A stretch of DNA of 57,827 bases, taken from the NCBI GenBank assembly GCA_044229845.1, contig JBGASG010000015.1, positions 1 through 57,827 on the forward strand, written 5' to 3'. Shown one piece after another: positions 1 to 57,827 of this stretch. A model generated the notes under the pieces. It did no database searches and had not been told where the DNA came from. It worked only from the letters and a program-made list of their open reading frames with translations. The DNA is from Candidatus Obscuribacteraceae bacterium. GTDB lineage: Bacteria; Cyanobacteriota; Vampirovibrionia; Obscuribacterales; Obscuribacteraceae. Numbering within the stretch: the first letter of the stretch is position 1; each line of letters opens with the position of its first letter. The translations under genes were made by a program, and so were the position numbers.

Positions 1-267
1 GGACCTGTGCCACATCTGCTGTCGCTTGCGGATCGCGTAGACAAGCTGCTGGCCGTCTGCCGCAAGTGTGGTTCTGACTTTGCATGCAGGACGCAGCGCA
101 CCACGCAGTCGAACGAACAGATTCTTGTCGGCGATGCGGAATACGAAGCCCGCTGCATCGACTGTTTCGATCCGCCCAGCGAATTTCAGCTGAAGATCTC
201 CTTGCAGGAAGCATCACCAGTCAGCTTCGCACCATCTGTGGTGCCGATACCGGATCTCACTCGATAG
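1..267 (+). CDS. tdk: Thymidine kinase, C-terminal part (5' truncated by window edge)
   Basis: GPVPHLLSLADRVDKLLAVCRKCG...TQR...QILVG..EYEARCIDCF matches the TK1-type zinc/lasso C-terminus; frame open to base 1. Confidence 0.9.
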   Translation, partial: GPVPHLLSLADRVDKLLAVCRKCGSDFACRTQRTTQSNEQILVGDAEYEARCIDCFDPPSEFQLKISLQEASPVSFAPSVVPIPDLTR

Positions 268-317
268 TTTCGGGCAGCTGATCGCGGCGACTCATTCTTT
301 AAACGCCCGTTGCGAGC

Positions 318-956
318 TCAGGACGTCGGCAGTTTGCGGGAGTGGAAAGTGCAGATCAATGCGCGTGCCAACTCGCCCGCCTCCTTGCTGTTACCCAGGC
401 GCAGCGCTTCCATAATAGGCAGGTGGGCGGCGGCAAGGTTTTCCAATTCTTCCTCGCCGATGCGATGCATAAGAGTGAGTCTAAATCTGCTCTCCAGCGC
501 GACACCAGTCCACATGTGAGTGAGCAGTTCGTTGTCGGCCGCTTCAAATATTTTGCGATGAAACTCCATGTCGTGTGCGGAGTACGTTTTCACATCCCGT
601 GCTTGCGCGGCTTTCTGGAAACTTGCCGCCTCTTTCTCGAGTTCTCCTACGTTGCCCTTCAGGCGCGGTGCTGCCAGTTCTGCCGCTAACTGCTCAAGAA
701 CGGCGCGCACTTGATAGGCATCTTCTATTTCGCGCTCGGTAATTTCGCGAACTCGAGTGCCTCTATACGACTCCGAGTCAACTAACCCTAATCCCTGCAG
801 ATCGCGCAGGGCTTCGCGCACCGGCCCCTGACTCGTACCAAGCTCCTGGGCGATCTGCAACTCCACCAGCCGGTCACCGGGCTGATAAGTTCCGGACAAG
901 ATGCGTTCCATCAGAGTCTCTTTTATAAAGTCGCGGGCTGATTGCCGCTTGGGCAT
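318..956 (-). CDS. GntR-family (FCD) transcriptional regulator
   Basis: wHTH ILSGTYQPGDRLVE..IAQELGTSQGPVREALRDL; FCD domain with D.EFH and a later His. Confidence 0.93.
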   Translation of the reverse strand: MPKRQSARDFIKETLMERILSGTYQPGDRLVELQIAQELGTSQGPVREALRDLQGLGLVDSESYRGTRVREITEREIEDAYQVRAVLEQLAAELAAPRLKGNVGELEKEAASFQKAAQARDVKTYSAHDMEFHRKIFEAADNELLTHMWTGVALESRFRLTLMHRIGEEELENLAAAHLPIMEALRLGNSKEAGELARALICTFHSRKLPTS

Positions 957-1002
957 ATGCTTAATGCTCGTCTGTCGAAATGATCGTCGTCCCCGAAAGG
1001 CA

Positions 1003-1050
1003 CAGCCTGTCCTAAAACCTGAACCGATATCGGTTGGGTTTTGGAGGCTG
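1003..1050. repeat. Imperfect inverted repeat centred on palindrome AACCGATATCGGTT (1022-1035)
   Basis: CAGCCT..AAAACC.GAACCGATATCGGTT.GGTTTT..AGGCTG; same core at 8196-8209 and 8225-8238. Confidence 0.75.
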
Positions 1051-1081
1051 GGCCGTTTCTTCCCTGTATGATACGATGTTC

Positions 1082-1109
1082 TTGATTATCAATTATCGAT
1101 AATCGATAA
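1082..1109. promoter_or_regulatory. Candidate operator for the divergent GntR regulator
   Basis: TTGATTATCAATTATCGATAATCGATAA: palindrome ATTATCGATAAT (1092-1103) plus tandem ATCGATA, between divergent genes. Confidence 0.55.
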
Positions 1110-1134
1110 ATGACGACAAGAAAGGAGCACCCCC

Positions 1135-1704
1135 ATGCAAAACATTCATGCCGCTTTTGCCTCGCACTCTGACGCTGCAAAAGCAATCAATCGACTGACG
1201 GACTTGCATTTCGCTGCCGGACAATTTTCTGTAATCGGCGAGGACTGCGATGCATTTCGTGATGCGACCGCGTCGCTGCGATCTTTGAAAGTGCCTCGCC
1301 TGATTTTTCAGTTGGGATTGGCCGGTGCCGTAGCCGGCTGCGCGGCGGGCTTTCTGGGGCTGCCGAATATTCCGGCCCGCGAGACCATGTTTTTGTTGAT
1401 GGTTCCGATTAGTGCGGCATTTGTAGGCACCGCTGTTGGATTGATGAGCGGCATGTTTATTGGTGGCATTCTCAAACTGGATGAGATTCCCGCTTCCGAG
1501 GCTGAAGTGGCCCTTGGCTCGCCGACTGCCGGAGATCTCGCCGTGTCCGTCGCGGTCGAGTCTGATGCGCGAGCGCAAATGGTGCAGCAGGTTTTCATCT
1601 CTTGCGGCGCCAAATCGGTGATGCTCGATGTCGAACCAGACTATCCAGCACAGGAATCTTCTCTAACCGAAACGCCGCTGGTGGTGCTGGCTCGCACGGC
1701 GTGA
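1135..1704 (+). CDS. Hypothetical membrane protein (general-stress/DUF3341-like: ferredoxin-like halves around two Gly/Ala-rich TM helices)
   Basis: AAGGAG RBS; beta-alpha N-terminus, GAVAG/GTAVG hydrophobic segments, C-terminal LAVSVAV...CGA. Confidence 0.75.
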   Translation: MQNIHAAFASHSDAAKAINRLTDLHFAAGQFSVIGEDCDAFRDATASLRSLKVPRLIFQLGLAGAVAGCAAGFLGLPNIPARETMFLLMVPISAAFVGTAVGLMSGMFIGGILKLDEIPASEAEVALGSPTAGDLAVSVAVESDARAQMVQQVFISCGAKSVMLDVEPDYPAQESSLTETPLVVLARTA

Positions 1705-1970
1705 GCGCACCAGATTCAGTATCTGATGCGGTATCGGATCGGGCTGCTGCCTATGCCATCGAGGACGGTATCAAACCGGTTGGTCGCATGGTGGGCGGCA
1801 ACGACCTCTCAACGCCAGTTTGTGCTTGAGCTTTGAGGCGTCCCATAAAAATAATCGTGATGTTTTGTGCCAGTGTTGGTGCATTACATCTTGGCGACGC
1901 TTCCTCATTGCAAGATCTGGGTATGTGATAGAGTGATGACCGCGGATATATATTCGTTCGAGGATGAATC

Positions 1971-2306
1971 ATGTCGCTTCCCAAATTTGCTGCCCTGCTG
2001 GTGCTCGCTGCTGTATCGCTGACAGCCTTGTCGCCAGTTGCCGATGCGGCTAACAAGCGCAGAATCGCGTCCCGGGGTATTCGTGCCGGACTGGTGCCGC
2101 CGCCCCCCGCATATATGCCGACCATCCTGCCTGAGCTCTATTACCGCGGTGGTGTTCAACAAGTGACCACCACCGCTGTCGAGAAGAAGGAAGAAAATCC
2201 GCTTACTCAGTACGTTCAGAATCGTTCAGGCGAAGAAGTAAAAGCGATCAGCACGCGCAAAGGCGTGTCCACCTGGGCGCCACTGCGCGTCAAGAAACCT
2301 TCCTAA
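1971..2306 (+). CDS. Hypothetical secreted protein
   Basis: GAGG RBS; signal peptide ending ADA; VPPPPAY motif. Confidence 0.7.
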   Translation: MSLPKFAALLVLAAVSLTALSPVADAANKRRIASRGIRAGLVPPPPAYMPTILPELYYRGGVQQVTTTAVEKKEENPLTQYVQNRSGEEVKAISTRKGVSTWAPLRVKKPS

Positions 2307-3484
2307 CTGACTCTTTCTACAACCATCGCGATGCCCATTCCGCCTCCGACGCAGAGGCTGACCAGTCCGTAGCGGGCATTGCGACGCCGTAATTCGTAGG
2401 CGATTGAAAGCAAAAGGCGTGCGCCGGAAGCGCCGAACGGGTGCCCAAGGGCGATGGCACCACCATTGACGTTGACCTTCTCACGGTCGAGCTTCAGCTC
2501 TTGTTCGCAGGCCAGATACTGAACCGCGAATGCTTCGTTGATCTCGATCAGTGCCACATCATCCAGTGTCAGTCCGGCTTTCTTCAATGCCGGTGGTATC
2601 GCCGCCACGGGACCGATGCCCATAATCTCCGGTGCGACACCGGCGGCATGACACGAGACGACGCGCGCAATCGGCTTCTTGCCCAGCTTTTCGGCACGCT
2701 CTGCGGTGGTTACCACCAGCGCCGCTGCACCATCTACGATACCGCAGGCGTTGCCGGCGGTGACGGTGCCATCCTTCTTGAAGGCTGGACGCAAGGTGGA
2801 AAGCGTTTCTTTAGTGGTCTCCGGTCTTGGATGCTCGTCCTTGTCGATGACGGTTACCTTGCCTTTTTTGTCTTTGATTTCGACGCCGACAATTTCCTCC
2901 GCCAGGCGACCCGCATCAATAGCGGCTTTCGCTAGTTTCTGACTGCGAAATGCAAATTCGTCCTGGGCGTCTCTGGTGATGTTGTACTTGGCTTGCAGGT
3001 TTTCAGCAGTTTCTCCCATGGAGTTGTTAGGCAGCGTATCCCTGATGTCGAGCCCGTCCCAGAGTTCCATGTGACCCATGCGTCCGCCCCAGCGGTTGCC
3101 CCAGCTGATGTAAGGCGTCATGGACAGCGCGTCCGTGCCGCCTGCGACGACGACCTCTGCCTGGTCGGTTTCGATCAAACCGGCTGCCGTCGCTACTGCT
3201 TGCACACCTGAGCCGCACAGTTGATTCAGGATCAGCGCCGGCGTGTCCAGCTCCATATTGCTGCGCAGTGCCACATGGCGAGCCAGATAGATGGAGTCTT
3301 TGCTTGTTTGCAACACGTTGCCCATGACCACATAGTCGACCTGCTGCGGTTCTACCTGCGCCCGCTTCATCGCCCCTTCCGTAGCCGCTACCGCTAGATC
3401 CGTCGCGGTCTGGCTGGCCAGTCCACCGCCGAATGCTCCGAATGCGGTTCGCGCACCGTCGACGATGACAATCTCTTTTTTCAT
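2303..3484 (-). CDS. Acetyl-CoA C-acyltransferase (thiolase)
   Basis: NQLCGSG, NEAFA, GGAIALGHPFGASG, CVGGG motifs. Confidence 0.96.
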   Translation of the reverse strand: MKKEIVIVDGARTAFGAFGGGLASQTATDLAVAATEGAMKRAQVEPQQVDYVVMGNVLQTSKDSIYLARHVALRSNMELDTPALILNQLCGSGVQAVATAAGLIETDQAEVVVAGGTDALSMTPYISWGNRWGGRMGHMELWDGLDIRDTLPNNSMGETAENLQAKYNITRDAQDEFAFRSQKLAKAAIDAGRLAEEIVGVEIKDKKGKVTVIDKDEHPRPETTKETLSTLRPAFKKDGTVTAGNACGIVDGAAALVVTTAERAEKLGKKPIARVVSCHAAGVAPEIMGIGPVAAIPPALKKAGLTLDDVALIEINEAFAVQYLACEQELKLDREKVNVNGGAIALGHPFGASGARLLLSIAYELRRRNARYGLVSLCVGGGMGIAMVVERVS

Positions 3485-3786
3485 AAAACCTGCTCCCTGG
3501 CGGGATTTCCGCCTGTCAGCCCGTATAGGGCCGAGCCCCTGTTCGAGTGTACCGCCTTCGAGATCTGCTCTGCATGCGTCTTAGCGCGCGCTAATATGCG
3601 GGCGTCCGTCTGATAGAAAGTAGAAAATTTCCCACCTGGAGCCTATTTTGCGGATCATAAAACAAGAAGAAACACGTAAACTTATGTACAGGAGCCACGT
3701 TACAATGTGCTCACTGTTTGACTACAGCCGGCAATCGTGCCGGCAAGCAGCCGTTACAGACTTTCCCCTCAATGGAGGTTGGGACC

Positions 3787-4887
3787 TTGGCTAAAGTTGG
3801 AGTGCCCAAAGAGATCAAAAACAACGAGTATCGTGTTGCTCTGACGATCGCGGGCTGTAACGCTCTCGTCGCCGACAAAAACAAAGTGTTCATCGAAAAG
3901 AATGCCGGCATCGGTAGCGGCATCACCGACGAAGAGTACAAAGCGGCCGGCGCCACCATCGTTCCGGATGCGCAAGCCGTTTTCGGCGAAGCCGACCTGG
4001 TTTTGAAAGTCAAAGAACCGCAAGCAGAAGAAGTGAAGATGCTGCGCAAAGACCAGCTCCTCTTCACCTACTTGCACCTGGCTGCCGACCCCAAGCTGGC
4101 TGTTGACCTGACCAAGACCGGTGCCACCTGCATCGCTTACGAGACAGTGCAACTTTCCAACGGCGCTCTGCCGCTTCTCACCCCGATGAGCGAAATCGCC
4201 GGACGTCTGGCGACTCAAATCGGTGCCAACTATCTCGAGCGCCCGATGGGCGGCCGCGGCGTATTGCTGGGCGGCGTTCCGGGCGTGGAGCCCGGCGAAG
4301 TCATCATCATTGGTGGTGGCGTAGTCGGAACCAACGCAGCCAAGATCGCTCTCGGTCTCGGCGCTCGCGTCACGCTCTTCGATCTGTCTCTCGAGCGTCT
4401 GCGTTATCTCGATGACGTGTTCCAAGGTCAAGTGCGCACCGTGTACTCGATCGGACACTACCTCGATAACTTGTTGCCCGAAGCCGACCTGGTTATCGGC
4501 GCTGTGCTCATCCCGGGCAAACAAGCTCCGCGTGTCGTCACCCGTCCAATGATCAGCAAGATGAAGAAAGGCGCCGTCATCGTCGACGTCAGTGTCGACC
4601 AGGGCGGTTGCATCGAAACCATCCATCCGACCACCCACTCCAACCCGATCTACGAAGTAGACGGCGTCGTCCACTACGGCGTCGCCAACATCCCGGGTGC
4701 AGTACCGTGGACCTCGACCCGTGCCTTGACCAACGCCACTTTGACCTATTGCTTGAAGTTGGCGAAATTCGGCTACCAAGCATGCCTCGACGATCCCGCC
4801 TTGAACAAGGGCGTCAACATCCACGAAGGCAAAATCGTGCACGCCGGCGTTCAGGAAGCAGTCACCGCCCAGATGGCGACTGCCTAA
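3787..4887 (+). CDS. ald: Alanine dehydrogenase
   Basis: [39 protein letters not shown] start at 3787 follows GGAGG (3774-3778). Confidence 0.97.
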
Positions 4888-4908
4888 GCGACCAATTGAG
4901 CATCTGAT

Positions 4909-4942
4909 AAACGGGACCGCCACGGCGGTCCCGTTTTGCTTT
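4909..4942 (+). terminator. Rho-independent terminator after ald
   Basis: AAACGGGACCGCC-AC-GGCGGTCCCGTTT followed by T-rich tail. Confidence 0.88.
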
Positions 4943-5003
4943 CAACATTGCGCAAGGCAAGCCCAGCAAGGGTTAAAGACCCAGACCGGGTAAATATCCA
5001 TAT

Positions 5004-6920
5004 ATGTCGATATTGAGTGGACTGAGCCGGTTGAAGCTTTCACACAAGGGATTGATCCTTGTGGCAGTGCCGCTGATTTTTGAAATCGTCTTCGTCGTCT
5101 GGTTGGGGGCTCTACTTGAGCAGACCGAACGCGAAGTGCAGCGCGAGCAACATTCACGCGAAGTGGTCGGCACCACAAACCAACTCGTCAAAAACATATT
5201 GTTCGTCGCCAGCATCAGCTCCAGCAACAGCGGTGAAGGATTGATGGCGCCGAAGAGCGACGATGGACGCCTCTTCAGACAAAACCTGGTAGAGATTCCG
5301 CAAAACTTGAAACGACTCAAAGAACTGGTCAAAGATCGTCCTACGCAGAGATCCTTGGTGATCGACATCGAAGGACACGTGCGGTCTGCCTTCTCCAACA
5401 TCGATGCGTTTCAAGCGGACTTGCAACAAGGACACATCGATTTCGGCAATTATCACGATCGGTTGAAAGAGCTTAAGAACAAGATTCAGCCTGATGTCTC
5501 GCGCATCGGAGCCGGACTCATGGAAATGATGGAGCAGGAAAAGAAGGTCGAGCAAGCCAGTCCCGCCAAGCAAAAACGCATTCGCAATCAGACCAAGATG
5601 TTGCTCGGTTGCGCTGTGCTGTTCAACGTGTTAATTGCAGTCTGGCTGGCGCTTTATTTCAATCGCGGCACGGCGCAAAAACTCAATGTTCTCGTCGACA
5701 ACACAGGCAGGCTGGCGCGGCGCGAAGAACTGAATCCACCACTGGAAGGCAGCGATGAAATTTCGCAGCTCGATCGCGTGTTCAGGGAAATGGCGGTTGC
5801 ACTGGCGGCCGCTGCTCGCAAGGAACGGGCGATCATCAACAACGCAGTCGACGTCATCTGTTCGATTTACGCAACCGGCAAATTCACCGCTATGAATCCA
5901 GCTTCGCTGAATGTGCTGGGCTACGATCCAGGCGAGCTGATCGGCACCAACATCATCGATCTGACTCTGGAGGAAGACGTGCCGGCCACGTTGCAGGCGC
6001 TTGAGCACGCGATGACAGGCGAGACGCTTTCCTTCGAGAATCGCGTTCGCAAAAAAGACGGATTCGTTGTCGACATATTGTGGTCGGTGCATTGGGCGCC
6101 GGAGGAAAATTCGCTGTTCTGCGTCGCGCACGACATCACAGAACGCAAGCAGATCGAACGCATGAAACGCGAGTTTGTTGCCATGGTCAGTCACGACCTG
6201 CGCACACCGCTGACCTCGATTCAAGGCTTTCTCTCCCTGGTGAATGTGGGCATGTACGGACAGCTCAATGAGAGCGGGCAGGAAAGCTGCAATATCGCTG
6301 AAGGAAACGTCAATCGGTTGATTGCCTTGATCAACGATCTTCTCGATATCGAGAAGATGGAATCAGGCAAATTGGAACTCACCATGGATGGTGTCACAGT
6401 ACGCACCATTTTCGAGCGCACGCATGGAGCAGTGGCCGGATTTGCGGAACAGCAAGGCATCAAACTCAAAGTTGTCGACAGCGATCTCGAGCTGGAGGCT
6501 GACGGGGACAGGCTTGTACAGGTTTTGATCAATCTGGTCTCAAACGCGGTAAAGTTCTCTCCCAAAGGGAGTGCGGTCACCATGTCAGCAAGTTCACCGG
6601 ACAAGGGTGAAACTATTGAATTCAAAGTCATCGATCACGGACGCGGGATTCCTGAGAGTCATCGTGAATCGATCTTCGATCGCTTTCAGCAAGTCGAAGC
6701 CAATGACGCCAAGAAGAAGGGCGGCAGCGGGCTGGGACTGGCGATTTGCAAAGCGATTGTCGAGCGACACGGAGGCACAATCGGTGTCGAAAGCCAGGAA
6801 GGCAGCGGCAGCACATTCTGGTTCCGCATCCCGGCTGATCCGGATGACGGCTCGGATGAACCTGCTGATGCGCATTCGCAAGTTGTGGAAATCAACCGGA
6901 CTGAACGAACGTCTGCCTGA
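5004..6920 (+). CDS. Membrane sensor histidine kinase (periplasmic helical domain, HAMP, PAS, HisKA, HATPase)
   Basis: Two TMs, DEISQL HAMP, PAS, SHDLRTPL H-box, NLVSNAVKF, DHGRGI, GSGLGLAI. Confidence 0.95.
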   Translation: MSILSGLSRLKLSHKGLILVAVPLIFEIVFVVWLGALLEQTEREVQREQHSREVVGTTNQLVKNILFVASISSSNSGEGLMAPKSDDGRLFRQNLVEIPQNLKRLKELVKDRPTQRSLVIDIEGHVRSAFSNIDAFQADLQQGHIDFGNYHDRLKELKNKIQPDVSRIGAGLMEMMEQEKKVEQASPAKQKRIRNQTKMLLGCAVLFNVLIAVWLALYFNRGTAQKLNVLVDNTGRLARREELNPPLEGSDEISQLDRVFREMAVALAAAARKERAIINNAVDVICSIYATGKFTAMNPASLNVLGYDPGELIGTNIIDLTLEEDVPATLQALEHAMTGETLSFENRVRKKDGFVVDILWSVHWAPEENSLFCVAHDITERKQIERMKREFVAMVSHDLRTPLTSIQGFLSLVNVGMYGQLNESGQESCNIAEGNVNRLIALINDLLDIEKMESGKLELTMDGVTVRTIFERTHGAVAGFAEQQGIKLKVVDSDLELEADGDRLVQVLINLVSNAVKFSPKGSAVTMSASSPDKGETIEFKVIDHGRGIPESHRESIFDRFQQVEANDAKKKGGSGLGLAICKAIVERHGGTIGVESQEGSGSTFWFRIPADPDDGSDEPADAHSQVVEINRTERTSA

Positions 6921-7594
6921 TGCCTAAGATTCTCATAGTCGAAGATGATCCTGGACTGCAAAAAACAGTGCGTGATTGGCTCACCTTCGAGCACCACATG
7001 GTAGAAACTGCCAGCAACGGACGCGATGGACTGGAGAAGATCCAGGTCTATGAGTACGACCTGGTGATTCTCGACTGGGAGTTGCCGGAGATGACCGGTG
7101 TCGAGATACTTCGTGAGATTCGCGGTCGCGGCTCCAACATGCCGGTGCTGATGCTCACCGGCAAGAGCAGTGTCAACGACAAGGAAGAGGGACTTGATGC
7201 TGGCGCAGATGACTATCTGACGAAACCTTTTCATATGAAGGAACTCTCGGCGCGCGTGCGTTCTGTGTTGCGCCGAGCTGGAGGCAACGTCGCCAATACG
7301 CTCAAGGTGCAGGATGTCGAACTGGACCCGGCCAGCTTCCGAGCTACTCGTGGCGGACGAGAGATTCAGCTTTTGCCCAAAGAGTTTGCTTTGCTCGAGT
7401 TTCTCATGCGGCACGTCAATCAAGTTTTCAGTGCAGAAGCGCTGCTCAGCCGCGTCTGGGCTTCCGAGTCCGAGGTGAGTGTCGACGCCATCAGCACCTG
7501 CGTCAAACGCCTGCGCAAAAAACTGGACGAACCCGGCAGCAAAGAATCATTTATAAGAACGGTTCACGGCGTCGGCTACAAAGTCGAAAGTTAG
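6920..7594 (+). CDS. OmpR/PhoB-family response regulator
   Basis: ILIVEDD, LDWELP, GADDYLTKPF, TVHGVGYK; start overlaps the kinase stop. Confidence 0.96.
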   Translation: MPKILIVEDDPGLQKTVRDWLTFEHHMVETASNGRDGLEKIQVYEYDLVILDWELPEMTGVEILREIRGRGSNMPVLMLTGKSSVNDKEEGLDAGADDYLTKPFHMKELSARVRSVLRRAGGNVANTLKVQDVELDPASFRATRGGREIQLLPKEFALLEFLMRHVNQVFSAEALLSRVWASESEVSVDAISTCVKRLRKKLDEPGSKESFIRTVHGVGYKVES

Positions 7595-7595
7595 G

Positions 7596-8123
7596 CTAAT
7601 CCTTGTCGAGCCAGTTGCGCAGGATTATGTCGACGGCCAGACCAGCCAGGCACCAGGACAGATAGAAAACCTGAGCGGCCGCTATCCATGCTGGGAAGGT
7701 GGTAATCAGCGGATAGGCAATTGCTATTCCCAAGGCTCCTACTCCTAGAAACACAAGGCGACTTGCTCTCAGCAGAAGCACCATCCGTTGTCGCGGCGGA
7801 AGACTCATCAACTTGTCTCTAGCCTTGGCCTCGATCGGTACATGCGCGGTATCTTCAATCCGCAGCTCGAGTCTCGCCAAGACAACAGACGTGACCACCT
7901 TATCGCCCAGGAACCAGCACATGAGTAGCCATAACGGCGTGACTACCAGGCGAATATGTGGAGGGATAAGTGGATAAAAGACGACGATGCTGAGGGTACC
8001 CACGCCCACGGTGATGATTGTGCTTACCTTCCGCAGGAACGCTTGCTTTTCCTCTGCGGTCATTCTCCAGAAAGCATCTCTCAGGATGCGCACATAGTTG
8101 TGCCAGCCTTGTTTAAGGGACAT
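7596..8123 (-). CDS. Hypothetical membrane protein (4 TM, internal two-fold repeat)
   Basis: GGAG RBS; two similar helix + TM-pair units (M(T/S)...YPLI...W.L). Confidence 0.7.
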   Translation of the reverse strand: MSLKQGWHNYVRILRDAFWRMTAEEKQAFLRKVSTIITVGVGTLSIVVFYPLIPPHIRLVVTPLWLLMCWFLGDKVVTSVVLARLELRIEDTAHVPIEAKARDKLMSLPPRQRMVLLLRASRLVFLGVGALGIAIAYPLITTFPAWIAAAQVFYLSWCLAGLAVDIILRNWLDKD

Positions 8124-8189
8124 CGAAGCTTCTCCCGGCGTTCTGGAGTTTCTTCAGTTTAGATCGGGTCGCCAAGGGGGTGCTTGCCG

Positions 8190-8244
8190 GATCTGAACCG
8201 ATATCGGTTCAGATCTAAGAACCCAACCGATATCGGTTTGGGTT
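8190..8244. repeat. Two adjacent palindromes sharing the AACCGATATCGGTT core
   Basis: Perfect 26-bp GATCTGAACCGATATCGGTTCAGATC (8190-8215) and AACCCAACCGATATCGGTTTGGGTT (8220-8244). Confidence 0.85.
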
Positions 8245-8439
8245 GGACTTCGGGAGCTCCAGGAAATGATTTCAAGCAGGGAGAGGGTTTCGAGCGTTTA
8301 ATCTGATGCCAAAAATTTGCCAAATTTCTGCCCGAACCATGCCAGAACTCTTCCCTATTCTGTAGTCAAGAAGGAGCCCGCCCCGCCAACGCTCCAAGGC
8401 TGGCTCCAACGCTAGGCAAAGCGGGGGTCCGTCACTCAA

Positions 8440-8802
8440 ATGTCAACGTTTTCATCGAAATCCAGCCAATACAACCGTCCGAATACCCGGAAACAGAGAG
8501 CCCGTCTCACGTCCGAACAAGCCAGATCCCTGAGAAGTACAAGTTCTGAATCGGTATGCCCAATGCAAAAGTTTGCGGCTACCTGGAAAGAGAAAGTAGA
8601 AAGTGCCTTCGCTGCGATATGCGCCCCGAAAGTCGAAAAAACACATCCGATGTGTACAAACTATGGACACATCATCGACGGTTCATGGGCAGGACATACC
8701 CCGAAGTGCCTGGATTGCGGAACGAAAGTTACCGCGCCGGAAATGCTGCGCAAAGCAAATCCAAACCCCGTTGCTCAAAGTCAAAAAGTAGCAGCGCGCT
8801 GA
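8440..8802 (+). CDS. Hypothetical protein with putative Zn-binding C-x3-G-H...CxxC motif
   Basis: CTNYGH...CLDCG; followed by a terminator. Confidence 0.7.
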   Translation: MSTFSSKSSQYNRPNTRKQRARLTSEQARSLRSTSSESVCPMQKFAATWKEKVESAFAAICAPKVEKTHPMCTNYGHIIDGSWAGHTPKCLDCGTKVTAPEMLRKANPNPVAQSQKVAAR

Positions 8803-8822
8803 CAAAGTTTATATCAGGGGCA

Positions 8823-8858
8823 AAGGGAGGCGACCGAAAGGTCGCTTCTTCTCTTTTT
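8823..8858 (+). terminator. Rho-independent terminator
   Basis: GAGGCGACC-GAAA-GGTCGCTTC stem with T-rich tail. Confidence 0.8.
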
Positions 8859-8895
8859 GCATTTTTTGCGGCCTTCTGCGCGGCTCTCCGTGCGG

Positions 8896-9789
8896 CTACT
8901 TGTGCAGCACGTGCTTGAGGGCATCTTCCAGCTCGGGATACTTGAACTTGTAACCAGCCTTGGCCAGCCGTTTCGGAATAACGTTGGCGCTCGCGAGAAT
9001 CAGCTCGTCTGCCATTTCGCCGACCGCAATGTGGAGCACGCCGACCGGCACCGGAAAGATGGCCGGACGATGCAAGACCTTGGCCAGTTTCTGGGTGAAT
9101 TCGCTGTTGCGCACCGGATTTGGTGCAACCATGTTGGTCGGACCTTCGACGTCTTCGCTTCCCAGCGCAAATAGGATGGCGCCTACCACGTCGTCCAGAT
9201 CCACCCAGCTCATGTATTGCTTGCCGTTGCCCAGCGGTCCGCCCAAACCCATTTTGAAAGGCGGCAGCATTTTGGAAAGTGCGCCCCCTTCGCTGGAGAG
9301 GACGATGCCTGTGCGCAAGAGGATGGTCCTGATGCCGGCAACCCGCGCCGCTCCCGTGGCGTTTTCCCACTGCTGGCAAACCTCAGGAAGGAAGCCTGTA
9401 CCGGGCAGGGCGCTCTCAGTCAGCAGTTCGTCGCCGCGATTTCCGTAGTAGCCGATGGCGCTGCCGCTGACAAAAACGGCCGGCGGCGGATCTAATTGAG
9501 CCAGCGTCAAACTGAGATGTTCCGTTCCTTCTTTGCGGCTCTGGCGAATCTTGCGTTTGGCTTCCACTGTCCATTTCTCTGCCACCGGTTCGCCGGCCAG
9601 ATGCACGACTGCATCGATGCCCTTGATTTTCTGGGTCTCCATCGTGGCGTTATCTATGTCCCAGAAGACCGAGTCCGGATCGCCGGTTTTGGTGCGCACC
9701 AGGCGCAGAACCTGATCGCCACGTAACTTGAGCGCCGCTAGAAGATTCCTGCCAATTAGACCACTGGAACCCGAGATCAGCACTTTCAC
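8896..9789 (-). CDS. TIGR01777-family NAD-dependent epimerase/oxidoreductase (YfcH-like)
   Basis: VLISGSSGLIG, HLAGE, SGSAIGYYG, LGGPLGNGKQYMSWV; GTG start inferred (alternative 9810). Confidence 0.93.
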   Translation of the reverse strand: MKVLISGSSGLIGRNLLAALKLRGDQVLRLVRTKTGDPDSVFWDIDNATMETQKIKGIDAVVHLAGEPVAEKWTVEAKRKIRQSRKEGTEHLSLTLAQLDPPPAVFVSGSAIGYYGNRGDELLTESALPGTGFLPEVCQQWENATGAARVAGIRTILLRTGIVLSSEGGALSKMLPPFKMGLGGPLGNGKQYMSWVDLDDVVGAILFALGSEDVEGPTNMVAPNPVRNSEFTQKLAKVLHRPAIFPVPVGVLHIAVGEMADELILASANVIPKRLAKAGYKFKYPELEDALKHVLHK

Positions 9790-9828
9790 GATGGCATTTA
9801 CTCCTGGCACCGTCTGCGGTGCGATGCG

Positions 9829-10716
9829 CTATTGAGACTTACGGTTTGATGATGATGCAGGTTGCTGGAAGTGAACGGTGACGAAGTGATCAATCGTAGC
9901 AAAACAATGAGTCACCGAGTCAAATGTTTTCATCGCCTGGTTCCATTCTCTCAGTCCAGCCAGCTGTTCGAGCTGCAAACAGAGGAGAGACATCTCTTTG
10001 GCTCCCAGCGAGGCGCTGGCGCCTTTTAACTCGTGGGCGATGCGCTGTACCAGTTCTTGCTTTTGCTCGGCTATGCCGGAATCGAGTTCCTCGATTTGCT
10101 TGCGCCCAGCCTCCAGAAAGAGGTGCAGGACGCCTGCCAGTTGCTTGGTGCCGTAAAACATCTCCAGCTCGCGCAGGTTCAACGGATCGCGCTCATAGAA
10201 TGCCGGAGTGGCATGCACCGCCATGTCTTCCAGCACAAGGGTGAACTCGCGATCCATCCAAAGGGTCAGTTTATTCTTCAGGCTCTCGCGATCGATCGGC
10301 TTGCTGATGTAGTCGTCCATCCCCGCCGCAATGCATCTCTCGCGGTCTCCAACCATGGCGGATGCCGTGACGGCGATAATGGGGATGTGCCGCCCCAGGT
10401 GGGCTTCACGCTCCCGAATCATCTTGGTGGCTGCAAAGCCGTCCATTTCAGGCATGTGGCAGTCCATCAACACAATCGGGTAGTCGTGCATGAACACTGC
10501 TTCTACCGCTTGCAGCCCGTTTTCCACCACGTGCGCTCTCAGCCCCAGCTGTTCCAGCAAAAGGGTGACCAGCCTCTGGTTGACTACGTTGTCCTCGGCG
10601 ACCAAAACGGTTTTATGAAGTTCATCTAGTTGTTTCTCGTCTGTTGATACAGGCGAGGCTTCGCCCTCGGGCAAAGCGCCGAGATCGCCAGCCGGGTTTA
10701 CTTCCGGGTGTGTCAT
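9829..10716 (-). CDS. Response regulator with receiver + Hpt domains
   Basis: VLVAEDN..NQ, MDCHMPEMDG, GMDDYISKP, then AHELKGAS; ATG 10716 after GGAGAG. Confidence 0.9.
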   Translation of the reverse strand: MTHPEVNPAGDLGALPEGEASPVSTDEKQLDELHKTVLVAEDNVVNQRLVTLLLEQLGLRAHVVENGLQAVEAVFMHDYPIVLMDCHMPEMDGFAATKMIREREAHLGRHIPIIAVTASAMVGDRERCIAAGMDDYISKPIDRESLKNKLTLWMDREFTLVLEDMAVHATPAFYERDPLNLRELEMFYGTKQLAGVLHLFLEAGRKQIEELDSGIAEQKQELVQRIAHELKGASASLGAKEMSLLCLQLEQLAGLREWNQAMKTFDSVTHCFATIDHFVTVHFQQPASSSNRKSQ

Positions 10717-10899
10717 GCCAGGCTCTCCAGGGGCGTGAGTTGTCAAATTGAAAGCCTTTGATACTGACGGGTGACGGGCTTGGCAGTTCCGGACGACCGT
10801 CTTGTATGGGAAATTGTTCGCCTTTAATGCTGATCTGTCAAACGCCGGAAACATAGTGTCTTGGCGCGATGTTCTGAATTTGCCTGCTGTCATTATGCA

Positions 10900-12402
10900 A
10901 TGCAAATACAAGCATCACCCGCTCCGGATGCTGAAACGGGTAGAATCGGTCAGTCGTCAATCGGACGCCCCATCGCTCGTACTCCAAGGATTAGCTCGGT
11001 GTCACGTTTCAGGAAGCTGCTCTGCCTCGCAGGATTGTTCGGACTGACCACGGTTCAGTTGCCTGTTTCTTCAGGCAGCCAGTCGGTGGGAAGCGATCTG
11101 GGGATAGTCGAAGAGCATCCCATCGAATTTACATCGCCAGCGATCAAAGAAGGCATGCAGGCGCAGATTGTTAAACGGCGCATCACTATTCAGCCGGGCA
11201 TTCTCTGGGTCAACGATCGGCAGATAGTTTTGAAGAAAGAGCTGATCGTCGATGTGCCCAATTGCCCGCTTCTGGCGGTGAAAAACGAACCTTTGCCGCT
11301 GACCGCGGCAGGAAACAAGGGCATTTCATCGAAACACTTGCTGAAAGCATCGAGAGCTTGCGACACCGATCAAGCACCGATTCAAGGTGTGATTGCGCCG
11401 GGCTCCATTCGCGTCAAGCCGTCAACTGCCGACGCCAATTACTTCAAACAGAAAGTCGACTACGCCTTCGATCTCAGTTGGGGCTCGCTCTCTCGCATGG
11501 CGGAAGGCAGCACCATCAAGGACGGGCAGACGGTTTATTGCGACTACACTTATTTCACGCGCCGCATCGACACTTTGATCGTCGATGAAAACGGCAAGAT
11601 GAAGCTTGTCACCGGCAAACCTAATCGCACCGCGCCTGAGCCTCCGGCCATCGATCATCACTGTTTACCGCTGGCCAACATTTACGCCGAACCTGGTGCC
11701 GAGCCTCTGAAAGTCAGTGATTTCATGCCGATTTCAGCAGTCGGACCGGCCATCGAATCGACTCAGCGACGCGAAGCCAATCGCCGCGCACTGCACCGGT
11801 CGCTCGCGAAGCTGAAGGCGGGGCATCCGATCAAGATTTGTTTCTGGGGCGATAGTATCACCGCTGGTGCGGACGCCAGCAGTTATGACTACTCCTTTGC
11901 CAACACCGTGGTGATGAAACTGAAGGAGAAGTTTCCTAACGCTCACATCGAAGCCGTGAACGCGGGCATTGGCGGCAGCAACACAAAGGGACGGTTGAAG
12001 GACTTTGAGACACAGGTCGCCGCGCACAAACCGGATTTGATCATCGTCGAATTCGTCAACGACGTGCACCAACCGCGCGAAGTTCTGGAGGTCAATTATC
12101 GCCTGGTGGCGAACAAGGCAGACAAAGCCGGAGCGGAGCTGCTGCTTGTTAATCCGCATTTGCCGGCACCGGTCTTGCTGGGCGTGGTCGACTGGGGGCT
12201 CGTTTCCAAGGCACCATTCTATTCGGTGTTGCGTAAGTTCGCTGCAGAGCACGATGTCGCTTTCGCGGATGTAACCAAGCGCTGGGAACGGCTACAAAAA
12301 GAAGGCTTGACGCCCGAGTTGCTGTTAGTCGACAGGCTCGTCCACCCGAACAACAAGGGACATGGGCTATACGCAGAAGAAATATTGAAGTGTTTCGATT
12401 AG
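10900..12402 (+). CDS. SGNH/GDSL hydrolase with extra N-terminal domains, probably exported
   Basis: GDSIT, NAGIGG, EFVND, DRLVHPN blocks; start uncertain. Confidence 0.85.
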   Translation: MQIQASPAPDAETGRIGQSSIGRPIARTPRISSVSRFRKLLCLAGLFGLTTVQLPVSSGSQSVGSDLGIVEEHPIEFTSPAIKEGMQAQIVKRRITIQPGILWVNDRQIVLKKELIVDVPNCPLLAVKNEPLPLTAAGNKGISSKHLLKASRACDTDQAPIQGVIAPGSIRVKPSTADANYFKQKVDYAFDLSWGSLSRMAEGSTIKDGQTVYCDYTYFTRRIDTLIVDENGKMKLVTGKPNRTAPEPPAIDHHCLPLANIYAEPGAEPLKVSDFMPISAVGPAIESTQRREANRRALHRSLAKLKAGHPIKICFWGDSITAGADASSYDYSFANTVVMKLKEKFPNAHIEAVNAGIGGSNTKGRLKDFETQVAAHKPDLIIVEFVNDVHQPREVLEVNYRLVANKADKAGAELLLVNPHLPAPVLLGVVDWGLVSKAPFYSVLRKFAAEHDVAFADVTKRWERLQKEGLTPELLLVDRLVHPNNKGHGLYAEEILKCFD

Positions 12403-12425
12403 ATAAGGTCTAGTAAACTACCGGC

Positions 12426-12761
12426 ATGGCAATCACGGATGACAATAAAGATAGGCTCAAGCTGCGGCTTTCCAAAGCAATCGGGCACCTCAACCATGTG
12501 CACAAAATGGTTGATGAAAAACGTTATTGCATCGATGTGCTGCACCAGCTGAAAGCGGTGCAATCAGCTCTCGATCGCACTGCCGAACTTATGCTCAAGC
12601 AACACCTCAATACTTGCGTGGTGGAAGCAGTTCAAAACAATGATTCTGATCGAGTCATGGAAGAGTTGTGGCAACTGCTGCGCAACACCAATTCTGCGAC
12701 CGCTGAAGATGAAGAAGAACTGGCAACTTCGGCGACATCAAAATCTAAGTGCTGCGGTTAG
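12426..12761 (+). CDS. CsoR/RcnR-family metal-sensing repressor
   Basis: RLSKAIGHL..MV..YCIDVLHQL.AV..AL..HLNTC. Confidence 0.93.
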   Translation: MAITDDNKDRLKLRLSKAIGHLNHVHKMVDEKRYCIDVLHQLKAVQSALDRTAELMLKQHLNTCVVEAVQNNDSDRVMEELWQLLRNTNSATAEDEEELATSATSKSKCCG

Positions 12762-15103
12762 GCATTCTTCAGAATATTATTGAGCAATTCGTTGCCGGCA
12801 TAGACTCCGCCTTTGCCGTCGCCACCGGCACCACCGTTGGGTCCTGAGCCGGAGAGAATTTCGTAGCCGATGCCGATGTGCAGGTGCGCGCCGGTGCCTT
12901 TGGCGTTGCCGGTATCGCCGACCTTGCCGATCTGCTGACCTTGTTTGACATGATCGCCTGCCTGCAACGGGGATGGTTCGATCATGTGCGCATGATAAGC
13001 CACCAGACCATTGTCGAAGCGAATCGTGATGGTGTTGCCGCCCAGGCTGTTGGAACCGGAATTGACGACGACGCCGTCGCGCATGGCTAAAATCGGTGTC
13101 CCGGGATTGGCGAAGATATCTGCGGCGCCATGACCGGAGCCGTGATGCAGTGGAATCGACTTGCCCTGGAAGCCGGCTACCGGAAAAACATAACCCATTG
13201 CGGAAAGGGCCTCCGGGCTCTGCACGTCGGCAGTGATGGCATCGAAGATCTGGTCGAGATGTTGGAAGCGCGCCATTGCTCCGGGGCGATCGCTGTTGGC
13301 GGCGATCTTGGGAATCAGCTCGGCCTCATTGCTGAGCGGCTGACCGTTCTTCTGCAGTCCGGCGCCTTGCAATACCGATTCGGCCCCGCCGAAGCCTTTC
13401 TGATTGGCGATGTCGGCGACCAGTGCCAGACCAAGTTCTGTGCGCAGTCCGTAGTCATATCCCAGTTGTGCTGCCGAACGAACGAAGTCGCGAGCCAGGG
13501 CCTTTTGAACAGCCTGGAAGTCTTTGTCGCCCAGCGCTGTTTCCATGCGCTTCATGAGGTCGGGATCGCCCGCCATATCGGCATTGCGGACCCAGTTTTC
13601 GTTCAATAGCTTGTCTGCATATGGTCCGAAGATATCTTTGAACTTGCCGTCCAGTTTCGAAACATCGACGCCGTCCTTTTTCAAAGACGCCTGTGCATCT
13701 TGCGACAGTCCCTGTCCATCGAAGGCTTTCATCAATGTGGGCAGTTCGCCGCCCTTCTGGTTCCACTGACGGATGCCGACTGAAATGCCGTAGCCGTTGT
13801 CATTGGGATTGATAGACGTGAAGGTGCCTTCGTTGCCGGCGACGGCCGTTACGACGCGGTCGACGAAGCTCTCTGTGAGTCCGATTTTGCCGCCGCTATC
13901 GGTGTTGGTGACGGGTGATGTATCGCCGCGGAATCCGCCGCCGCCGTCTCTGACTGAGCCGCGACCGCCGCCGCTGCCGCCGGCACCACCGCCGCCGATG
14001 CCACCACCACCACCACCACCACCGCCGCCACCGATGACGTTGCCACCACCGACGCCACCGCCGCCGATCGGTTTCGGGATATAACGGGGAGGCGGAACGG
14101 GTTGACCTTCGATCTTGACCCACTCATCAGGCATGGTGACGCCGGGGTTGTTGAGCTGGAAGTACTTCATCAAGTCGCGCACGGCAGCCTTTTGCGCCAG
14201 TGCCATTTCGCCTTCCGAATTGTCCACTTCGTAGACGATCCAGGTCTTTTCATCGGCGCCGGCATTAGGATTGTTCGGATTGAGCTTGATGTTGCCGTCC
14301 TTATCAATGATCAGGTCGGCGTCTTTTTTATTTTCGTCCGTGAGTTTGTCGAACTTGAGTTCGGTGGTTCTGTCCAGAACATCCTTAATGACGAGGAGTT
14401 CCCAGTTGGACGGCACCTTGTCGGGCGATTTGGCCATCAAGTAGTCGTAGATCGACCGCAGCGCTGCCCTGGTCGCATTCAGGTCGGCGCTGCCACTGGC
14501 GTCCAGTGATTTGGCGAACTCGATGATCACTGCTGCATCGGAAGCCAGCGGTTTGTTGGGGTTGAGAGTTACATTGCCCTGTTCATCGACGAGGATGTCG
14601 GCTTCGGGATCGCCAGGTTTAGCCGCACCTTTTGTGCGAGTGGAAATCGACTTTGCATCATCAAGACGCTTCGCGACATCAGGGTTTTTTGCGATGGCGT
14701 TGTTTTCCAGCCGCTTGGCGGGGTCGACCGCGGTCTCATTGTTGTCTGGCGCACCGTCATAAGCATATGGATCGCCATCGGTGACTTTTCCGTTGCCGGA
14801 TGTGCCGTCCGTCGGCGTGCCGGTGTATCCGTACGGATCGCCGCCGGCGATGACGATACTGCCGCCATTTTCATCGGTGCCGCTGGTGCGGGACACGACA
14901 TCATTGCTGCCAGGGTTGGCAGCGGCGACATACGGGCTGTCGAAATTCAATTGTTTGGGTTGACCAGTGTATCTGCGGTTGCCCAGGCCTTTTTGTTCGA
15001 GATACGGAGTTACGAGGTTGCCCTCGTCGCCTGTACCTTGGCCGGACGCGCTGATTCCACCGTCACCGACTGCTGCGGGAGCAGTGACGTCACTGTGACT
15101 CAT
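12758..15103 (-). CDS. Multidomain peptidoglycan hydrolase: acidic N-terminus, two repeats, Gly linker, lysozyme-like domain, M23 peptidase
   Basis: M23 motifs HGAAD, YHAH, GDTGNA..AHLH; central NEG..SINPND.G..ISVGIRQWN is muramidase-like. Confidence 0.85.
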   Translation of the reverse strand: MSHSDVTAPAAVGDGGISASGQGTGDEGNLVTPYLEQKGLGNRRYTGQPKQLNFDSPYVAAANPGSNDVVSRTSGTDENGGSIVIAGGDPYGYTGTPTDGTSGNGKVTDGDPYAYDGAPDNNETAVDPAKRLENNAIAKNPDVAKRLDDAKSISTRTKGAAKPGDPEADILVDEQGNVTLNPNKPLASDAAVIIEFAKSLDASGSADLNATRAALRSIYDYLMAKSPDKVPSNWELLVIKDVLDRTTELKFDKLTDENKKDADLIIDKDGNIKLNPNNPNAGADEKTWIVYEVDNSEGEMALAQKAAVRDLMKYFQLNNPGVTMPDEWVKIEGQPVPPPRYIPKPIGGGGVGGGNVIGGGGGGGGGGGIGGGGAGGSGGGRGSVRDGGGGFRGDTSPVTNTDSGGKIGLTESFVDRVVTAVAGNEGTFTSINPNDNGYGISVGIRQWNQKGGELPTLMKAFDGQGLSQDAQASLKKDGVDVSKLDGKFKDIFGPYADKLLNENWVRNADMAGDPDLMKRMETALGDKDFQAVQKALARDFVRSAAQLGYDYGLRTELGLALVADIANQKGFGGAESVLQGAGLQKNGQPLSNEAELIPKIAANSDRPGAMARFQHLDQIFDAITADVQSPEALSAMGYVFPVAGFQGKSIPLHHGSGHGAADIFANPGTPILAMRDGVVVNSGSNSLGGNTITIRFDNGLVAYHAHMIEPSPLQAGDHVKQGQQIGKVGDTGNAKGTGAHLHIGIGYEILSGSGPNGGAGGDGKGGVYAGNELLNNILKNA

Positions 15104-15242
15104 GCGGGAGTGAACCTACCGGGGCTAGCGGAAGTTTGCGGGTTAGCAGCGTAAATATGGCGTATAAGACCGGATTGGACAATGGTGGAAATACGAACCT
15201 GATCGCAGTGACATGGCACTGCCGGCGGTTTTCGGCGGGTCG

Positions 15243-15404
15243 TCAGTGACGATTGTGCCGCTTGTGCACCGCTCGCAAAATACGAGCCGTCGGATGAAAT
15301 ATGTCGAAGGCGGCGTTCAGGATGCCGGAGATGTCATCACCGACGGTGAGCAGCAGCACGAACGCGATGATCGAAAGAACGAAGAGGAGTTGCAAGAAAA
15401 ACAT
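15243..15404 (-). CDS. Putative 53-aa single-TM small protein (below the ORF-track size cutoff)
   Basis: MFFLQLLFVLSIIAFVLLLTVGDDISGILNAAFDIFHPTARILRAVHKRHNRH; GGAG 6 nt upstream. Confidence 0.5.
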   Translation of the reverse strand: MFFLQLLFVLSIIAFVLLLTVGDDISGILNAAFDIFHPTARILRAVHKRHNRH

Positions 15405-15759
15405 GCCGAGCTCCGAATTTGAAAAAAGAGAATAGTGCGAGACTGACTATGGGCAAAACCAGCACGCAGGCCAGCCGCTGGTGATGAAACGGCAGAAACG
15501 TTTTGGTGCCGATGAACAACTCTTCCAGGAACAGTAATGCGGGCAAGAATGCCATCACTATCAGAGCCATTCGCGGATGGCGCCGCAAAACCGGCAAGGT
15601 GATCAACAGTGACACCATAGACAGTGTCGTGGCCAGATGCAATTGTCGTTCGGTCTGGGTGAGCACCTGGTTGAATCCAGGCAAGAGGGTCGTAAGAATC
15701 TGTACGCCGATGCAGACTAAAGCTGCCCCGCGCAGTGGGGTTATTCGCTTGCAAAACAT
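15337..15759 (-). CDS. Possible hypothetical membrane protein
   Basis: Four hydrophobic stretches, but no clear RBS and it overlaps the small ORF. Confidence 0.35.
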   Translation of the reverse strand: MFCKRITPLRGAALVCIGVQILTTLLPGFNQVLTQTERQLHLATTLSMVSLLITLPVLRRHPRMALIVMAFLPALLFLEELFIGTKTFLPFHHQRLACVLVLPIVSLALFSFFKFGARHVFLATPLRSFDHRVRAAAHRR

Positions 15760-16093
15760 TTTGGTTTAGGGGGTGGTCATCTGTCGGATAGATAGGCCGA
15801 TTTGAGACAGCGGTAAGCGATACATCCGTAAACCACCGTCACACCCAGCAAGGCAATTTCCGGATTCAGCAAAATACTCTTGAAGGCTGGTTTGCAAATG
15901 AAGTCGATCCAGAAAATTCCGAGACCTGTGCCTGGCATATCTCCTCCTGCCGATGTCGATCTGGATCTGCGTGCACGAATAACCGCCGTCCAGCAATCGC
16001 TGGTGCGGAGCGGGTTTATGGTGTGCGCAAATCTTTTCCTCGGTATAGATAATCGCCGAGACTGATTAAGGCTGGGTTAAGGAGATCACTTGA

Positions 16094-18502
16094 TCAGCTG
16101 CGCTTTTCTATTTGCGCGATGATCTCTTCTTCTCGCTTTATCTCGTCTTTTTGCGCCAGTTTTTTGTAGGCATTGAGAAGCCCGCGATGAGCATCCAGTG
16201 AGGCTGGATAGAGTTCTGCCGCGCGCTTGTAGTTGACTGCCGCCTCGGCGTTTTGCCCGGAAGTCATGTAGACATCACCAATCACTACGTAAGCCGGCAC
16301 GTGATAAGGATTAACTTCTATCGACCGCTTGGCAGCATTGCCGGATTTCTCCAGCTCGTTGCGTTTCAAGTAAACCCGGCTCTGTGCTTCCAGAGCGACG
16401 AATGATTTGGGATTCAATTCGACGGCTTTGTTGGCGTTCGTCAATGCGTCGTCGTTCTTGCCGCCCGCCAAAAGGTCGAGTGCGTATTCGGCATAAGCGT
16501 CGGATTGCCGTTCGGCATCATCTTTGATCTCAGTGGCGCGTTTGGCGAATTCTTGTGCCTTGGCGGCGTCGCCTTTCAACCGTTGCATGTGGGCTTGCGA
16601 GATCAGCCACGGCATTTCGTTTTTGGTCGCTTCCGGAGCATCGTTGAGCGCTGTCGCGGCGGTGTCTACTTTGCCCAGCTTGAGGAGCGTATCAGCGTAC
16701 GCAACCCGCATCTTGTTTTTGTCATCGGCGCTCTGCGCGTCAAAAAAGTCAGTCAGACCTTTGGTAGAGTCGGCGGTGCGATCGCGCATCGCTTTGGCCT
16801 GCAACATGACGAATTTATCTTCGCGTTGCTTGGCTGCATCGCGTTCGCTGGCTGCTACCACATCCAGGTTGAGCAGCGCTTCTGCGTATCTGCCCTCGGT
16901 GAGCAGGAGTGTGCCCAGCGCACGCATGACATCAAGTCGATTCGATTGGCTGCCCGTCAACTGCTGCAGTGCCAGGGCGGTGACCAGTGCTGTTTCTGCC
17001 TGTACATAATCTTCTGTCTGCGCGTAGGTGTATCCCAGTGCCACCAGATCTTCGACAGAGCTGGGATTTATGTTTAACGCACGAGTGAACGCCTTGCTGG
17101 CTGCCGGGTAGTCCTTCTTCTCTATAAAGATGGCGCCCAGTTCGCGGTGAGCGCGCGGGTCGGTGGAGTCGAGGTTGGCTGCTTCTTTCAGTTCGGCGAT
17201 TGCCTCGTCTGTCTTGCCGAGGCGGCGCAGAGATTGAGCCAGTCCGACATGCAATCCGGCTTGCTTGGGCTGCACGCTGATGGCGCGGCGATATTCTTCG
17301 ATCAGGTCTGCGTCCCGCTTGTTCTTCACCAGAAGGACGATCAACTTTTGATGGGCGACGCCGTTCGACGGAGCCAGCTTCAGTGCTTCCTTAAGACTGG
17401 CGATGGCGCTTTCGGGGTCGCCATTGTCCGCTTGCAGCGATGCCAGCTCTACCAGTTCGAACGGTTTGTCTTTGCTGAGCTCGACCGCTTTTTTCTCTTC
17501 GGCGATCGCATCATTGAGTTTCTTCTGATACTTGAAGATCGATGCTCGCGTCCGATGATAGCGGGGATTGTCCGGGCTGATATCACTGGCTTTCTGTAAT
17601 TGATCCAGAGCTTCGCGCAGCCGCCACTGCTGCAGGTAGATCTGAGCGAGGCGGTACTGATTGTTGGCATCGCCGGGACCAGACTTGATGGCGGAGTTGG
17701 CGATGTCGATGGCACCGTCGAAATCGTTGCGCAGCAGTCTCAAATCGACCAGCAAATCCTGCACTTCCCGGAAGTTGGGCTCGATTTCCAGGGCTTTGAT
17801 GTATTGCACTTCCGCTTTGTCGGGTTGCTTGAGATTTTTGTCCTGAATGAAACCGATGACCCGATAGCCCCAGGCGAAATCAGGATCTGCCTTTAAAATG
17901 CGCTCGGTGCGGGCAATCGCCTCAGGAAAGTTGGATGTTTTGGCTGCCACCGCTGCCAGTGCCAGGTTGGTAATCGGATCGGCCGAGTCCTGAGGGAGAG
18001 TTGCCGCCAGTTTTTTGGCATCGTCCCATTTTTGCTGACAGGTCAAGTTGAGGACTTCGACGATATTCTTGGCGTTGGCGGTCGCTTCTGTCTGACCGCC
18101 GCTTTTGCCGGCCAGGGTCTTCAGCTGATCGCATTTGCCCAGGAAAAGGTAGGTAAAGGCCAACCATCCTTCGTTGGTACCGACGGTGGTATCAGAAGCG
18201 GTAATCTCCTCCAGATGCGCCATGGCGTCAGGCAGGTTGCCAACGCGCATGGTGTCGTAAGTGACCTGGTCGATATTGAGCGCGGCACCGGTGTGTTTGA
18301 TCGCCGGCTTGTTTTTGGCGCCCTTGCTTTTCTTTTCTTTGTGTTCCTTGTGTTTTTTCTCGCCCTTGGTCCGACTCTTGTCTTTCTTGTCGGCCGCCAA
18401 CGCCATGCCTTGCGGCACCGCCTGTGGAGCCATGACGATGCCGGCATTGCTGAGAGCAACCAGAGCCACTGAAAGCGCCAGCGTCACGCGTCTTTGTTTC
18501 AT
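16094..18502 (-). CDS. Large exported TPR-repeat protein
   Basis: Signal peptide, Lys-rich linker, many TPR units. Confidence 0.92.
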   Translation of the reverse strand: MKQRRVTLALSVALVALSNAGIVMAPQAVPQGMALAADKKDKSRTKGEKKHKEHKEKKSKGAKNKPAIKHTGAALNIDQVTYDTMRVGNLPDAMAHLEEITASDTTVGTNEGWLAFTYLFLGKCDQLKTLAGKSGGQTEATANAKNIVEVLNLTCQQKWDDAKKLAATLPQDSADPITNLALAAVAAKTSNFPEAIARTERILKADPDFAWGYRVIGFIQDKNLKQPDKAEVQYIKALEIEPNFREVQDLLVDLRLLRNDFDGAIDIANSAIKSGPGDANNQYRLAQIYLQQWRLREALDQLQKASDISPDNPRYHRTRASIFKYQKKLNDAIAEEKKAVELSKDKPFELVELASLQADNGDPESAIASLKEALKLAPSNGVAHQKLIVLLVKNKRDADLIEEYRRAISVQPKQAGLHVGLAQSLRRLGKTDEAIAELKEAANLDSTDPRAHRELGAIFIEKKDYPAASKAFTRALNINPSSVEDLVALGYTYAQTEDYVQAETALVTALALQQLTGSQSNRLDVMRALGTLLLTEGRYAEALLNLDVVAASERDAAKQREDKFVMLQAKAMRDRTADSTKGLTDFFDAQSADDKNKMRVAYADTLLKLGKVDTAATALNDAPEATKNEMPWLISQAHMQRLKGDAAKAQEFAKRATEIKDDAERQSDAYAEYALDLLAGGKNDDALTNANKAVELNPKSFVALEAQSRVYLKRNELEKSGNAAKRSIEVNPYHVPAYVVIGDVYMTSGQNAEAAVNYKRAAELYPASLDAHRGLLNAYKKLAQKDEIKREEEIIAQIEKRS

Positions 18503-18612
18503 GATCAAGGTTCACCTTGCTAAGGGCACGCACATCTCAGACATTTTGCCATAAATAGATGTGTTACGCGTGCTTGGCAAGTGCCGCCAATCTGCTCGGG
18601 CGGGCAGAGCGG

Positions 18613-21237
18613 CTATTCGTTGAAGACGCTGAGCTGCATGACCTGGTCGAGGGCGATGTTGCGTTTTGGCCCCTCGAGGATACTTTTTGCGGCGCTGCGT
18701 TTTTCCATCTGTGCCATCAGTGAATTGGCACGATCGATAATCTGCCTGGGCAGCCCCGCCATGCTGGCGACGTGAATGCCGAAGCTATGACTGGCGCCGC
18801 CTTCTATCAGGCGGTGCATGAATTCGATATGCCCCTCGGTTTCTTGCACAGACACCTGGAAGTTCTTGATTTGCGCATGAAAATTGGCCAGTCCATTCAG
18901 TTCGTGGTAGTGAGTGGCAAATATTGTGCGGGCGCCGACTGTGGTGGCAAGAAACTCCGCTACCGACCAGGCGATGGCGACGCCGTCGTAAGTACTGGTA
19001 CCCCGACCGACTTCATCCAGCAAGATTAGCGAGCGGTTGGTGGAAGAAAGGCAGCATTGCGTGGTTTCGCTCATCTCGACCAGAAACGTCGATTGTCCCT
19101 GCGTCAGATCATCGACGGCACCAATCCTGGTGAAAATCCGATCGACGATGCCGATGTGGCAGGCGGCGGCGGGCACGAAAGAGCCCATTTGAGCCATGAT
19201 GGCGATGTGAGCCACTTGTCTGAGCAGGCTCGACTTACCGGCCATGTTGGGTCCGGTAAGAATGATCATTTGTTGATCGCATGTGGCGGCTGGCGTGGTG
19301 GGCGGCGTCGACCATCCGGTCAGGCGTGTGTCGTTCGCCACATATCTGCCCATGGGCAGGATTCTCTCCAACACGGGATGTCGTCCGTCTTTGATTTCCA
19401 TTGCCAGCGAATCGTCAACCAGCGGCCGCACATACTTGTGCTCGGCGGCAGCGTTGGCCAGCGAAAGCAAGGCGTCGAGCGCGGCCAGTTGACCGGCCAC
19501 ATCTCGCAGAGCGTTGCCGTAAACAGAGAGTTGGTTGCGCAGTTCGATGAATAGTTTGTATTCCAGGTCGGACTGATTTTTCTCAGCGTTCAGGATTTTT
19601 GCTTCGTACTCTTTCAATTCCGGCGTGATGTAGCGCTCGGCATTCGTGAGCGTCTGCTTCCGGATGTAGTCTTCAGGAACGGCTCCCTTGTTGGCGTGGG
19701 TGATCTCAATGTAATAGCCGAAGGTGGAGTTGACGCTCACCTTCAAAGACTTGACGCCGGTGCGGTTTTGTTCGCGCCGCTGGAAGTCGTCCATCCATTG
19801 TTTGCCGCCACCGAGCAGGTCGCGCACTTCATCGAGTTCAGGCGAGTAGCCGCTCTGGAAGATATTGCCCTCGGTCAATTCGCGAGAGCAGTCTTCCTTG
19901 ATGGCATTCAAGACCTTGTCGCACAGTTCGTCGAGAGCGGCCGGGGGAGCGGCCAGCTTGCGCAGGATGGGACTTTCGCACTCGAAGAGTTGACTTGCCA
20001 CTGCCGGCAGTGCTTGCAGCGATTGCCCGACCGCCAACAGATCTCGCGGATTGACCGTCGCTGAAGCCAGACGCACGCCCAGTCTTTCCAGATCGGCAAA
20101 TGAGGAAAGCGCCTGGTCGAGCTGGCGGCGCACCGTCGCCGCGGATAACAACTCTTCTATGGCGTCCTGGCGTTCGACAATAGCACTGATGTTGAGCAGA
20201 GGTTTAAGCAGCCAGTTTCTCAGGAGACGGCTGCCCATGCCGGTTTTGGTTCTGTCGAGAGTCCAGAGCAGACTGCCTTCAAAACTGCGGTCGCGCACCG
20301 TTTCTGTAATTTCCAGATTCTTGCGGGCGGTCGGATCGAGCATCAGGTATTGCGACGCCGAGTAGGTGCAGATGCCGGTGAAACGTGGCATCTGAGCGAC
20401 CTGTGTGCGCTGCAGGTATTCGACAATGGCACCGGCGGCACCGATTGCCAGCGGCATGCTGTCGCAACCAAAGCCTTCCAGCGTGGTAACGTTGAACAGC
20501 TCCATGACGCGGCGCCGGCAGGGCTCCAGTTGAAAAAACATGGACGGCCGCCCGGTGAGGCGTTGCTGTCCCGACAGACCGTCGGGTAGATCGAGAACTT
20601 CTTGTGGTATCGGTCCGCCACCGCGAATAGTGCGCTTGGCGACCAGCAATTCGCGCGGGGCGATGCGGGCAACTTCCAAAATCAGCTCTTGTTCGGTCAG
20701 TTGCGTGACGCAAAACTCTCCGCAGGAAGCGTCGGCAAAAGCCAGTCCCCAGAGCTGTACTCGGGTGGAAGCCGCGTCGCCTGATCGATAGATGGCGGCT
20801 AAATAATTGTTTTCGCGCTGCGGCAGCAGGTTCGATTCCAGCACCGTCCCTGGTGTCAGCACTCGGGTCACCTGTCTTTCGACAGGTCCTTTGCCGGCCC
20901 CGACCACGCCCACTTGTTCGCAGATGGCGACCGAATAGCCTTTGTTGATCAGTTTTGCCAGGTAGAGGTCGAGAGATTTCACCGGGACGCCCGCCATCGG
21001 TACTCGTCCACTGGCGTAGGTGGGCTCAGGGCGTCCGGTCAGCGTAATGTCGAGCTCGCGAGCGCCGACCTGAGCGTCTTCATCGAAGAGCTCATAAAAG
21101 TCGCCGAGGCGGAAGAAAACCAGGCAATCGGGATATTGTGACTTGATATCCCAATATTGCCGCATCATGGGAGACATCTGAGCAGCGGCGGCGCCGGTGG
21201 CTATCTCAGAGTGAATTGGCTCAATCGTGTTGCTCAA
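18613..21237 (-). CDS. mutS: DNA mismatch repair protein MutS
   Basis: PMMRQY, FFRLGDFYELF, TGPNMAGKS, DEVGRGTSTYDG, FATHYHEL; TTG start inferred. Confidence 0.97.
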   Translation of the reverse strand: MSNTIEPIHSEIATGAAAAQMSPMMRQYWDIKSQYPDCLVFFRLGDFYELFDEDAQVGARELDITLTGRPEPTYASGRVPMAGVPVKSLDLYLAKLINKGYSVAICEQVGVVGAGKGPVERQVTRVLTPGTVLESNLLPQRENNYLAAIYRSGDAASTRVQLWGLAFADASCGEFCVTQLTEQELILEVARIAPRELLVAKRTIRGGGPIPQEVLDLPDGLSGQQRLTGRPSMFFQLEPCRRRVMELFNVTTLEGFGCDSMPLAIGAAGAIVEYLQRTQVAQMPRFTGICTYSASQYLMLDPTARKNLEITETVRDRSFEGSLLWTLDRTKTGMGSRLLRNWLLKPLLNISAIVERQDAIEELLSAATVRRQLDQALSSFADLERLGVRLASATVNPRDLLAVGQSLQALPAVASQLFECESPILRKLAAPPAALDELCDKVLNAIKEDCSRELTEGNIFQSGYSPELDEVRDLLGGGKQWMDDFQRREQNRTGVKSLKVSVNSTFGYYIEITHANKGAVPEDYIRKQTLTNAERYITPELKEYEAKILNAEKNQSDLEYKLFIELRNQLSVYGNALRDVAGQLAALDALLSLANAAAEHKYVRPLVDDSLAMEIKDGRHPVLERILPMGRYVANDTRLTGWSTPPTTPAATCDQQMIILTGPNMAGKSSLLRQVAHIAIMAQMGSFVPAAACHIGIVDRIFTRIGAVDDLTQGQSTFLVEMSETTQCCLSSTNRSLILLDEVGRGTSTYDGVAIAWSVAEFLATTVGARTIFATHYHELNGLANFHAQIKNFQVSVQETEGHIEFMHRLIEGGASHSFGIHVASMAGLPRQIIDRANSLMAQMEKRSAAKSILEGPKRNIALDQVMQLSVFNE

Positions 21238-21434
21238 TGTGTAATTCTCGCTGCAACATGCATACGCAGTCGGATATGCGACAGGCTGTATGCGTATATG
21301 GGCGCGCCCAGGCTGCTTTTGCTGAGCTTTGCAAGAGTCAATGATAAACCGGCGCAAGCCGCGAAAACTATGAGCTTCTGGTAATATGGGGACTTTGGGG
21401 ATATATCGCTTCGTTAGAGATTGAGTTCAATATC

Positions 21435-22232
21435 ATGCACCTGAAGAAATACGATCTTTCGCACGCTGCCCGCATCGGGCTGACCTCCGTGCTTGTGGCC
21501 GCCGCCGCCGGACTGTTCACTATGTATTCACCGTTTGCGGTTTCGGCTCCGGACGAGCCGTTGGCTGCCGAACCGGCTAATGCTGCGGCGCCGAAAGCCA
21601 AAGCGGATAAGAAAGGTGCAGAGAAAACGCCTGAGAAGGCGCCCGACAAGGACAAAAAAGGCACCGACAAAGATAAGAAGGCTGCTGCTGGCGCCGACAA
21701 GAAGGACAACACGCCGCCCAAGCCGGAAGTGCCGATTGAAAACGTTGTTGCCGTTCAACCATCCGATCTCGTCTCCAAACCCCACGACTTTCTCGGCAAA
21801 AACGTCAAATTTACGGGCAATTTTGCGTCATTCACCAACCTGGCGCTGGACTACAAGCCGGCCATGAAGGCTTCGAAAAACTACCTCTCGATGTTGATCC
21901 GCAGCAACACCGGTCAGGTGCCTCTCTCTGAGCTGAAGTTGGCGATGTTGATTCCCAAAGAAAAGGACCCGGATACTCAACTGCTCGCCAATCTCAAGGA
22001 AGGCGACAAGGTTGAGATTATCGGTAAGGTCTTCAGCGCAGCTCTTGACGATCCATGGGTCGAAATTTTGCGCCTGAAAAAGCTCGGCGGCTCACCCGAT
22101 AAAAAGGAAGTTGCCGCTGGTGACACGAAATCGGGAGATGCCAAGTCCGACGGAAAGGCTGATAAGGGCGGCCCCGGTGCCGATAGCGTCGACAAGAACG
22201 ATAAGGGCGACAAGAAAGACGGCGCCGAGTAG
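21435..22232 (+). CDS. Hypothetical exported protein with OB-fold-like core and Lys/Asp-rich tails
   Basis: Signal/TM segment; P..F.GK.VKF.G and LKEGDKVEIIGKV patterns. Confidence 0.75.
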   Translation: MHLKKYDLSHAARIGLTSVLVAAAAGLFTMYSPFAVSAPDEPLAAEPANAAAPKAKADKKGAEKTPEKAPDKDKKGTDKDKKAAAGADKKDNTPPKPEVPIENVVAVQPSDLVSKPHDFLGKNVKFTGNFASFTNLALDYKPAMKASKNYLSMLIRSNTGQVPLSELKLAMLIPKEKDPDTQLLANLKEGDKVEIIGKVFSAALDDPWVEILRLKKLGGSPDKKEVAAGDTKSGDAKSDGKADKGGPGADSVDKNDKGDKKDGAE

Positions 22233-22317
22233 CGGGTATAAGTTACATCGATGACGCATTGCGTTCCCACAGTGCATAATGTGAGCAACGCAAACTCAGG
22301 TTGTTAAGGAGAAATCA

Positions 22318-22689
22318 ATGGCAGTTGCGGAATCGGAAATCCAGACGCTTCTTGCATCACTCAACGGCAAACACGGAATTCTCGGTTGTTTGCTCGTCAA
22401 CGGTGATGGCGGCGTTGTCTCATCTTCACTGCCGGCTGATATCGACATTCAAACGCTCGGAGCGTTGAGTGCCACGCTGTTCTCGAACAATGATGTATCG
22501 CTGCAGCGCATGAATCGCGGCAGTCTGTCACAAATGACTCTTCTTACTGATCAGGGCATCCTGCATTTCTACGAAGTCTCGGGTCATTACCTGGTGGTGC
22601 TAACGGCCAAGGGACAACGCATCAACCTGGAAGGTTTGATTCGTTCAGTTGAAGAACAGAGCGGCAGCTTGCAGAAGATGCTGGCCTGA
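22318..22689 (+). CDS. Roadblock/LC7 (MglB-like) protein
   Basis: GILGCLLVNGDGGVV..LP....LGALSA; AAGGAG RBS. Confidence 0.88.
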   Translation: MAVAESEIQTLLASLNGKHGILGCLLVNGDGGVVSSSLPADIDIQTLGALSATLFSNNDVSLQRMNRGSLSQMTLLTDQGILHFYEVSGHYLVVLTAKGQRINLEGLIRSVEEQSGSLQKMLA

Positions 22690-22696
22690 CCAGCGG

Positions 22697-24127
22697 TCAG
22701 TCAGTCTTTGATTGACGCTTGAGCGCCAGTTCTCTGGTGCGCGGTTCTTTGCTGCAGGAAGCAAATGTTATGCGGATGAACGTGCCGCAGTTGTTGGAGC
22801 CGGTGCGCATTTCGATGGTGGCGCTGTGCGTGGACGCAATTTCGCGGACGATGGCCAGACCCAACCCGCTGCCCGGAGCATCATTGCCTAGAATTCTGTA
22901 GAAACGTTCGAAGACCTTTTCGCGCTCATCGGACGGTATGCCGGGACCATTGTCTTCCACCGTCAGCTCGACGTTGCTGCCATTGCCGACACGCACCACG
23001 ACTGTGCCGCCGCTGTGCGTGTAGAGTACCGCGTTTTCGATCAGGTTCATTGCCAGGTCGCGCAACGACTCTCTGTCGCCCATGATCAGTGCCGGTGCAG
23101 AGGACGCTTCAAAACTGAGGTCGATTTCTTTGTGCAATGCCGTCTCAACTAGATCGGCGGTGGCATCGGAGGCGATGAAGTTGAGATCGAGCTTGACAAA
23201 GTTGCCCATGTTCTCGGCGGACGGTTCTGCTTTGGCCAGCGAGAGCAGCCGATTGACCAGATGCACCATGCGATCGACACCGCGGTCTATCTGTTCGATC
23301 AAGTCTTTTACCTTTGGTTCTCCGGAGAGTCTTTGAGCCAATCCGCTGAAAGTACGCAAACCGGCCAGCGGCGTGCGCAGTTGATGTGCCGCGTTCGCGG
23401 TGAATCTTCGCTGGGCTTCAATCTCCCCTCTCAGTCTGTCGAGCAGATCATTGATTGATTGCACCAGGGGCTTTACTTCGACCGGCACTGTATCGAACAC
23501 CACCGGCGAGAGGTCCTGTGGATTGCGCTCTTGCACTGCCTGTTGAATTTTGCGCAGCGGCGTCAGTCCTCTGCTGATACCGAACCACACTGCCAGAGAA
23601 CCAAGCAGGATCAAAATGATCTGTGGTGCAACGATGCTGGTGAACAGCAGCTGAGTCAAACCATTGCGTCCCTTGAGAGTCTCGGCAACCTGTACCAGTA
23701 CGGCCTCATCCTCGGCATTGTGCGGATTGGTGCAGCGCAAGCGAGCGATGCGGATGTCGACGCCGTTCAAAATCGCGTTACGAAAGCCTGGTTGGTTTGA
23801 ATAGGGGTTGAGGATTGGACCGGGAATCAGTGCGTCGCCGGAGATTCTCACCTGGTCCTGGCGGAGCACTTGATAGTAGACCTTATCTTCGTCGCTGTAT
23901 CGCAAGATCGCCTGCGCGGCGGGAGGCATGTCGACGGTTACGGTGCCGTTTTTCCAGCGCAACCGTGCCACCACCGAGTCGGCGGTGTTTAAAAGCGCGC
24001 GATCGTAAGTGTAATTTGCCACTGTGTAAGCCAGTCCGAATCCAAACAACGTACCGAGCATGAGCAGGCTGCACAGTGGGATCAGCAACCAGGTGAGCAA
24101 CTGTTTGCGTATAGACAATTCAGCCAT
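22697..24127 (-). CDS. Sensor histidine kinase, TctE/QseC-like
   Basis: SIRKQLL.WL, YDRAL, VQVAET, AAHQLRTPL, NLIENA, DNGPGI, GSGLGLAIV. Confidence 0.94.
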   Translation of the reverse strand: MAELSIRKQLLTWLLIPLCSLLMLGTLFGFGLAYTVANYTYDRALLNTADSVVARLRWKNGTVTVDMPPAAQAILRYSDEDKVYYQVLRQDQVRISGDALIPGPILNPYSNQPGFRNAILNGVDIRIARLRCTNPHNAEDEAVLVQVAETLKGRNGLTQLLFTSIVAPQIILILLGSLAVWFGISRGLTPLRKIQQAVQERNPQDLSPVVFDTVPVEVKPLVQSINDLLDRLRGEIEAQRRFTANAAHQLRTPLAGLRTFSGLAQRLSGEPKVKDLIEQIDRGVDRMVHLVNRLLSLAKAEPSAENMGNFVKLDLNFIASDATADLVETALHKEIDLSFEASSAPALIMGDRESLRDLAMNLIENAVLYTHSGGTVVVRVGNGSNVELTVEDNGPGIPSDEREKVFERFYRILGNDAPGSGLGLAIVREIASTHSATIEMRTGSNNCGTFIRITFASCSKEPRTRELALKRQSKTD

Positions 24128-24788
24128 TTGCTTTCAATGTATATCCCATGCCGCGGTGTGTCTCGATCAAAAGCCCTGCGTTTTCCAGTTTCTTGCGCAA
24201 CCTGTGAATGATGATGTCGATGGCGTTGTAGCTGAGATCGCCTTCCCAGTCTGAGATGTGTTCGCAAATCTGCCCCTTGCTGACCAGTCGTCCTTTGCGT
24301 TGCAGGAGAATTTCCAGCACTGACAACTCGCGTGCCGACAGGTTTAGGGGCGCATCGTCGATGGTGGCGTTGCGATCGACGGTATCGAAGCTGAGCTGGC
24401 CGCAGGTGATCTTGGTGCGATTCGACCAGCGTTCGTTGCGCAGCAGTGCGCGGATGCGGGCCTCCAGTTCCGGCAGGTAGAACGGCTTCACAAGGTAATC
24501 GTTAGCTCCCAGGTCCAGACCTCGCACACGTTCATCTAAGCCGTCTCGAGCAGTGACGATTAAAACAGGTGATGTATTGCCTCGTGACCGCAAACGCTGC
24601 AAGACATCCATGCCATCCATTTTGGGCAAGCCCAGGTCCAGAATTATTACGTCATAGGATGTAATGCCGGCCGCCATGTCGGCTTCCGGACCGGTGCGCA
24701 CATGATCCACGAAATATCCCGAGTCTTTGAGCGCCATGCTGACGCCCGCAGCAAGAAACTCATCATCTTCGGCGAGCAGAATTCTCAT
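24120..24788 (-). CDS. OmpR-family response regulator, TctD/QseB-like
   Basis: MRILLAEDD, LDLGLP, GANDYLVKPF, THRGMGY; AAGGAGGT RBS. Confidence 0.95.
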   Translation of the reverse strand: MRILLAEDDEFLAAGVSMALKDSGYFVDHVRTGPEADMAAGITSYDVIILDLGLPKMDGMDVLQRLRSRGNTSPVLIVTARDGLDERVRGLDLGANDYLVKPFYLPELEARIRALLRNERWSNRTKITCGQLSFDTVDRNATIDDAPLNLSARELSVLEILLQRKGRLVSKGQICEHISDWEGDLSYNAIDIIIHRLRKKLENAGLLIETHRGMGYTLKANG

Positions 24789-24838
24789 CGGCACCTCCTT
24801 TCCCTATGGTAATACGAAACCCAGTACAGGTGAGGATT

Positions 24839-24884
24839 TGAAAGGTAAACGAAAGGCAATGGCCCGGTGAAAGAAACACGAAAG
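24839..24884. promoter_or_regulatory. Two pairs of 11-bp-spaced GAAAG direct repeats (OmpR-family box candidates)
   Basis: GAAAG at 24840/24851 and 24869/24880, upstream of the response regulator. Confidence 0.6.
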
Positions 24885-25038
24885 AGGGGCTTACTAGAAT
24901 GACTTTGGGCGGTTCGCCAACCATCTGAATCATTACCCGACTTAATTGGAGCCACACACGGCGAACCGCCCAAAGTTATTTAGTCGGCAGCGATACCGTA
25001 AGTGGTGCGGTTCGAGATGCACATTGGAGGCCGAGAGG

Positions 25039-25386
25039 GTGGAGGATCAGAAGATAGCCGAAGTCTCTAGCCGAGTGACGAGCTTTCTGTCCGGACACGT
25101 GCGTGCCGTCTGGGAGTTGGAACTGCTTTTCTTTTTCAAGAGAAGTGAGCGGCCATTGCAGGTGCAGGAGATCAGCCGGGCCCTCTGCATGGAGGCGGGT
25201 GTACTGCAGCCTACGATTGCCAGATGGGTCGAGGAAGGCATCTTGCAGAGCAGCGAGGATCGCAAGCAGAGCTTTATCTATAGTCCGAGAGCACAGTCTG
25301 TCGCGGATGCGATTGAGGAAACGCGACAAGTCTATTTGCAAAGACGCGTGACGTTGATCAATTTGATTTACTCCACTCTCCCATAG
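25039..25386 (+). CDS. Hypothetical winged-helix-like protein
   Basis: GGAGG RBS before GTG; AVWELELL...EISRAL...GIL...Y.P pattern. Confidence 0.65.
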   Translation: MEDQKIAEVSSRVTSFLSGHVRAVWELELLFFFKRSERPLQVQEISRALCMEAGVLQPTIARWVEEGILQSSEDRKQSFIYSPRAQSVADAIEETRQVYLQRRVTLINLIYSTLP

Positions 25387-25450
25387 GCAGGCAGCCTGCA
25401 AAAGCTTTCTAGATCGAATCGAAAGGATTACGAAAGTCGAGCGTAATACG

Positions 25451-26854
25451 ATGACTGTGGTGGCAGCCCACGAGCAGAGACCTTCATCGGGCTGCCACGC
25501 AAGTTCCCAGGTCGTGAGGACGGCGCGGATGGATATAGTTTCTTACAGAGGACCGCAAAGTCCTGGCGGTGTTTCCAGTTTCTTGCAAAATCTTTTCTAC
25601 GATCCCCGCCTAGATATCGATGGTTGGTGGTTTCTCGCATCAAATCGATTTCGGCACGTGTCGCGCTGTTCGCAGTCGTCCTTCTCATTGTCGGCGTGTC
25701 AGGCTGAATTGATAGAGCGATACTGTCACTACAGCAATGCATTTTTGTGGCCGCTTTTCCACGGTTTCGAACATCTGGTCGAATACGATGTGTGCTCTCG
25801 CCAGTCTTATCGGAAAGTTTGCCGGTTGATGTCAGAGGCCGTATTGCAGTCGCAACTGAACCAATCGGTATTCGTCAATGATTACCAACTGGCGTTGTTG
25901 CCCAGGCTGTTGGCCGGTGGCGGGCTGCGGCAATCCAGTTTTTTCTGGCACATTCCATGGCCACAAGAGATACCGGCGGCCTTTGTGGAGCCGGTCAGCG
26001 AGCTGGCGCTGGGCATGTCCTGTGCGTCGCGCATCGGGTTTCAAACGGACGAGTATGCGCAGAACTTTTTGAGTTTCTTCGCGCGCCAGTTTCCATCTTT
26101 GACTGCGAACGTCGAGTCTTCGATTGCCATCGCGCCGGTAGCGGTCGATCATGAATTGTGGGCAACGCTGTCGCAGGATGAAGTGCGACGCGAGCGCGTG
26201 CTCAAAAAGCTAGAGATCAAAGAAACAGACAAAGTGATCTTGAGTGTTGAACGGGCGGATTATACAAAAGGTGTCCTGGAGAGGCTGGAAGCAATCGCTG
26301 TTTTCCTGCAGAGTCAGGACCGCTCCAATGTGAGCGGATTGCGCTTTGTTCAGGTGGTGCCGCGCACTCGAGCTGGCCTGCCTGCTTATGATCTCTACTG
26401 GCAGATGTGCCACCAGCGAGTGCGCGAGATCAACGATGCATACCGCCTGCCGGGATGGGAGCCGATTGTCTTTGTAGAGGAGCACCAGGCGGCTGCCGAT
26501 CTGGCCTGTCTCTATGCTCGAGCCGATATCATGCTGATTACTGCTATTGCCGATGGGTTGAATCTGACGGCCAAAGAGTATGTCGCCTGTCATCAGGAGC
26601 GCTCCGGAGCCCTGATACTGTCGCGAGGCTGTGGGGTGGCCAGCGAACTGCAGGAGCCGGCCTTTATGATAGATCCTCTGTCACCGCATGTGGTGGCGGA
26701 GTCTATTGCTGCAACTCTTAAGTGTTCGGAAGACGATTTGCGTCGGCGTATGACGCGCGCTCGCGCCATCGTTGCTGCCAATGTGGCACGCCGATGGCTC
26801 TCCCGTGTACGTCCGCCTTCCGCAAGCGGGCGGTCGCTGGCCGAAATCTCGTGA
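25451..26854 (+). CDS. otsA: Trehalose-6-phosphate synthase (GT20)
   Basis: VSYRGP..GG, LWPLFH, VNDYQL, FFWHIPWP, VERADYTKG, DGLNLTAKEY. Confidence 0.9.
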   Translation: MTVVAAHEQRPSSGCHASSQVVRTARMDIVSYRGPQSPGGVSSFLQNLFYDPRLDIDGWWFLASNRFRHVSRCSQSSFSLSACQAELIERYCHYSNAFLWPLFHGFEHLVEYDVCSRQSYRKVCRLMSEAVLQSQLNQSVFVNDYQLALLPRLLAGGGLRQSSFFWHIPWPQEIPAAFVEPVSELALGMSCASRIGFQTDEYAQNFLSFFARQFPSLTANVESSIAIAPVAVDHELWATLSQDEVRRERVLKKLEIKETDKVILSVERADYTKGVLERLEAIAVFLQSQDRSNVSGLRFVQVVPRTRAGLPAYDLYWQMCHQRVREINDAYRLPGWEPIVFVEEHQAAADLACLYARADIMLITAIADGLNLTAKEYVACHQERSGALILSRGCGVASELQEPAFMIDPLSPHVVAESIAATLKCSEDDLRRRMTRARAIVAANVARRWLSRVRPPSASGRSLAEIS

Positions 26855-27029
26855 ACGAACGGGGCCGCATAGTAAGTCGGGCGAAGCGCCAAATCGGGAC
26901 GAGAGAGCGCGACCGATTGCGAAAAAACCGCCACTGCGCGGCAATCGCCGGTGAAATTGTCAATGAGGCTAAAACCGCTGGTGTCCGGGTATATGGCTGA
27001 GGTTCGATCAGTCCCCGCTACAAAGAGGA

Positions 27030-27407
27030 ATGCCAATGTCATTCGAGCAACACGCACAGAACGCCCAGGTGGCGATGCAACAAGGCAATCAGAGTGCGGC
27101 AGAACAGCAACTTAAGCAAGGCATTCAGATGGCCGAGCAGCAACTGGGCGCCAACTGCAACAAAGACGATCGCGTTGCTGCCATCTACAACAATCTGGGC
27201 AGATGTCTGCAGAATCAGGGCCGCTACGCTGATGCGGAAGAAGCATACAAGAAAGCGCTGGAAGTACGGCAGGCCGCCCTGGGTCCCCTGCACGCCACCG
27301 AAGGAATCATTCTCGAGAACTATGCACGTTGTCTGCGCGCAGCCAATAAGCCGCAAGAGGCTGCAAAAATAGATCAACGCCTCTTAGGGCTCATGAACCG
27401 GAAGTAG
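27030..27407 (+). CDS. Small TPR protein
   Basis: YNNLGRCLQNQGRYADAEEAYKKALEV..LGP.H (kinesin-light-chain-type TPR). Confidence 0.88.
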   Translation: MPMSFEQHAQNAQVAMQQGNQSAAEQQLKQGIQMAEQQLGANCNKDDRVAAIYNNLGRCLQNQGRYADAEEAYKKALEVRQAALGPLHATEGIILENYARCLRAANKPQEAAKIDQRLLGLMNRK

Positions 27408-27660
27408 CGCTCAGCAAACCTCAAACGAAACCTCAAACGAAGCGCATTGCCGGTGAATGTCGAGCCGGCGATGCGTTTTAGCGCGCCGGAACGTGCAAAA
27501 ACCCTAATTCTGCTTGACATCCAGAGCTTTATGCTTTTCACTTTAAGTGAGAGGTGGGATAAAGCCTTGCCCTGTCCCAAATCTCCTCTCTTGCCCGCAA
27601 GATAACAAGCTCAGGTCTGGGCACAAACTTACTAGAGATATGGATTTGTGAGGCCCTCGG

Positions 27661-29391
27661 ATGCGCCCCTTTCTCGCCAGGACTCTGGCCTTCTTAGCCT
27701 GTTTCGGTCTGCTCCTACCGCCGGCGATGGCCGCGCGCTTCGTGGACATGTCGGGTAACTGGACGGAAAAGTACGTCAACAACCTGTCCGACGAGGGTGT
27801 GATCGCGGCTGAGGACGACGGCAAGTTCAAGCCGGACAAGCCGGTGACGCGCGCTGTCCTGGCGGCATGGCTGGTCAAAGTTTTGAAACTCGATAATCAA
27901 GCTGTCGGTGACACGCCGAGCTTTCCGGACGTCAGACCGACTGACTGGTTTTACAAGCCGGTTGAAATCATCAGGCAGAACAACATCATTGCCGGCTACG
28001 CTGATGGCTTTCGTCCTCACCAGTTCATTCAGCGCGCTGAAGTGATCACCATTTTGTCTCGCACACTCAGCACTCCCACTCCGGGCGCAGCTCAGATTCA
28101 GGAGGCTCTCGCCAAGTACAAAGACGCAGCGAAGGTGCCGGACTGGGCGAAAGTCGGTGTTGCTAAAGCGACGTTGTCCGACATTGTGCTCACTCAAAAT
28201 CCAGATGTGCTCGATCCTTCCGGACTGGCATCGCGAGCCGACACTGTGGCTTTGCTGTACGGGCTCGAGCAATACATAACTCGCCAGACCATTGCGCAAT
28301 CAGAATCTGCGGCTCCGCCGTCCCAGGCAGCGTCATCCGGCGATTGGCAGGGCGGCGCTCCGGCGCAAAATCCCACCAGTTATGCGTCGACACCCCCAGC
28401 GGGACAGTATCCGCCGCCCGCCCAGGGTGCATATCCGCCGCCGACACAGGGAGCGTATCCGCCGCCCGCACAGGGAGCCTATCCGCCGCCGACACAGGGA
28501 GCCTATCCGCCGCCGCCGCAATACGGCGGTGCATATCCACCGCAAGGACAGTATCCGCCCCCCGACTATACAGGCAGGGTCACCGAGCAAGGGCAGAATG
28601 GCTACCCGCCTCCTGCTTACAGCGGACAGACCGGCGCGTATCCGCCACCCGGATACGGTCAGCCTCCACCGGGGTACGGTCAGCCGCCGCCCAATTACCT
28701 GCAGGGGGGCGTGGCAGTGGTTGCGGCTGGAACCCATTTTCGCGCTTCGCTGAAAAACTCGCTCGATTCCGGTTCGACGCAACCTGGTGAGGAAGTGACT
28801 GCAACGCTCAGCGAGCCGCTGACTTCGAATGGATCGGAGGTCGTTCCGGCGGGCAGTCGCCTGGTCGGCAACGTCACCAATGTAGTTTCTGCCAAGCGGT
28901 TCAAAGCCGGCGCCAACGGCAAAGTCGACATCAGATTTACCGCCATCGAGACGCCTGATGGCAGGCGCTTCCCGCTATCGGCTAGCGTCGACACATCGCA
29001 GCAGCGTCTCACCGGCGGCAGCACGGCCGGTCGTGTCGGTAAGGGGTTGGCGACCATGGGCGTCGGTGCCGCCGGTGGTGCTGTACTGGGCACCGCTCTT
29101 GGTGCCATTGTCGGTGGCACTACTCATTCGTCAAGCATGGGTAAGTCGGTGGGCATGGGAGCTGTCTTTGGTACCGCCCTTGGTGCGGGAGTGGGCGGCG
29201 TTGGAGCCGTTGTCCGCAAAGGATCGGAGGTGAAGATTCCGGCCGGCACGCCTTTGCCCGTGCAGCTGGACGAGTCTTTGCAGGTCACCATCGGGCGCGC
29301 AGTCAATAATTACCCGCCGCCTCAACAAGGCTACGGCTACGGTGCACCACCATCGGTGCAGCAACCGCAGGGTTATTTCCCGCCCCAGTAG
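27661..29391 (+). CDS. S-layer homology (SLH) protein with Pro-rich linker and TrbI/VirB10-like beta domain with Gly zipper
   Basis: Three SLH repeats (FKPDKPVTRA, FRPHQFIQRAE, ASRADT); AGT.F...L...LDS, VPAGS.L.G.V, GSEVKIPAGT. Confidence 0.88.
   Translation: MRPFLARTLAFLACFGLLLPPAMAARFVDMSGNWTEKYVNNLSDEGVIAAEDDGKFKPDKPVTRAVLAAWLVKVLKLDNQAVGDTPSFPDVRPTDWFYKPVEIIRQNNIIAGYADGFRPHQFIQRAEVITILSRTLSTPTPGAAQIQEALAKYKDAAKVPDWAKVGVAKATLSDIVLTQNPDVLDPSGLASRADTVALLYGLEQYITRQTIAQSESAAPPSQAASSGDWQGGAPAQNPTSYASTPPAGQYPPPAQGAYPPPTQGAYPPPAQGAYPPPTQGAYPPPPQYGGAYPPQGQYPPPDYTGRVTEQGQNGYPPPAYSGQTGAYPPPGYGQPPPGYGQPPPNYLQGGVAVVAAGTHFRASLKNSLDSGSTQPGEEVTATLSEPLTSNGSEVVPAGSRLVGNVTNVVSAKRFKAGANGKVDIRFTAIETPDGRRFPLSASVDTSQQRLTGGSTAGRVGKGLATMGVGAAGGAVLGTALGAIVGGTTHSSSMGKSVGMGAVFGTALGAGVGGVGAVVRKGSEVKIPAGTPLPVQLDESLQVTIGRAVNNYPPPQQGYGYGAPPSVQQPQGYFPPQ
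28408..28518 (+). repeat. Coding 24-bp tandem repeat (YPPP[A/T]QGA, about 4.6 copies)
   Basis: TATCCGCCGCC units every 24 bp. Confidence 0.9.
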
Positions 29392-29405
29392 GGTGGAAGA
29401 AACAG

Positions 29406-30194
29406 TCAGTCGCCGCCGTAACGTCTCTGGCGGGCGGCGAATTCCAGGACAGCCTTGTCAAAATCTTCGGCTGTGAATTCCGGCCACATGACTGGGGTGA
29501 CGTAGAGTTCAGTGTACGCCGACTGCCAGAGGAGGTAGTTGGAAAGACGCATTTCGCCACCAGTGCGAATCAGCAAATCGGGATCGGGCAGTTGTTTTGT
29601 ATAAAGATGCGCGTCGATCAGTTCGGGAGTGATGTCTTGTGGAGCCAGGTTGCCCGCCGCTACCTGTTCAGCCATTTCGCGGACCGCCTGCGTAATCTCC
29701 CAGCGCGAGCCGTAGTTGAGGGCGATTTGCAGGTTGAGCCCCTGATTGTTGGCGGTGCGTTGCATGCCGCCCTTCAGTTTTTGCTGTAAGTCAGCCGGCA
29801 TGCCGTCCAGGTCGCCGATAAACCGCAAGCGCACCTTGTTGGATGCCAGCTCTTCCAACTCGTCACGCAGCACCTCGGCAAACAGCTCGAATAAATAATC
29901 GACTTCTTCTTGACCGCGTTGCCAGTTTTCGCTGGAAAAAGCGTAGACAGTCATATATTCCAGCCCGCGTGCGCTGGCGTGTTTGACCAGCCGCTTCAAG
30001 CTTTTCACGCCTTCGCGATGACCAAACAGGCGAGGCAACTTTCGCTTGTCTGCCCAGCGGCGATTGCCGTCCATGATGATGGCCACGTGGCGCAGCGGCA
30101 ACTTGGGCTGGGAGTCGTCGGTGTCCGCTTTGACCGATGTCGAAGTTTTTGAAGCTCTCACCATTTGCGGTGCCACTACTTGCGCACATCTCAA
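29406..30194 (-). CDS. uppS: Undecaprenyl diphosphate synthase
   Basis: HVAIIMDGNRRWA, YAFSSENW, DLLIRTGGEMRLSNYLLWQ; alternative ATG start at 30164. Confidence 0.97.
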   Translation of the reverse strand: MRCAQVVAPQMVRASKTSTSVKADTDDSQPKLPLRHVAIIMDGNRRWADKRKLPRLFGHREGVKSLKRLVKHASARGLEYMTVYAFSSENWQRGQEEVDYLFELFAEVLRDELEELASNKVRLRFIGDLDGMPADLQQKLKGGMQRTANNQGLNLQIALNYGSRWEITQAVREMAEQVAAGNLAPQDITPELIDAHLYTKQLPDPDLLIRTGGEMRLSNYLLWQSAYTELYVTPVMWPEFTAEDFDKAVLEFAARQRRYGGD

Positions 30195-30350
30195 CTATTG
30201 ACTGCCGGCCATTGTAACTGTAGCCTCTCGGGCCGCGCTTTTCAAAAGCCTCATATGTGTGGAAGAATTCAAAAAACTATATGTCCGCAAACGTCCAAAT
30301 GATAGGCTTCTAACAATCTCGATCCCGTTTCCTTACAAGGTTTTTGCCAA

Positions 30351-30836
30351 ATGATGCTGCGTCCGACGTATGTCGTGGAGGGTGATGTTACCGACATCGA
30401 TCTCGATCAGTTGCAGCGCGAAGGTGTGCGCGGGCTGATTTTCGATCTGGACAGTACTCTGGTGGCACCACACGCCGGAGTGCTGACCAACGAAGTGTCC
30501 GGCTGGCTCGATCGCGCGCGTTCGATGTTTAAGGTGGCGATAGTCAGCAACAACAAGAAGAGCGCTTACGTGCAGTCTGTGCAGGCTCTGTTGGACATGC
30601 CCTGTATAGGCTTTGCGGCAAAACCCAGCACTAAAGCTTTCTTTGAGGTGCTGACGCTGTTCGACATGGCACCGCATGAGGTGGCAGTGATCGGTGACCG
30701 TCCACTCACCGACGTCTGGGGCGGACAGCGTGCCGGCATGAAGACAATCCTTGTCTGGCCGCTGAAAAGCATGAACGAACCCTCGTGGATTCGCATGATT
30801 CGCCGCATGGAACGTGTGTTTATTCGCAATTTCTGA
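30351..30836 (+). CDS. yqeG: YqeG-family HAD IIIA phosphatase
   Basis: FDLDSTL, VSNN, AAKP, IGDRPLTD. Confidence 0.9.
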   Translation: MMLRPTYVVEGDVTDIDLDQLQREGVRGLIFDLDSTLVAPHAGVLTNEVSGWLDRARSMFKVAIVSNNKKSAYVQSVQALLDMPCIGFAAKPSTKAFFEVLTLFDMAPHEVAVIGDRPLTDVWGGQRAGMKTILVWPLKSMNEPSWIRMIRRMERVFIRNF

Positions 30837-31587
30837 CCGGCAGTTCATTCAGTCGGCCGATCAACCAGCGATTGAACTGATTGGGGTGCGTATCCATACA
30901 GTTGTGGGCCGCGAATTCGAAGACCTGGAGAGTTGAGCCGGGCAGCATTTTTTGCATGCCTTCCACGTGTGAGCAGAGGGCGATCGGGTCGAGCCTGCCG
31001 ACGGCGAAATGCACCGGACAATGCGTGACCTGCGGCACGGCAGCGGCATAGTCCATGGTTTCAAACTGGCGCACAATCTCGTTGAGGGTGAAGTGATCGG
31101 TATCCAGGAGCACGCGTTCGCGCCATTTGAGACTCCTGTGAATAGGCGTGTTTTTCAGCGAATGATATGGCCAGCCGAGAAAAAATTTGAAAGCCGACCG
31201 CGTCACCTGCGGAACCTTTCCCGGCATCGAGACAGCGAAGACTGCGCTCACCAGATGGGGATGCCGCTCGGCAATCGCCATACTTATAATTGCTCCCAGC
31301 GAGTGTCCGACGAAAGGCACCGGGTAAGCTATGCTCACACCTGACAGGGTCTCCAGAACATCTTGCAGATGAGCGTCGAGATTGGCATCTGTGCCGGGCT
31401 CGGCAGTATCTCCGTGTCCGCGCAGGTCGGGGACGATGCAGCGAAATCCGGCGGATTGCAGGACCTCGATCTGGCGCGACCACATTTCAGCGCGAGCGCC
31501 TGTGCCATGCAATAAGACAATATCCCCCGCGGGCGCTTTTGGCGATGCGCTGGATTTTGCTTCATAGCATTTAAGCGCCAGCTTCAT
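30820..31587 (-). CDS. Alpha/beta hydrolase
   Basis: LLHG, PDLRGHG, GHSLG, with Asp and His triad residues. Confidence 0.92.
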   Translation of the reverse strand: MKLALKCYEAKSSASPKAPAGDIVLLHGTGARAEMWSRQIEVLQSAGFRCIVPDLRGHGDTAEPGTDANLDAHLQDVLETLSGVSIAYPVPFVGHSLGAIISMAIAERHPHLVSAVFAVSMPGKVPQVTRSAFKFFLGWPYHSLKNTPIHRSLKWRERVLLDTDHFTLNEIVRQFETMDYAAAVPQVTHCPVHFAVGRLDPIALCSHVEGMQKMLPGSTLQVFEFAAHNCMDTHPNQFNRWLIGRLNELPVRNCE

Positions 31588-31598
31588 GGCTGGTCTAC

Positions 31599-32843
31599 CT
31601 AAGCCGTTGCTTCGCCGAGATTTTGGCGGTTGATCGAAACTGGTTTCGCAGACTCGTCTCGCTGCGCGGATGACGGTTGGAACGCTTCGATGGCAATTTG
31701 AGAGTTCTGCAAAACGAGGCGAGCGATTTCGTAGACGGCTGCATCGTGATCCAGGTTGTGGACCGGGGGCAGCGCCCGATGCCGATCGGTGACGATTGAA
31801 GCTGAATTGACGATGTCCAGAATGTCCTCGGGACTTGTCAGTTTACGCGCCAATCCGCCGTCGAGCAGGATATCCACGGTACCGCGTTCCTGAGGCATCG
31901 GATTTGTTATGCAATCAAGGACCAGAGGCAGTCGGCTGGCAACTGCCTGAAATGTAGTCAATCCGCCGGCTTTGGTCACCATCAGGTCGGCGGCTTTCAT
32001 CAGATCGGACATGCGATCGTGAAACGGCAGGACAGAAATGGAAAACGGCAGGTCGGCAGCCATGTCGACAGCGTCGTCGTAGAGCGCGTGGTTATGGCCG
32101 CACAAAAAGATCACCTGGATCGGACGGGCGATTGCCCGCAGAGACTTGAGGACCGCCAGCATGTTGCCCCCGCCGGCCCAGCCGGCATTCACACACACGG
32201 TTAGCGTGTCGGGGCAGAGCCCGAGGTGACTGAGAAACGTAGCCCGGTCTACTGACGGCTCTTTCAGGAAATCAGGATGCACAGGCATGCCGACCACGGC
32301 TACCTTCTCCGGTGCCATGCCCCAGTCGATCAATTTGTTGAAAACAATTTCGTTGGGCGCGATGATCAGATCTGATTCAGCGCAGGACCAGCCGCGCCAG
32401 AGATCGGCGTTTGGGTCGGTGATCACGGTGATCAGTTTTGTGTAATCTTTGATGCCGATTTCGCGCATGGCGCGCGCGATGTAATGGTTGGTCATCGGGT
32501 GCATCGACACCACCACCGATGGTGCCTGCTTGGTGAACCATTGAGTTAGATAGCTGCGCGAGATCCAATAACCCAGTTCGGATTCATTGGGTTTCAAGAA
32601 ATGCAGGAGATCGTAGTAATACTTCATGGCCGGCTGATGATGCCGGAGCAGATAGTTGTACAGCTGTACGAAGTGCTTGTTGATCGAGTGGGTATGTTCG
32701 ACGATGTTTTCGCTCGTCACCTGGACGATGCGATAGTTCGGGTCGCTGGCGGCCGCATCCTTAATTGCCGCAGTCAAGGCATCTACGGCGCTTCTGTGCC
32801 CGCCGCCCGTATCTGAAAATACTATGCAAACGTTTTCAAACAT
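31599..32843 (-). CDS. MGDG synthase/UgtP-like GT28 diacylglycerol glycosyltransferase
   Basis: SDTGGGHRSA, VVSMHP, VITD, GMPV, TKAGGLT, QE.G. Confidence 0.88.
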   Translation of the reverse strand: MFENVCIVFSDTGGGHRSAVDALTAAIKDAAASDPNYRIVQVTSENIVEHTHSINKHFVQLYNYLLRHHQPAMKYYYDLLHFLKPNESELGYWISRSYLTQWFTKQAPSVVVSMHPMTNHYIARAMREIGIKDYTKLITVITDPNADLWRGWSCAESDLIIAPNEIVFNKLIDWGMAPEKVAVVGMPVHPDFLKEPSVDRATFLSHLGLCPDTLTVCVNAGWAGGGNMLAVLKSLRAIARPIQVIFLCGHNHALYDDAVDMAADLPFSISVLPFHDRMSDLMKAADLMVTKAGGLTTFQAVASRLPLVLDCITNPMPQERGTVDILLDGGLARKLTSPEDILDIVNSASIVTDRHRALPPVHNLDHDAAVYEIARLVLQNSQIAIEAFQPSSAQRDESAKPVSINRQNLGEATA

Positions 32844-32903
32844 GGTTCAGTTGTACACTGTTCGAAATAAGTGACGCACACTCCTCTGTACCCGCCCCTG
32901 CCA

Positions 32904-34298
32904 ATGAATAGACGCTTTGCAACTCTTTCCCTCTTATTGGTCACTGCCGCCACAAGCAGCTCCCTGTCAGCCTTAGCAGACAGCAAGGGCGATTGGACCG
33001 TCCTGTCGCCCCACAAAATCAAAGCGCCAGTGCAGGGGGTGGAGCTTTATCAGCTGGACAACGAGCCTCTGGCGGGACGCAAACCGCTGCTCCTGGTGCA
33101 CGGGTTGTTGGGAGAGAACTGGCCGCTGTTCAGGTGGGGTGATGTCACTAGGCACCTGAATTCCAGCAAGGATTTCAATGGTGAGTACAAGATTTACCTG
33201 GCTCGCTACGACACTGTCGCTCCGCTTGCGGGAGTGATAGTGCCCTTTCGGCAGGCGGTCAAGAAACTCTATTCAGATTCAGGCAATCGGCCGATCTCGA
33301 TAGTGGCCCTCAGCATGGGCGGCAATGTGGTCCAGGAATCGATGGCCGACTCTGATATCAATCGGTCGATCGAAAAGGTGTTGACCATGGGCACACCTTT
33401 TCATGGTTCACCGCTGTTCACTTATGACTGGATGCAGTATGGGTTCTTGCAAAATCATCGTGTGCCGTGGGTGAAAGCGGACCTCTTCATGTCCTATCGG
33501 CTCTATTTCTCGAAGCACCAGAACTTGCTTGCTGACCTGCGTTGGGACAATGTTGACAAGAATATTCCGGATGTCGGCAATTTCAGTGCGCATGTTCCAT
33601 GGCCTGTGCGAGGAGACTTGACTCCGGCTGTTGATGGCAATCCGCACATTGTTGCAGTCAATTCAGAACTGAAGACCGACAAATCGAAGTTCATAACTTA
33701 TGGTGGCTACCTGGTCGCTCCCTGGGCGAATGCCGACCGTCCGTCGCTGGCGTGGCAGGCATCGCGGCTGCCCGCTCAGTTTGTGGGCACCACAGTGCCG
33801 TTTCATTTCGGCAGAGAGCATCCCGTTTTGCGGGTGCTCAATCGTGAAATCAGCTGGGTGCCTCCAGGCGCAGACGGAGCGGCGGATCATAAAGGATTTA
33901 GCCGCAAGATCATGTACGGATTGAACGACGGCATCACGCCGGTTGCCAGCGCTCTGTTCTTGCCTTCCAAGACATTCAAAAACGATTTTTGCTTGAGCGA
34001 ATCTGATGTAACAACGCTGTCCAACTTCGTCGACGTGCGCAAAGCCCGTGTATTTCGCAACATCGATCACCTCACTTATATCGACGGCTACCGACCGAGA
34101 AGGGCGTCGAAGCTCTTGCGCGACGAGCTGCATCCTCGCGATGGGGAAAGGGATATTTTCGGCTGGATACTTGCCGACGTCCTCAATCAGGATGTTACTT
34201 TGCCGGTTGCCGTGACTCCGGGCACCGCTGAGGAAGCTGCGGAGTCGACAATACCTGCATCAGCGTCAACGGGAGCCGCGGCGGATGGCGATCGCTAG
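32904..34298 (+). CDS. Exported lipase/esterase-type alpha/beta hydrolase
   Basis: Signal peptide; LLVHGL, ALSMGG, GTPFHGS, NDGITP, IDH. Confidence 0.85.
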   Translation: MNRRFATLSLLLVTAATSSSLSALADSKGDWTVLSPHKIKAPVQGVELYQLDNEPLAGRKPLLLVHGLLGENWPLFRWGDVTRHLNSSKDFNGEYKIYLARYDTVAPLAGVIVPFRQAVKKLYSDSGNRPISIVALSMGGNVVQESMADSDINRSIEKVLTMGTPFHGSPLFTYDWMQYGFLQNHRVPWVKADLFMSYRLYFSKHQNLLADLRWDNVDKNIPDVGNFSAHVPWPVRGDLTPAVDGNPHIVAVNSELKTDKSKFITYGGYLVAPWANADRPSLAWQASRLPAQFVGTTVPFHFGREHPVLRVLNREISWVPPGADGAADHKGFSRKIMYGLNDGITPVASALFLPSKTFKNDFCLSESDVTTLSNFVDVRKARVFRNIDHLTYIDGYRPRRASKLLRDELHPRDGERDIFGWILADVLNQDVTLPVAVTPGTAEEAAESTIPASASTGAAADGDR

Positions 34299-34318
34299 TG
34301 TAGCCACCGTAGATGGTG

Positions 34319-35722
34319 CTATTTAATCGTCCAGTCTTTCTTAATTCCAGGCACTTTCGGCAGTCCTTTCTTGACGGCATTAGCGACCGGAAACTTTGCG
34401 CCCTCACAGCGGTGAGCCAGGAAGTAACCTAAGAGGTTCTGCGCTTCATCGTCGTCGATGTCCGAGACCGCCATCATTATTTCTGAGCAGTCAGCATCTT
34501 TGCCCTTTTTGTGAATAAGCTCGATGCCCTCGGGCGGCTTTCCGGTTTGCGACAGGCTGCAGACCAGGGCAACGGGAATTTTGTGACCGAGCTTGCCGAA
34601 ATCCAGTTCGGTAAAGTCGATCGTCTGGAAGCGCTTGAGAGTCTCGATCGTCGGTTTGCCCGAGCAAGAATCAGAGGCCTTATAAGGCGAAGCCGGAATC
34701 AGTTCTTGGTCCTGCCCGAGACGGGCGTAGCCGCCATGCACCAACTTCGAAAGGGCCAGCATGCGATCTTTGTGCGACATGTAGAGGCGGATGGTGGTCT
34801 TTCCGTCGTTGGTCATACAGCGGCTTATGTAGTGTTTCACCAGACCATCATCAATGTCCGGACAGACCAGGCTGATTTCTTTGAATGTGTCGCGTCCCTT
34901 GATCAGTGGCGCGGCGCGAACGATCAAGCGGGAACCCATGCTGTGCGCGAACAGCCTCACCGACACGGAAGGCTTTCTGGATGCCAGTCCATTCAGTTCG
35001 CCAATCAAATCGTTGTAGTGTTCCTGGCTCCACTCAATACTGGCTTCATCGCTGCTGTAACCCTTAAAAGTGCCTTTGGAAGGCCAGGAATACAGCAGGA
35101 CGGGGCGCTCGGAGTAATAGGCAAAGCGCGCTGCTTCACGCACGCCGGACTCGAATGTGCTCATGTACCCGGGCGCGAAGACAAAGAGTTCCTGGTCGCA
35201 GGTGTTGGACGCTTGTTTATGAATGTCATCGAAAAACTTTTCGGTCGCCTCAGCGTATGTGCAGCCCTCGATTAGAGAGACTGAATAGGCTCCTTCACCT
35301 CTTTTGTGCTCATCTTTCCAGCCCAGGTCCACCAATTTTTTGTCCAGCGGCTTTTCCTGGGTATTGGTGATGGTGCAATAGGCGACGCCCAGGTGAGGGT
35401 CATGGTTGCATGTTCCGCGGTACTGTCTGAGGTTGCCGAACTTGACCAGGTTGTCCTTGTCTTTGCAGGGCTGGCGGTTGCGGTCCGATATAAAGAAGAC
35501 CGGAATGGTAATCAGGTGCTGTGTCTTTTCATCCGCGCACTCGGCTGACTCCGCAGCGGCTGCGGAATTGGCGGCTGGTTGTTTTGCGGGGGCGGCCGCC
35601 GGTTGTTCGGCTGCGGGCGGCTTGGGCTGGTCATCAGCTCGGGCCGTCGCGGTGAAAAAGGAGCCGAAATTGAATGCTGTTGCCGTTGCCAGCGCCAGGC
35701 CGACTACCAGTGCTTTTGCCAT
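34319..35722 (-). CDS. Exported DUF900-type alpha/beta hydrolase
   Basis: VFFISDR, PGYMSTF, YSWPS, AHSMG, PDID, D..L..S. Confidence 0.85.
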   Translation of the reverse strand: MAKALVVGLALATATAFNFGSFFTATARADDQPKPPAAEQPAAAPAKQPAANSAAAAESAECADEKTQHLITIPVFFISDRNRQPCKDKDNLVKFGNLRQYRGTCNHDPHLGVAYCTITNTQEKPLDKKLVDLGWKDEHKRGEGAYSVSLIEGCTYAEATEKFFDDIHKQASNTCDQELFVFAPGYMSTFESGVREAARFAYYSERPVLLYSWPSKGTFKGYSSDEASIEWSQEHYNDLIGELNGLASRKPSVSVRLFAHSMGSRLIVRAAPLIKGRDTFKEISLVCPDIDDGLVKHYISRCMTNDGKTTIRLYMSHKDRMLALSKLVHGGYARLGQDQELIPASPYKASDSCSGKPTIETLKRFQTIDFTELDFGKLGHKIPVALVCSLSQTGKPPEGIELIHKKGKDADCSEIMMAVSDIDDDEAQNLLGYFLAHRCEGAKFPVANAVKKGLPKVPGIKKDWTIK

Positions 35723-36208
35723 CTTGCTATTCCCGAGCCTCCAGCAGAGTCAGTTCCCTTACATGATACCTGGCTGGAGGAATTTTGCCCGTATCGCTGC
35801 GGCGATAGGCCGCCCGGCACCACCGGTGGTATCAAGCCGGACGACGGAGAATGTTGCGGCCGGTGAAACCTGACACAACCTGACATGTCCCTCGAGTTGC
35901 AGAGAGGATGCGCCTTTCAGGGACCTATGCCTTGCCCGCTGACACGATTAGCCGTCAATGCCTGCGAAGAAACGCCAGCAATCACCCTGTCCGCGACCAG
36001 CCGGCGCAATAGTCAATGAGGGGTTGGGCGAAAACCTGGCACAGTGCCGATTCACAACTCTGCCACAATCGCGATAACGAGGTCAAAAGGCTCGGTCGGG
36101 CAGCGCGGCTCTTACTTTTTATCTTTCTACCCTTGTATGGAGACTAGCCCCCCATGCGGATATCCATTGTATTAGCGGGGATTAATGGCTGCATTGAAGA
36201 AATGTGTC

Positions 36209-36236
36209 TTGCCGATTTCCATTTTGCACTTATACT
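36209..36236 (+). promoter_or_regulatory. Candidate sigma70 promoter
   Basis: TTGCCG-16 bp-TATACT in an AT-rich region. Confidence 0.5.
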
Positions 36237-36356
36237 AATTCCATCGGACCCTTAATCATTCCTTTATATTTTTAGAGCAGCGGTTGAAAACAGCCGCGAT
36301 ACCCCATCGCTCCTGCTCAGGCTCCCCCGTTTCCCCAGCAAGGGAGGTTCTCGTCA

Positions 36357-36596
36357 ATGCGTGTTGAACTACTCTACGCGCCCGGTTGTATGGTATCTCG
36401 AAGAGCACTAGATTCATTACAAACCATCATCGCAGAAGAGGGACTGCCACTTCCGGTTGAAATGAGTGAGACGTCTGGAAGTTCAGTCATCAAAATCGAT
36501 GGCGACGAAATCGCATGCGGGTCACACATCGAACAGTTAAGAGCCCTGGTGAGCAGAAAGTGGCTGGAGCATGCGCTCCCCGCTTACGGCTCCTGA
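36357..36596 (+). CDS. Small thioredoxin/glutaredoxin-like protein (CxxS)
   Basis: MRVELLYAPGCMVS...IKIDG; GGGAGG RBS. Confidence 0.7.
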   Translation: MRVELLYAPGCMVSRRALDSLQTIIAEEGLPLPVEMSETSGSSVIKIDGDEIACGSHIEQLRALVSRKWLEHALPAYGS

Positions 36597-36636
36597 CCTA
36601 GAGTCTTATTCTCCTCCTCTTTCGAATCTGCTACGC

Positions 36637-36665
36637 AAAAGCCCGAGCCCCCAGCTCGGGCTTTT
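36637..36665. terminator. Bidirectional intrinsic terminator
   Basis: AAAAGCCCGAGC-CCCCA-GCTCGGGCTTTT between convergent genes. Confidence 0.88.
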
Positions 36666-39600
36666 ATTTGAGATGGGGAGCCGGTGCAGCCGGTGACACT
36701 ATGATCTTGAGCTGAATCGGTGCCGCCGGTTTATCGAGTTGCACCAGCAACCCGTGATGCGCATAGTAGACCCAGCCTTTGACCGGGGCGTTGACCAGTG
36801 TCTCGAAGTCGCGCACATACTCGTTGATCTGGTCGGCGTGCGCACGGTTATGCTTCTCGATCTCCATCTCGTCGATGTGGTCGGTTTTGAAATCGACGAT
36901 GTGCCACTCTCCATAGGAGTCTTGCAAAAGCAAGTCGGGGCGCTTCTCTTCGACCCGGGCGGGCTGGAGCGAACCCGGTGCTTCCGCATCCGGCTCGCGG
37001 AGCGCGAAGTAAGGGACTTCATGCAGTCGTTCGCGGGCGCCGGCCATCAATCGGTAGAGCTGGCTATCGCAAAAGACGCGCAGCATCTGCTCCGCCTCGA
37101 TCACCAGTTCTTGCCGACGAGCCCTGTGGACGACACCGGACAGCGTGCTGTTTCCTGCTAACTCTGACAGCCGTTCGCGGTCCGGCAGGGATAAATCTTT
37201 CGGCAACGACTCCATGACCGCGTGAAAGAAGCTGCCGATGACGGTGGCATGCAAAGGGCGCTTGTCGGGTGTGACGCGCAGCAGATGCTCGAACGGTACG
37301 TTGAACTCGGCGCAGTCAGGCTGCTCGGCAAGCGGCTCGATGAACGAAAAGGAGACTGGATCAGCCGAGTTGCTCCGCTGGGAGATTGTGACGGCCTCGG
37401 CGGCCTTGAAGTTTTCCAGATTGCTTCGCACCACAAGCGGTGTTAACTGGACCAGCGAGTAGTGAGCCGTAGTTGCCGGCTCGTCGTCGAGTTCGAGGGT
37501 GTCTTTGATCAAAGTTCTGAACGACGGATGTTGCGGCGACACTTGCGCCTGCATAAACAGACCAAGGTAATCGCGGGCGCGAGTCATGGCGACGTACAGA
37601 AGCCGTTTTTTCTCGGCGGCTTCCATCTGCCGCTCAATGGTGCCGGCCAGTGTGAACGACGCCGGACGCTGTTCGTCGTCCAGTCCGCGCGCATCGACCG
37701 CGATACCATATTCTTCGCTGAATATAATCTTGCGATCGCCTTTGTGAAAGCGCTTGGACAGCGTCGGCAGCGCTACCGCCCCGAACTCGAGTCCTTTGGA
37801 CTTGTGAATGGTCATGAGCTGAACGGCATTGTCTGCTGCCAGCGGAGCGTCGCCGGCTTTGACGCTGAGGTTGCGCATCGAGTCCAGCATTTCGAGGAAC
37901 CCGCGCACCGAACGTTCTGCATGCTGCGCAGCCAGTGAGAGAAACTTCCAGACGTTGCGTGAGCGTTGTTTGCCGTTAGGTAAGGCGGAAAGGATCAGGT
38001 CGTATTGCGTGAGCTGCAGCGCGTAACGCACCAGCTCTACTAGAGGCATCTGCGCCGACCCCCGCAGCAACTCGCGCAACACGCTGACTGCCCGTTGCAC
38101 GCCGGTGTAGGAGCATTCTTCCTGCAACCCGGCTTTGCGCAAGCGCGACCAGAGAGAGCGATTGGTCTGATGCAGGCTGTGGATGACATCGTCCGGTACG
38201 CCGAACATCGGCGAGCGCAACACACCCAGGAGTGCGTGGCTGTCTTCCGGCGCGCTCAGAAACTTGAGCAGGTTTTCGAGATCGAAAATCTCCTGGCGAT
38301 TCAGGTAGCCGGCACCGCTCATGGTCACATAGGGGATGCCCGCGTCGGCAAGCGCCATCTCAATCGGAGCGAAGTCACTGTTGTTCTGCACAAGCACTGC
38401 AAAATCGCAAAACTGAATCGGACGCTGCTGTCCCAGTTCTTTGTCCAGTACCGGAGCGTGAGCCGCTACTTTCTCATGAATCCAGGCGGCAATTGCCTGA
38501 CTCTCCAGTTCATTGAAAGCCTGAGAGGATAGTTTCTCATCAACTCCTTCGTCGGATGAGAGCAGTACTATCTCGATGTTCTGATCGCCGAGCGGCTCCG
38601 GCCGAGCTGCGACAAGAGCCTGGTGGCGAGCCTCGAAGCGATCGTCGACTGAAAAAAGTTTCTCGAACATGGCGTTGACGAAGAGCACAATGCCCGGGTG
38701 GCTGCGGAAAGACCGTGTCAGGCTGAGCAAGAGCCCAGATTCGCTGTCGCTTCCCAGCCGCTCTTTCCACTCGGTGAATGTGCTGACGTCAGCGCCCTGA
38801 AATCTATAGATAGATTGTTTGTCGTCGCCAATCAAAAACAGTCTGGCGTCGCCCCCGACAAGAAACGAAAGCAGCTCAGCCTGGCGTTTATTAGTATCCT
38901 GAAACTCATCGACAAGAATCGCTTTCAGTGTGCCGTGGTAGTGGCGGCGGGCGTGCGAGCCGGGCTGCGAAAGCAGGGCATGGGTGCGGTCGATCAGGTC
39001 GTCGAAGTCGACTTTCTGGTGCTGATTTTTCAGATGTTCAAACTGCTCGATTGCTCGGTCTGCAAGTTCGATCAAGGCGCGCTGACAGAATTCAGCTGAC
39101 TGGTCGGCTTCATTCTTCTCGCTGGGAATTTCTTTGCGCAGCTTTTTCAAAGCATCTTTGATGCAGTTGACCGCGGACATGATCTGACGCTCGATTTCAC
39201 CGGCGTTACGTGTGCCCTTGAAACTGATCTCGGCGAAACCGTCGGCAATCAGCAGCCGCTGCTGCAGATCGGCATGCAGTCGCTCGGGGCGCAGAGGACT
39301 GAACAGCGATTCACATAGGAGCAGTGCCTGCACTCGATTGGCTTCGAATTTGCCGCTGGAGGTAAGCGTGTCGAGTTGCTTTTGAGCTGCCTGAAGTTTT
39401 GCACTGGAAGAAACTGTTTTGAAGGCGGCACTGGCTGCTTGCATCCAGAGCCTTTCAAACAGTGCCGGCTCTCCGGAAACCGCCCGCGCCGCTTTGTAGG
39501 CGGATGGGCGTGAAACCAGCTCACGCAGCCATTTACTGACTTCCGATGCGGAAAACTCCAGCAACTTGCGAATGTGTTCCTCTTCGCGGATCAGTGCTCC

Positions 39601-40035
39601 GCGTAATTCACCGTCTATGATCTCGTCGAGCAATTGTGCTCGTTCAAGATCGTCGAGCACATCGAACTGCGGGTCCATCAGTGCTTCGGCCGGAAACGCC
39701 CGCAAAATAGATTCGCAAAGAGAATGGATGGTGCCGATGCGGGCCTGGTCGATGCGGGAGAGCAGTTCCAGCCAGCGTTCTTTTTCTGCTCCGGTGGTGG
39801 CGGCAGCGCGTTTCTTCAATTCGCTCTTGAGACGACTGCGCATTTCATCTGCTGCTTTGCGCGTAAAAGTGACAGCGATCAAATTGGTCACAGAGGCGTC
39901 CGGATTGCATTCCAGGACGCGCAAATAACGGCTGACCAGCACGGATGTTTTGCCTGATCCGGCGCCGGCAGAGACCAGCACGTGTTTGTCGATCGACTCG
40001 ACGGCCAGGCGTTGCTCGTCGGTAAGTCTAGTCAT
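36664..40035 (-). CDS. addA: AddA-like UvrD helicase/nuclease
   Basis: AGAGSGKT, TFTRKAA, VDEFQD, GDDKQSIYRF, TIHKSKGLEF, YVAMTRA; C-terminal D...VDFKT nuclease. Confidence 0.92.
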   Translation of the reverse strand: MTRLTDEQRLAVESIDKHVLVSAGAGSGKTSVLVSRYLRVLECNPDASVTNLIAVTFTRKAADEMRSRLKSELKKRAAATTGAEKERWLELLSRIDQARIGTIHSLCESILRAFPAEALMDPQFDVLDDLERAQLLDEIIDGELRGALIREEEHIRKLLEFSASEVSKWLRELVSRPSAYKAARAVSGEPALFERLWMQAASAAFKTVSSSAKLQAAQKQLDTLTSSGKFEANRVQALLLCESLFSPLRPERLHADLQQRLLIADGFAEISFKGTRNAGEIERQIMSAVNCIKDALKKLRKEIPSEKNEADQSAEFCQRALIELADRAIEQFEHLKNQHQKVDFDDLIDRTHALLSQPGSHARRHYHGTLKAILVDEFQDTNKRQAELLSFLVGGDARLFLIGDDKQSIYRFQGADVSTFTEWKERLGSDSESGLLLSLTRSFRSHPGIVLFVNAMFEKLFSVDDRFEARHQALVAARPEPLGDQNIEIVLLSSDEGVDEKLSSQAFNELESQAIAAWIHEKVAAHAPVLDKELGQQRPIQFCDFAVLVQNNSDFAPIEMALADAGIPYVTMSGAGYLNRQEIFDLENLLKFLSAPEDSHALLGVLRSPMFGVPDDVIHSLHQTNRSLWSRLRKAGLQEECSYTGVQRAVSVLRELLRGSAQMPLVELVRYALQLTQYDLILSALPNGKQRSRNVWKFLSLAAQHAERSVRGFLEMLDSMRNLSVKAGDAPLAADNAVQLMTIHKSKGLEFGAVALPTLSKRFHKGDRKIIFSEEYGIAVDARGLDDEQRPASFTLAGTIERQMEAAEKKRLLYVAMTRARDYLGLFMQAQVSPQHPSFRTLIKDTLELDDEPATTAHYSLVQLTPLVVRSNLENFKAAEAVTISQRSNSADPVSFSFIEPLAEQPDCAEFNVPFEHLLRVTPDKRPLHATVIGSFFHAVMESLPKDLSLPDRERLSELAGNSTLSGVVHRARRQELVIEAEQMLRVFCDSQLYRLMAGARERLHEVPYFALREPDAEAPGSLQPARVEEKRPDLLLQDSYGEWHIVDFKTDHIDEMEIEKHNRAHADQINEYVRDFETLVNAPVKGWVYYAHHGLLVQLDKPAAPIQLKIIVSPAAPAPHLK

Positions 40036-43000
40036 AACTGAGAGTCTCCTCCGCGCTTACCTGCGCGTGCCGCAGTTCACTGATGCGGCAGACCTGCTTG
40101 TGGTCGCAAGTTTTGCAGACGTCGAATGTCGCGGGTTGCACTTGAAAGTCGCCTCGGGAAGCATCACGGACGAAATTCTCCACGTGCCGGCGAGTGATGT
40201 TCGGGATCTCCATATGTGCTTCGGTCTTGAACTGAAAGTTGCCGGCCACTTTTGCTTGTCTGACGCTCAGATAACTGGCGCTGGCGACCCGGCTTCCTGG
40301 AATAATGCTGACTTCAACAGCCAGTGCATACAGAGGCAGTTGAATATTGGTGCCTCTGACGGCGTCGTCCGGTTTCATGGGGCTGGAGCCGCTCTTGTAG
40401 TCAACCAGATGGACCTCGGGCGTAGTTTGTCCCGGTGCAGTTTCTCCTTGGGTGTGCGCAGCTGATGACACCAGGTCGATGCGATCGATTGCTCCCGAGA
40501 TTTTGATATTGCCAGAGTCGGTTTTGAGCACCAGGGGTGGTAGCGAGTCCGGTCCGCGCCGTCCGAATTTCACTTCGAACCGCGCCGGTTGCCCGATGTT
40601 TTTGCGCACCTGGCTTTCCCACTGCAGAAAGCGTTTCAGACGCAGGCGCATGTCCTGTTTCTCGTTGGACCAGTACGGTCCGGGATTGAAGTCTTGCTGT
40701 TGTGCGAGCCACGTCAGACCGGATGCCAGTGCCAGTTCGAATATGTCATCACGGACACCTGTACGGTGGTCTATATTTTTTTCGTTCAACTGCCGGTAAT
40801 AATCTTCGAGCACCTTGTGATAGGCCAGCCCTTGCAGCTTTGCGGAGAGTGCCGTGCCGCCCTCGACTCGCGGTTGCACTTGCAACACTCCCGAGAGCCA
40901 GTACTTGAAGGGGCACTGTCCATAATTATTGAGCTGAGTCGCACTCCATGAGTCTTTGGCAGCGATTGTCAGTGCCTGCGATTCGACCAGTGGTACCAGA
41001 TAACCGTTGTATGTGTTTTGCGGATTACCGAAAAGACGGCTGACGCCGGCTGTTACGGCATCGCTGAGACTTTCCCATAGACCTTCGATGGCTGGCTGAT
41101 CTGCAAGTTCAGGCGGCAGTTGCATGTCGAGCAGGCGATTTTGATGCCACAGCCAGCCTCCAATAGCGTCGCGTGCTGAGGCCGGCTTTTGCAGGGCGCG
41201 TGCCATGGGCTCGGTGAGCGGGACATTTGCATCAGCGACACCCTGCGCTTCGGCGACAAAGAACGATGGGATTTTTTCGTCGCCACCCATTTCGAATTGT
41301 GGAAATGAAAGTGTCACCCTGTCGCTGCGGGCGTAAAGCGATCGGTAAAGAGCTGCTTCAAAGCCCGGCTCGCCGCGCGGGTTTTTCAGATCGATATTGA
41401 AGGTGCTCCAGCGCGCCAGTTCGTCTTGCCCGGCAAAACCTGCCTGCCCGCCGCGCCGGGGAAATTCGCCCTCCACAAGTCCGGCAATGAAAACGTGCGA
41501 GAATCCGCGGTTTGGAGCTGTGTCCGCGGACGTAATCAAAACGGCCTCGCCGGTACCGCGGGCGGTGAACGAGCCCCGGGAGAGCAGCGGCTCCAGTTTG
41601 GTCAGAAACTCCTTAAAGCTCAAAGAAGGCAGATCAAATAACTGTTCTTCTTCGATCAAGATCTGCAGGCAGCGGCGCAGCGCCTTCTCGCCCTGGCGAG
41701 ACTGCTGCACCAATTTGCTGCGCGCATCAGTGGTTTTGCCCGAAGGCAGCGTCAAAAGGTTATCGAGCAGATCTTCGAGCGCGCCGACATGCTGAGTGCA
41801 GGTTGCCGGTGTGTTCAGAGCATTGAGGTGAGCAAAGAATTTCTCCATGCCGGCGCGGACGTCGCTTCTGCCCACGGACAACAACTTTTGCCATTGTTCT
41901 TTGCCGCCGACGATGGCGCGCTCCAGGCTTTTCGCATCGAGATAGTCGACATCGGCAGGAGTCATCTCCAGCGATTGGGTGTTCAAGAATTTGCTGCGCA
42001 GGCAGGAGATGGTTTTCGCGCGAGGGAAGTCGCCCTGTCCGGCCTCACCGGTGAGAGGCAGCGAAAGCAAGTCGAGGACAAATTGAATGAAGGGCAACTC
42101 TTCGTAGGCGATGCTCAGATCGAGGTAATAGGGCACGCCTGCTTGCTGGAACGCTGCTTCCACCGCGCCGCGGTATTTGTCGATCTGGCGGGCCACAACC
42201 AGGAGACGAGAGGGGCGGACTTTGTCCTTGTGAATAGCTTCCTTGCAGCGGGCGGCGATCTCCTGCATTTCGGCGAAACGGTCGAGCGCGCGAAAGACCT
42301 CGATGTGTTCGCCCGTGGTGGACACCGCTTTCGCCGTCTCCATTCCGTGCCGAATGATTTGCGGATTCATATGAAGCTCCAGATTGGCAAAGCTGGAAGC
42401 GTTCCATTCATAGGTGGGACCGCCATGCGCCTCGGCAGTGGTCTCGACATAGTCGAAGGTCATCCAGACTTGCTCGGCGTAGCGGGGTAATCCGGCAATG
42501 ATATCGGCTTGCAACGGGCTTATGCGGTCGAAGCCGTCAATCAGAATCATGCCTTTGTGGAAGTTATCCAGGCGGCGAGCGAAGAGTGCTTCGCGGGCTT
42601 CGAAAGCGATTCGTTTTTGATCGATGACCTGCAACCGATCGAGTTCGCGCCAGTACGCATCATATATGGTGGCAAGCTCGACATAACGCGACTGTTCAGC
42701 TGAACTGGCAGAGAGTCTCGATAGCACATCGTTTGGCGTGTAGCCGGCTCGCTGAAATTCATCGATTAGTTTGAGCAGGGCAGAGCTGGTGCCGGGAAAG
42801 CCGACCAGCTTCGATAAGTGTTGCAACCGATCGGTAGCGCGCATCTGGGAGAGAACCGTGCCCAGCACCAGCGCGCGCAAATCTTCCGGAAGCGCTCGAT
42901 AGCGAATCTGCGACGCCTTGAGCACGGATTCGCAAAATGGATAGAATGCCTCGATCTGCAAATTGAAGGCAATCTTCAGCGCATGCTCTTCGAGCATGGC

Positions 43001-43153
43001 ACCGATATGGCGCTGCGTAATCAGTCGATGACGAGCCGAAGGCACAACAACGGTACAAGGCGAAAGAGGATGGCTCTTTTTGAATGCCACCAGCTCCGCG
43101 AGCAAACGTTTCGTTTTGCCAGACTTGTAAGGACCGATCAGTAATTTGACCAT
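40028..43153 (-). CDS. addB: AddB-like PD-(D/E)XK nuclease subunit
   Basis: GPYKSGKT, IDGF, SATQL..Y..CPF, GAIDRID, VDYKSG, QL.LY, C..C.....C Fe-S motif; overlaps the addA start. Confidence 0.88.
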   Translation of the reverse strand: MVKLLIGPYKSGKTKRLLAELVAFKKSHPLSPCTVVVPSARHRLITQRHIGAMLEEHALKIAFNLQIEAFYPFCESVLKASQIRYRALPEDLRALVLGTVLSQMRATDRLQHLSKLVGFPGTSSALLKLIDEFQRAGYTPNDVLSRLSASSAEQSRYVELATIYDAYWRELDRLQVIDQKRIAFEAREALFARRLDNFHKGMILIDGFDRISPLQADIIAGLPRYAEQVWMTFDYVETTAEAHGGPTYEWNASSFANLELHMNPQIIRHGMETAKAVSTTGEHIEVFRALDRFAEMQEIAARCKEAIHKDKVRPSRLLVVARQIDKYRGAVEAAFQQAGVPYYLDLSIAYEELPFIQFVLDLLSLPLTGEAGQGDFPRAKTISCLRSKFLNTQSLEMTPADVDYLDAKSLERAIVGGKEQWQKLLSVGRSDVRAGMEKFFAHLNALNTPATCTQHVGALEDLLDNLLTLPSGKTTDARSKLVQQSRQGEKALRRCLQILIEEEQLFDLPSLSFKEFLTKLEPLLSRGSFTARGTGEAVLITSADTAPNRGFSHVFIAGLVEGEFPRRGGQAGFAGQDELARWSTFNIDLKNPRGEPGFEAALYRSLYARSDRVTLSFPQFEMGGDEKIPSFFVAEAQGVADANVPLTEPMARALQKPASARDAIGGWLWHQNRLLDMQLPPELADQPAIEGLWESLSDAVTAGVSRLFGNPQNTYNGYLVPLVESQALTIAAKDSWSATQLNNYGQCPFKYWLSGVLQVQPRVEGGTALSAKLQGLAYHKVLEDYYRQLNEKNIDHRTGVRDDIFELALASGLTWLAQQQDFNPGPYWSNEKQDMRLRLKRFLQWESQVRKNIGQPARFEVKFGRRGPDSLPPLVLKTDSGNIKISGAIDRIDLVSSAAHTQGETAPGQTTPEVHLVDYKSGSSPMKPDDAVRGTNIQLPLYALAVEVSIIPGSRVASASYLSVRQAKVAGNFQFKTEAHMEIPNITRRHVENFVRDASRGDFQVQPATFDVCKTCDHKQVCRISELRHAQVSAEETLSYD

Positions 43154-43289
43154 TGGTGCTACCCTTACCCGCCGTTCACCGCGGGGAAGGATAGCACCGT
43201 CGGCGGAGCGGGCTGTTGGAAAAAGTAGAGTTGCATACACAAAAGATCTATGATATACATATGTATGGTTCTCGCGAAAAACAAGCTGG

Positions 43290-43444
43290 GGACTGCAGGG
43301 CGGGGCTCGCCCGATGAGCCTGTGGAGGAGACGTAAGACCAGAAGAAATTCTGGCAGCTTCGATGAAGCAGGAACCCACCGTGTCGGCGTTCATCTCGAA
43401 CTCCTAGTCGGAATCCCCTTCTTTCCGGAAGGGGAGGAGGTCAA
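43290..43444 (+). ncRNA. IS200/IS605 (tnpB) right-end remnant, i.e. an orphan omega/reRNA scaffold
   Basis: GCCTGTGGAG..GTAAGAC..GATGAAGCAGGAA..GGAATCCCCTTC-TTTCCG-GAAGGGGAGGAGGTCAA; frame reads RAGLAR*ACGGDVRP...SMKQE like a TnpB C-tail; no tnpB ORF; 5' boundary approximate. Confidence 0.8.
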
Positions 43445-43469
43445 CGACTCTGCCACTAGAGCATGCCCT

Positions 43470-43512
43470 GCGTTTCGCTTGCAAGAAACTTAGTTTAGTG
43501 CAAGCGAAACGC
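43470..43512. repeat. 14-bp perfect inverted repeat (hairpin)
   Basis: GCGTTTCGCTTGCA-15 nt-TGCAAGCGAAACGC. Confidence 0.85.
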
Positions 43513-43616
43513 TTATAGCTCGAAAATAGTCTTATGGAGCGGGTCTTCGAGATGGTGCGTTTTTTGGTGCACAAATATTCCTGCTATGCGATCGCAATCT
43601 TTTGGCGATCGAAGTG

Positions 43617-44132
43617 CTATGCGAGATCGTGCACAAAGACATCGGCGACACCTTCGCGAAACGGAATGGTCTTTTCATAAACTGCTCCCAACCGTTTAGC
43701 GACAGCTTTGGATTTCTCATTCTCGGGAACGATTAAGCTGATCAGTCTGTCGAATTGCTTGCTTTGTATGGCGGACAGTTTCACGGCGCCGGCCGCCTCG
43801 CTGGCATATCCTTTGCCCCAAAATTTGGGTGCAATCGACCACATGATCTCAGGACCGGGCCATTCGCCAGGGTAATAGAGTCCGATGGGACCGATCAGTT
43901 CGCCGCTCGACTTCTCCACAACGGCGTAAGGTCCGAACGAGCGAAGCTGCCAATGCCCGACATAGGACGCCAGAATCCGCCAGGTGGCCCATTCGGTCTG
44001 CGGCTGTCCGAGGGTGTAGCGAACGAAGTCTTCGTCGGCAAACATGCGTGCCAGAGGCTGCCAGTCGTCGAGTTCGAACATGCGCAGGTGCAGCCGGTCG
44101 GTTTCCAGAGACGTTGGAATAGTGAACTGCAT
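43617..44132 (-). CDS. GNAT (RimJ/RimL-type) acetyltransferase
   Basis: LETDRLHLR, FWGKGYASEA, ENEKSKAVAKRLG. Confidence 0.93.
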   Translation of the reverse strand: MQFTIPTSLETDRLHLRMFELDDWQPLARMFADEDFVRYTLGQPQTEWATWRILASYVGHWQLRSFGPYAVVEKSSGELIGPIGLYYPGEWPGPEIMWSIAPKFWGKGYASEAAGAVKLSAIQSKQFDRLISLIVPENEKSKAVAKRLGAVYEKTIPFREGVADVFVHDLA

Positions 44133-44322
44133 TACCTCTCCGGCGGTTGTGGAGTGATCCGGGGCTATTCTATAGATTAAAGGCTTTGGTCCCCCAAAGA
44201 TTGAAAATTAGGTAAGGCTGGCTAAATCAGGCGTTTCTATTGTGATAATTACGCCAGCGTTTCGCGAGGCGTCGGGCCCGAAACCCACAGGTCAGCCTCA
44301 TTTACCCCAGGAAAACCCGAAG

Positions 44323-45486
44323 ATGAGTTCACAAACCTATCTGGACAACAGCGCCAGTACCCGTGTCCGCGAGGAAGTGCTGGAGGCGATGCGCCCGTTC
44401 TTCTGTGAGAAATGGGGCAACCCATCTTCCATACACAAGTTGGGACGTCAGTCTCGCAACGTCCTGGACACCGCCCGCCAGCAAGCTGCTGAGTTTTTGA
44501 ACGCGTCGCCTGAGGAGATCTTCTTCACTCCCTGCGGTACCTACAGCAATAACGTGGCGCTGTTGGGGCGGGCGCGGTTTGCCGAAGCCAACGACAAGGG
44601 TCGCCATATCATCACAACTTGCATCGAGCATTCATCCAGCCTTGGCCCAGCCAAGCATCTGGAGTCGCGCGGCTGGAAATTGTCGTACGCGCACGTGAAC
44701 GATGAAGGTTTCGTCGATGCGGAAGAAATTGCGTCATTGATTACTCCGGAAACCAGCATCGTTTCTCTCATGTGGGCGAACAATGAGATCGGCACCGTGC
44801 AACCGATAGAAGAAGTGGCAAAGATCTGTGCGGAAAAGGGAGTCTTCTTCCACTCTGATGCAGTGCAAGTGGCTGCGAAGATGCCGGTGGACATGAAGAA
44901 AACGCCGGTACAGACTCTGTCCATGTCCGGGCACAAGTTCTACGCGCCGAAAGGAATTGGACTCCTTTATGTGCGCAAAGGCGTCAACCTGATGCCGATC
45001 ATGTTTGGTGGTGGACAGGAGAGTGGTTTGTTCCCGGGCACTGAATGTTTGACCAACATCGTAGCTATCGGCAAGGCTTGCGAATTGGCGCACAAAGACC
45101 TGCCGACAATGGAGCCTGTGCTGCGTAAATTGCAGGAGAAATTGATCAAGGGACTGACGAAGATTCCCGGTGTGCGTCTGACTGGTGCTCAGGATCTCGA
45201 TAAGCGGGTGCCCGGACATGTTTCGATTGTTGTGGAAGGCGCTGTCGGGGAAGAGCTGGTAGTGCAAGCCGACTTCAAGGGCGTCTGCATTTCGAGTGTG
45301 TCGGCGTGTCAGCAACAGGGGCACGATCCTTCGCACGTGCTGAAGTGTATGGGATTCCCGCGCGAGCACATGATTGGATCGGCACGCATTACGATTGGAC
45401 GCTTCAATACGGAAGACGAAATTGATCGCGCTCTGGTTGTTTTGACTGACATTTTGAGCAAGTCAGCTAAGCCCGCGCACGTCTAA
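44323..45486 (+). CDS. iscS: Cysteine desulfurase (IscS/NifS class I)
   Basis: YLDNSAST, GNPSSIH, NNEIGT, HSDAVQ, SGHKFYAPKG, SSVSAC. Confidence 0.92.
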   Translation: MSSQTYLDNSASTRVREEVLEAMRPFFCEKWGNPSSIHKLGRQSRNVLDTARQQAAEFLNASPEEIFFTPCGTYSNNVALLGRARFAEANDKGRHIITTCIEHSSSLGPAKHLESRGWKLSYAHVNDEGFVDAEEIASLITPETSIVSLMWANNEIGTVQPIEEVAKICAEKGVFFHSDAVQVAAKMPVDMKKTPVQTLSMSGHKFYAPKGIGLLYVRKGVNLMPIMFGGGQESGLFPGTECLTNIVAIGKACELAHKDLPTMEPVLRKLQEKLIKGLTKIPGVRLTGAQDLDKRVPGHVSIVVEGAVGEELVVQADFKGVCISSVSACQQQGHDPSHVLKCMGFPREHMIGSARITIGRFNTEDEIDRALVVLTDILSKSAKPAHV

Positions 45487-45497
45487 TGCGCTCGATC

Positions 45498-45714
45498 GGC
45501 GGCTGTGGCAAGTGAGATTTTGGTATCAGAACCTCACCACGTTTGGCGCGTGGCAGCGGCCGTGGCAGGTGAGATTTTTGGTATCAGAACCTCACCACGT
45601 TTGGCGCGTGGCAGCGGCTGTAGCAAGTGAGATTTTGGTATCAGAACCTCACTGCGTTGTGGCGCATGACGGCGGCTGTAGCAAGTGAGATTTTGGTATC
45701 AGAACCTCACCACG
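45498..45714. repeat. Tandem array of 4 units (57-58 bp) with palindromic core GTGAGATTTTGGTATCAGAACCTCAC
   Basis: Cores at 45512-45537, 45569-45595, 45627-45652, 45685-45710; 31-32 bp linkers similar to each other. Confidence 0.95.
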
Positions 45715-45913
45715 AAATTGTGCGCCGCGTGCGCGCCGAAACGAGCCGCAAATGTGGTAACGAAAATACGATCGTATTAAAATAAATCTGGGAGCCCGCG
45801 AGTGAATCAATTCAACTTGCCCTATTCATCATGCCCAGCTAGTAATCTATTGCCTCCCACAGTCGTTATCAAATAAGGGCGCTTCCTTCCGTTAAACAGG
45901 AGGTGACACTCTT

Positions 45914-46525
45914 TTGGCTACCGCAAAACTAAGGAAATTCCTCGAGAAATTGCAGGATGGCGATATGTTTGCCGCGCGAGATGTGCTGCACCTGCATCGA
46001 CGAGCCAATACCGTATATGGTGCGTTGTACAGGCTCGCGAAGGCGGGAGCGATTTTTCGCGTCGCTCAAGGTCTGTATATAAAGGGAAACGAACGCACCC
46101 CGAAACCTACCATTGCCCAGATAGCCCATGCTAAAGCGGAGGCATTCTGCAAAACAATAACCGACATCAGCGCTGAGTTCGCGCGGGCTATGGGTATCGA
46201 GTTCGAAGCAAAGTCTGAGGCGATCTTTGCCACAAATGGCCGCAGCAGCCTGATTCAATCATGCCATGGTCCGATTCAGTTTGTCGGTGCCTCCTTGCGG
46301 AAGACTGCTCTGCAGGATTCGCCATTAGGCATTCAGCTGCGCACAATGTGGCATCTGGGACGTCATGCCGATCCGGCTCCATTTGTGCAGATGGCTGTCA
46401 CGCAATGGTCGGAGGTCGACTGGGACGAGAGCAATGCTCGCTTCAAGCTGCTCCCGTATTGGTTGTCCGCAATGCTGGCGCTGCCCCTGATACGTCCAGG
46501 CAATGGGGCATTCCTGTTGGAATGA
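45914..46525 (+). CDS. AbiEi/DUF6088-like winged-helix protein (type IV antitoxin-like), no toxin partner
   Basis: GDMFAARD...ALYRLAKAGAIFRVAQGLY...P...IA.A.A...TNGRS; AGGAGGTGA RBS before TTG. Confidence 0.75.
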   Translation: MATAKLRKFLEKLQDGDMFAARDVLHLHRRANTVYGALYRLAKAGAIFRVAQGLYIKGNERTPKPTIAQIAHAKAEAFCKTITDISAEFARAMGIEFEAKSEAIFATNGRSSLIQSCHGPIQFVGASLRKTALQDSPLGIQLRTMWHLGRHADPAPFVQMAVTQWSEVDWDESNARFKLLPYWLSAMLALPLIRPGNGAFLLE

Positions 46526-46549
46526 GCTGACGCTGTAGTAACCCTTCGC

Positions 46550-47539
46550 TTAAGTCGCCGCGCCAACCGGAGTTGCTGCGCTTCCCTCGGTAGCCAGATC
46601 CGCCCACAGCACTGTGGACAAGTAGCGCTCGCCTGTGCTCGGCAAAACGGTGCAAATTAGCTTGCCTTTGTTTTCTGGGCGCGCCGCGACTTGCAGCGCG
46701 GCATACATCGCGGCACCGCTGCTGATACCAACGAAAATACCCTCTTCCTTAGAAAGGCGTCGCGCGTAATCGATGGCGTTATCGTTCGTGACGCGCATCA
46801 CTTCATCAACGATCGAGAGGTCCAGCACTGACGGCACGAAACCCGCTCCGATGCCCTGTATCTTGTGTGGCGACGGTTTGAGTTCCATGCCGGCGAGTTT
46901 TTGTGTGAGCACTGGGCTGTCCGTCGGCTCCAGGGCGATGATTTGCACGGACGGCTTGCGCTCTTTCAAAAACTGTCCGACGCCGGTGATGGTGCCGCCG
47001 GTCCCAACGCCGGCAATGAAGATGTCAACCTGTCCGTCGGTGTCGCGCCAGATCTCTTCTGCCGTTGTCTCGCGGTGAATTTTGGGATTGGCCGGATTGT
47101 CGAACTGCTGCGGCATAAACGCGTTGTGCGTCGACTTGACTAGATCGTTGGCGGCATCAATGGCGCCCTTCATGCCTTGTGCACCCGGCGTCAGAACCAG
47201 CTGCGCGCCAAGGGCGGCCAGCAGTTTGCGTCGTTCAATCGACATCGTGTCAGGCATGGTCAGGATCAATTTGTACTTACGGGCTGCTGCAACGAATGCC
47301 AGCGCAATGCCGGTGTTGCCGGAAGTCGGTTCGACCAGAGTGGTTTCGCCTCGGCGGATTAAGCCGGCTTTCTCGGCTTCGTTGATCATCGATACACCGA
47401 TGCGATCTTTGACCGAACCGAGTGGATTATGCGACTCCAGCTTGGCTGCTACGGTCGCCTCGACTCCCTCGGCCATGCGGTTGATCTTAACCAGCGGAGT
47501 GTTGCCGATCAGCTCCGTGATGTCTTTGCCTATGCGCAT
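46550..47539 (-). CDS. cysK: Cysteine synthase A
   Basis: [45 protein letters not shown]. Confidence 0.97.
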
Positions 47540-47573
47540 TCAGTGTGCCCTCAGCTATGGTTGTTGATACGCT

Positions 47574-49292
47574 TTAGTGATTTTTGCGCGACTTGGTCGT
47601 CGATTTAGTCAGTTCTTTTTTGCTGCCGGATTTGCCGCCACCGGTCTTCTCCGATTTTGCCGCTTTACCCTTGCCGCTCTTAGCATTATTTCCCGCCGCT
47701 GCTTCCGTTTCTTCGCCGGCGCTGGCGCTGACATCGGCGTTGTCGGGTTCATGCTCATTGCCGTCAACGTTATCGGGTTGAGTCAGGTTCGCGGTCGTGT
47801 CCGAGTCGGAGTCGAGGCTCGCATCTTGCCGGTAAGGGTTCTCCTTCAGAAAGCGCTTCAGGAAATTGGATGCTTTGAGAAGCTCCAGCGGTTTGCCGTG
47901 CACTTTAGCTTCTCTCAAAACAATTGCTCTTTCCAGGCTCGACTTGCGCTGGATCAATTTCATCATGCCCTCGGGCGTGAATGAGAAAGTGACGACCGGC
48001 TGCGCGCCGTTCTCGCCGTCGGTGATTGGCTCAGACACGGTGTGTCCGTTCTCCGCCTTGACGAGCCAGCGGTAGGAAGTTCCGTTGGCGCTGTCCTCGA
48101 TGGTGAATCCCAACCCGGCACCACTGGCGGTGGCGGATTTGAGGCTTTCCGAATCTGCGTGTGCCGGCAGGAACTTTTCAAAGTAGTCGGTCGCAAGTTG
48201 ATCCGAAAACTGGAAGTCTTGCTTCAGCTGGCACGCCGTGATCGGGCGTCCCCAGTTCTCATCTCTGGCGGCGTGCAACGTGCGCTCGAAGTAAGCAACG
48301 TCGAGAATGGTCGGCGTCTGTTGATAACGCCCCATGACCTCAAAAAGATTGCGTGTTTTCACGAGAATGTTGTCGGTCAGCATTGTGCGAAGCACAGTGG
48401 GGAATCCGACGGCGTTGTCTTCAGCGGGGTTGGATTTGTTGCAGCCCAGCACCGAAGCCAGGTCTCGCACCCACTCGCGATTGAGTGTCGCTTGCGTGGA
48501 GACGAGATTGCAAATCTTCGGCCGGTTAGCATCATCGACCAGTCGGGCAAAAATCTGCACTGCGATGTCGCAGGGCAAAAACCAGAAGGTCGAATCAGGA
48601 TTGTAAGGAAACTCCAGAGCCTTCTTCTTGTCCTGGCGGCACTTGCCGGCTGCTGTATCGAGTTTTTCAAGCATCGTGTAGACGCCCGTGTAATTGACCG
48701 CCTTCCCGTCGGCTGTGCTGCCGGCTATCAACGGCAAGCGCACGAGATTCCAGTTGGTTGGTATGTTTTCCGGGTCGGCCGTCAAAGCCTTCCAGAGCTT
48801 TTGTTCGTATTGTTGAGCGACGCTTTCGAAATGAGTTAGCGGCTTGCGGCGTTCGCATTCGATTTCTTCCGGCACCACACCGTCAGTCTGCACCGCGCCC
48901 CACAGTGACGAAACGATGAAGGTCGGCACGTCTTTGAATTTCTTGTGCAGCTGTTCGAATTCGCTGGCGGCCCATGGCGCGCGCGAGACACGCTGTTCAT
49001 CGAAGTTTGGTGGCATGCCGCAAAAGATGAAGGCATCATATGTGGTGCCACGCACCGTTTCATTGACATCGAGCAAACGCAAGCGATCCTGAAAAGTGCG
49101 ATAGCGCTCGTGCCCGCCGAACGCCTTTTCGATTGTCGCCGTTGCGTAACTGCGCAGATCCAGCGGAGACAGGGCGAAATGCCAGGGAGCTTTAGTCGCC
49201 AGATGCACCTGCCAGCCGCGCTGCAAGAGTCCAGCCACCAGTGGTCCGGAAAAGCTTGAGACGGGTCCCCAGATATACGCCGTTTTGCTCAT
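47574..49292 (-). CDS. Degenerate extended-SDR (Rossmann) domain fused to SCP2-like lipid-binding domain and charged tail
   Basis: SDR landmarks (LL..GW.V, F.VSS, LVRLP.I.G, P.D) with eroded motifs; C-terminal KVHG...L SCP2-like end. Confidence 0.6.
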   Translation of the reverse strand: MSKTAYIWGPVSSFSGPLVAGLLQRGWQVHLATKAPWHFALSPLDLRSYATATIEKAFGGHERYRTFQDRLRLLDVNETVRGTTYDAFIFCGMPPNFDEQRVSRAPWAASEFEQLHKKFKDVPTFIVSSLWGAVQTDGVVPEEIECERRKPLTHFESVAQQYEQKLWKALTADPENIPTNWNLVRLPLIAGSTADGKAVNYTGVYTMLEKLDTAAGKCRQDKKKALEFPYNPDSTFWFLPCDIAVQIFARLVDDANRPKICNLVSTQATLNREWVRDLASVLGCNKSNPAEDNAVGFPTVLRTMLTDNILVKTRNLFEVMGRYQQTPTILDVAYFERTLHAARDENWGRPITACQLKQDFQFSDQLATDYFEKFLPAHADSESLKSATASGAGLGFTIEDSANGTSYRWLVKAENGHTVSEPITDGENGAQPVVTFSFTPEGMMKLIQRKSSLERAIVLREAKVHGKPLELLKASNFLKRFLKENPYRQDASLDSDSDTTANLTQPDNVDGNEHEPDNADVSASAGEETEAAAGNNAKSGKGKAAKSEKTGGGKSGSKKELTKSTTKSRKNH

Positions 49293-49424
49293 GTTTTACA
49301 CCCTTGCCGAGCCGGCAAAGCCGGGAGCTGAGGAATATTGTGTTTATGGAACGCGTATCAAGATACCACGCAGTCCTATATACGAGGCTCTGCCAGAGCC
49401 TGAAAGCAGGAAATGTTTACCGCC

Positions 49425-50177
49425 CTACTGGCGCTGGATGGGTTCGCTGAAATCCATGTTGGATTCGACGACTGCCGTGCCGGCCAGCAAATCTCCCAAT
49501 CGTCGCCCGTCAGCTCGTGCGTATGTTCTGTACGCCTCATATGGCACAACTACTGCAGTATAAATCGTACCGGCCAGCTCGATAGCGCTGCGCACAAAAT
49601 CCGACACGAACGGCACCGGAGCTACCTTTGTGATCGACACCGCCAGGTACAGAATCAGCGTGGGTCCGAAAATGACAACGTTCCGTTTGATCGATTGCAT
49701 AAAACTCGCAGGTTCGCCGGTCATGACATCGACCACTTGCAAACCCATCAGGTTTTTGCCGATGCCGCGTCCACCGAAGAAGAAGTCACGTACGACCAGG
49801 AAAATAACCATGGTCAGAGTCAGGTTCAAAAATATGTTGACAAACGGGATGAAGCTTACGACCACGCCGACAATATAAGCGGCGAAAACATCGATGAGTG
49901 CCGATACCAGCCGGCGCCCAAAATCGACGCGCACCGGTTGGACGAGAGTCTCCTGGTGAGCGTATTTGTCGAGAGAATCCAGTCGCTCGCGCCAGTTGGC
50001 TGGAGTCTGCTCGTTGTCTTGGTTCTCTTCGGAGAGTCGTCGGCTGCGACCGGAACGGGCACTGGGACGGGTGTATCCGGCGTCTTCCTCAAGGTCCTCG
50101 TCTTCACCGCCACGACCACCACGGCCGCCAGGTCCCTGGCCGCCGCGTCCTGGCTGATTTCTGAACCCTCGAGTCAT
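49425..50177 (-). CDS. RDD-family membrane protein
   Basis: RRLVSALID, GKNLMGLQVV, RN, RRLGDLLAGT.V. Confidence 0.9.
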   Translation of the reverse strand: MTRGFRNQPGRGGQGPGGRGGRGGEDEDLEEDAGYTRPSARSGRSRRLSEENQDNEQTPANWRERLDSLDKYAHQETLVQPVRVDFGRRLVSALIDVFAAYIVGVVVSFIPFVNIFLNLTLTMVIFLVVRDFFFGGRGIGKNLMGLQVVDVMTGEPASFMQSIKRNVVIFGPTLILYLAVSITKVAPVPFVSDFVRSAIELAGTIYTAVVVPYEAYRTYARADGRRLGDLLAGTAVVESNMDFSEPIQRQ

Positions 50178-50359
50178 GCTTGCCCGATCTGTGAAGGACC
50201 TCTTCGTGAATCAATCATAGACGACCGCGAAGAAGGCGGCGGTTGCCAATAGTAACCTTCCCATCTAAAGGTTGAACAAATCGTAAGACCAAAGCTGTTT
50301 TCGGCGATCAGAGTTAGGATGACTGATTGCAGTGAGCAAGAAACCGCAGGAAGGGCATT

Positions 50360-51562
50360 ATGAGCGAAACGGTTATCGTAGACGGTCTGCGTACCCCATT
50401 TGGAAAGCTCGGTGGCGCATTCGCCAATCTCAGCGCCGTCGATTTGACGCACCCTCTAATTCGCGAGCTGGTCGCTCGCAACGGCATTAAGGGCGAAGAT
50501 ATCAGCGAGGTGATCCTCGGACAGGTCGTCCAGGCTGGATGCGGACAGATTCCGTCAAGGCAAGCGCTGATAAAGGCTGGTTTGCCGACCACTTGTGAGT
50601 CGACGACTATCAATAAAGTTTGTGCATCCGGCATGCGATCCGTCACCATCGGCGATCTGCGCATTCGTGCCAACGAAGATGATGTCATCATTGCCGGTGG
50701 CATGGAATCGATGAGCCAGGCGCCTTACATCGTAGACGCCAATTCGGCGCGCTTCGGCAAGCGCATGGGACATGTGCAATTTAAGGATTCAATGTTGGCC
50801 GACGGATTAGAGTGTCCGATAACCAGCGTGCATATGGCTGTCCATGGTGCCAAGGTTGCCGAAGAACTGAAAGTCAGTCGTGAAGACCAGGACGAATGGG
50901 CGTTTCGCAGTCACCAACGGGCAGTGAAAGCAGCCGAGTCGGGAAGGTTCCAGAAAGAAATTCAACCCGTCTCCATTCCAGGCAAGAAAGGGGAAGTGAA
51001 AACTATCGACCGCGATGAAGCACCGCGTGCCGATACCACCCTCGATGCTCTAAAGGCACTGAAGCCCGTCTTCTACGACAAAGGCACAATCACCGCCGGC
51101 AATGCTCCCGGAGTCAACGACGGCGCAGCAGTGTTGCTGCTCATGAGCAAAGAAAAGGCCCAAAAGCTCGGACTGAAGCCGCTTGCCAAAATCGTCGGTC
51201 ACGCATCTCTCGGTCAAGACGTGCCATATCTGGCCACTGCACCAGCCCTGGCTACCAAGAAAGCACTGGCGCAAGCCGGTCTCAAAGTCGAAGACATCGA
51301 ACTTATGGAAATCAACGAAGCCTTCTCCGCGGTGGCGCTCACCTCCATGCGCATGCTTGGAATTGATCCGGAGAAAGTAAACGTCAACGGCGGAGCCGTG
51401 GCACTGGGGCATCCGATCGGCGCCTCAGGCGCTCGCATCATTTTGACACTGGCCAAAGAGATGGAATTGCGTGGTGCTAAATATGGTGCAGCGGCGATTT
51501 GCTCCGGCACCGGACAGGGCGACTGCGTGATTCTGTCACGCGAGGGATTGAATGGCGCTTAA
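50360..51562 (+). CDS. Acetyl-CoA acetyltransferase (second thiolase)
   Basis: INKVCASG, GGMESMS, NEAF, GHPIGASG, CSGTGQG. Confidence 0.96.
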   Translation: MSETVIVDGLRTPFGKLGGAFANLSAVDLTHPLIRELVARNGIKGEDISEVILGQVVQAGCGQIPSRQALIKAGLPTTCESTTINKVCASGMRSVTIGDLRIRANEDDVIIAGGMESMSQAPYIVDANSARFGKRMGHVQFKDSMLADGLECPITSVHMAVHGAKVAEELKVSREDQDEWAFRSHQRAVKAAESGRFQKEIQPVSIPGKKGEVKTIDRDEAPRADTTLDALKALKPVFYDKGTITAGNAPGVNDGAAVLLLMSKEKAQKLGLKPLAKIVGHASLGQDVPYLATAPALATKKALAQAGLKVEDIELMEINEAFSAVALTSMRMLGIDPEKVNVNGGAVALGHPIGASGARIILTLAKEMELRGAKYGAAAICSGTGQGDCVILSREGLNGA

Positions 51563-53663
51563 CAAGACGCAGGACGCAATCGAATTCGATCAGGATCAAG
51601 ACCAGGCAGCTGCGCGCGCCGACCAGTTAAGGCGCGAAATTGAACATCACCGCTTCCAGTACTACGTGCTGGAAAAGCCGGAAATTACCGATGCGAGTTT
51701 CGATGTTCTGTACAACGAACTGTTGGCGCTCGAAGAGCGGTTTCCTGCACTGGTGACTCCCAGCAGTCCGACCCGGAAAGTGGGCGCGCCTCCCAGCACC
51801 GAGTTCCGTCAAATCCAACATCGCATTCCAATGCTCAGCCTCTCCAATGCCATGGGTGATGCCGATCTCGATAAGTGGCACGACCGCATCGCCCGCTCGC
51901 TGGAACTTACCGCCGAGCAGGCGGCTACTCTGCGATATGTTTGCGAACTGAAAATAGACGGACTCTCGATTGCGCTCACTTACAAGAACGGACGCTTCGA
52001 AGAAGGTGCCACCAGGGGTAATGGCGACGTCGGCGAAGACGTTTCTCTCAATCTGAAGACAATTGGAGCGTTGCCGACAACTCTTAGAGCCGAGCAAGAC
52101 TTGCCGATGCCGGAACTTCTGGAGCTGCGCGGCGAAGTTTACATGCCGGTCACGTCGTTCAAAGAAGCTAACCAGGAGCTTTTGGAAAACGGACAGCCGC
52201 CTTATGCCAATCCGAGAAATGCTGCCAGCGGCTCATTGCGGCAGAAAAATCCGAAGGTGACTGCACAGCGCAAGCTGGCGCTCTGGACTTACTTTGCCTA
52301 CATCACCGACCCGAAGTTGGGCGAGCCACGCACTCATAGTGAGACGCTGGCTCTCATGGAACGTTGGGGGCTGCCTGTTAATCCGCACCGGGCTGTCGTC
52401 GAAGGCATCGCTGGAGTGAAGGCATTCTGTGCCCAGTGGGATGAGCCGCGGCATGGATTGGACTATCAAACCGATGGCGTTGTCATAAAAGTCGACGATC
52501 GCTCGTTGTGGTCGTTACTGGGTGCCACATCGCACAGCCCGCGTTGGGCGATTGCCTTCAAATACCCGCCTGATGAGCGGGAGACCATTGTCGAGTCCAT
52601 CGAGTACGAGGTCGGACGCACCGGCGCCGTCACTCCGTGCGCTTATCTGCAACCGGTCCAGCTGGCCGGCACAACTGTAAAACGGGCTACCCTGCATAAT
52701 TTTGAGCAAATTCGCCGCCTGGACGTGCGGGCCGGCGATACCGTCGTCGTGCGCAAAGCCGGCGAGATAATCCCGGAGGTGTTGCGCATCGTCCCTGAGC
52801 GCCGGCCTGCTAATTCGCAACCGGTGGTCGAACCGACCAATTGTCCCGCTTGCCAGTCCAAATTGGAGCGGCAGGGAGCCGAAGTCGTCCTGCGCTGCCT
52901 GAATTCCGCCTGTCCCGCCCAGGTGCAACGACGCCTGGAGCACTGGGTGAGCCGTTCGGCGATGGATATCGAAGGGTTGGGTGAGGTGCTGATTTTCGCT
53001 TTGCTGCGCTCCGGGCTGGTCTCGGATCCTTCGCAGCTTTATGAGTTGACGGTAGATTCTCTCGCCGACGTCGAACTCGACAAACCCACCGATGGTCGAA
53101 AGGCTCGCCGGATCGGCAAGGTCACTGCCGAAAAGATAATCGCCGGCCTTGAGAAGTCGAAAACGCGTCCGCTGGGCAATTTGATCTTTGCCCTGGGAGT
53201 TCGTCATGTCGGCTCATCTACAGGCGAACTTCTCGCCGACCACTTCGGGGACATGACGGCGATTATGAGCGCTACTGCTGAGCAGCTTGAGACAATCGAA
53301 GGTGTTGGACCTTCGCTGGCTGAGGGGATCATCGATTTCTTTGCAAACCCGGTAAACAAAGCTCTGGTGGAGAAACTTGCGGCACTCGGCTTGAACATGC
53401 GAAACGCCGCCGAACCCAGGGAAAAACTGGCGCCCACGCTGGCTGGCAAAACTTTTGTGATTACCGGCACGCTTGAAACCATGGACCGAACCGACGCCGA
53501 AAAGCAAATAAAAGCGCGGGGCGGCAAGGCTTCCTCTTCCGTCTCGAAAAAGACAGATTATTTGGTAGTTGGAGCAAATCCTGGCTCCAAGCTCGCTAAG
53601 GCGCAAGAATTAGGTATAACTGTTATTGAAGAGGCCCAGTTCAAGAGCCTGCTGGGAGAGTAA
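51552..53663 (+). CDS. ligA: NAD-dependent DNA ligase
   Basis: ELKIDG, TRGNG, NPRNAASGSLRQ, DGVVIK, Zn finger, HhH, BRCT. Confidence 0.98.
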   Translation: MALNKTQDAIEFDQDQDQAAARADQLRREIEHHRFQYYVLEKPEITDASFDVLYNELLALEERFPALVTPSSPTRKVGAPPSTEFRQIQHRIPMLSLSNAMGDADLDKWHDRIARSLELTAEQAATLRYVCELKIDGLSIALTYKNGRFEEGATRGNGDVGEDVSLNLKTIGALPTTLRAEQDLPMPELLELRGEVYMPVTSFKEANQELLENGQPPYANPRNAASGSLRQKNPKVTAQRKLALWTYFAYITDPKLGEPRTHSETLALMERWGLPVNPHRAVVEGIAGVKAFCAQWDEPRHGLDYQTDGVVIKVDDRSLWSLLGATSHSPRWAIAFKYPPDERETIVESIEYEVGRTGAVTPCAYLQPVQLAGTTVKRATLHNFEQIRRLDVRAGDTVVVRKAGEIIPEVLRIVPERRPANSQPVVEPTNCPACQSKLERQGAEVVLRCLNSACPAQVQRRLEHWVSRSAMDIEGLGEVLIFALLRSGLVSDPSQLYELTVDSLADVELDKPTDGRKARRIGKVTAEKIIAGLEKSKTRPLGNLIFALGVRHVGSSTGELLADHFGDMTAIMSATAEQLETIEGVGPSLAEGIIDFFANPVNKALVEKLAALGLNMRNAAEPREKLAPTLAGKTFVITGTLETMDRTDAEKQIKARGGKASSSVSKKTDYLVVGANPGSKLAKAQELGITVIEEAQFKSLLGE

Positions 53664-53673
53664 GTCAGCCAGG

Positions 53674-53955
53674 ATGCGACCGTTACCTATTCATCCGCTC
53701 GGAGCGGCAATCATCTTCGCGCTTTTAGCCATGGGTGTGCTGGGAGTGGTCGTCGTGCTGCCGATTGCCTGCATCCAGTTCACCTGGAACAGCCTTTCCT
53801 GGGCGGCGGATTGGTATTCCCAGTCTTATCACAGCGGTTTTACCATTCCCCAGATTAACGGCTTCCAGGCCGCCCTGCTCTATTTGGCTTTGGGACTGGC
53901 GCTCTATTTGACAGGCTGGGTACAGATAGATATAAGTCTGGATAATGCTGACTGA
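53674..53955 (+). CDS. Hypothetical membrane protein
   Basis: Two hydrophobic helices; lies in the ligA-oriented run of genes. Confidence 0.7.
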   Translation: MRPLPIHPLGAAIIFALLAMGVLGVVVVLPIACIQFTWNSLSWAADWYSQSYHSGFTIPQINGFQAALLYLALGLALYLTGWVQIDISLDNAD

Positions 53956-53988
53956 CTTGTGTTTTTCATGTGTGGAGGAGTTGGAAAC

Positions 53989-55098
53989 ATGACACCGGCT
54001 CGCAGAAATCGGACATTGGCAGCGATCGCCTTCGGCGCCGTGGCGGCGTCGACTCTCCCTTTAGTGCTGGCAGTTGTTTCTCCAACCGTTGGCGACTCGG
54101 CGCTGGCGCAAGGAAAAGATAAAGCAACAACCGATCCGGCGAAAAATTCGATCAAGAATGGCGAAACCGCCATGTACAAGAAAGACTATGACACAGCGAT
54201 CGACCAGTTCAAGCAAGCGATTTATTTCGCGCGCAACCAGTACAACCCGCTGGCCTGGAAATATTTAGCGATGGCCTACAAGGCGCAGCGCGATTATCCT
54301 AAAGCGATCGAAGCATTCAACACGCACCTGAAGCAAGTCACTGAACCGTCTGTGGCTGCGCGATGCGATCTCGCCGATTGTTACGTCAACATGGGTGATT
54401 ACGATCGTGCCCGCAAAGAGATTCAGAAAGCCAACGTCGAAAGCATCGGCGTCAGCGATGCCATCGTCACTACGCAAATGGCTAAGCTGGCGGAAAAAAT
54501 GGGCGAGTATGACAAGGCGCTCGATTACTTCGACATTGCCATCAAGCGAGATGAGCACCTCACCCCGGCTCTAATGGGCCGCGCCCGTATGGAGGTGCGC
54601 ATCGGCATCTCCAGGAATCAGGACATCATGATGAACAATGGACTCAAGCACTATCTCAACTTGATCGACAATCGACACAAGAACTTCGGCATCGATTACG
54701 AAGAGTGCTATTACAACATGGCGCAGGTCTATTACAAGAAAGGCGACCACCAGAATTGCATCGACCACCTGCATTATGCTCTGCAGGACACGCCTAATTC
54801 GTTCCAGTGCCACCTGGCGCTCGGCAAAGTCTTTGATGATGAAAAGCACTACTCATCGGCTGTCAAAGAATATGAGAAAGCCATCTCCAACGCACCGCGC
54901 GGAACCGACGTTGAGAAAATCAAAACTCGTATCATGTTCTTGCAGCAGAAAGCCGGCGGCGCAGATCAGCAGGCGCCTCCGACGATCAAACCTTCTCCGC
55001 TCATGCGCCAGCAAACCAATCAGCAAAAACAAGGCGGCAACAGCGGCGGTAATCCCTACGACAACAAGAAGCCGCCGTCGGGTGATTCCGGTTTCTAA
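53989..55098 (+). CDS. Exported TPR protein
   Basis: GGAGG RBS, signal peptide, TPR units. Confidence 0.9.
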   Translation: MTPARRNRTLAAIAFGAVAASTLPLVLAVVSPTVGDSALAQGKDKATTDPAKNSIKNGETAMYKKDYDTAIDQFKQAIYFARNQYNPLAWKYLAMAYKAQRDYPKAIEAFNTHLKQVTEPSVAARCDLADCYVNMGDYDRARKEIQKANVESIGVSDAIVTTQMAKLAEKMGEYDKALDYFDIAIKRDEHLTPALMGRARMEVRIGISRNQDIMMNNGLKHYLNLIDNRHKNFGIDYEECYYNMAQVYYKKGDHQNCIDHLHYALQDTPNSFQCHLALGKVFDDEKHYSSAVKEYEKAISNAPRGTDVEKIKTRIMFLQQKAGGADQQAPPTIKPSPLMRQQTNQQKQGGNSGGNPYDNKKPPSGDSGF

Positions 55099-56847
55099 CT
55101 ACTTAGACGAAGCTTTCTCTTCGAAGTAAGGGTTCTTCAAGAGCGGAGGCTTATCCGTTTCGCGAGGCGGCTTGCCCATCTCCAGGTCGCGAATGATCAC
55201 CGATGGTGATACCAGCGAGATGGTGCCCATGCTGCCCATAATTACGTTGTGCGGCTTCACGTCGTCGCCGACGGCAACGATCTGCTTCAGCCAGCGCAAA
55301 GTCGGGTTGACGAAAATTGGACCGCGTACGAGTGTCTCCTTGCCGTCATCAACATTGATTTTGTACACCATTAGCGGTGGCAATACCATGGCGCCGTCAT
55401 AGGATGAGCCGCTATAGCTGGTCTTCATGGCATTGCTGAAGCCTTTGGAATTGAAGACGAAGCTGAACATGTTGCACATGCGGCGCACCACCATCACTTC
55501 TTTTAAGCCTTCTTCCTTGCCGAGCTCGATCAGCTTTTTGCGCATGTCAGCCGCCGACAGTTTCTGGGAGGAGTCGATGAAGAGAATGCTGGTGGCACCG
55601 TAGCCGCCCAGTGAGTGTCCGTTGCTCTGTTTGATGGTGCGAGTCGGAATGCGGCTCATGCACATCGTCTTCAGAATGCCATTTTCGATCAACGTAATCT
55701 TTTGAGCTTTGACGCCGTCATCGTCGATCTTCCAACCACCCAGAAGCTGCTTTCCTTGATATTCGGTGGCATTGGGATCATCGACCACCGTCAATAGTCG
55801 CGATGTAACCTGCGAACCGATTTTTTCCTTCCAGGCATTGGTGCGGCTGGAAGAGCGATCTGTGTAATTGGTGTCGTTGGGGCTGCTCAAGTTTTGCGGC
55901 AGCAATTCCGAAAACAACTCTGCCGCCGCATCCTCCTCGAACAGAATCGGACCGGAGTATTCTTCAGCCGCGGGCGCTTTAGAGAGCATGATCAAATTTT
56001 GGATCATCTGCCGCTCGCCTTTTTCGATCTCAGCGGCCGTCGGCAACTCTGATTCCAGACGGGCACCGTAGACCAATGCATCCGAATAGATGGTGTTGTC
56101 GGGACCGCGCACGGCAGCCAGACAAACCAGATTGACGCCGGGGTCGGCGCCAGAGTTGCGCGAGCCCTCGGTGTTGACGAACCAGCGATTATCTATTTGA
56201 GCCAGCATGAAGACGCTGGACATTTCCACTTCCGGATATTCCTTGGGAATGGCCGAAAGTCTCTTCAAAATCGGTTTCCACTTCGCGTCGTTGTTGACCA
56301 GATCCATCGGTTTTTCGATGGAGACAACCGGTTCTTCCTTGGTCATTTCATCCGGTCGATCGGCGACGGTGGTCTGCTTAAGGTAAACCTTCTTCGATTC
56401 GAGATCTTCAACCGCTCGCTTGTAGGCGCGATCCGTGGCCATCCAGGCATCGAAGCGCAGAGCGTCATAGACATTCTCCGGCGTGACGTACCCGCCCCGG
56501 CGGCGATTGGAGCCGCTAAAGAGCGAGTAAGTGGTGTCATCGTACTTCGAGTTGTCCAGCTTGTTGTCGCCGATACGCAGGTCGATAGCCAGCTGGCGAT
56601 CGCGGCTGTCTTTGTCCGGAATCAAGGCGCCGAAATATGCACCAATCAGGTGGTACTGATTCTCGCGCAATGTATAACTCATGAAGTGCGGCTTTGGATG
56701 TCCGGGCAACTGCAGCTTATCCATGCTGCGCTGCATCTCGTCTTTCAATGCCGCGTCCAGGTCTTCGGCGCGCACGGCTGGTGCGATTAGTGATACCAGC
56801 GTCAGTGCGGTCAAAATATATGAAAAGGGGCGCTTGAGAAACATCAC
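55099..56847 (-). CDS. Exported TldD/PmbA-family protein lacking HExxxH (non-catalytic partner)
   Basis: ALKDEMQRS, Y.GPILFE..AA, VVDDP, DDDGV, LIENGIL, SNGH. Confidence 0.85.
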   Translation of the reverse strand: MMFLKRPFSYILTALTLVSLIAPAVRAEDLDAALKDEMQRSMDKLQLPGHPKPHFMSYTLRENQYHLIGAYFGALIPDKDSRDRQLAIDLRIGDNKLDNSKYDDTTYSLFSGSNRRRGGYVTPENVYDALRFDAWMATDRAYKRAVEDLESKKVYLKQTTVADRPDEMTKEEPVVSIEKPMDLVNNDAKWKPILKRLSAIPKEYPEVEMSSVFMLAQIDNRWFVNTEGSRNSGADPGVNLVCLAAVRGPDNTIYSDALVYGARLESELPTAAEIEKGERQMIQNLIMLSKAPAAEEYSGPILFEEDAAAELFSELLPQNLSSPNDTNYTDRSSSRTNAWKEKIGSQVTSRLLTVVDDPNATEYQGKQLLGGWKIDDDGVKAQKITLIENGILKTMCMSRIPTRTIKQSNGHSLGGYGATSILFIDSSQKLSAADMRKKLIELGKEEGLKEVMVVRRMCNMFSFVFNSKGFSNAMKTSYSGSSYDGAMVLPPLMVYKINVDDGKETLVRGPIFVNPTLRWLKQIVAVGDDVKPHNVIMGSMGTISLVSPSVIIRDLEMGKPPRETDKPPLLKNPYFEEKASSK

Positions 56848-57827
56848 TTGGCGGCTCCTCCTTTGTCGTGTGCTGGTGGCGGCAATATCGGCGGCTTGTC
56901 GGTGCTCTTGTCCTGTCGCTCTACTTCAATGGTTTGCACCAGCAAGCTGGGCGCGCAGGCTGATACGGGTACCGGTCCCGACTCGGCATCGCAGGTGCCG
57001 TTGAATACGGCATCATCGTCCGCCGCTGCCAGAATGTTTTCCAGCGAGGCGAGCGGTGTGCCCACGATGTTGACTCCGCGCAACAGTTCATCGGGACGTC
57101 CATCTGTGTACACGCGCGTCACGCGCAAAGGCAGAAGGCGATAGACCTGAGGCAGCCATGTGGAGGTGAGCGTGAAACCACCTGCAATCTCATCGAACAC
57201 AAGACCGTACGGTTTGCCTTGCTTTTTCGCTTCTTCAATCAGCATCTTGCGCAGCTCGGCGTAGGGAACACGCTTGGATGACTCGACGATCAAGTTTCCT
57301 TGCCGAGCCACTGGATCGTTGCCTGGTGCAGCGCGTCCGTGTCCGTTGGATGCCGGGAAGCCACGCACAGGCGAGCGCCCCATCAGAAATCCCTTGAGGG
57401 TACCGTTCTCGACGAGAGTGACCTTCTGAGCCGGGATGCCTTCATCGTCAAAGCTGTAGTAGCCGTGCAACGGTTTGGTGCCCAGGTTATGAATGGTCGG
57501 GTCGTCAATCACTGTTATGAAGTTGGGCATGATCTGGTGCCCGACTTTCTTGGCAAACGTCCGTCCTTCTTCCTCGTCTTTCTGGCGATTGCCTTCGATG
57601 CGATGTCCGAAGGTTTCGTGGAAAAATACTCCCGCAGCCTTGGCCTGTAAAATCGCCGGTCCCACGTATGGTTCGGCTTTCTGAGCTTGCCGCAGATCCT
57701 TGACCGACTGAGCGAGATGCTCCACCATTTCGGCCAGCTTTGGCTCATTAGGTATGTCGGTGTAATTGGGGACTTCCACGGAGTCGTACAGCCAGACTCG
57801 CATGCCATCATCGGCGGTGGCTTCGGC
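56844..57827 (-). CDS. TldD-family metalloprotease (N-terminus beyond the window)
   Basis: FFHETFGH, DDEG, NGHGR, catalytic Cys region GTC. Confidence 0.9.
   Translation of the reverse strand, partial: AEATADDGMRVWLYDSVEVPNYTDIPNEPKLAEMVEHLAQSVKDLRQAQKAEPYVGPAILQAKAAGVFFHETFGHRIEGNRQKDEEEGRTFAKKVGHQIMPNFITVIDDPTIHNLGTKPLHGYYSFDDEGIPAQKVTLVENGTLKGFLMGRSPVRGFPASNGHGRAAPGNDPVARQGNLIVESSKRVPYAELRKMLIEEAKKQGKPYGLVFDEIAGGFTLTSTWLPQVYRLLPLRVTRVYTDGRPDELLRGVNIVGTPLASLENILAAADDDAVFNGTCDAESGPVPVSACAPSLLVQTIEVERQDKSTDKPPILPPPAHDKGGAAK

What the first reader, a model, noticed from the sequence alone, without database searches (positions are those of the whole stretch)
43231..43512. Stand-alone TnpB omega-RNA cassette with promoter-like upstream region, guide and hairpin but no tnpB/tnpA
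Seen: the conserved blocks of an IS200/IS605 tnpB right end (GCCTGTGGAG, GTAAGAC, GAAGCAGGAA, terminal hairpin, GGTCAA end at 43444). An AT-rich promoter-like stretch precedes it (TTGCAT 43231, TATGAT 43249, palindrome ATACATATGTAT 43255-43266). About 25 nt (CGACTCTGCCACTAGAGCATG...) and a 14-bp stem follow it. Only a stop-interrupted TnpB C-tail remains. Established: the omega-RNA overlaps the tnpB 3' end and its flank serves as the guide, and nuclease-dead TldR proteins use such guides to repress transcription. Inference: a retained trans-acting guide-RNA gene or a non-autonomous element, divergent from the addBA repair operon.
Basis: partly seen in the sequence, partly recalled or inferred. 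Interest (0 to 1): 0.8.

Follow-up and report, generated by a model that had tools for sequence, protein, structure and literature searches.

The report
Mini-transposon with SOS-boxed guide RNA
This is a 294-base, protein-free jumping element that carries only a guide RNA for a borrowed DNA-cutting enzyme, sits inside the start of a DNA-repair gene, and has a promoter with what looks like the host's DNA-damage switch, so the guide may be made mainly when the element risks being lost.

Summary
The omega-RNA is real, but it is one part of a 294-bp non-autonomous IS200/IS605 element (PATE), window 43151-43444. The element has a left end, lies 3' of TTGAC and has no target duplication. A same-genus genome holds the precise empty site, so the 'guide' and the 14-bp stem are host DNA. 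No TldR and no second guide target were found. The element interrupts addB after codon 4 and supplies an in-frame ATG. The genome holds four sister copies, and at least nine more occur in related genera; their RNA fold shows compensatory changes. New: the palindrome at 43255-43266 (ATAC-N4-GTAT) is the motif upstream of lexA in 27 of 29 family loci and of error-prone dnaE2 (15 of 29 exact), so it is probably this lineage's LexA box. It overlaps the -10 element of all five copies, and related tnpB-only elements carry a weaker version. Best reading: an SOS-inducible, protein-free omega-RNA that uses TnpA and TnpB in trans to keep its element in place. This copy's left-end DNA guide is overwritten, so it is probably immobile. 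PATEs with omega-RNAs are known; LexA control of tnpB or omega-RNA was not found in five literature searches. LexA binding and induction are untested.

The parts
43146..43150 (+). Target/TAM TTGAC (host DNA, left junction)
   Evidence: Empty allele in G001 reads TTGAC joined directly to the right flank; IS605 copies and minis in G000 follow NTGAC
43151..43444 (+). Whole non-autonomous IS200/IS605 element (PATE), 294 bp, no target duplication
   Evidence: Filled versus empty alignment L013/L020
43151..43208 (+). Left end: sub-terminal hairpin 43155-43198 plus the family block GGATAGCACCGYCGGCGG. The DNA guide (CAAG in intact NTGAC relatives, about 43162-43166) is replaced by the complement of the downstream arm
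   Evidence: Left-end table; family search; fold
43151..43153 (-). Element-supplied in-frame ATG for addB (MVKLLIGPY...), with a Shine-Dalgarno-like AAGGGU inside the left-end hairpin
   Evidence: Translation; orthologue N-termini; fold buries the SD
43231..43259 (+). Promoter-like block: -35-like TTGCAT, 17-nt spacer, TG-extended -10-like TATACA (lacks the last T)
   Evidence: Occurs 5 times in the genome, once per mini-element; same geometry as lexA promoters; not called by the sigma-70 scan
43255..43266 (.). Palindrome ATAC-ATAT-GTAT: predicted LexA (SOS) operator
   Evidence: Upstream of lexA in 27 of 29 loci, dnaE2 15 of 29 exact; matrix rank 2 in the genome
43267..43294 (+). Predicted 5' hairpin of the stand-alone RNA (structure kept, sequence variable)
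   Evidence: Hairpin predicted in 13 of 14 minis; 3 of 8 pairs with double changes
43296..43444 (+). TnpB omega-RNA scaffold, including right-end guide GAAT (43411-43414), right-end hairpin (43414-43435) and terminal TCAA (43441-43444)
   Evidence: Rfam; alignment with tnpB-overlapping omega-RNAs; covariation
43445..43460 (+). 16-nt guide = host flank = antisense of the first codons of addB (native GTG at 43456-43454, - strand)
   Evidence: Present in the empty allele with differences at guide positions 1, 5 and 9
43470..43512 (.). 14-bp stem: host hairpin between the GNAT gene and addB, not part of the element
   Evidence: Identical in the empty allele
40028..43153 (-). addB (AddB_N + PD-(D/E)XK), interrupted after its fourth codon
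   Evidence: Pfam

Best explanation
A protein-free IS200/IS605 element (PATE) derived from an IS1341-type (tnpB-only) transposon by loss of tnpB, leaving left end, promoter and omega-RNA/right end. SHOWN: ends, TAM, empty sites, a family across genera, RNA covariation, and a promoter palindrome shared with lexA, dnaE2, ssb and rmuC. INFERRED: (1) TnpA of the co-resident IS605 mobilised the family in trans. (2) Host LexA represses the promoter, so the RNA (about +1 at 43265-43267, running into the flank) is made mainly during DNA damage, when single-stranded DNA makes peel-and-paste excision likely. (3) The RNA loads the IS605 TnpB (same NTGAC motif) and cuts the empty TTGAC+flank joint, so that recombination restores the element. 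(4) This copy has lost its left-end DNA guide and is probably locked in; it is tolerated in addB because it supplies a start codon. Approximate odds by step: PATE 0.97, palindrome is the LexA box 0.8, RNA is a working guide in trans 0.7.
For: Precise empty sites in G001 for C7, C18 and C3. TAM and left-end guide co-vary across the family, NTGAC with CAAG and TTAC with AAAG. Ten minis: 95.3% of cells paired, 12 of 45 pairs with double changes, 0 of 500 shuffles as high, slid controls at most 56.8% paired. ATAC-N4-GTAT was the top spaced palindrome in an unbiased count upstream of lexA, 27 of 29 against 9 for the next. Upstream of dnaE2: 15 of 29 exact and 20 of 29 within one mismatch, against 0 and 1 in coding controls. 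Its position relative to -35/-10 differs between lexA and dnaE2, as for an operator. A matrix built from other genomes' lexA and dnaE2 sites ranks G000 lexA 25.3, this copy 24.6, C13 24.6, C19 24.1, dnaE2 23.5. G000 LexA passes TIGR00498. Cyanobacterial LexA boxes are similar (PMC3091678). The box lies within one mismatch in 9 of 14 tnpB-free model hits from other genera, 4 of 8 tnpB-only elements and 0 of 10 tnpA+tnpB elements. RNA-library contigs cover 43202-43452 (X15) and 43305-43539 (X18), plus a contig of the C19 copy that begins 6 nt into its 5' hairpin.
Against: No binding, induction or cleavage data. The box is not conserved upstream of recA (3 of 28, mostly off-position), nrdA (0 of 29 exact) or addB (0 of 26). 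The -10 lacks its last T and the promoter scan is negative. The X15 contig starts about 65 nt upstream of the predicted +1; contigs are unstranded and may be DNA. The covariation could be inherited from active ancestors, and the structure was derived from the same alignment. The RNA's middle resembles the IS1341 copy (TTAC type, frameshifted in G000) more than the IS605 copies, so loading by the IS605 TnpB is unproven. Several copies are decayed (C3 lacks the RNA core; C18 and C19 lack the left hairpin). With its left guide lost, this copy may rarely produce a target.
Confidence: 0.6

Rival explanations
1. Ordinary PATE: a decaying deletion product whose promoter and RNA fold are inherited leftovers; the RNA is not used by TnpB, and the palindrome is passive or only keeps the element quiet.
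For: Copies are 72-84% alike and carry various lesions; 3 further loci keep left end and promoter with a decayed RNA; heterogeneous PATEs are described (PMC3119063).
Against: Double changes also occur in the 5' hairpin, which TnpA is not known to need; the box is closer to consensus in minis than in the tnpB-bearing parents; a second mini lineage has the box in the dnaE2 geometry (L140).
Confidence: 0.22
2. The palindrome is bound by another regulator: an IS605-encoded Arc/RHH repressor or a different damage regulator, not LexA.
For: Arc represses IS605 promoters (10.64898/2026.09.24.754181); the box is missing upstream of recA.
Against: None of 8 RHH hits lies next to a tnpB in G000; the motif is fixed upstream of host lexA and dnaE2 in genomes with no detected mini.
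Confidence: 0.1
3. This copy is partly domesticated as a cis control element of addBA: it supplies the start codon, a hairpin over the ribosome site, a cis-antisense RNA and possibly an SOS operator for leftward transcription.
For: In-frame ATG gives a normal N-terminus; SD buried in a 12-bp stem; left guide lost; filled allele in DNA run X13 with no joint.
Against: The C18 copy has the same CATTG start, so the ATG predates this insertion; addB orthologues have no box; G001 lacks the element.
Confidence: 0.05
4. Trans-acting guide gene for a nuclease-dead TldR repressor.
For: Dedicated promoter; left end apparently inactivated; the genome is only 88% complete.
Against: No TldR-like gene; guides differ between copies and equal their flanks; no TAM-adjacent target with under 4 mismatches for this guide; empty site in the relative.
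Confidence: 0.03

Closest known systems
PATEs (palindrome-associated transposable elements; PMC3119063 passages; PATE-like elements in Geobacillus, PMC10055086 passages)
   Same: No ORF, sub-terminal palindromes of IS605 type, no inverted repeats, no target duplication, strain-specific insertions, heterogeneous copies. PMC10055086 states PATEs often encode omega-RNAs acted on in trans by TnpB.
   Different: A conserved internal promoter with a host operator and a 5' hairpin on the RNA; recurrent overwriting of the left DNA guide; insertion that replaces a host start codon.
Standalone omega-RNAs (PMC10691335 passage) and PATE-derived RNA VNG_R0052 / HgcC family (PMC4615843 passages)
   Same: Mobile omega-RNA without effector or transposase; weak HgcC match; a transcribed PATE is on record.
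   Different: No operator described in the passages read; here the RNA promoter carries the lexA/dnaE2 palindrome.
IS1341-type tnpB-only elements of the same bacterial family (L135, L146, L147, L156, L295, L296)
   Same: Similar left end, mostly NTGAC/CAAG, TTGC...GTATGG promoter with a degenerate box, related right end.
   Different: They keep tnpB (403 aa in four; L147 and L296 are broken). The direct parent of the minis was not sampled.
LexA-controlled mobile genes: ISCR1/2/8 transposases (PMC13393415 passages); integron integrases (PMC3108266, listing and abstract start only)
   Same: LexA box overlapping the -10 of a promoter in a mobile element; ISCR also uses a HUH single-strand enzyme.
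   Different: There the mobilising enzyme is controlled; here the retention module (omega-RNA, tnpB) is, and tnpA-bearing elements lack the box (0 of 10).
TldR guide RNAs (10.1101/2023.11.30.569447 passages)
   Same: TnpB-type scaffold followed by a short guide.
   Different: TldR loci have a dead TnpB next to the RNA, conserved guides aimed at promoters, and (in the fliC-linked clade) no transposon ends; none of this holds here.

Membership tests
PATE (IS200/IS605 non-autonomous) | Too short for a transposase; no intact tnpA/tnpB | tested here: met
   294 bp; only a 30-codon TnpB tail with a stop
PATE (IS200/IS605 non-autonomous) | Sub-terminal palindromes related to IS605 ends | tested here: met
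   Left hairpin 43155-43198 and right hairpin with GAAT...TCAA, matching co-resident IS605/IS1341 ends
PATE (IS200/IS605 non-autonomous) | Insertion 3' of a fixed motif, no target duplication | tested here: met
   Precise empty sites in G001 for 3 of 5 copies; 1 shared; 1 locus replaced by other sequence
PATE (IS200/IS605 non-autonomous) | Mobilisable in trans by TnpA | tested here: inconclusive
   Family: TAM/guide covariation and three intact tnpA genes in G000. This copy: left guide overwritten, which abolishes excision in ISGst2 (PMC10055086)
TnpB omega-RNA | Scaffold overlapping the tnpB 3' end/right end with conserved structure | tested here: met
   Aligns with tnpB-overlapping RNAs; covariation among minis. 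Rfam hits are below the gathering scores
TnpB omega-RNA | Transcribed on the + strand into the flank | tested here: inconclusive
   Unstranded RNA-library contigs cover it in 2 of 3 RNA runs laid
TnpB omega-RNA | Binds TnpB and guides TAM-dependent cleavage | not testable with these tools
   Needs RIP-seq and interference assays
LexA (SOS) operator | Palindrome conserved upstream of lexA | tested here: met
   27 of 29 loci
LexA (SOS) operator | Present at other SOS genes | tested here: inconclusive
   Met for dnaE2 across the family and for ssb, rmuC, nrdB (lhr and nrdA with one mismatch) in G000; not met for recA
LexA (SOS) operator | Bound by LexA, released on damage | not testable with these tools
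   Needs EMSA or reporter
TldR guide RNA | Adjacent or cognate nuclease-dead TnpB | tested here: not met
   Four tnpB genes only, both types with D-E-D; genome 88% complete
TldR guide RNA | Conserved guide matching a TAM-flanked host promoter | tested here: not met
   Guide equals flank; best other site has 4 mismatches in 16

The most novel reading that the evidence does not exclude
IS200/IS605 retention is wired into the host SOS response. In this bacterial family, tnpB-only elements and at least two lineages of protein-free minis put tnpB/omega-RNA under a previously undescribed LexA box (ATAC-N4-GTAT), so RNA-guided cutting and repair switch on exactly when damage-made single-stranded DNA lets TnpA peel the element out. 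Copies that then lose their left DNA guide become immobile RNA-only homing cassettes that use borrowed TnpB to cut empty alleles arriving by recombination from neighbouring species; the three guide mismatches in G001's empty addB allele would be a trace of that conflict.
Probability: 0.4. Interest if true: 0.8.

Novelty: new variant of a known kind. Interest (0 to 1): 0.6.

Why it matters
How cells or elements time TnpB/omega-RNA activity is open: ISDra2 excision rises after irradiation without induction of tnpA (PMC2806898), and Arc repression of IS605 promoters was reported only in a 2026 preprint. A host LexA box on the retention module would tie RNA-guided transposon maintenance to DNA damage, and it can be tested with three short plasmids. 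The work also yields a candidate LexA box and SOS regulon for an uncultured non-photosynthetic cyanobacterial family, and a case of a 294-bp element replacing the start codon of a recombination-repair gene.

Tried and rejected
TldR: not found with PF07282, PF01385, PF12323 or tblastn. Distant guide target: the 17 of 18 match at C19:114318 has E 6.8 and no TAM; the TAM-anchored search was negative. Conserved small ORF in the minis: frames differ between copies (read). The promoter palindrome as an RNA hairpin: its inner letters vary without pairing, so it was read as a DNA site. Wider distribution: an exact scaffold pattern gave 1 GTDB hit (L050, a C19-type copy), 2 metagenome hits that are chance matches and 0 viral hits. 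The promoter pattern gave 0 of 204 genomes outside the family. These patterns are narrow and show only 'not found in those searched'. RNA runs: none of the 3 laid covered 42600-43200, and X16 covered only 43539-43811; lack of cover in contigs is no evidence. Only 3 of 6 listed RNA runs and 1 of 14 DNA holders were laid. Arc/RHH next to tnpB: none. Earlier scan notes: nothing. Guide-flank mismatches as a general pattern: seen at C7 only; C18 differs on both sides and C3 not at all in 18 nt. Supplements were not read; those of the bioRxiv preprints (PATE alignments, Arc motifs) are closed and could bear on novelty.

Full report
OBSERVATION. Rfam gives weak matches to HgcC (30.5 bits, gathering score 50) and RAGATH-18 (25.4, gathering score 44.9). 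PMC4615843 (passages read) links HgcC to IS1341 right-end RNAs; that RAGATH-18 is a TnpB-linked RNA is recalled, not from a call. A 30-codon TnpB tail matches the genome's own TnpB at 80%.

IT IS A WHOLE MOBILE ELEMENT. Of 40 related genomes searched with the region, 1 matched: G001, same genus. Its orthologous locus is 97.8-98.7% identical on both flanks and lacks exactly window 43151-43444, with TTGAC joined to the right flank and no duplication. So the 'guide' and the 14-bp stem are host DNA. The element starts with a left-end hairpin like those of the co-resident transposons and ends GAAT-hairpin-TCAA. G000 holds four sister minis (C3, C13, C18, C19; 72-84% pairwise identity), three near-identical IS605 copies (tnpA + 403-aa tnpB, inserted after NTGAC), one internally deleted IS605 and one IS1341-type tnpB after TTAC, frameshifted near codon 12. 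G001 has precise empty sites for C18 and C3, shares C19, and has other sequence at C13. The two genomes are a mosaic of 86-100% identity; the 3 shared elements examined lie in tracts of 99.5% or more, which suggests recent exchange. L050, whose title the tool gives as Candidatus Obscuribacterales, holds a C19-type copy; I take that as the taxon of the group.

EFFECT ON addB. In the empty allele the addB frame begins GTG, M-T-G-S-V-K-L-L-I-G-P-Y; the insertion falls after codon 4. On the minus strand the element's first three bases read ATG in frame, giving M-V-K-L-L-I-G-P-Y. In the 30 loci shown, the conserved part starts at that V/I-x-L-x-x-G-P-Y motif, and in several the start codon lies right there. 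Read-through from the old GTG meets one TGA. The new ribosome site is buried in the left-end stem. C18 starts with the same CATTG, so the ATG is a lucky pre-existing feature.

A FAMILY WITH A CONSERVED RNA. The promoter pattern occurs 5 times in G000, once per mini, and in 8 of 96 other family genomes, 0 of 204 outside the family and 0 in the reversed control. A covariance model of the scaffold hit 14 of 103 family genomes. Complete tnpB-free minis with the same layout occur in G265, G267 (2), G270, G291 (3), G307 and G023, and a second layout in G053 and G307. TAM and left-end DNA guide co-vary (NTGAC with CAAG, TTAC with AAAG), as for active elements in PMC10055086 (passages). Ten of the 14 minis extracted were aligned (C3, L127, L142 and L149 left out as deleted or decayed): 95.3% of cells pair, 12 of 45 pairs show double changes, 0 of 500 shuffles reach this, and slid controls reach at most 56.8%. 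The structure came from the same alignment and kin share changes, so this is support, not proof. A variable-sequence hairpin follows the palindrome in 13 of 14 minis, which marks a likely 5' end near 43266. In this copy and in L131 (another genus, other RNA subtype) the left guide is overwritten by the complement of the downstream arm. Mutating that guide abolished excision in PMC10055086, so this copy is probably immobile.

THE PALINDROME IS PROBABLY THE LexA BOX. I noticed the same ATAC-N4-GTAT upstream of G000 lexA (TIGR00498 168 bits). In an unbiased count of spaced palindromes upstream of 29 lexA loci (30 fetched, G001 dropped) it came first, 27 of 29 against 9 for the next; one miss was out of register in my script and the other is from a genome with two lexA-like hits. 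Upstream of error-prone dnaE2 it is exact in 15 of 29 and within one mismatch in 20 of 29, against 0 and 1 in coding controls (G001 dropped). There it lies between -35 and -10, whereas at lexA and in the minis it overlaps -10. In G000, 27 exact sites include the five minis, lexA, dnaE2, ssb, rmuC and nrdB; several others precede unrelated or unannotated genes. A matrix from 26 lexA and 19 dnaE2 sites of other genomes (picked with the motif, so not fully independent) ranks this copy second in the genome, level with C13. Cyanobacterial LexA sites are of the form RGTAC-NNND-GTWCB (PMC3091678 passages). Against: the motif is not conserved upstream of recA (3 of 28; 30 fetched, 2 dropped), nrdA (0 of 29 exact) or addB (0 of 26 exact; 4 dropped, 2 out of register). 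Among model hits: 9 of 14 tnpB-free elements from other genera with upstream DNA carry it within one mismatch (8 exact), 4 of 8 tnpB-only elements do (2 more have two mismatches at the same place), and 0 of 10 tnpA+tnpB elements do. The tnpB-only elements are the likely parents.

EXPRESSION. Six RNA runs held a small share of the region; three were laid. X15 has a contig over 43202-43452. X18 has one over 43305-43539 and one of the C19 copy whose 5' end lies 6 nt into the 5' hairpin. X16 covers only 43539-43811. DNA run X13 holds the filled allele with no joint. Contigs give no strand or level and may be DNA, and the X15 start lies upstream of the predicted +1. This is a weak hint.

MECHANISM. 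Established (passages read): TnpA excises scarlessly and TnpB with the omega-RNA cuts the empty joint, which drives restoration (PMC10055086; 10.1101/2023.11.30.569447); PATEs often encode omega-RNAs used in trans (PMC10055086); standalone omega-RNAs exist (PMC10691335); irradiation triggers ISDra2 excision through single-stranded DNA without transposase induction (PMC2806898). Inferred here: LexA keeps the mini's RNA low and releases it on damage, and the IS605 TnpB, whose NTGAC motif matches, uses it to retain the element. For this copy the only natural target is an empty addB allele. G001's allele differs at guide positions 1, 5 and 9 (binomial p 0.0007-0.002, post hoc, one locus), which may reflect escape; PMC10055086 found TnpB binding tolerant of seed mismatches, so escape is not assured.

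COMPARISON AND NOVELTY. It is a PATE by every feature testable here and is not a TldR guide. LexA control of mobile genes is known for ISCR transposases (PMC13393415 passages), and Arc represses IS605 promoters (10.64898/2026.09.24.754181 passages; no LexA mention). Searches for LexA or SOS control of tnpB/omega-RNA, and for a LexA motif in this lineage (judged from listings and abstract starts) and a find in the review PMC13565253 (0 uses of 'SOS') showed none. The library lacks most subscription papers, and preprint supplements were closed. PMC3119063 was read in passages and PMC11870625 as abstract only.

VERDICT. New variant of a known kind. The predicted SOS control of the RNA and of tnpB-only parents, which is cheap to test, lifts interest to 0.6.

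Noticed in passing
L159-L188 (lexA upstream), L235-L264 (dnaE2 upstream); G000 C15:95399, C1:562436, C1:739388, C8:33430, C3:243091: Candidate LexA box ATAC-N4-GTAT(GG) for this bacterial family, with a predicted regulon of lexA, dnaE2, ssb, rmuC, lhr and nrdAB in G000 but apparently not recA.
   Followed up: partly
L135, L146, L147, L156, L295, L296: IS1341-type tnpB-only elements with a degenerate box at the promoter and a structured 5' leader before tnpB; likely parents of the minis.
   Followed up: partly
L140:1430-1602 (-), L157, L305: Second lineage of protein-free minis (TTAC type, shorter RNA); L140 has the exact box between -35 and -10 as at dnaE2.
   Followed up: partly
L100, L103, L104, L107: The same promoter-plus-box lies upstream of host genes with no RNA (two short coiled-coil ORFs, a methyltransferase-like ORF, one other); either SOS genes or promoters left by decayed minis.
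   Followed up: no
window 43155-43198 and L131:1360-1410: Independent conversion of the left end into a long near-perfect hairpin that erases the DNA guide; looks like template switching and may be a common route to immobilisation.
   Followed up: partly
window 43445-43453 versus L020:1500-1508: Three differences in the first 9 guide positions against about 1.5% local divergence.
   Followed up: partly
L083-L098 versus G000: G000 and G001 are a mosaic of 86-100% identity; the three shared IS elements examined sit in near-identical tracts.
   Followed up: partly
G000:C14:120076-121290 (L001): IS1341-type tnpB is frameshifted near codon 12 in G000 but open in both G001 copies.
   Followed up: yes
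G000:C1:561996-562314 (L030): An internally deleted IS605 copy ends about 120 bp upstream of the dnaE2 SOS box.
   Followed up: no
window 45766-45777: Another exact ATAC-N4-GTAT upstream of a DUF6088/AbiEi-like gene (45914-46525); may be chance or an autoregulatory site.
   Followed up: no
L189-L217, 330-490 nt upstream of the RecA domain: A conserved TTTTATACCC...TTTGAAA element upstream of recA in most loci shown; unexplained.
   Followed up: no
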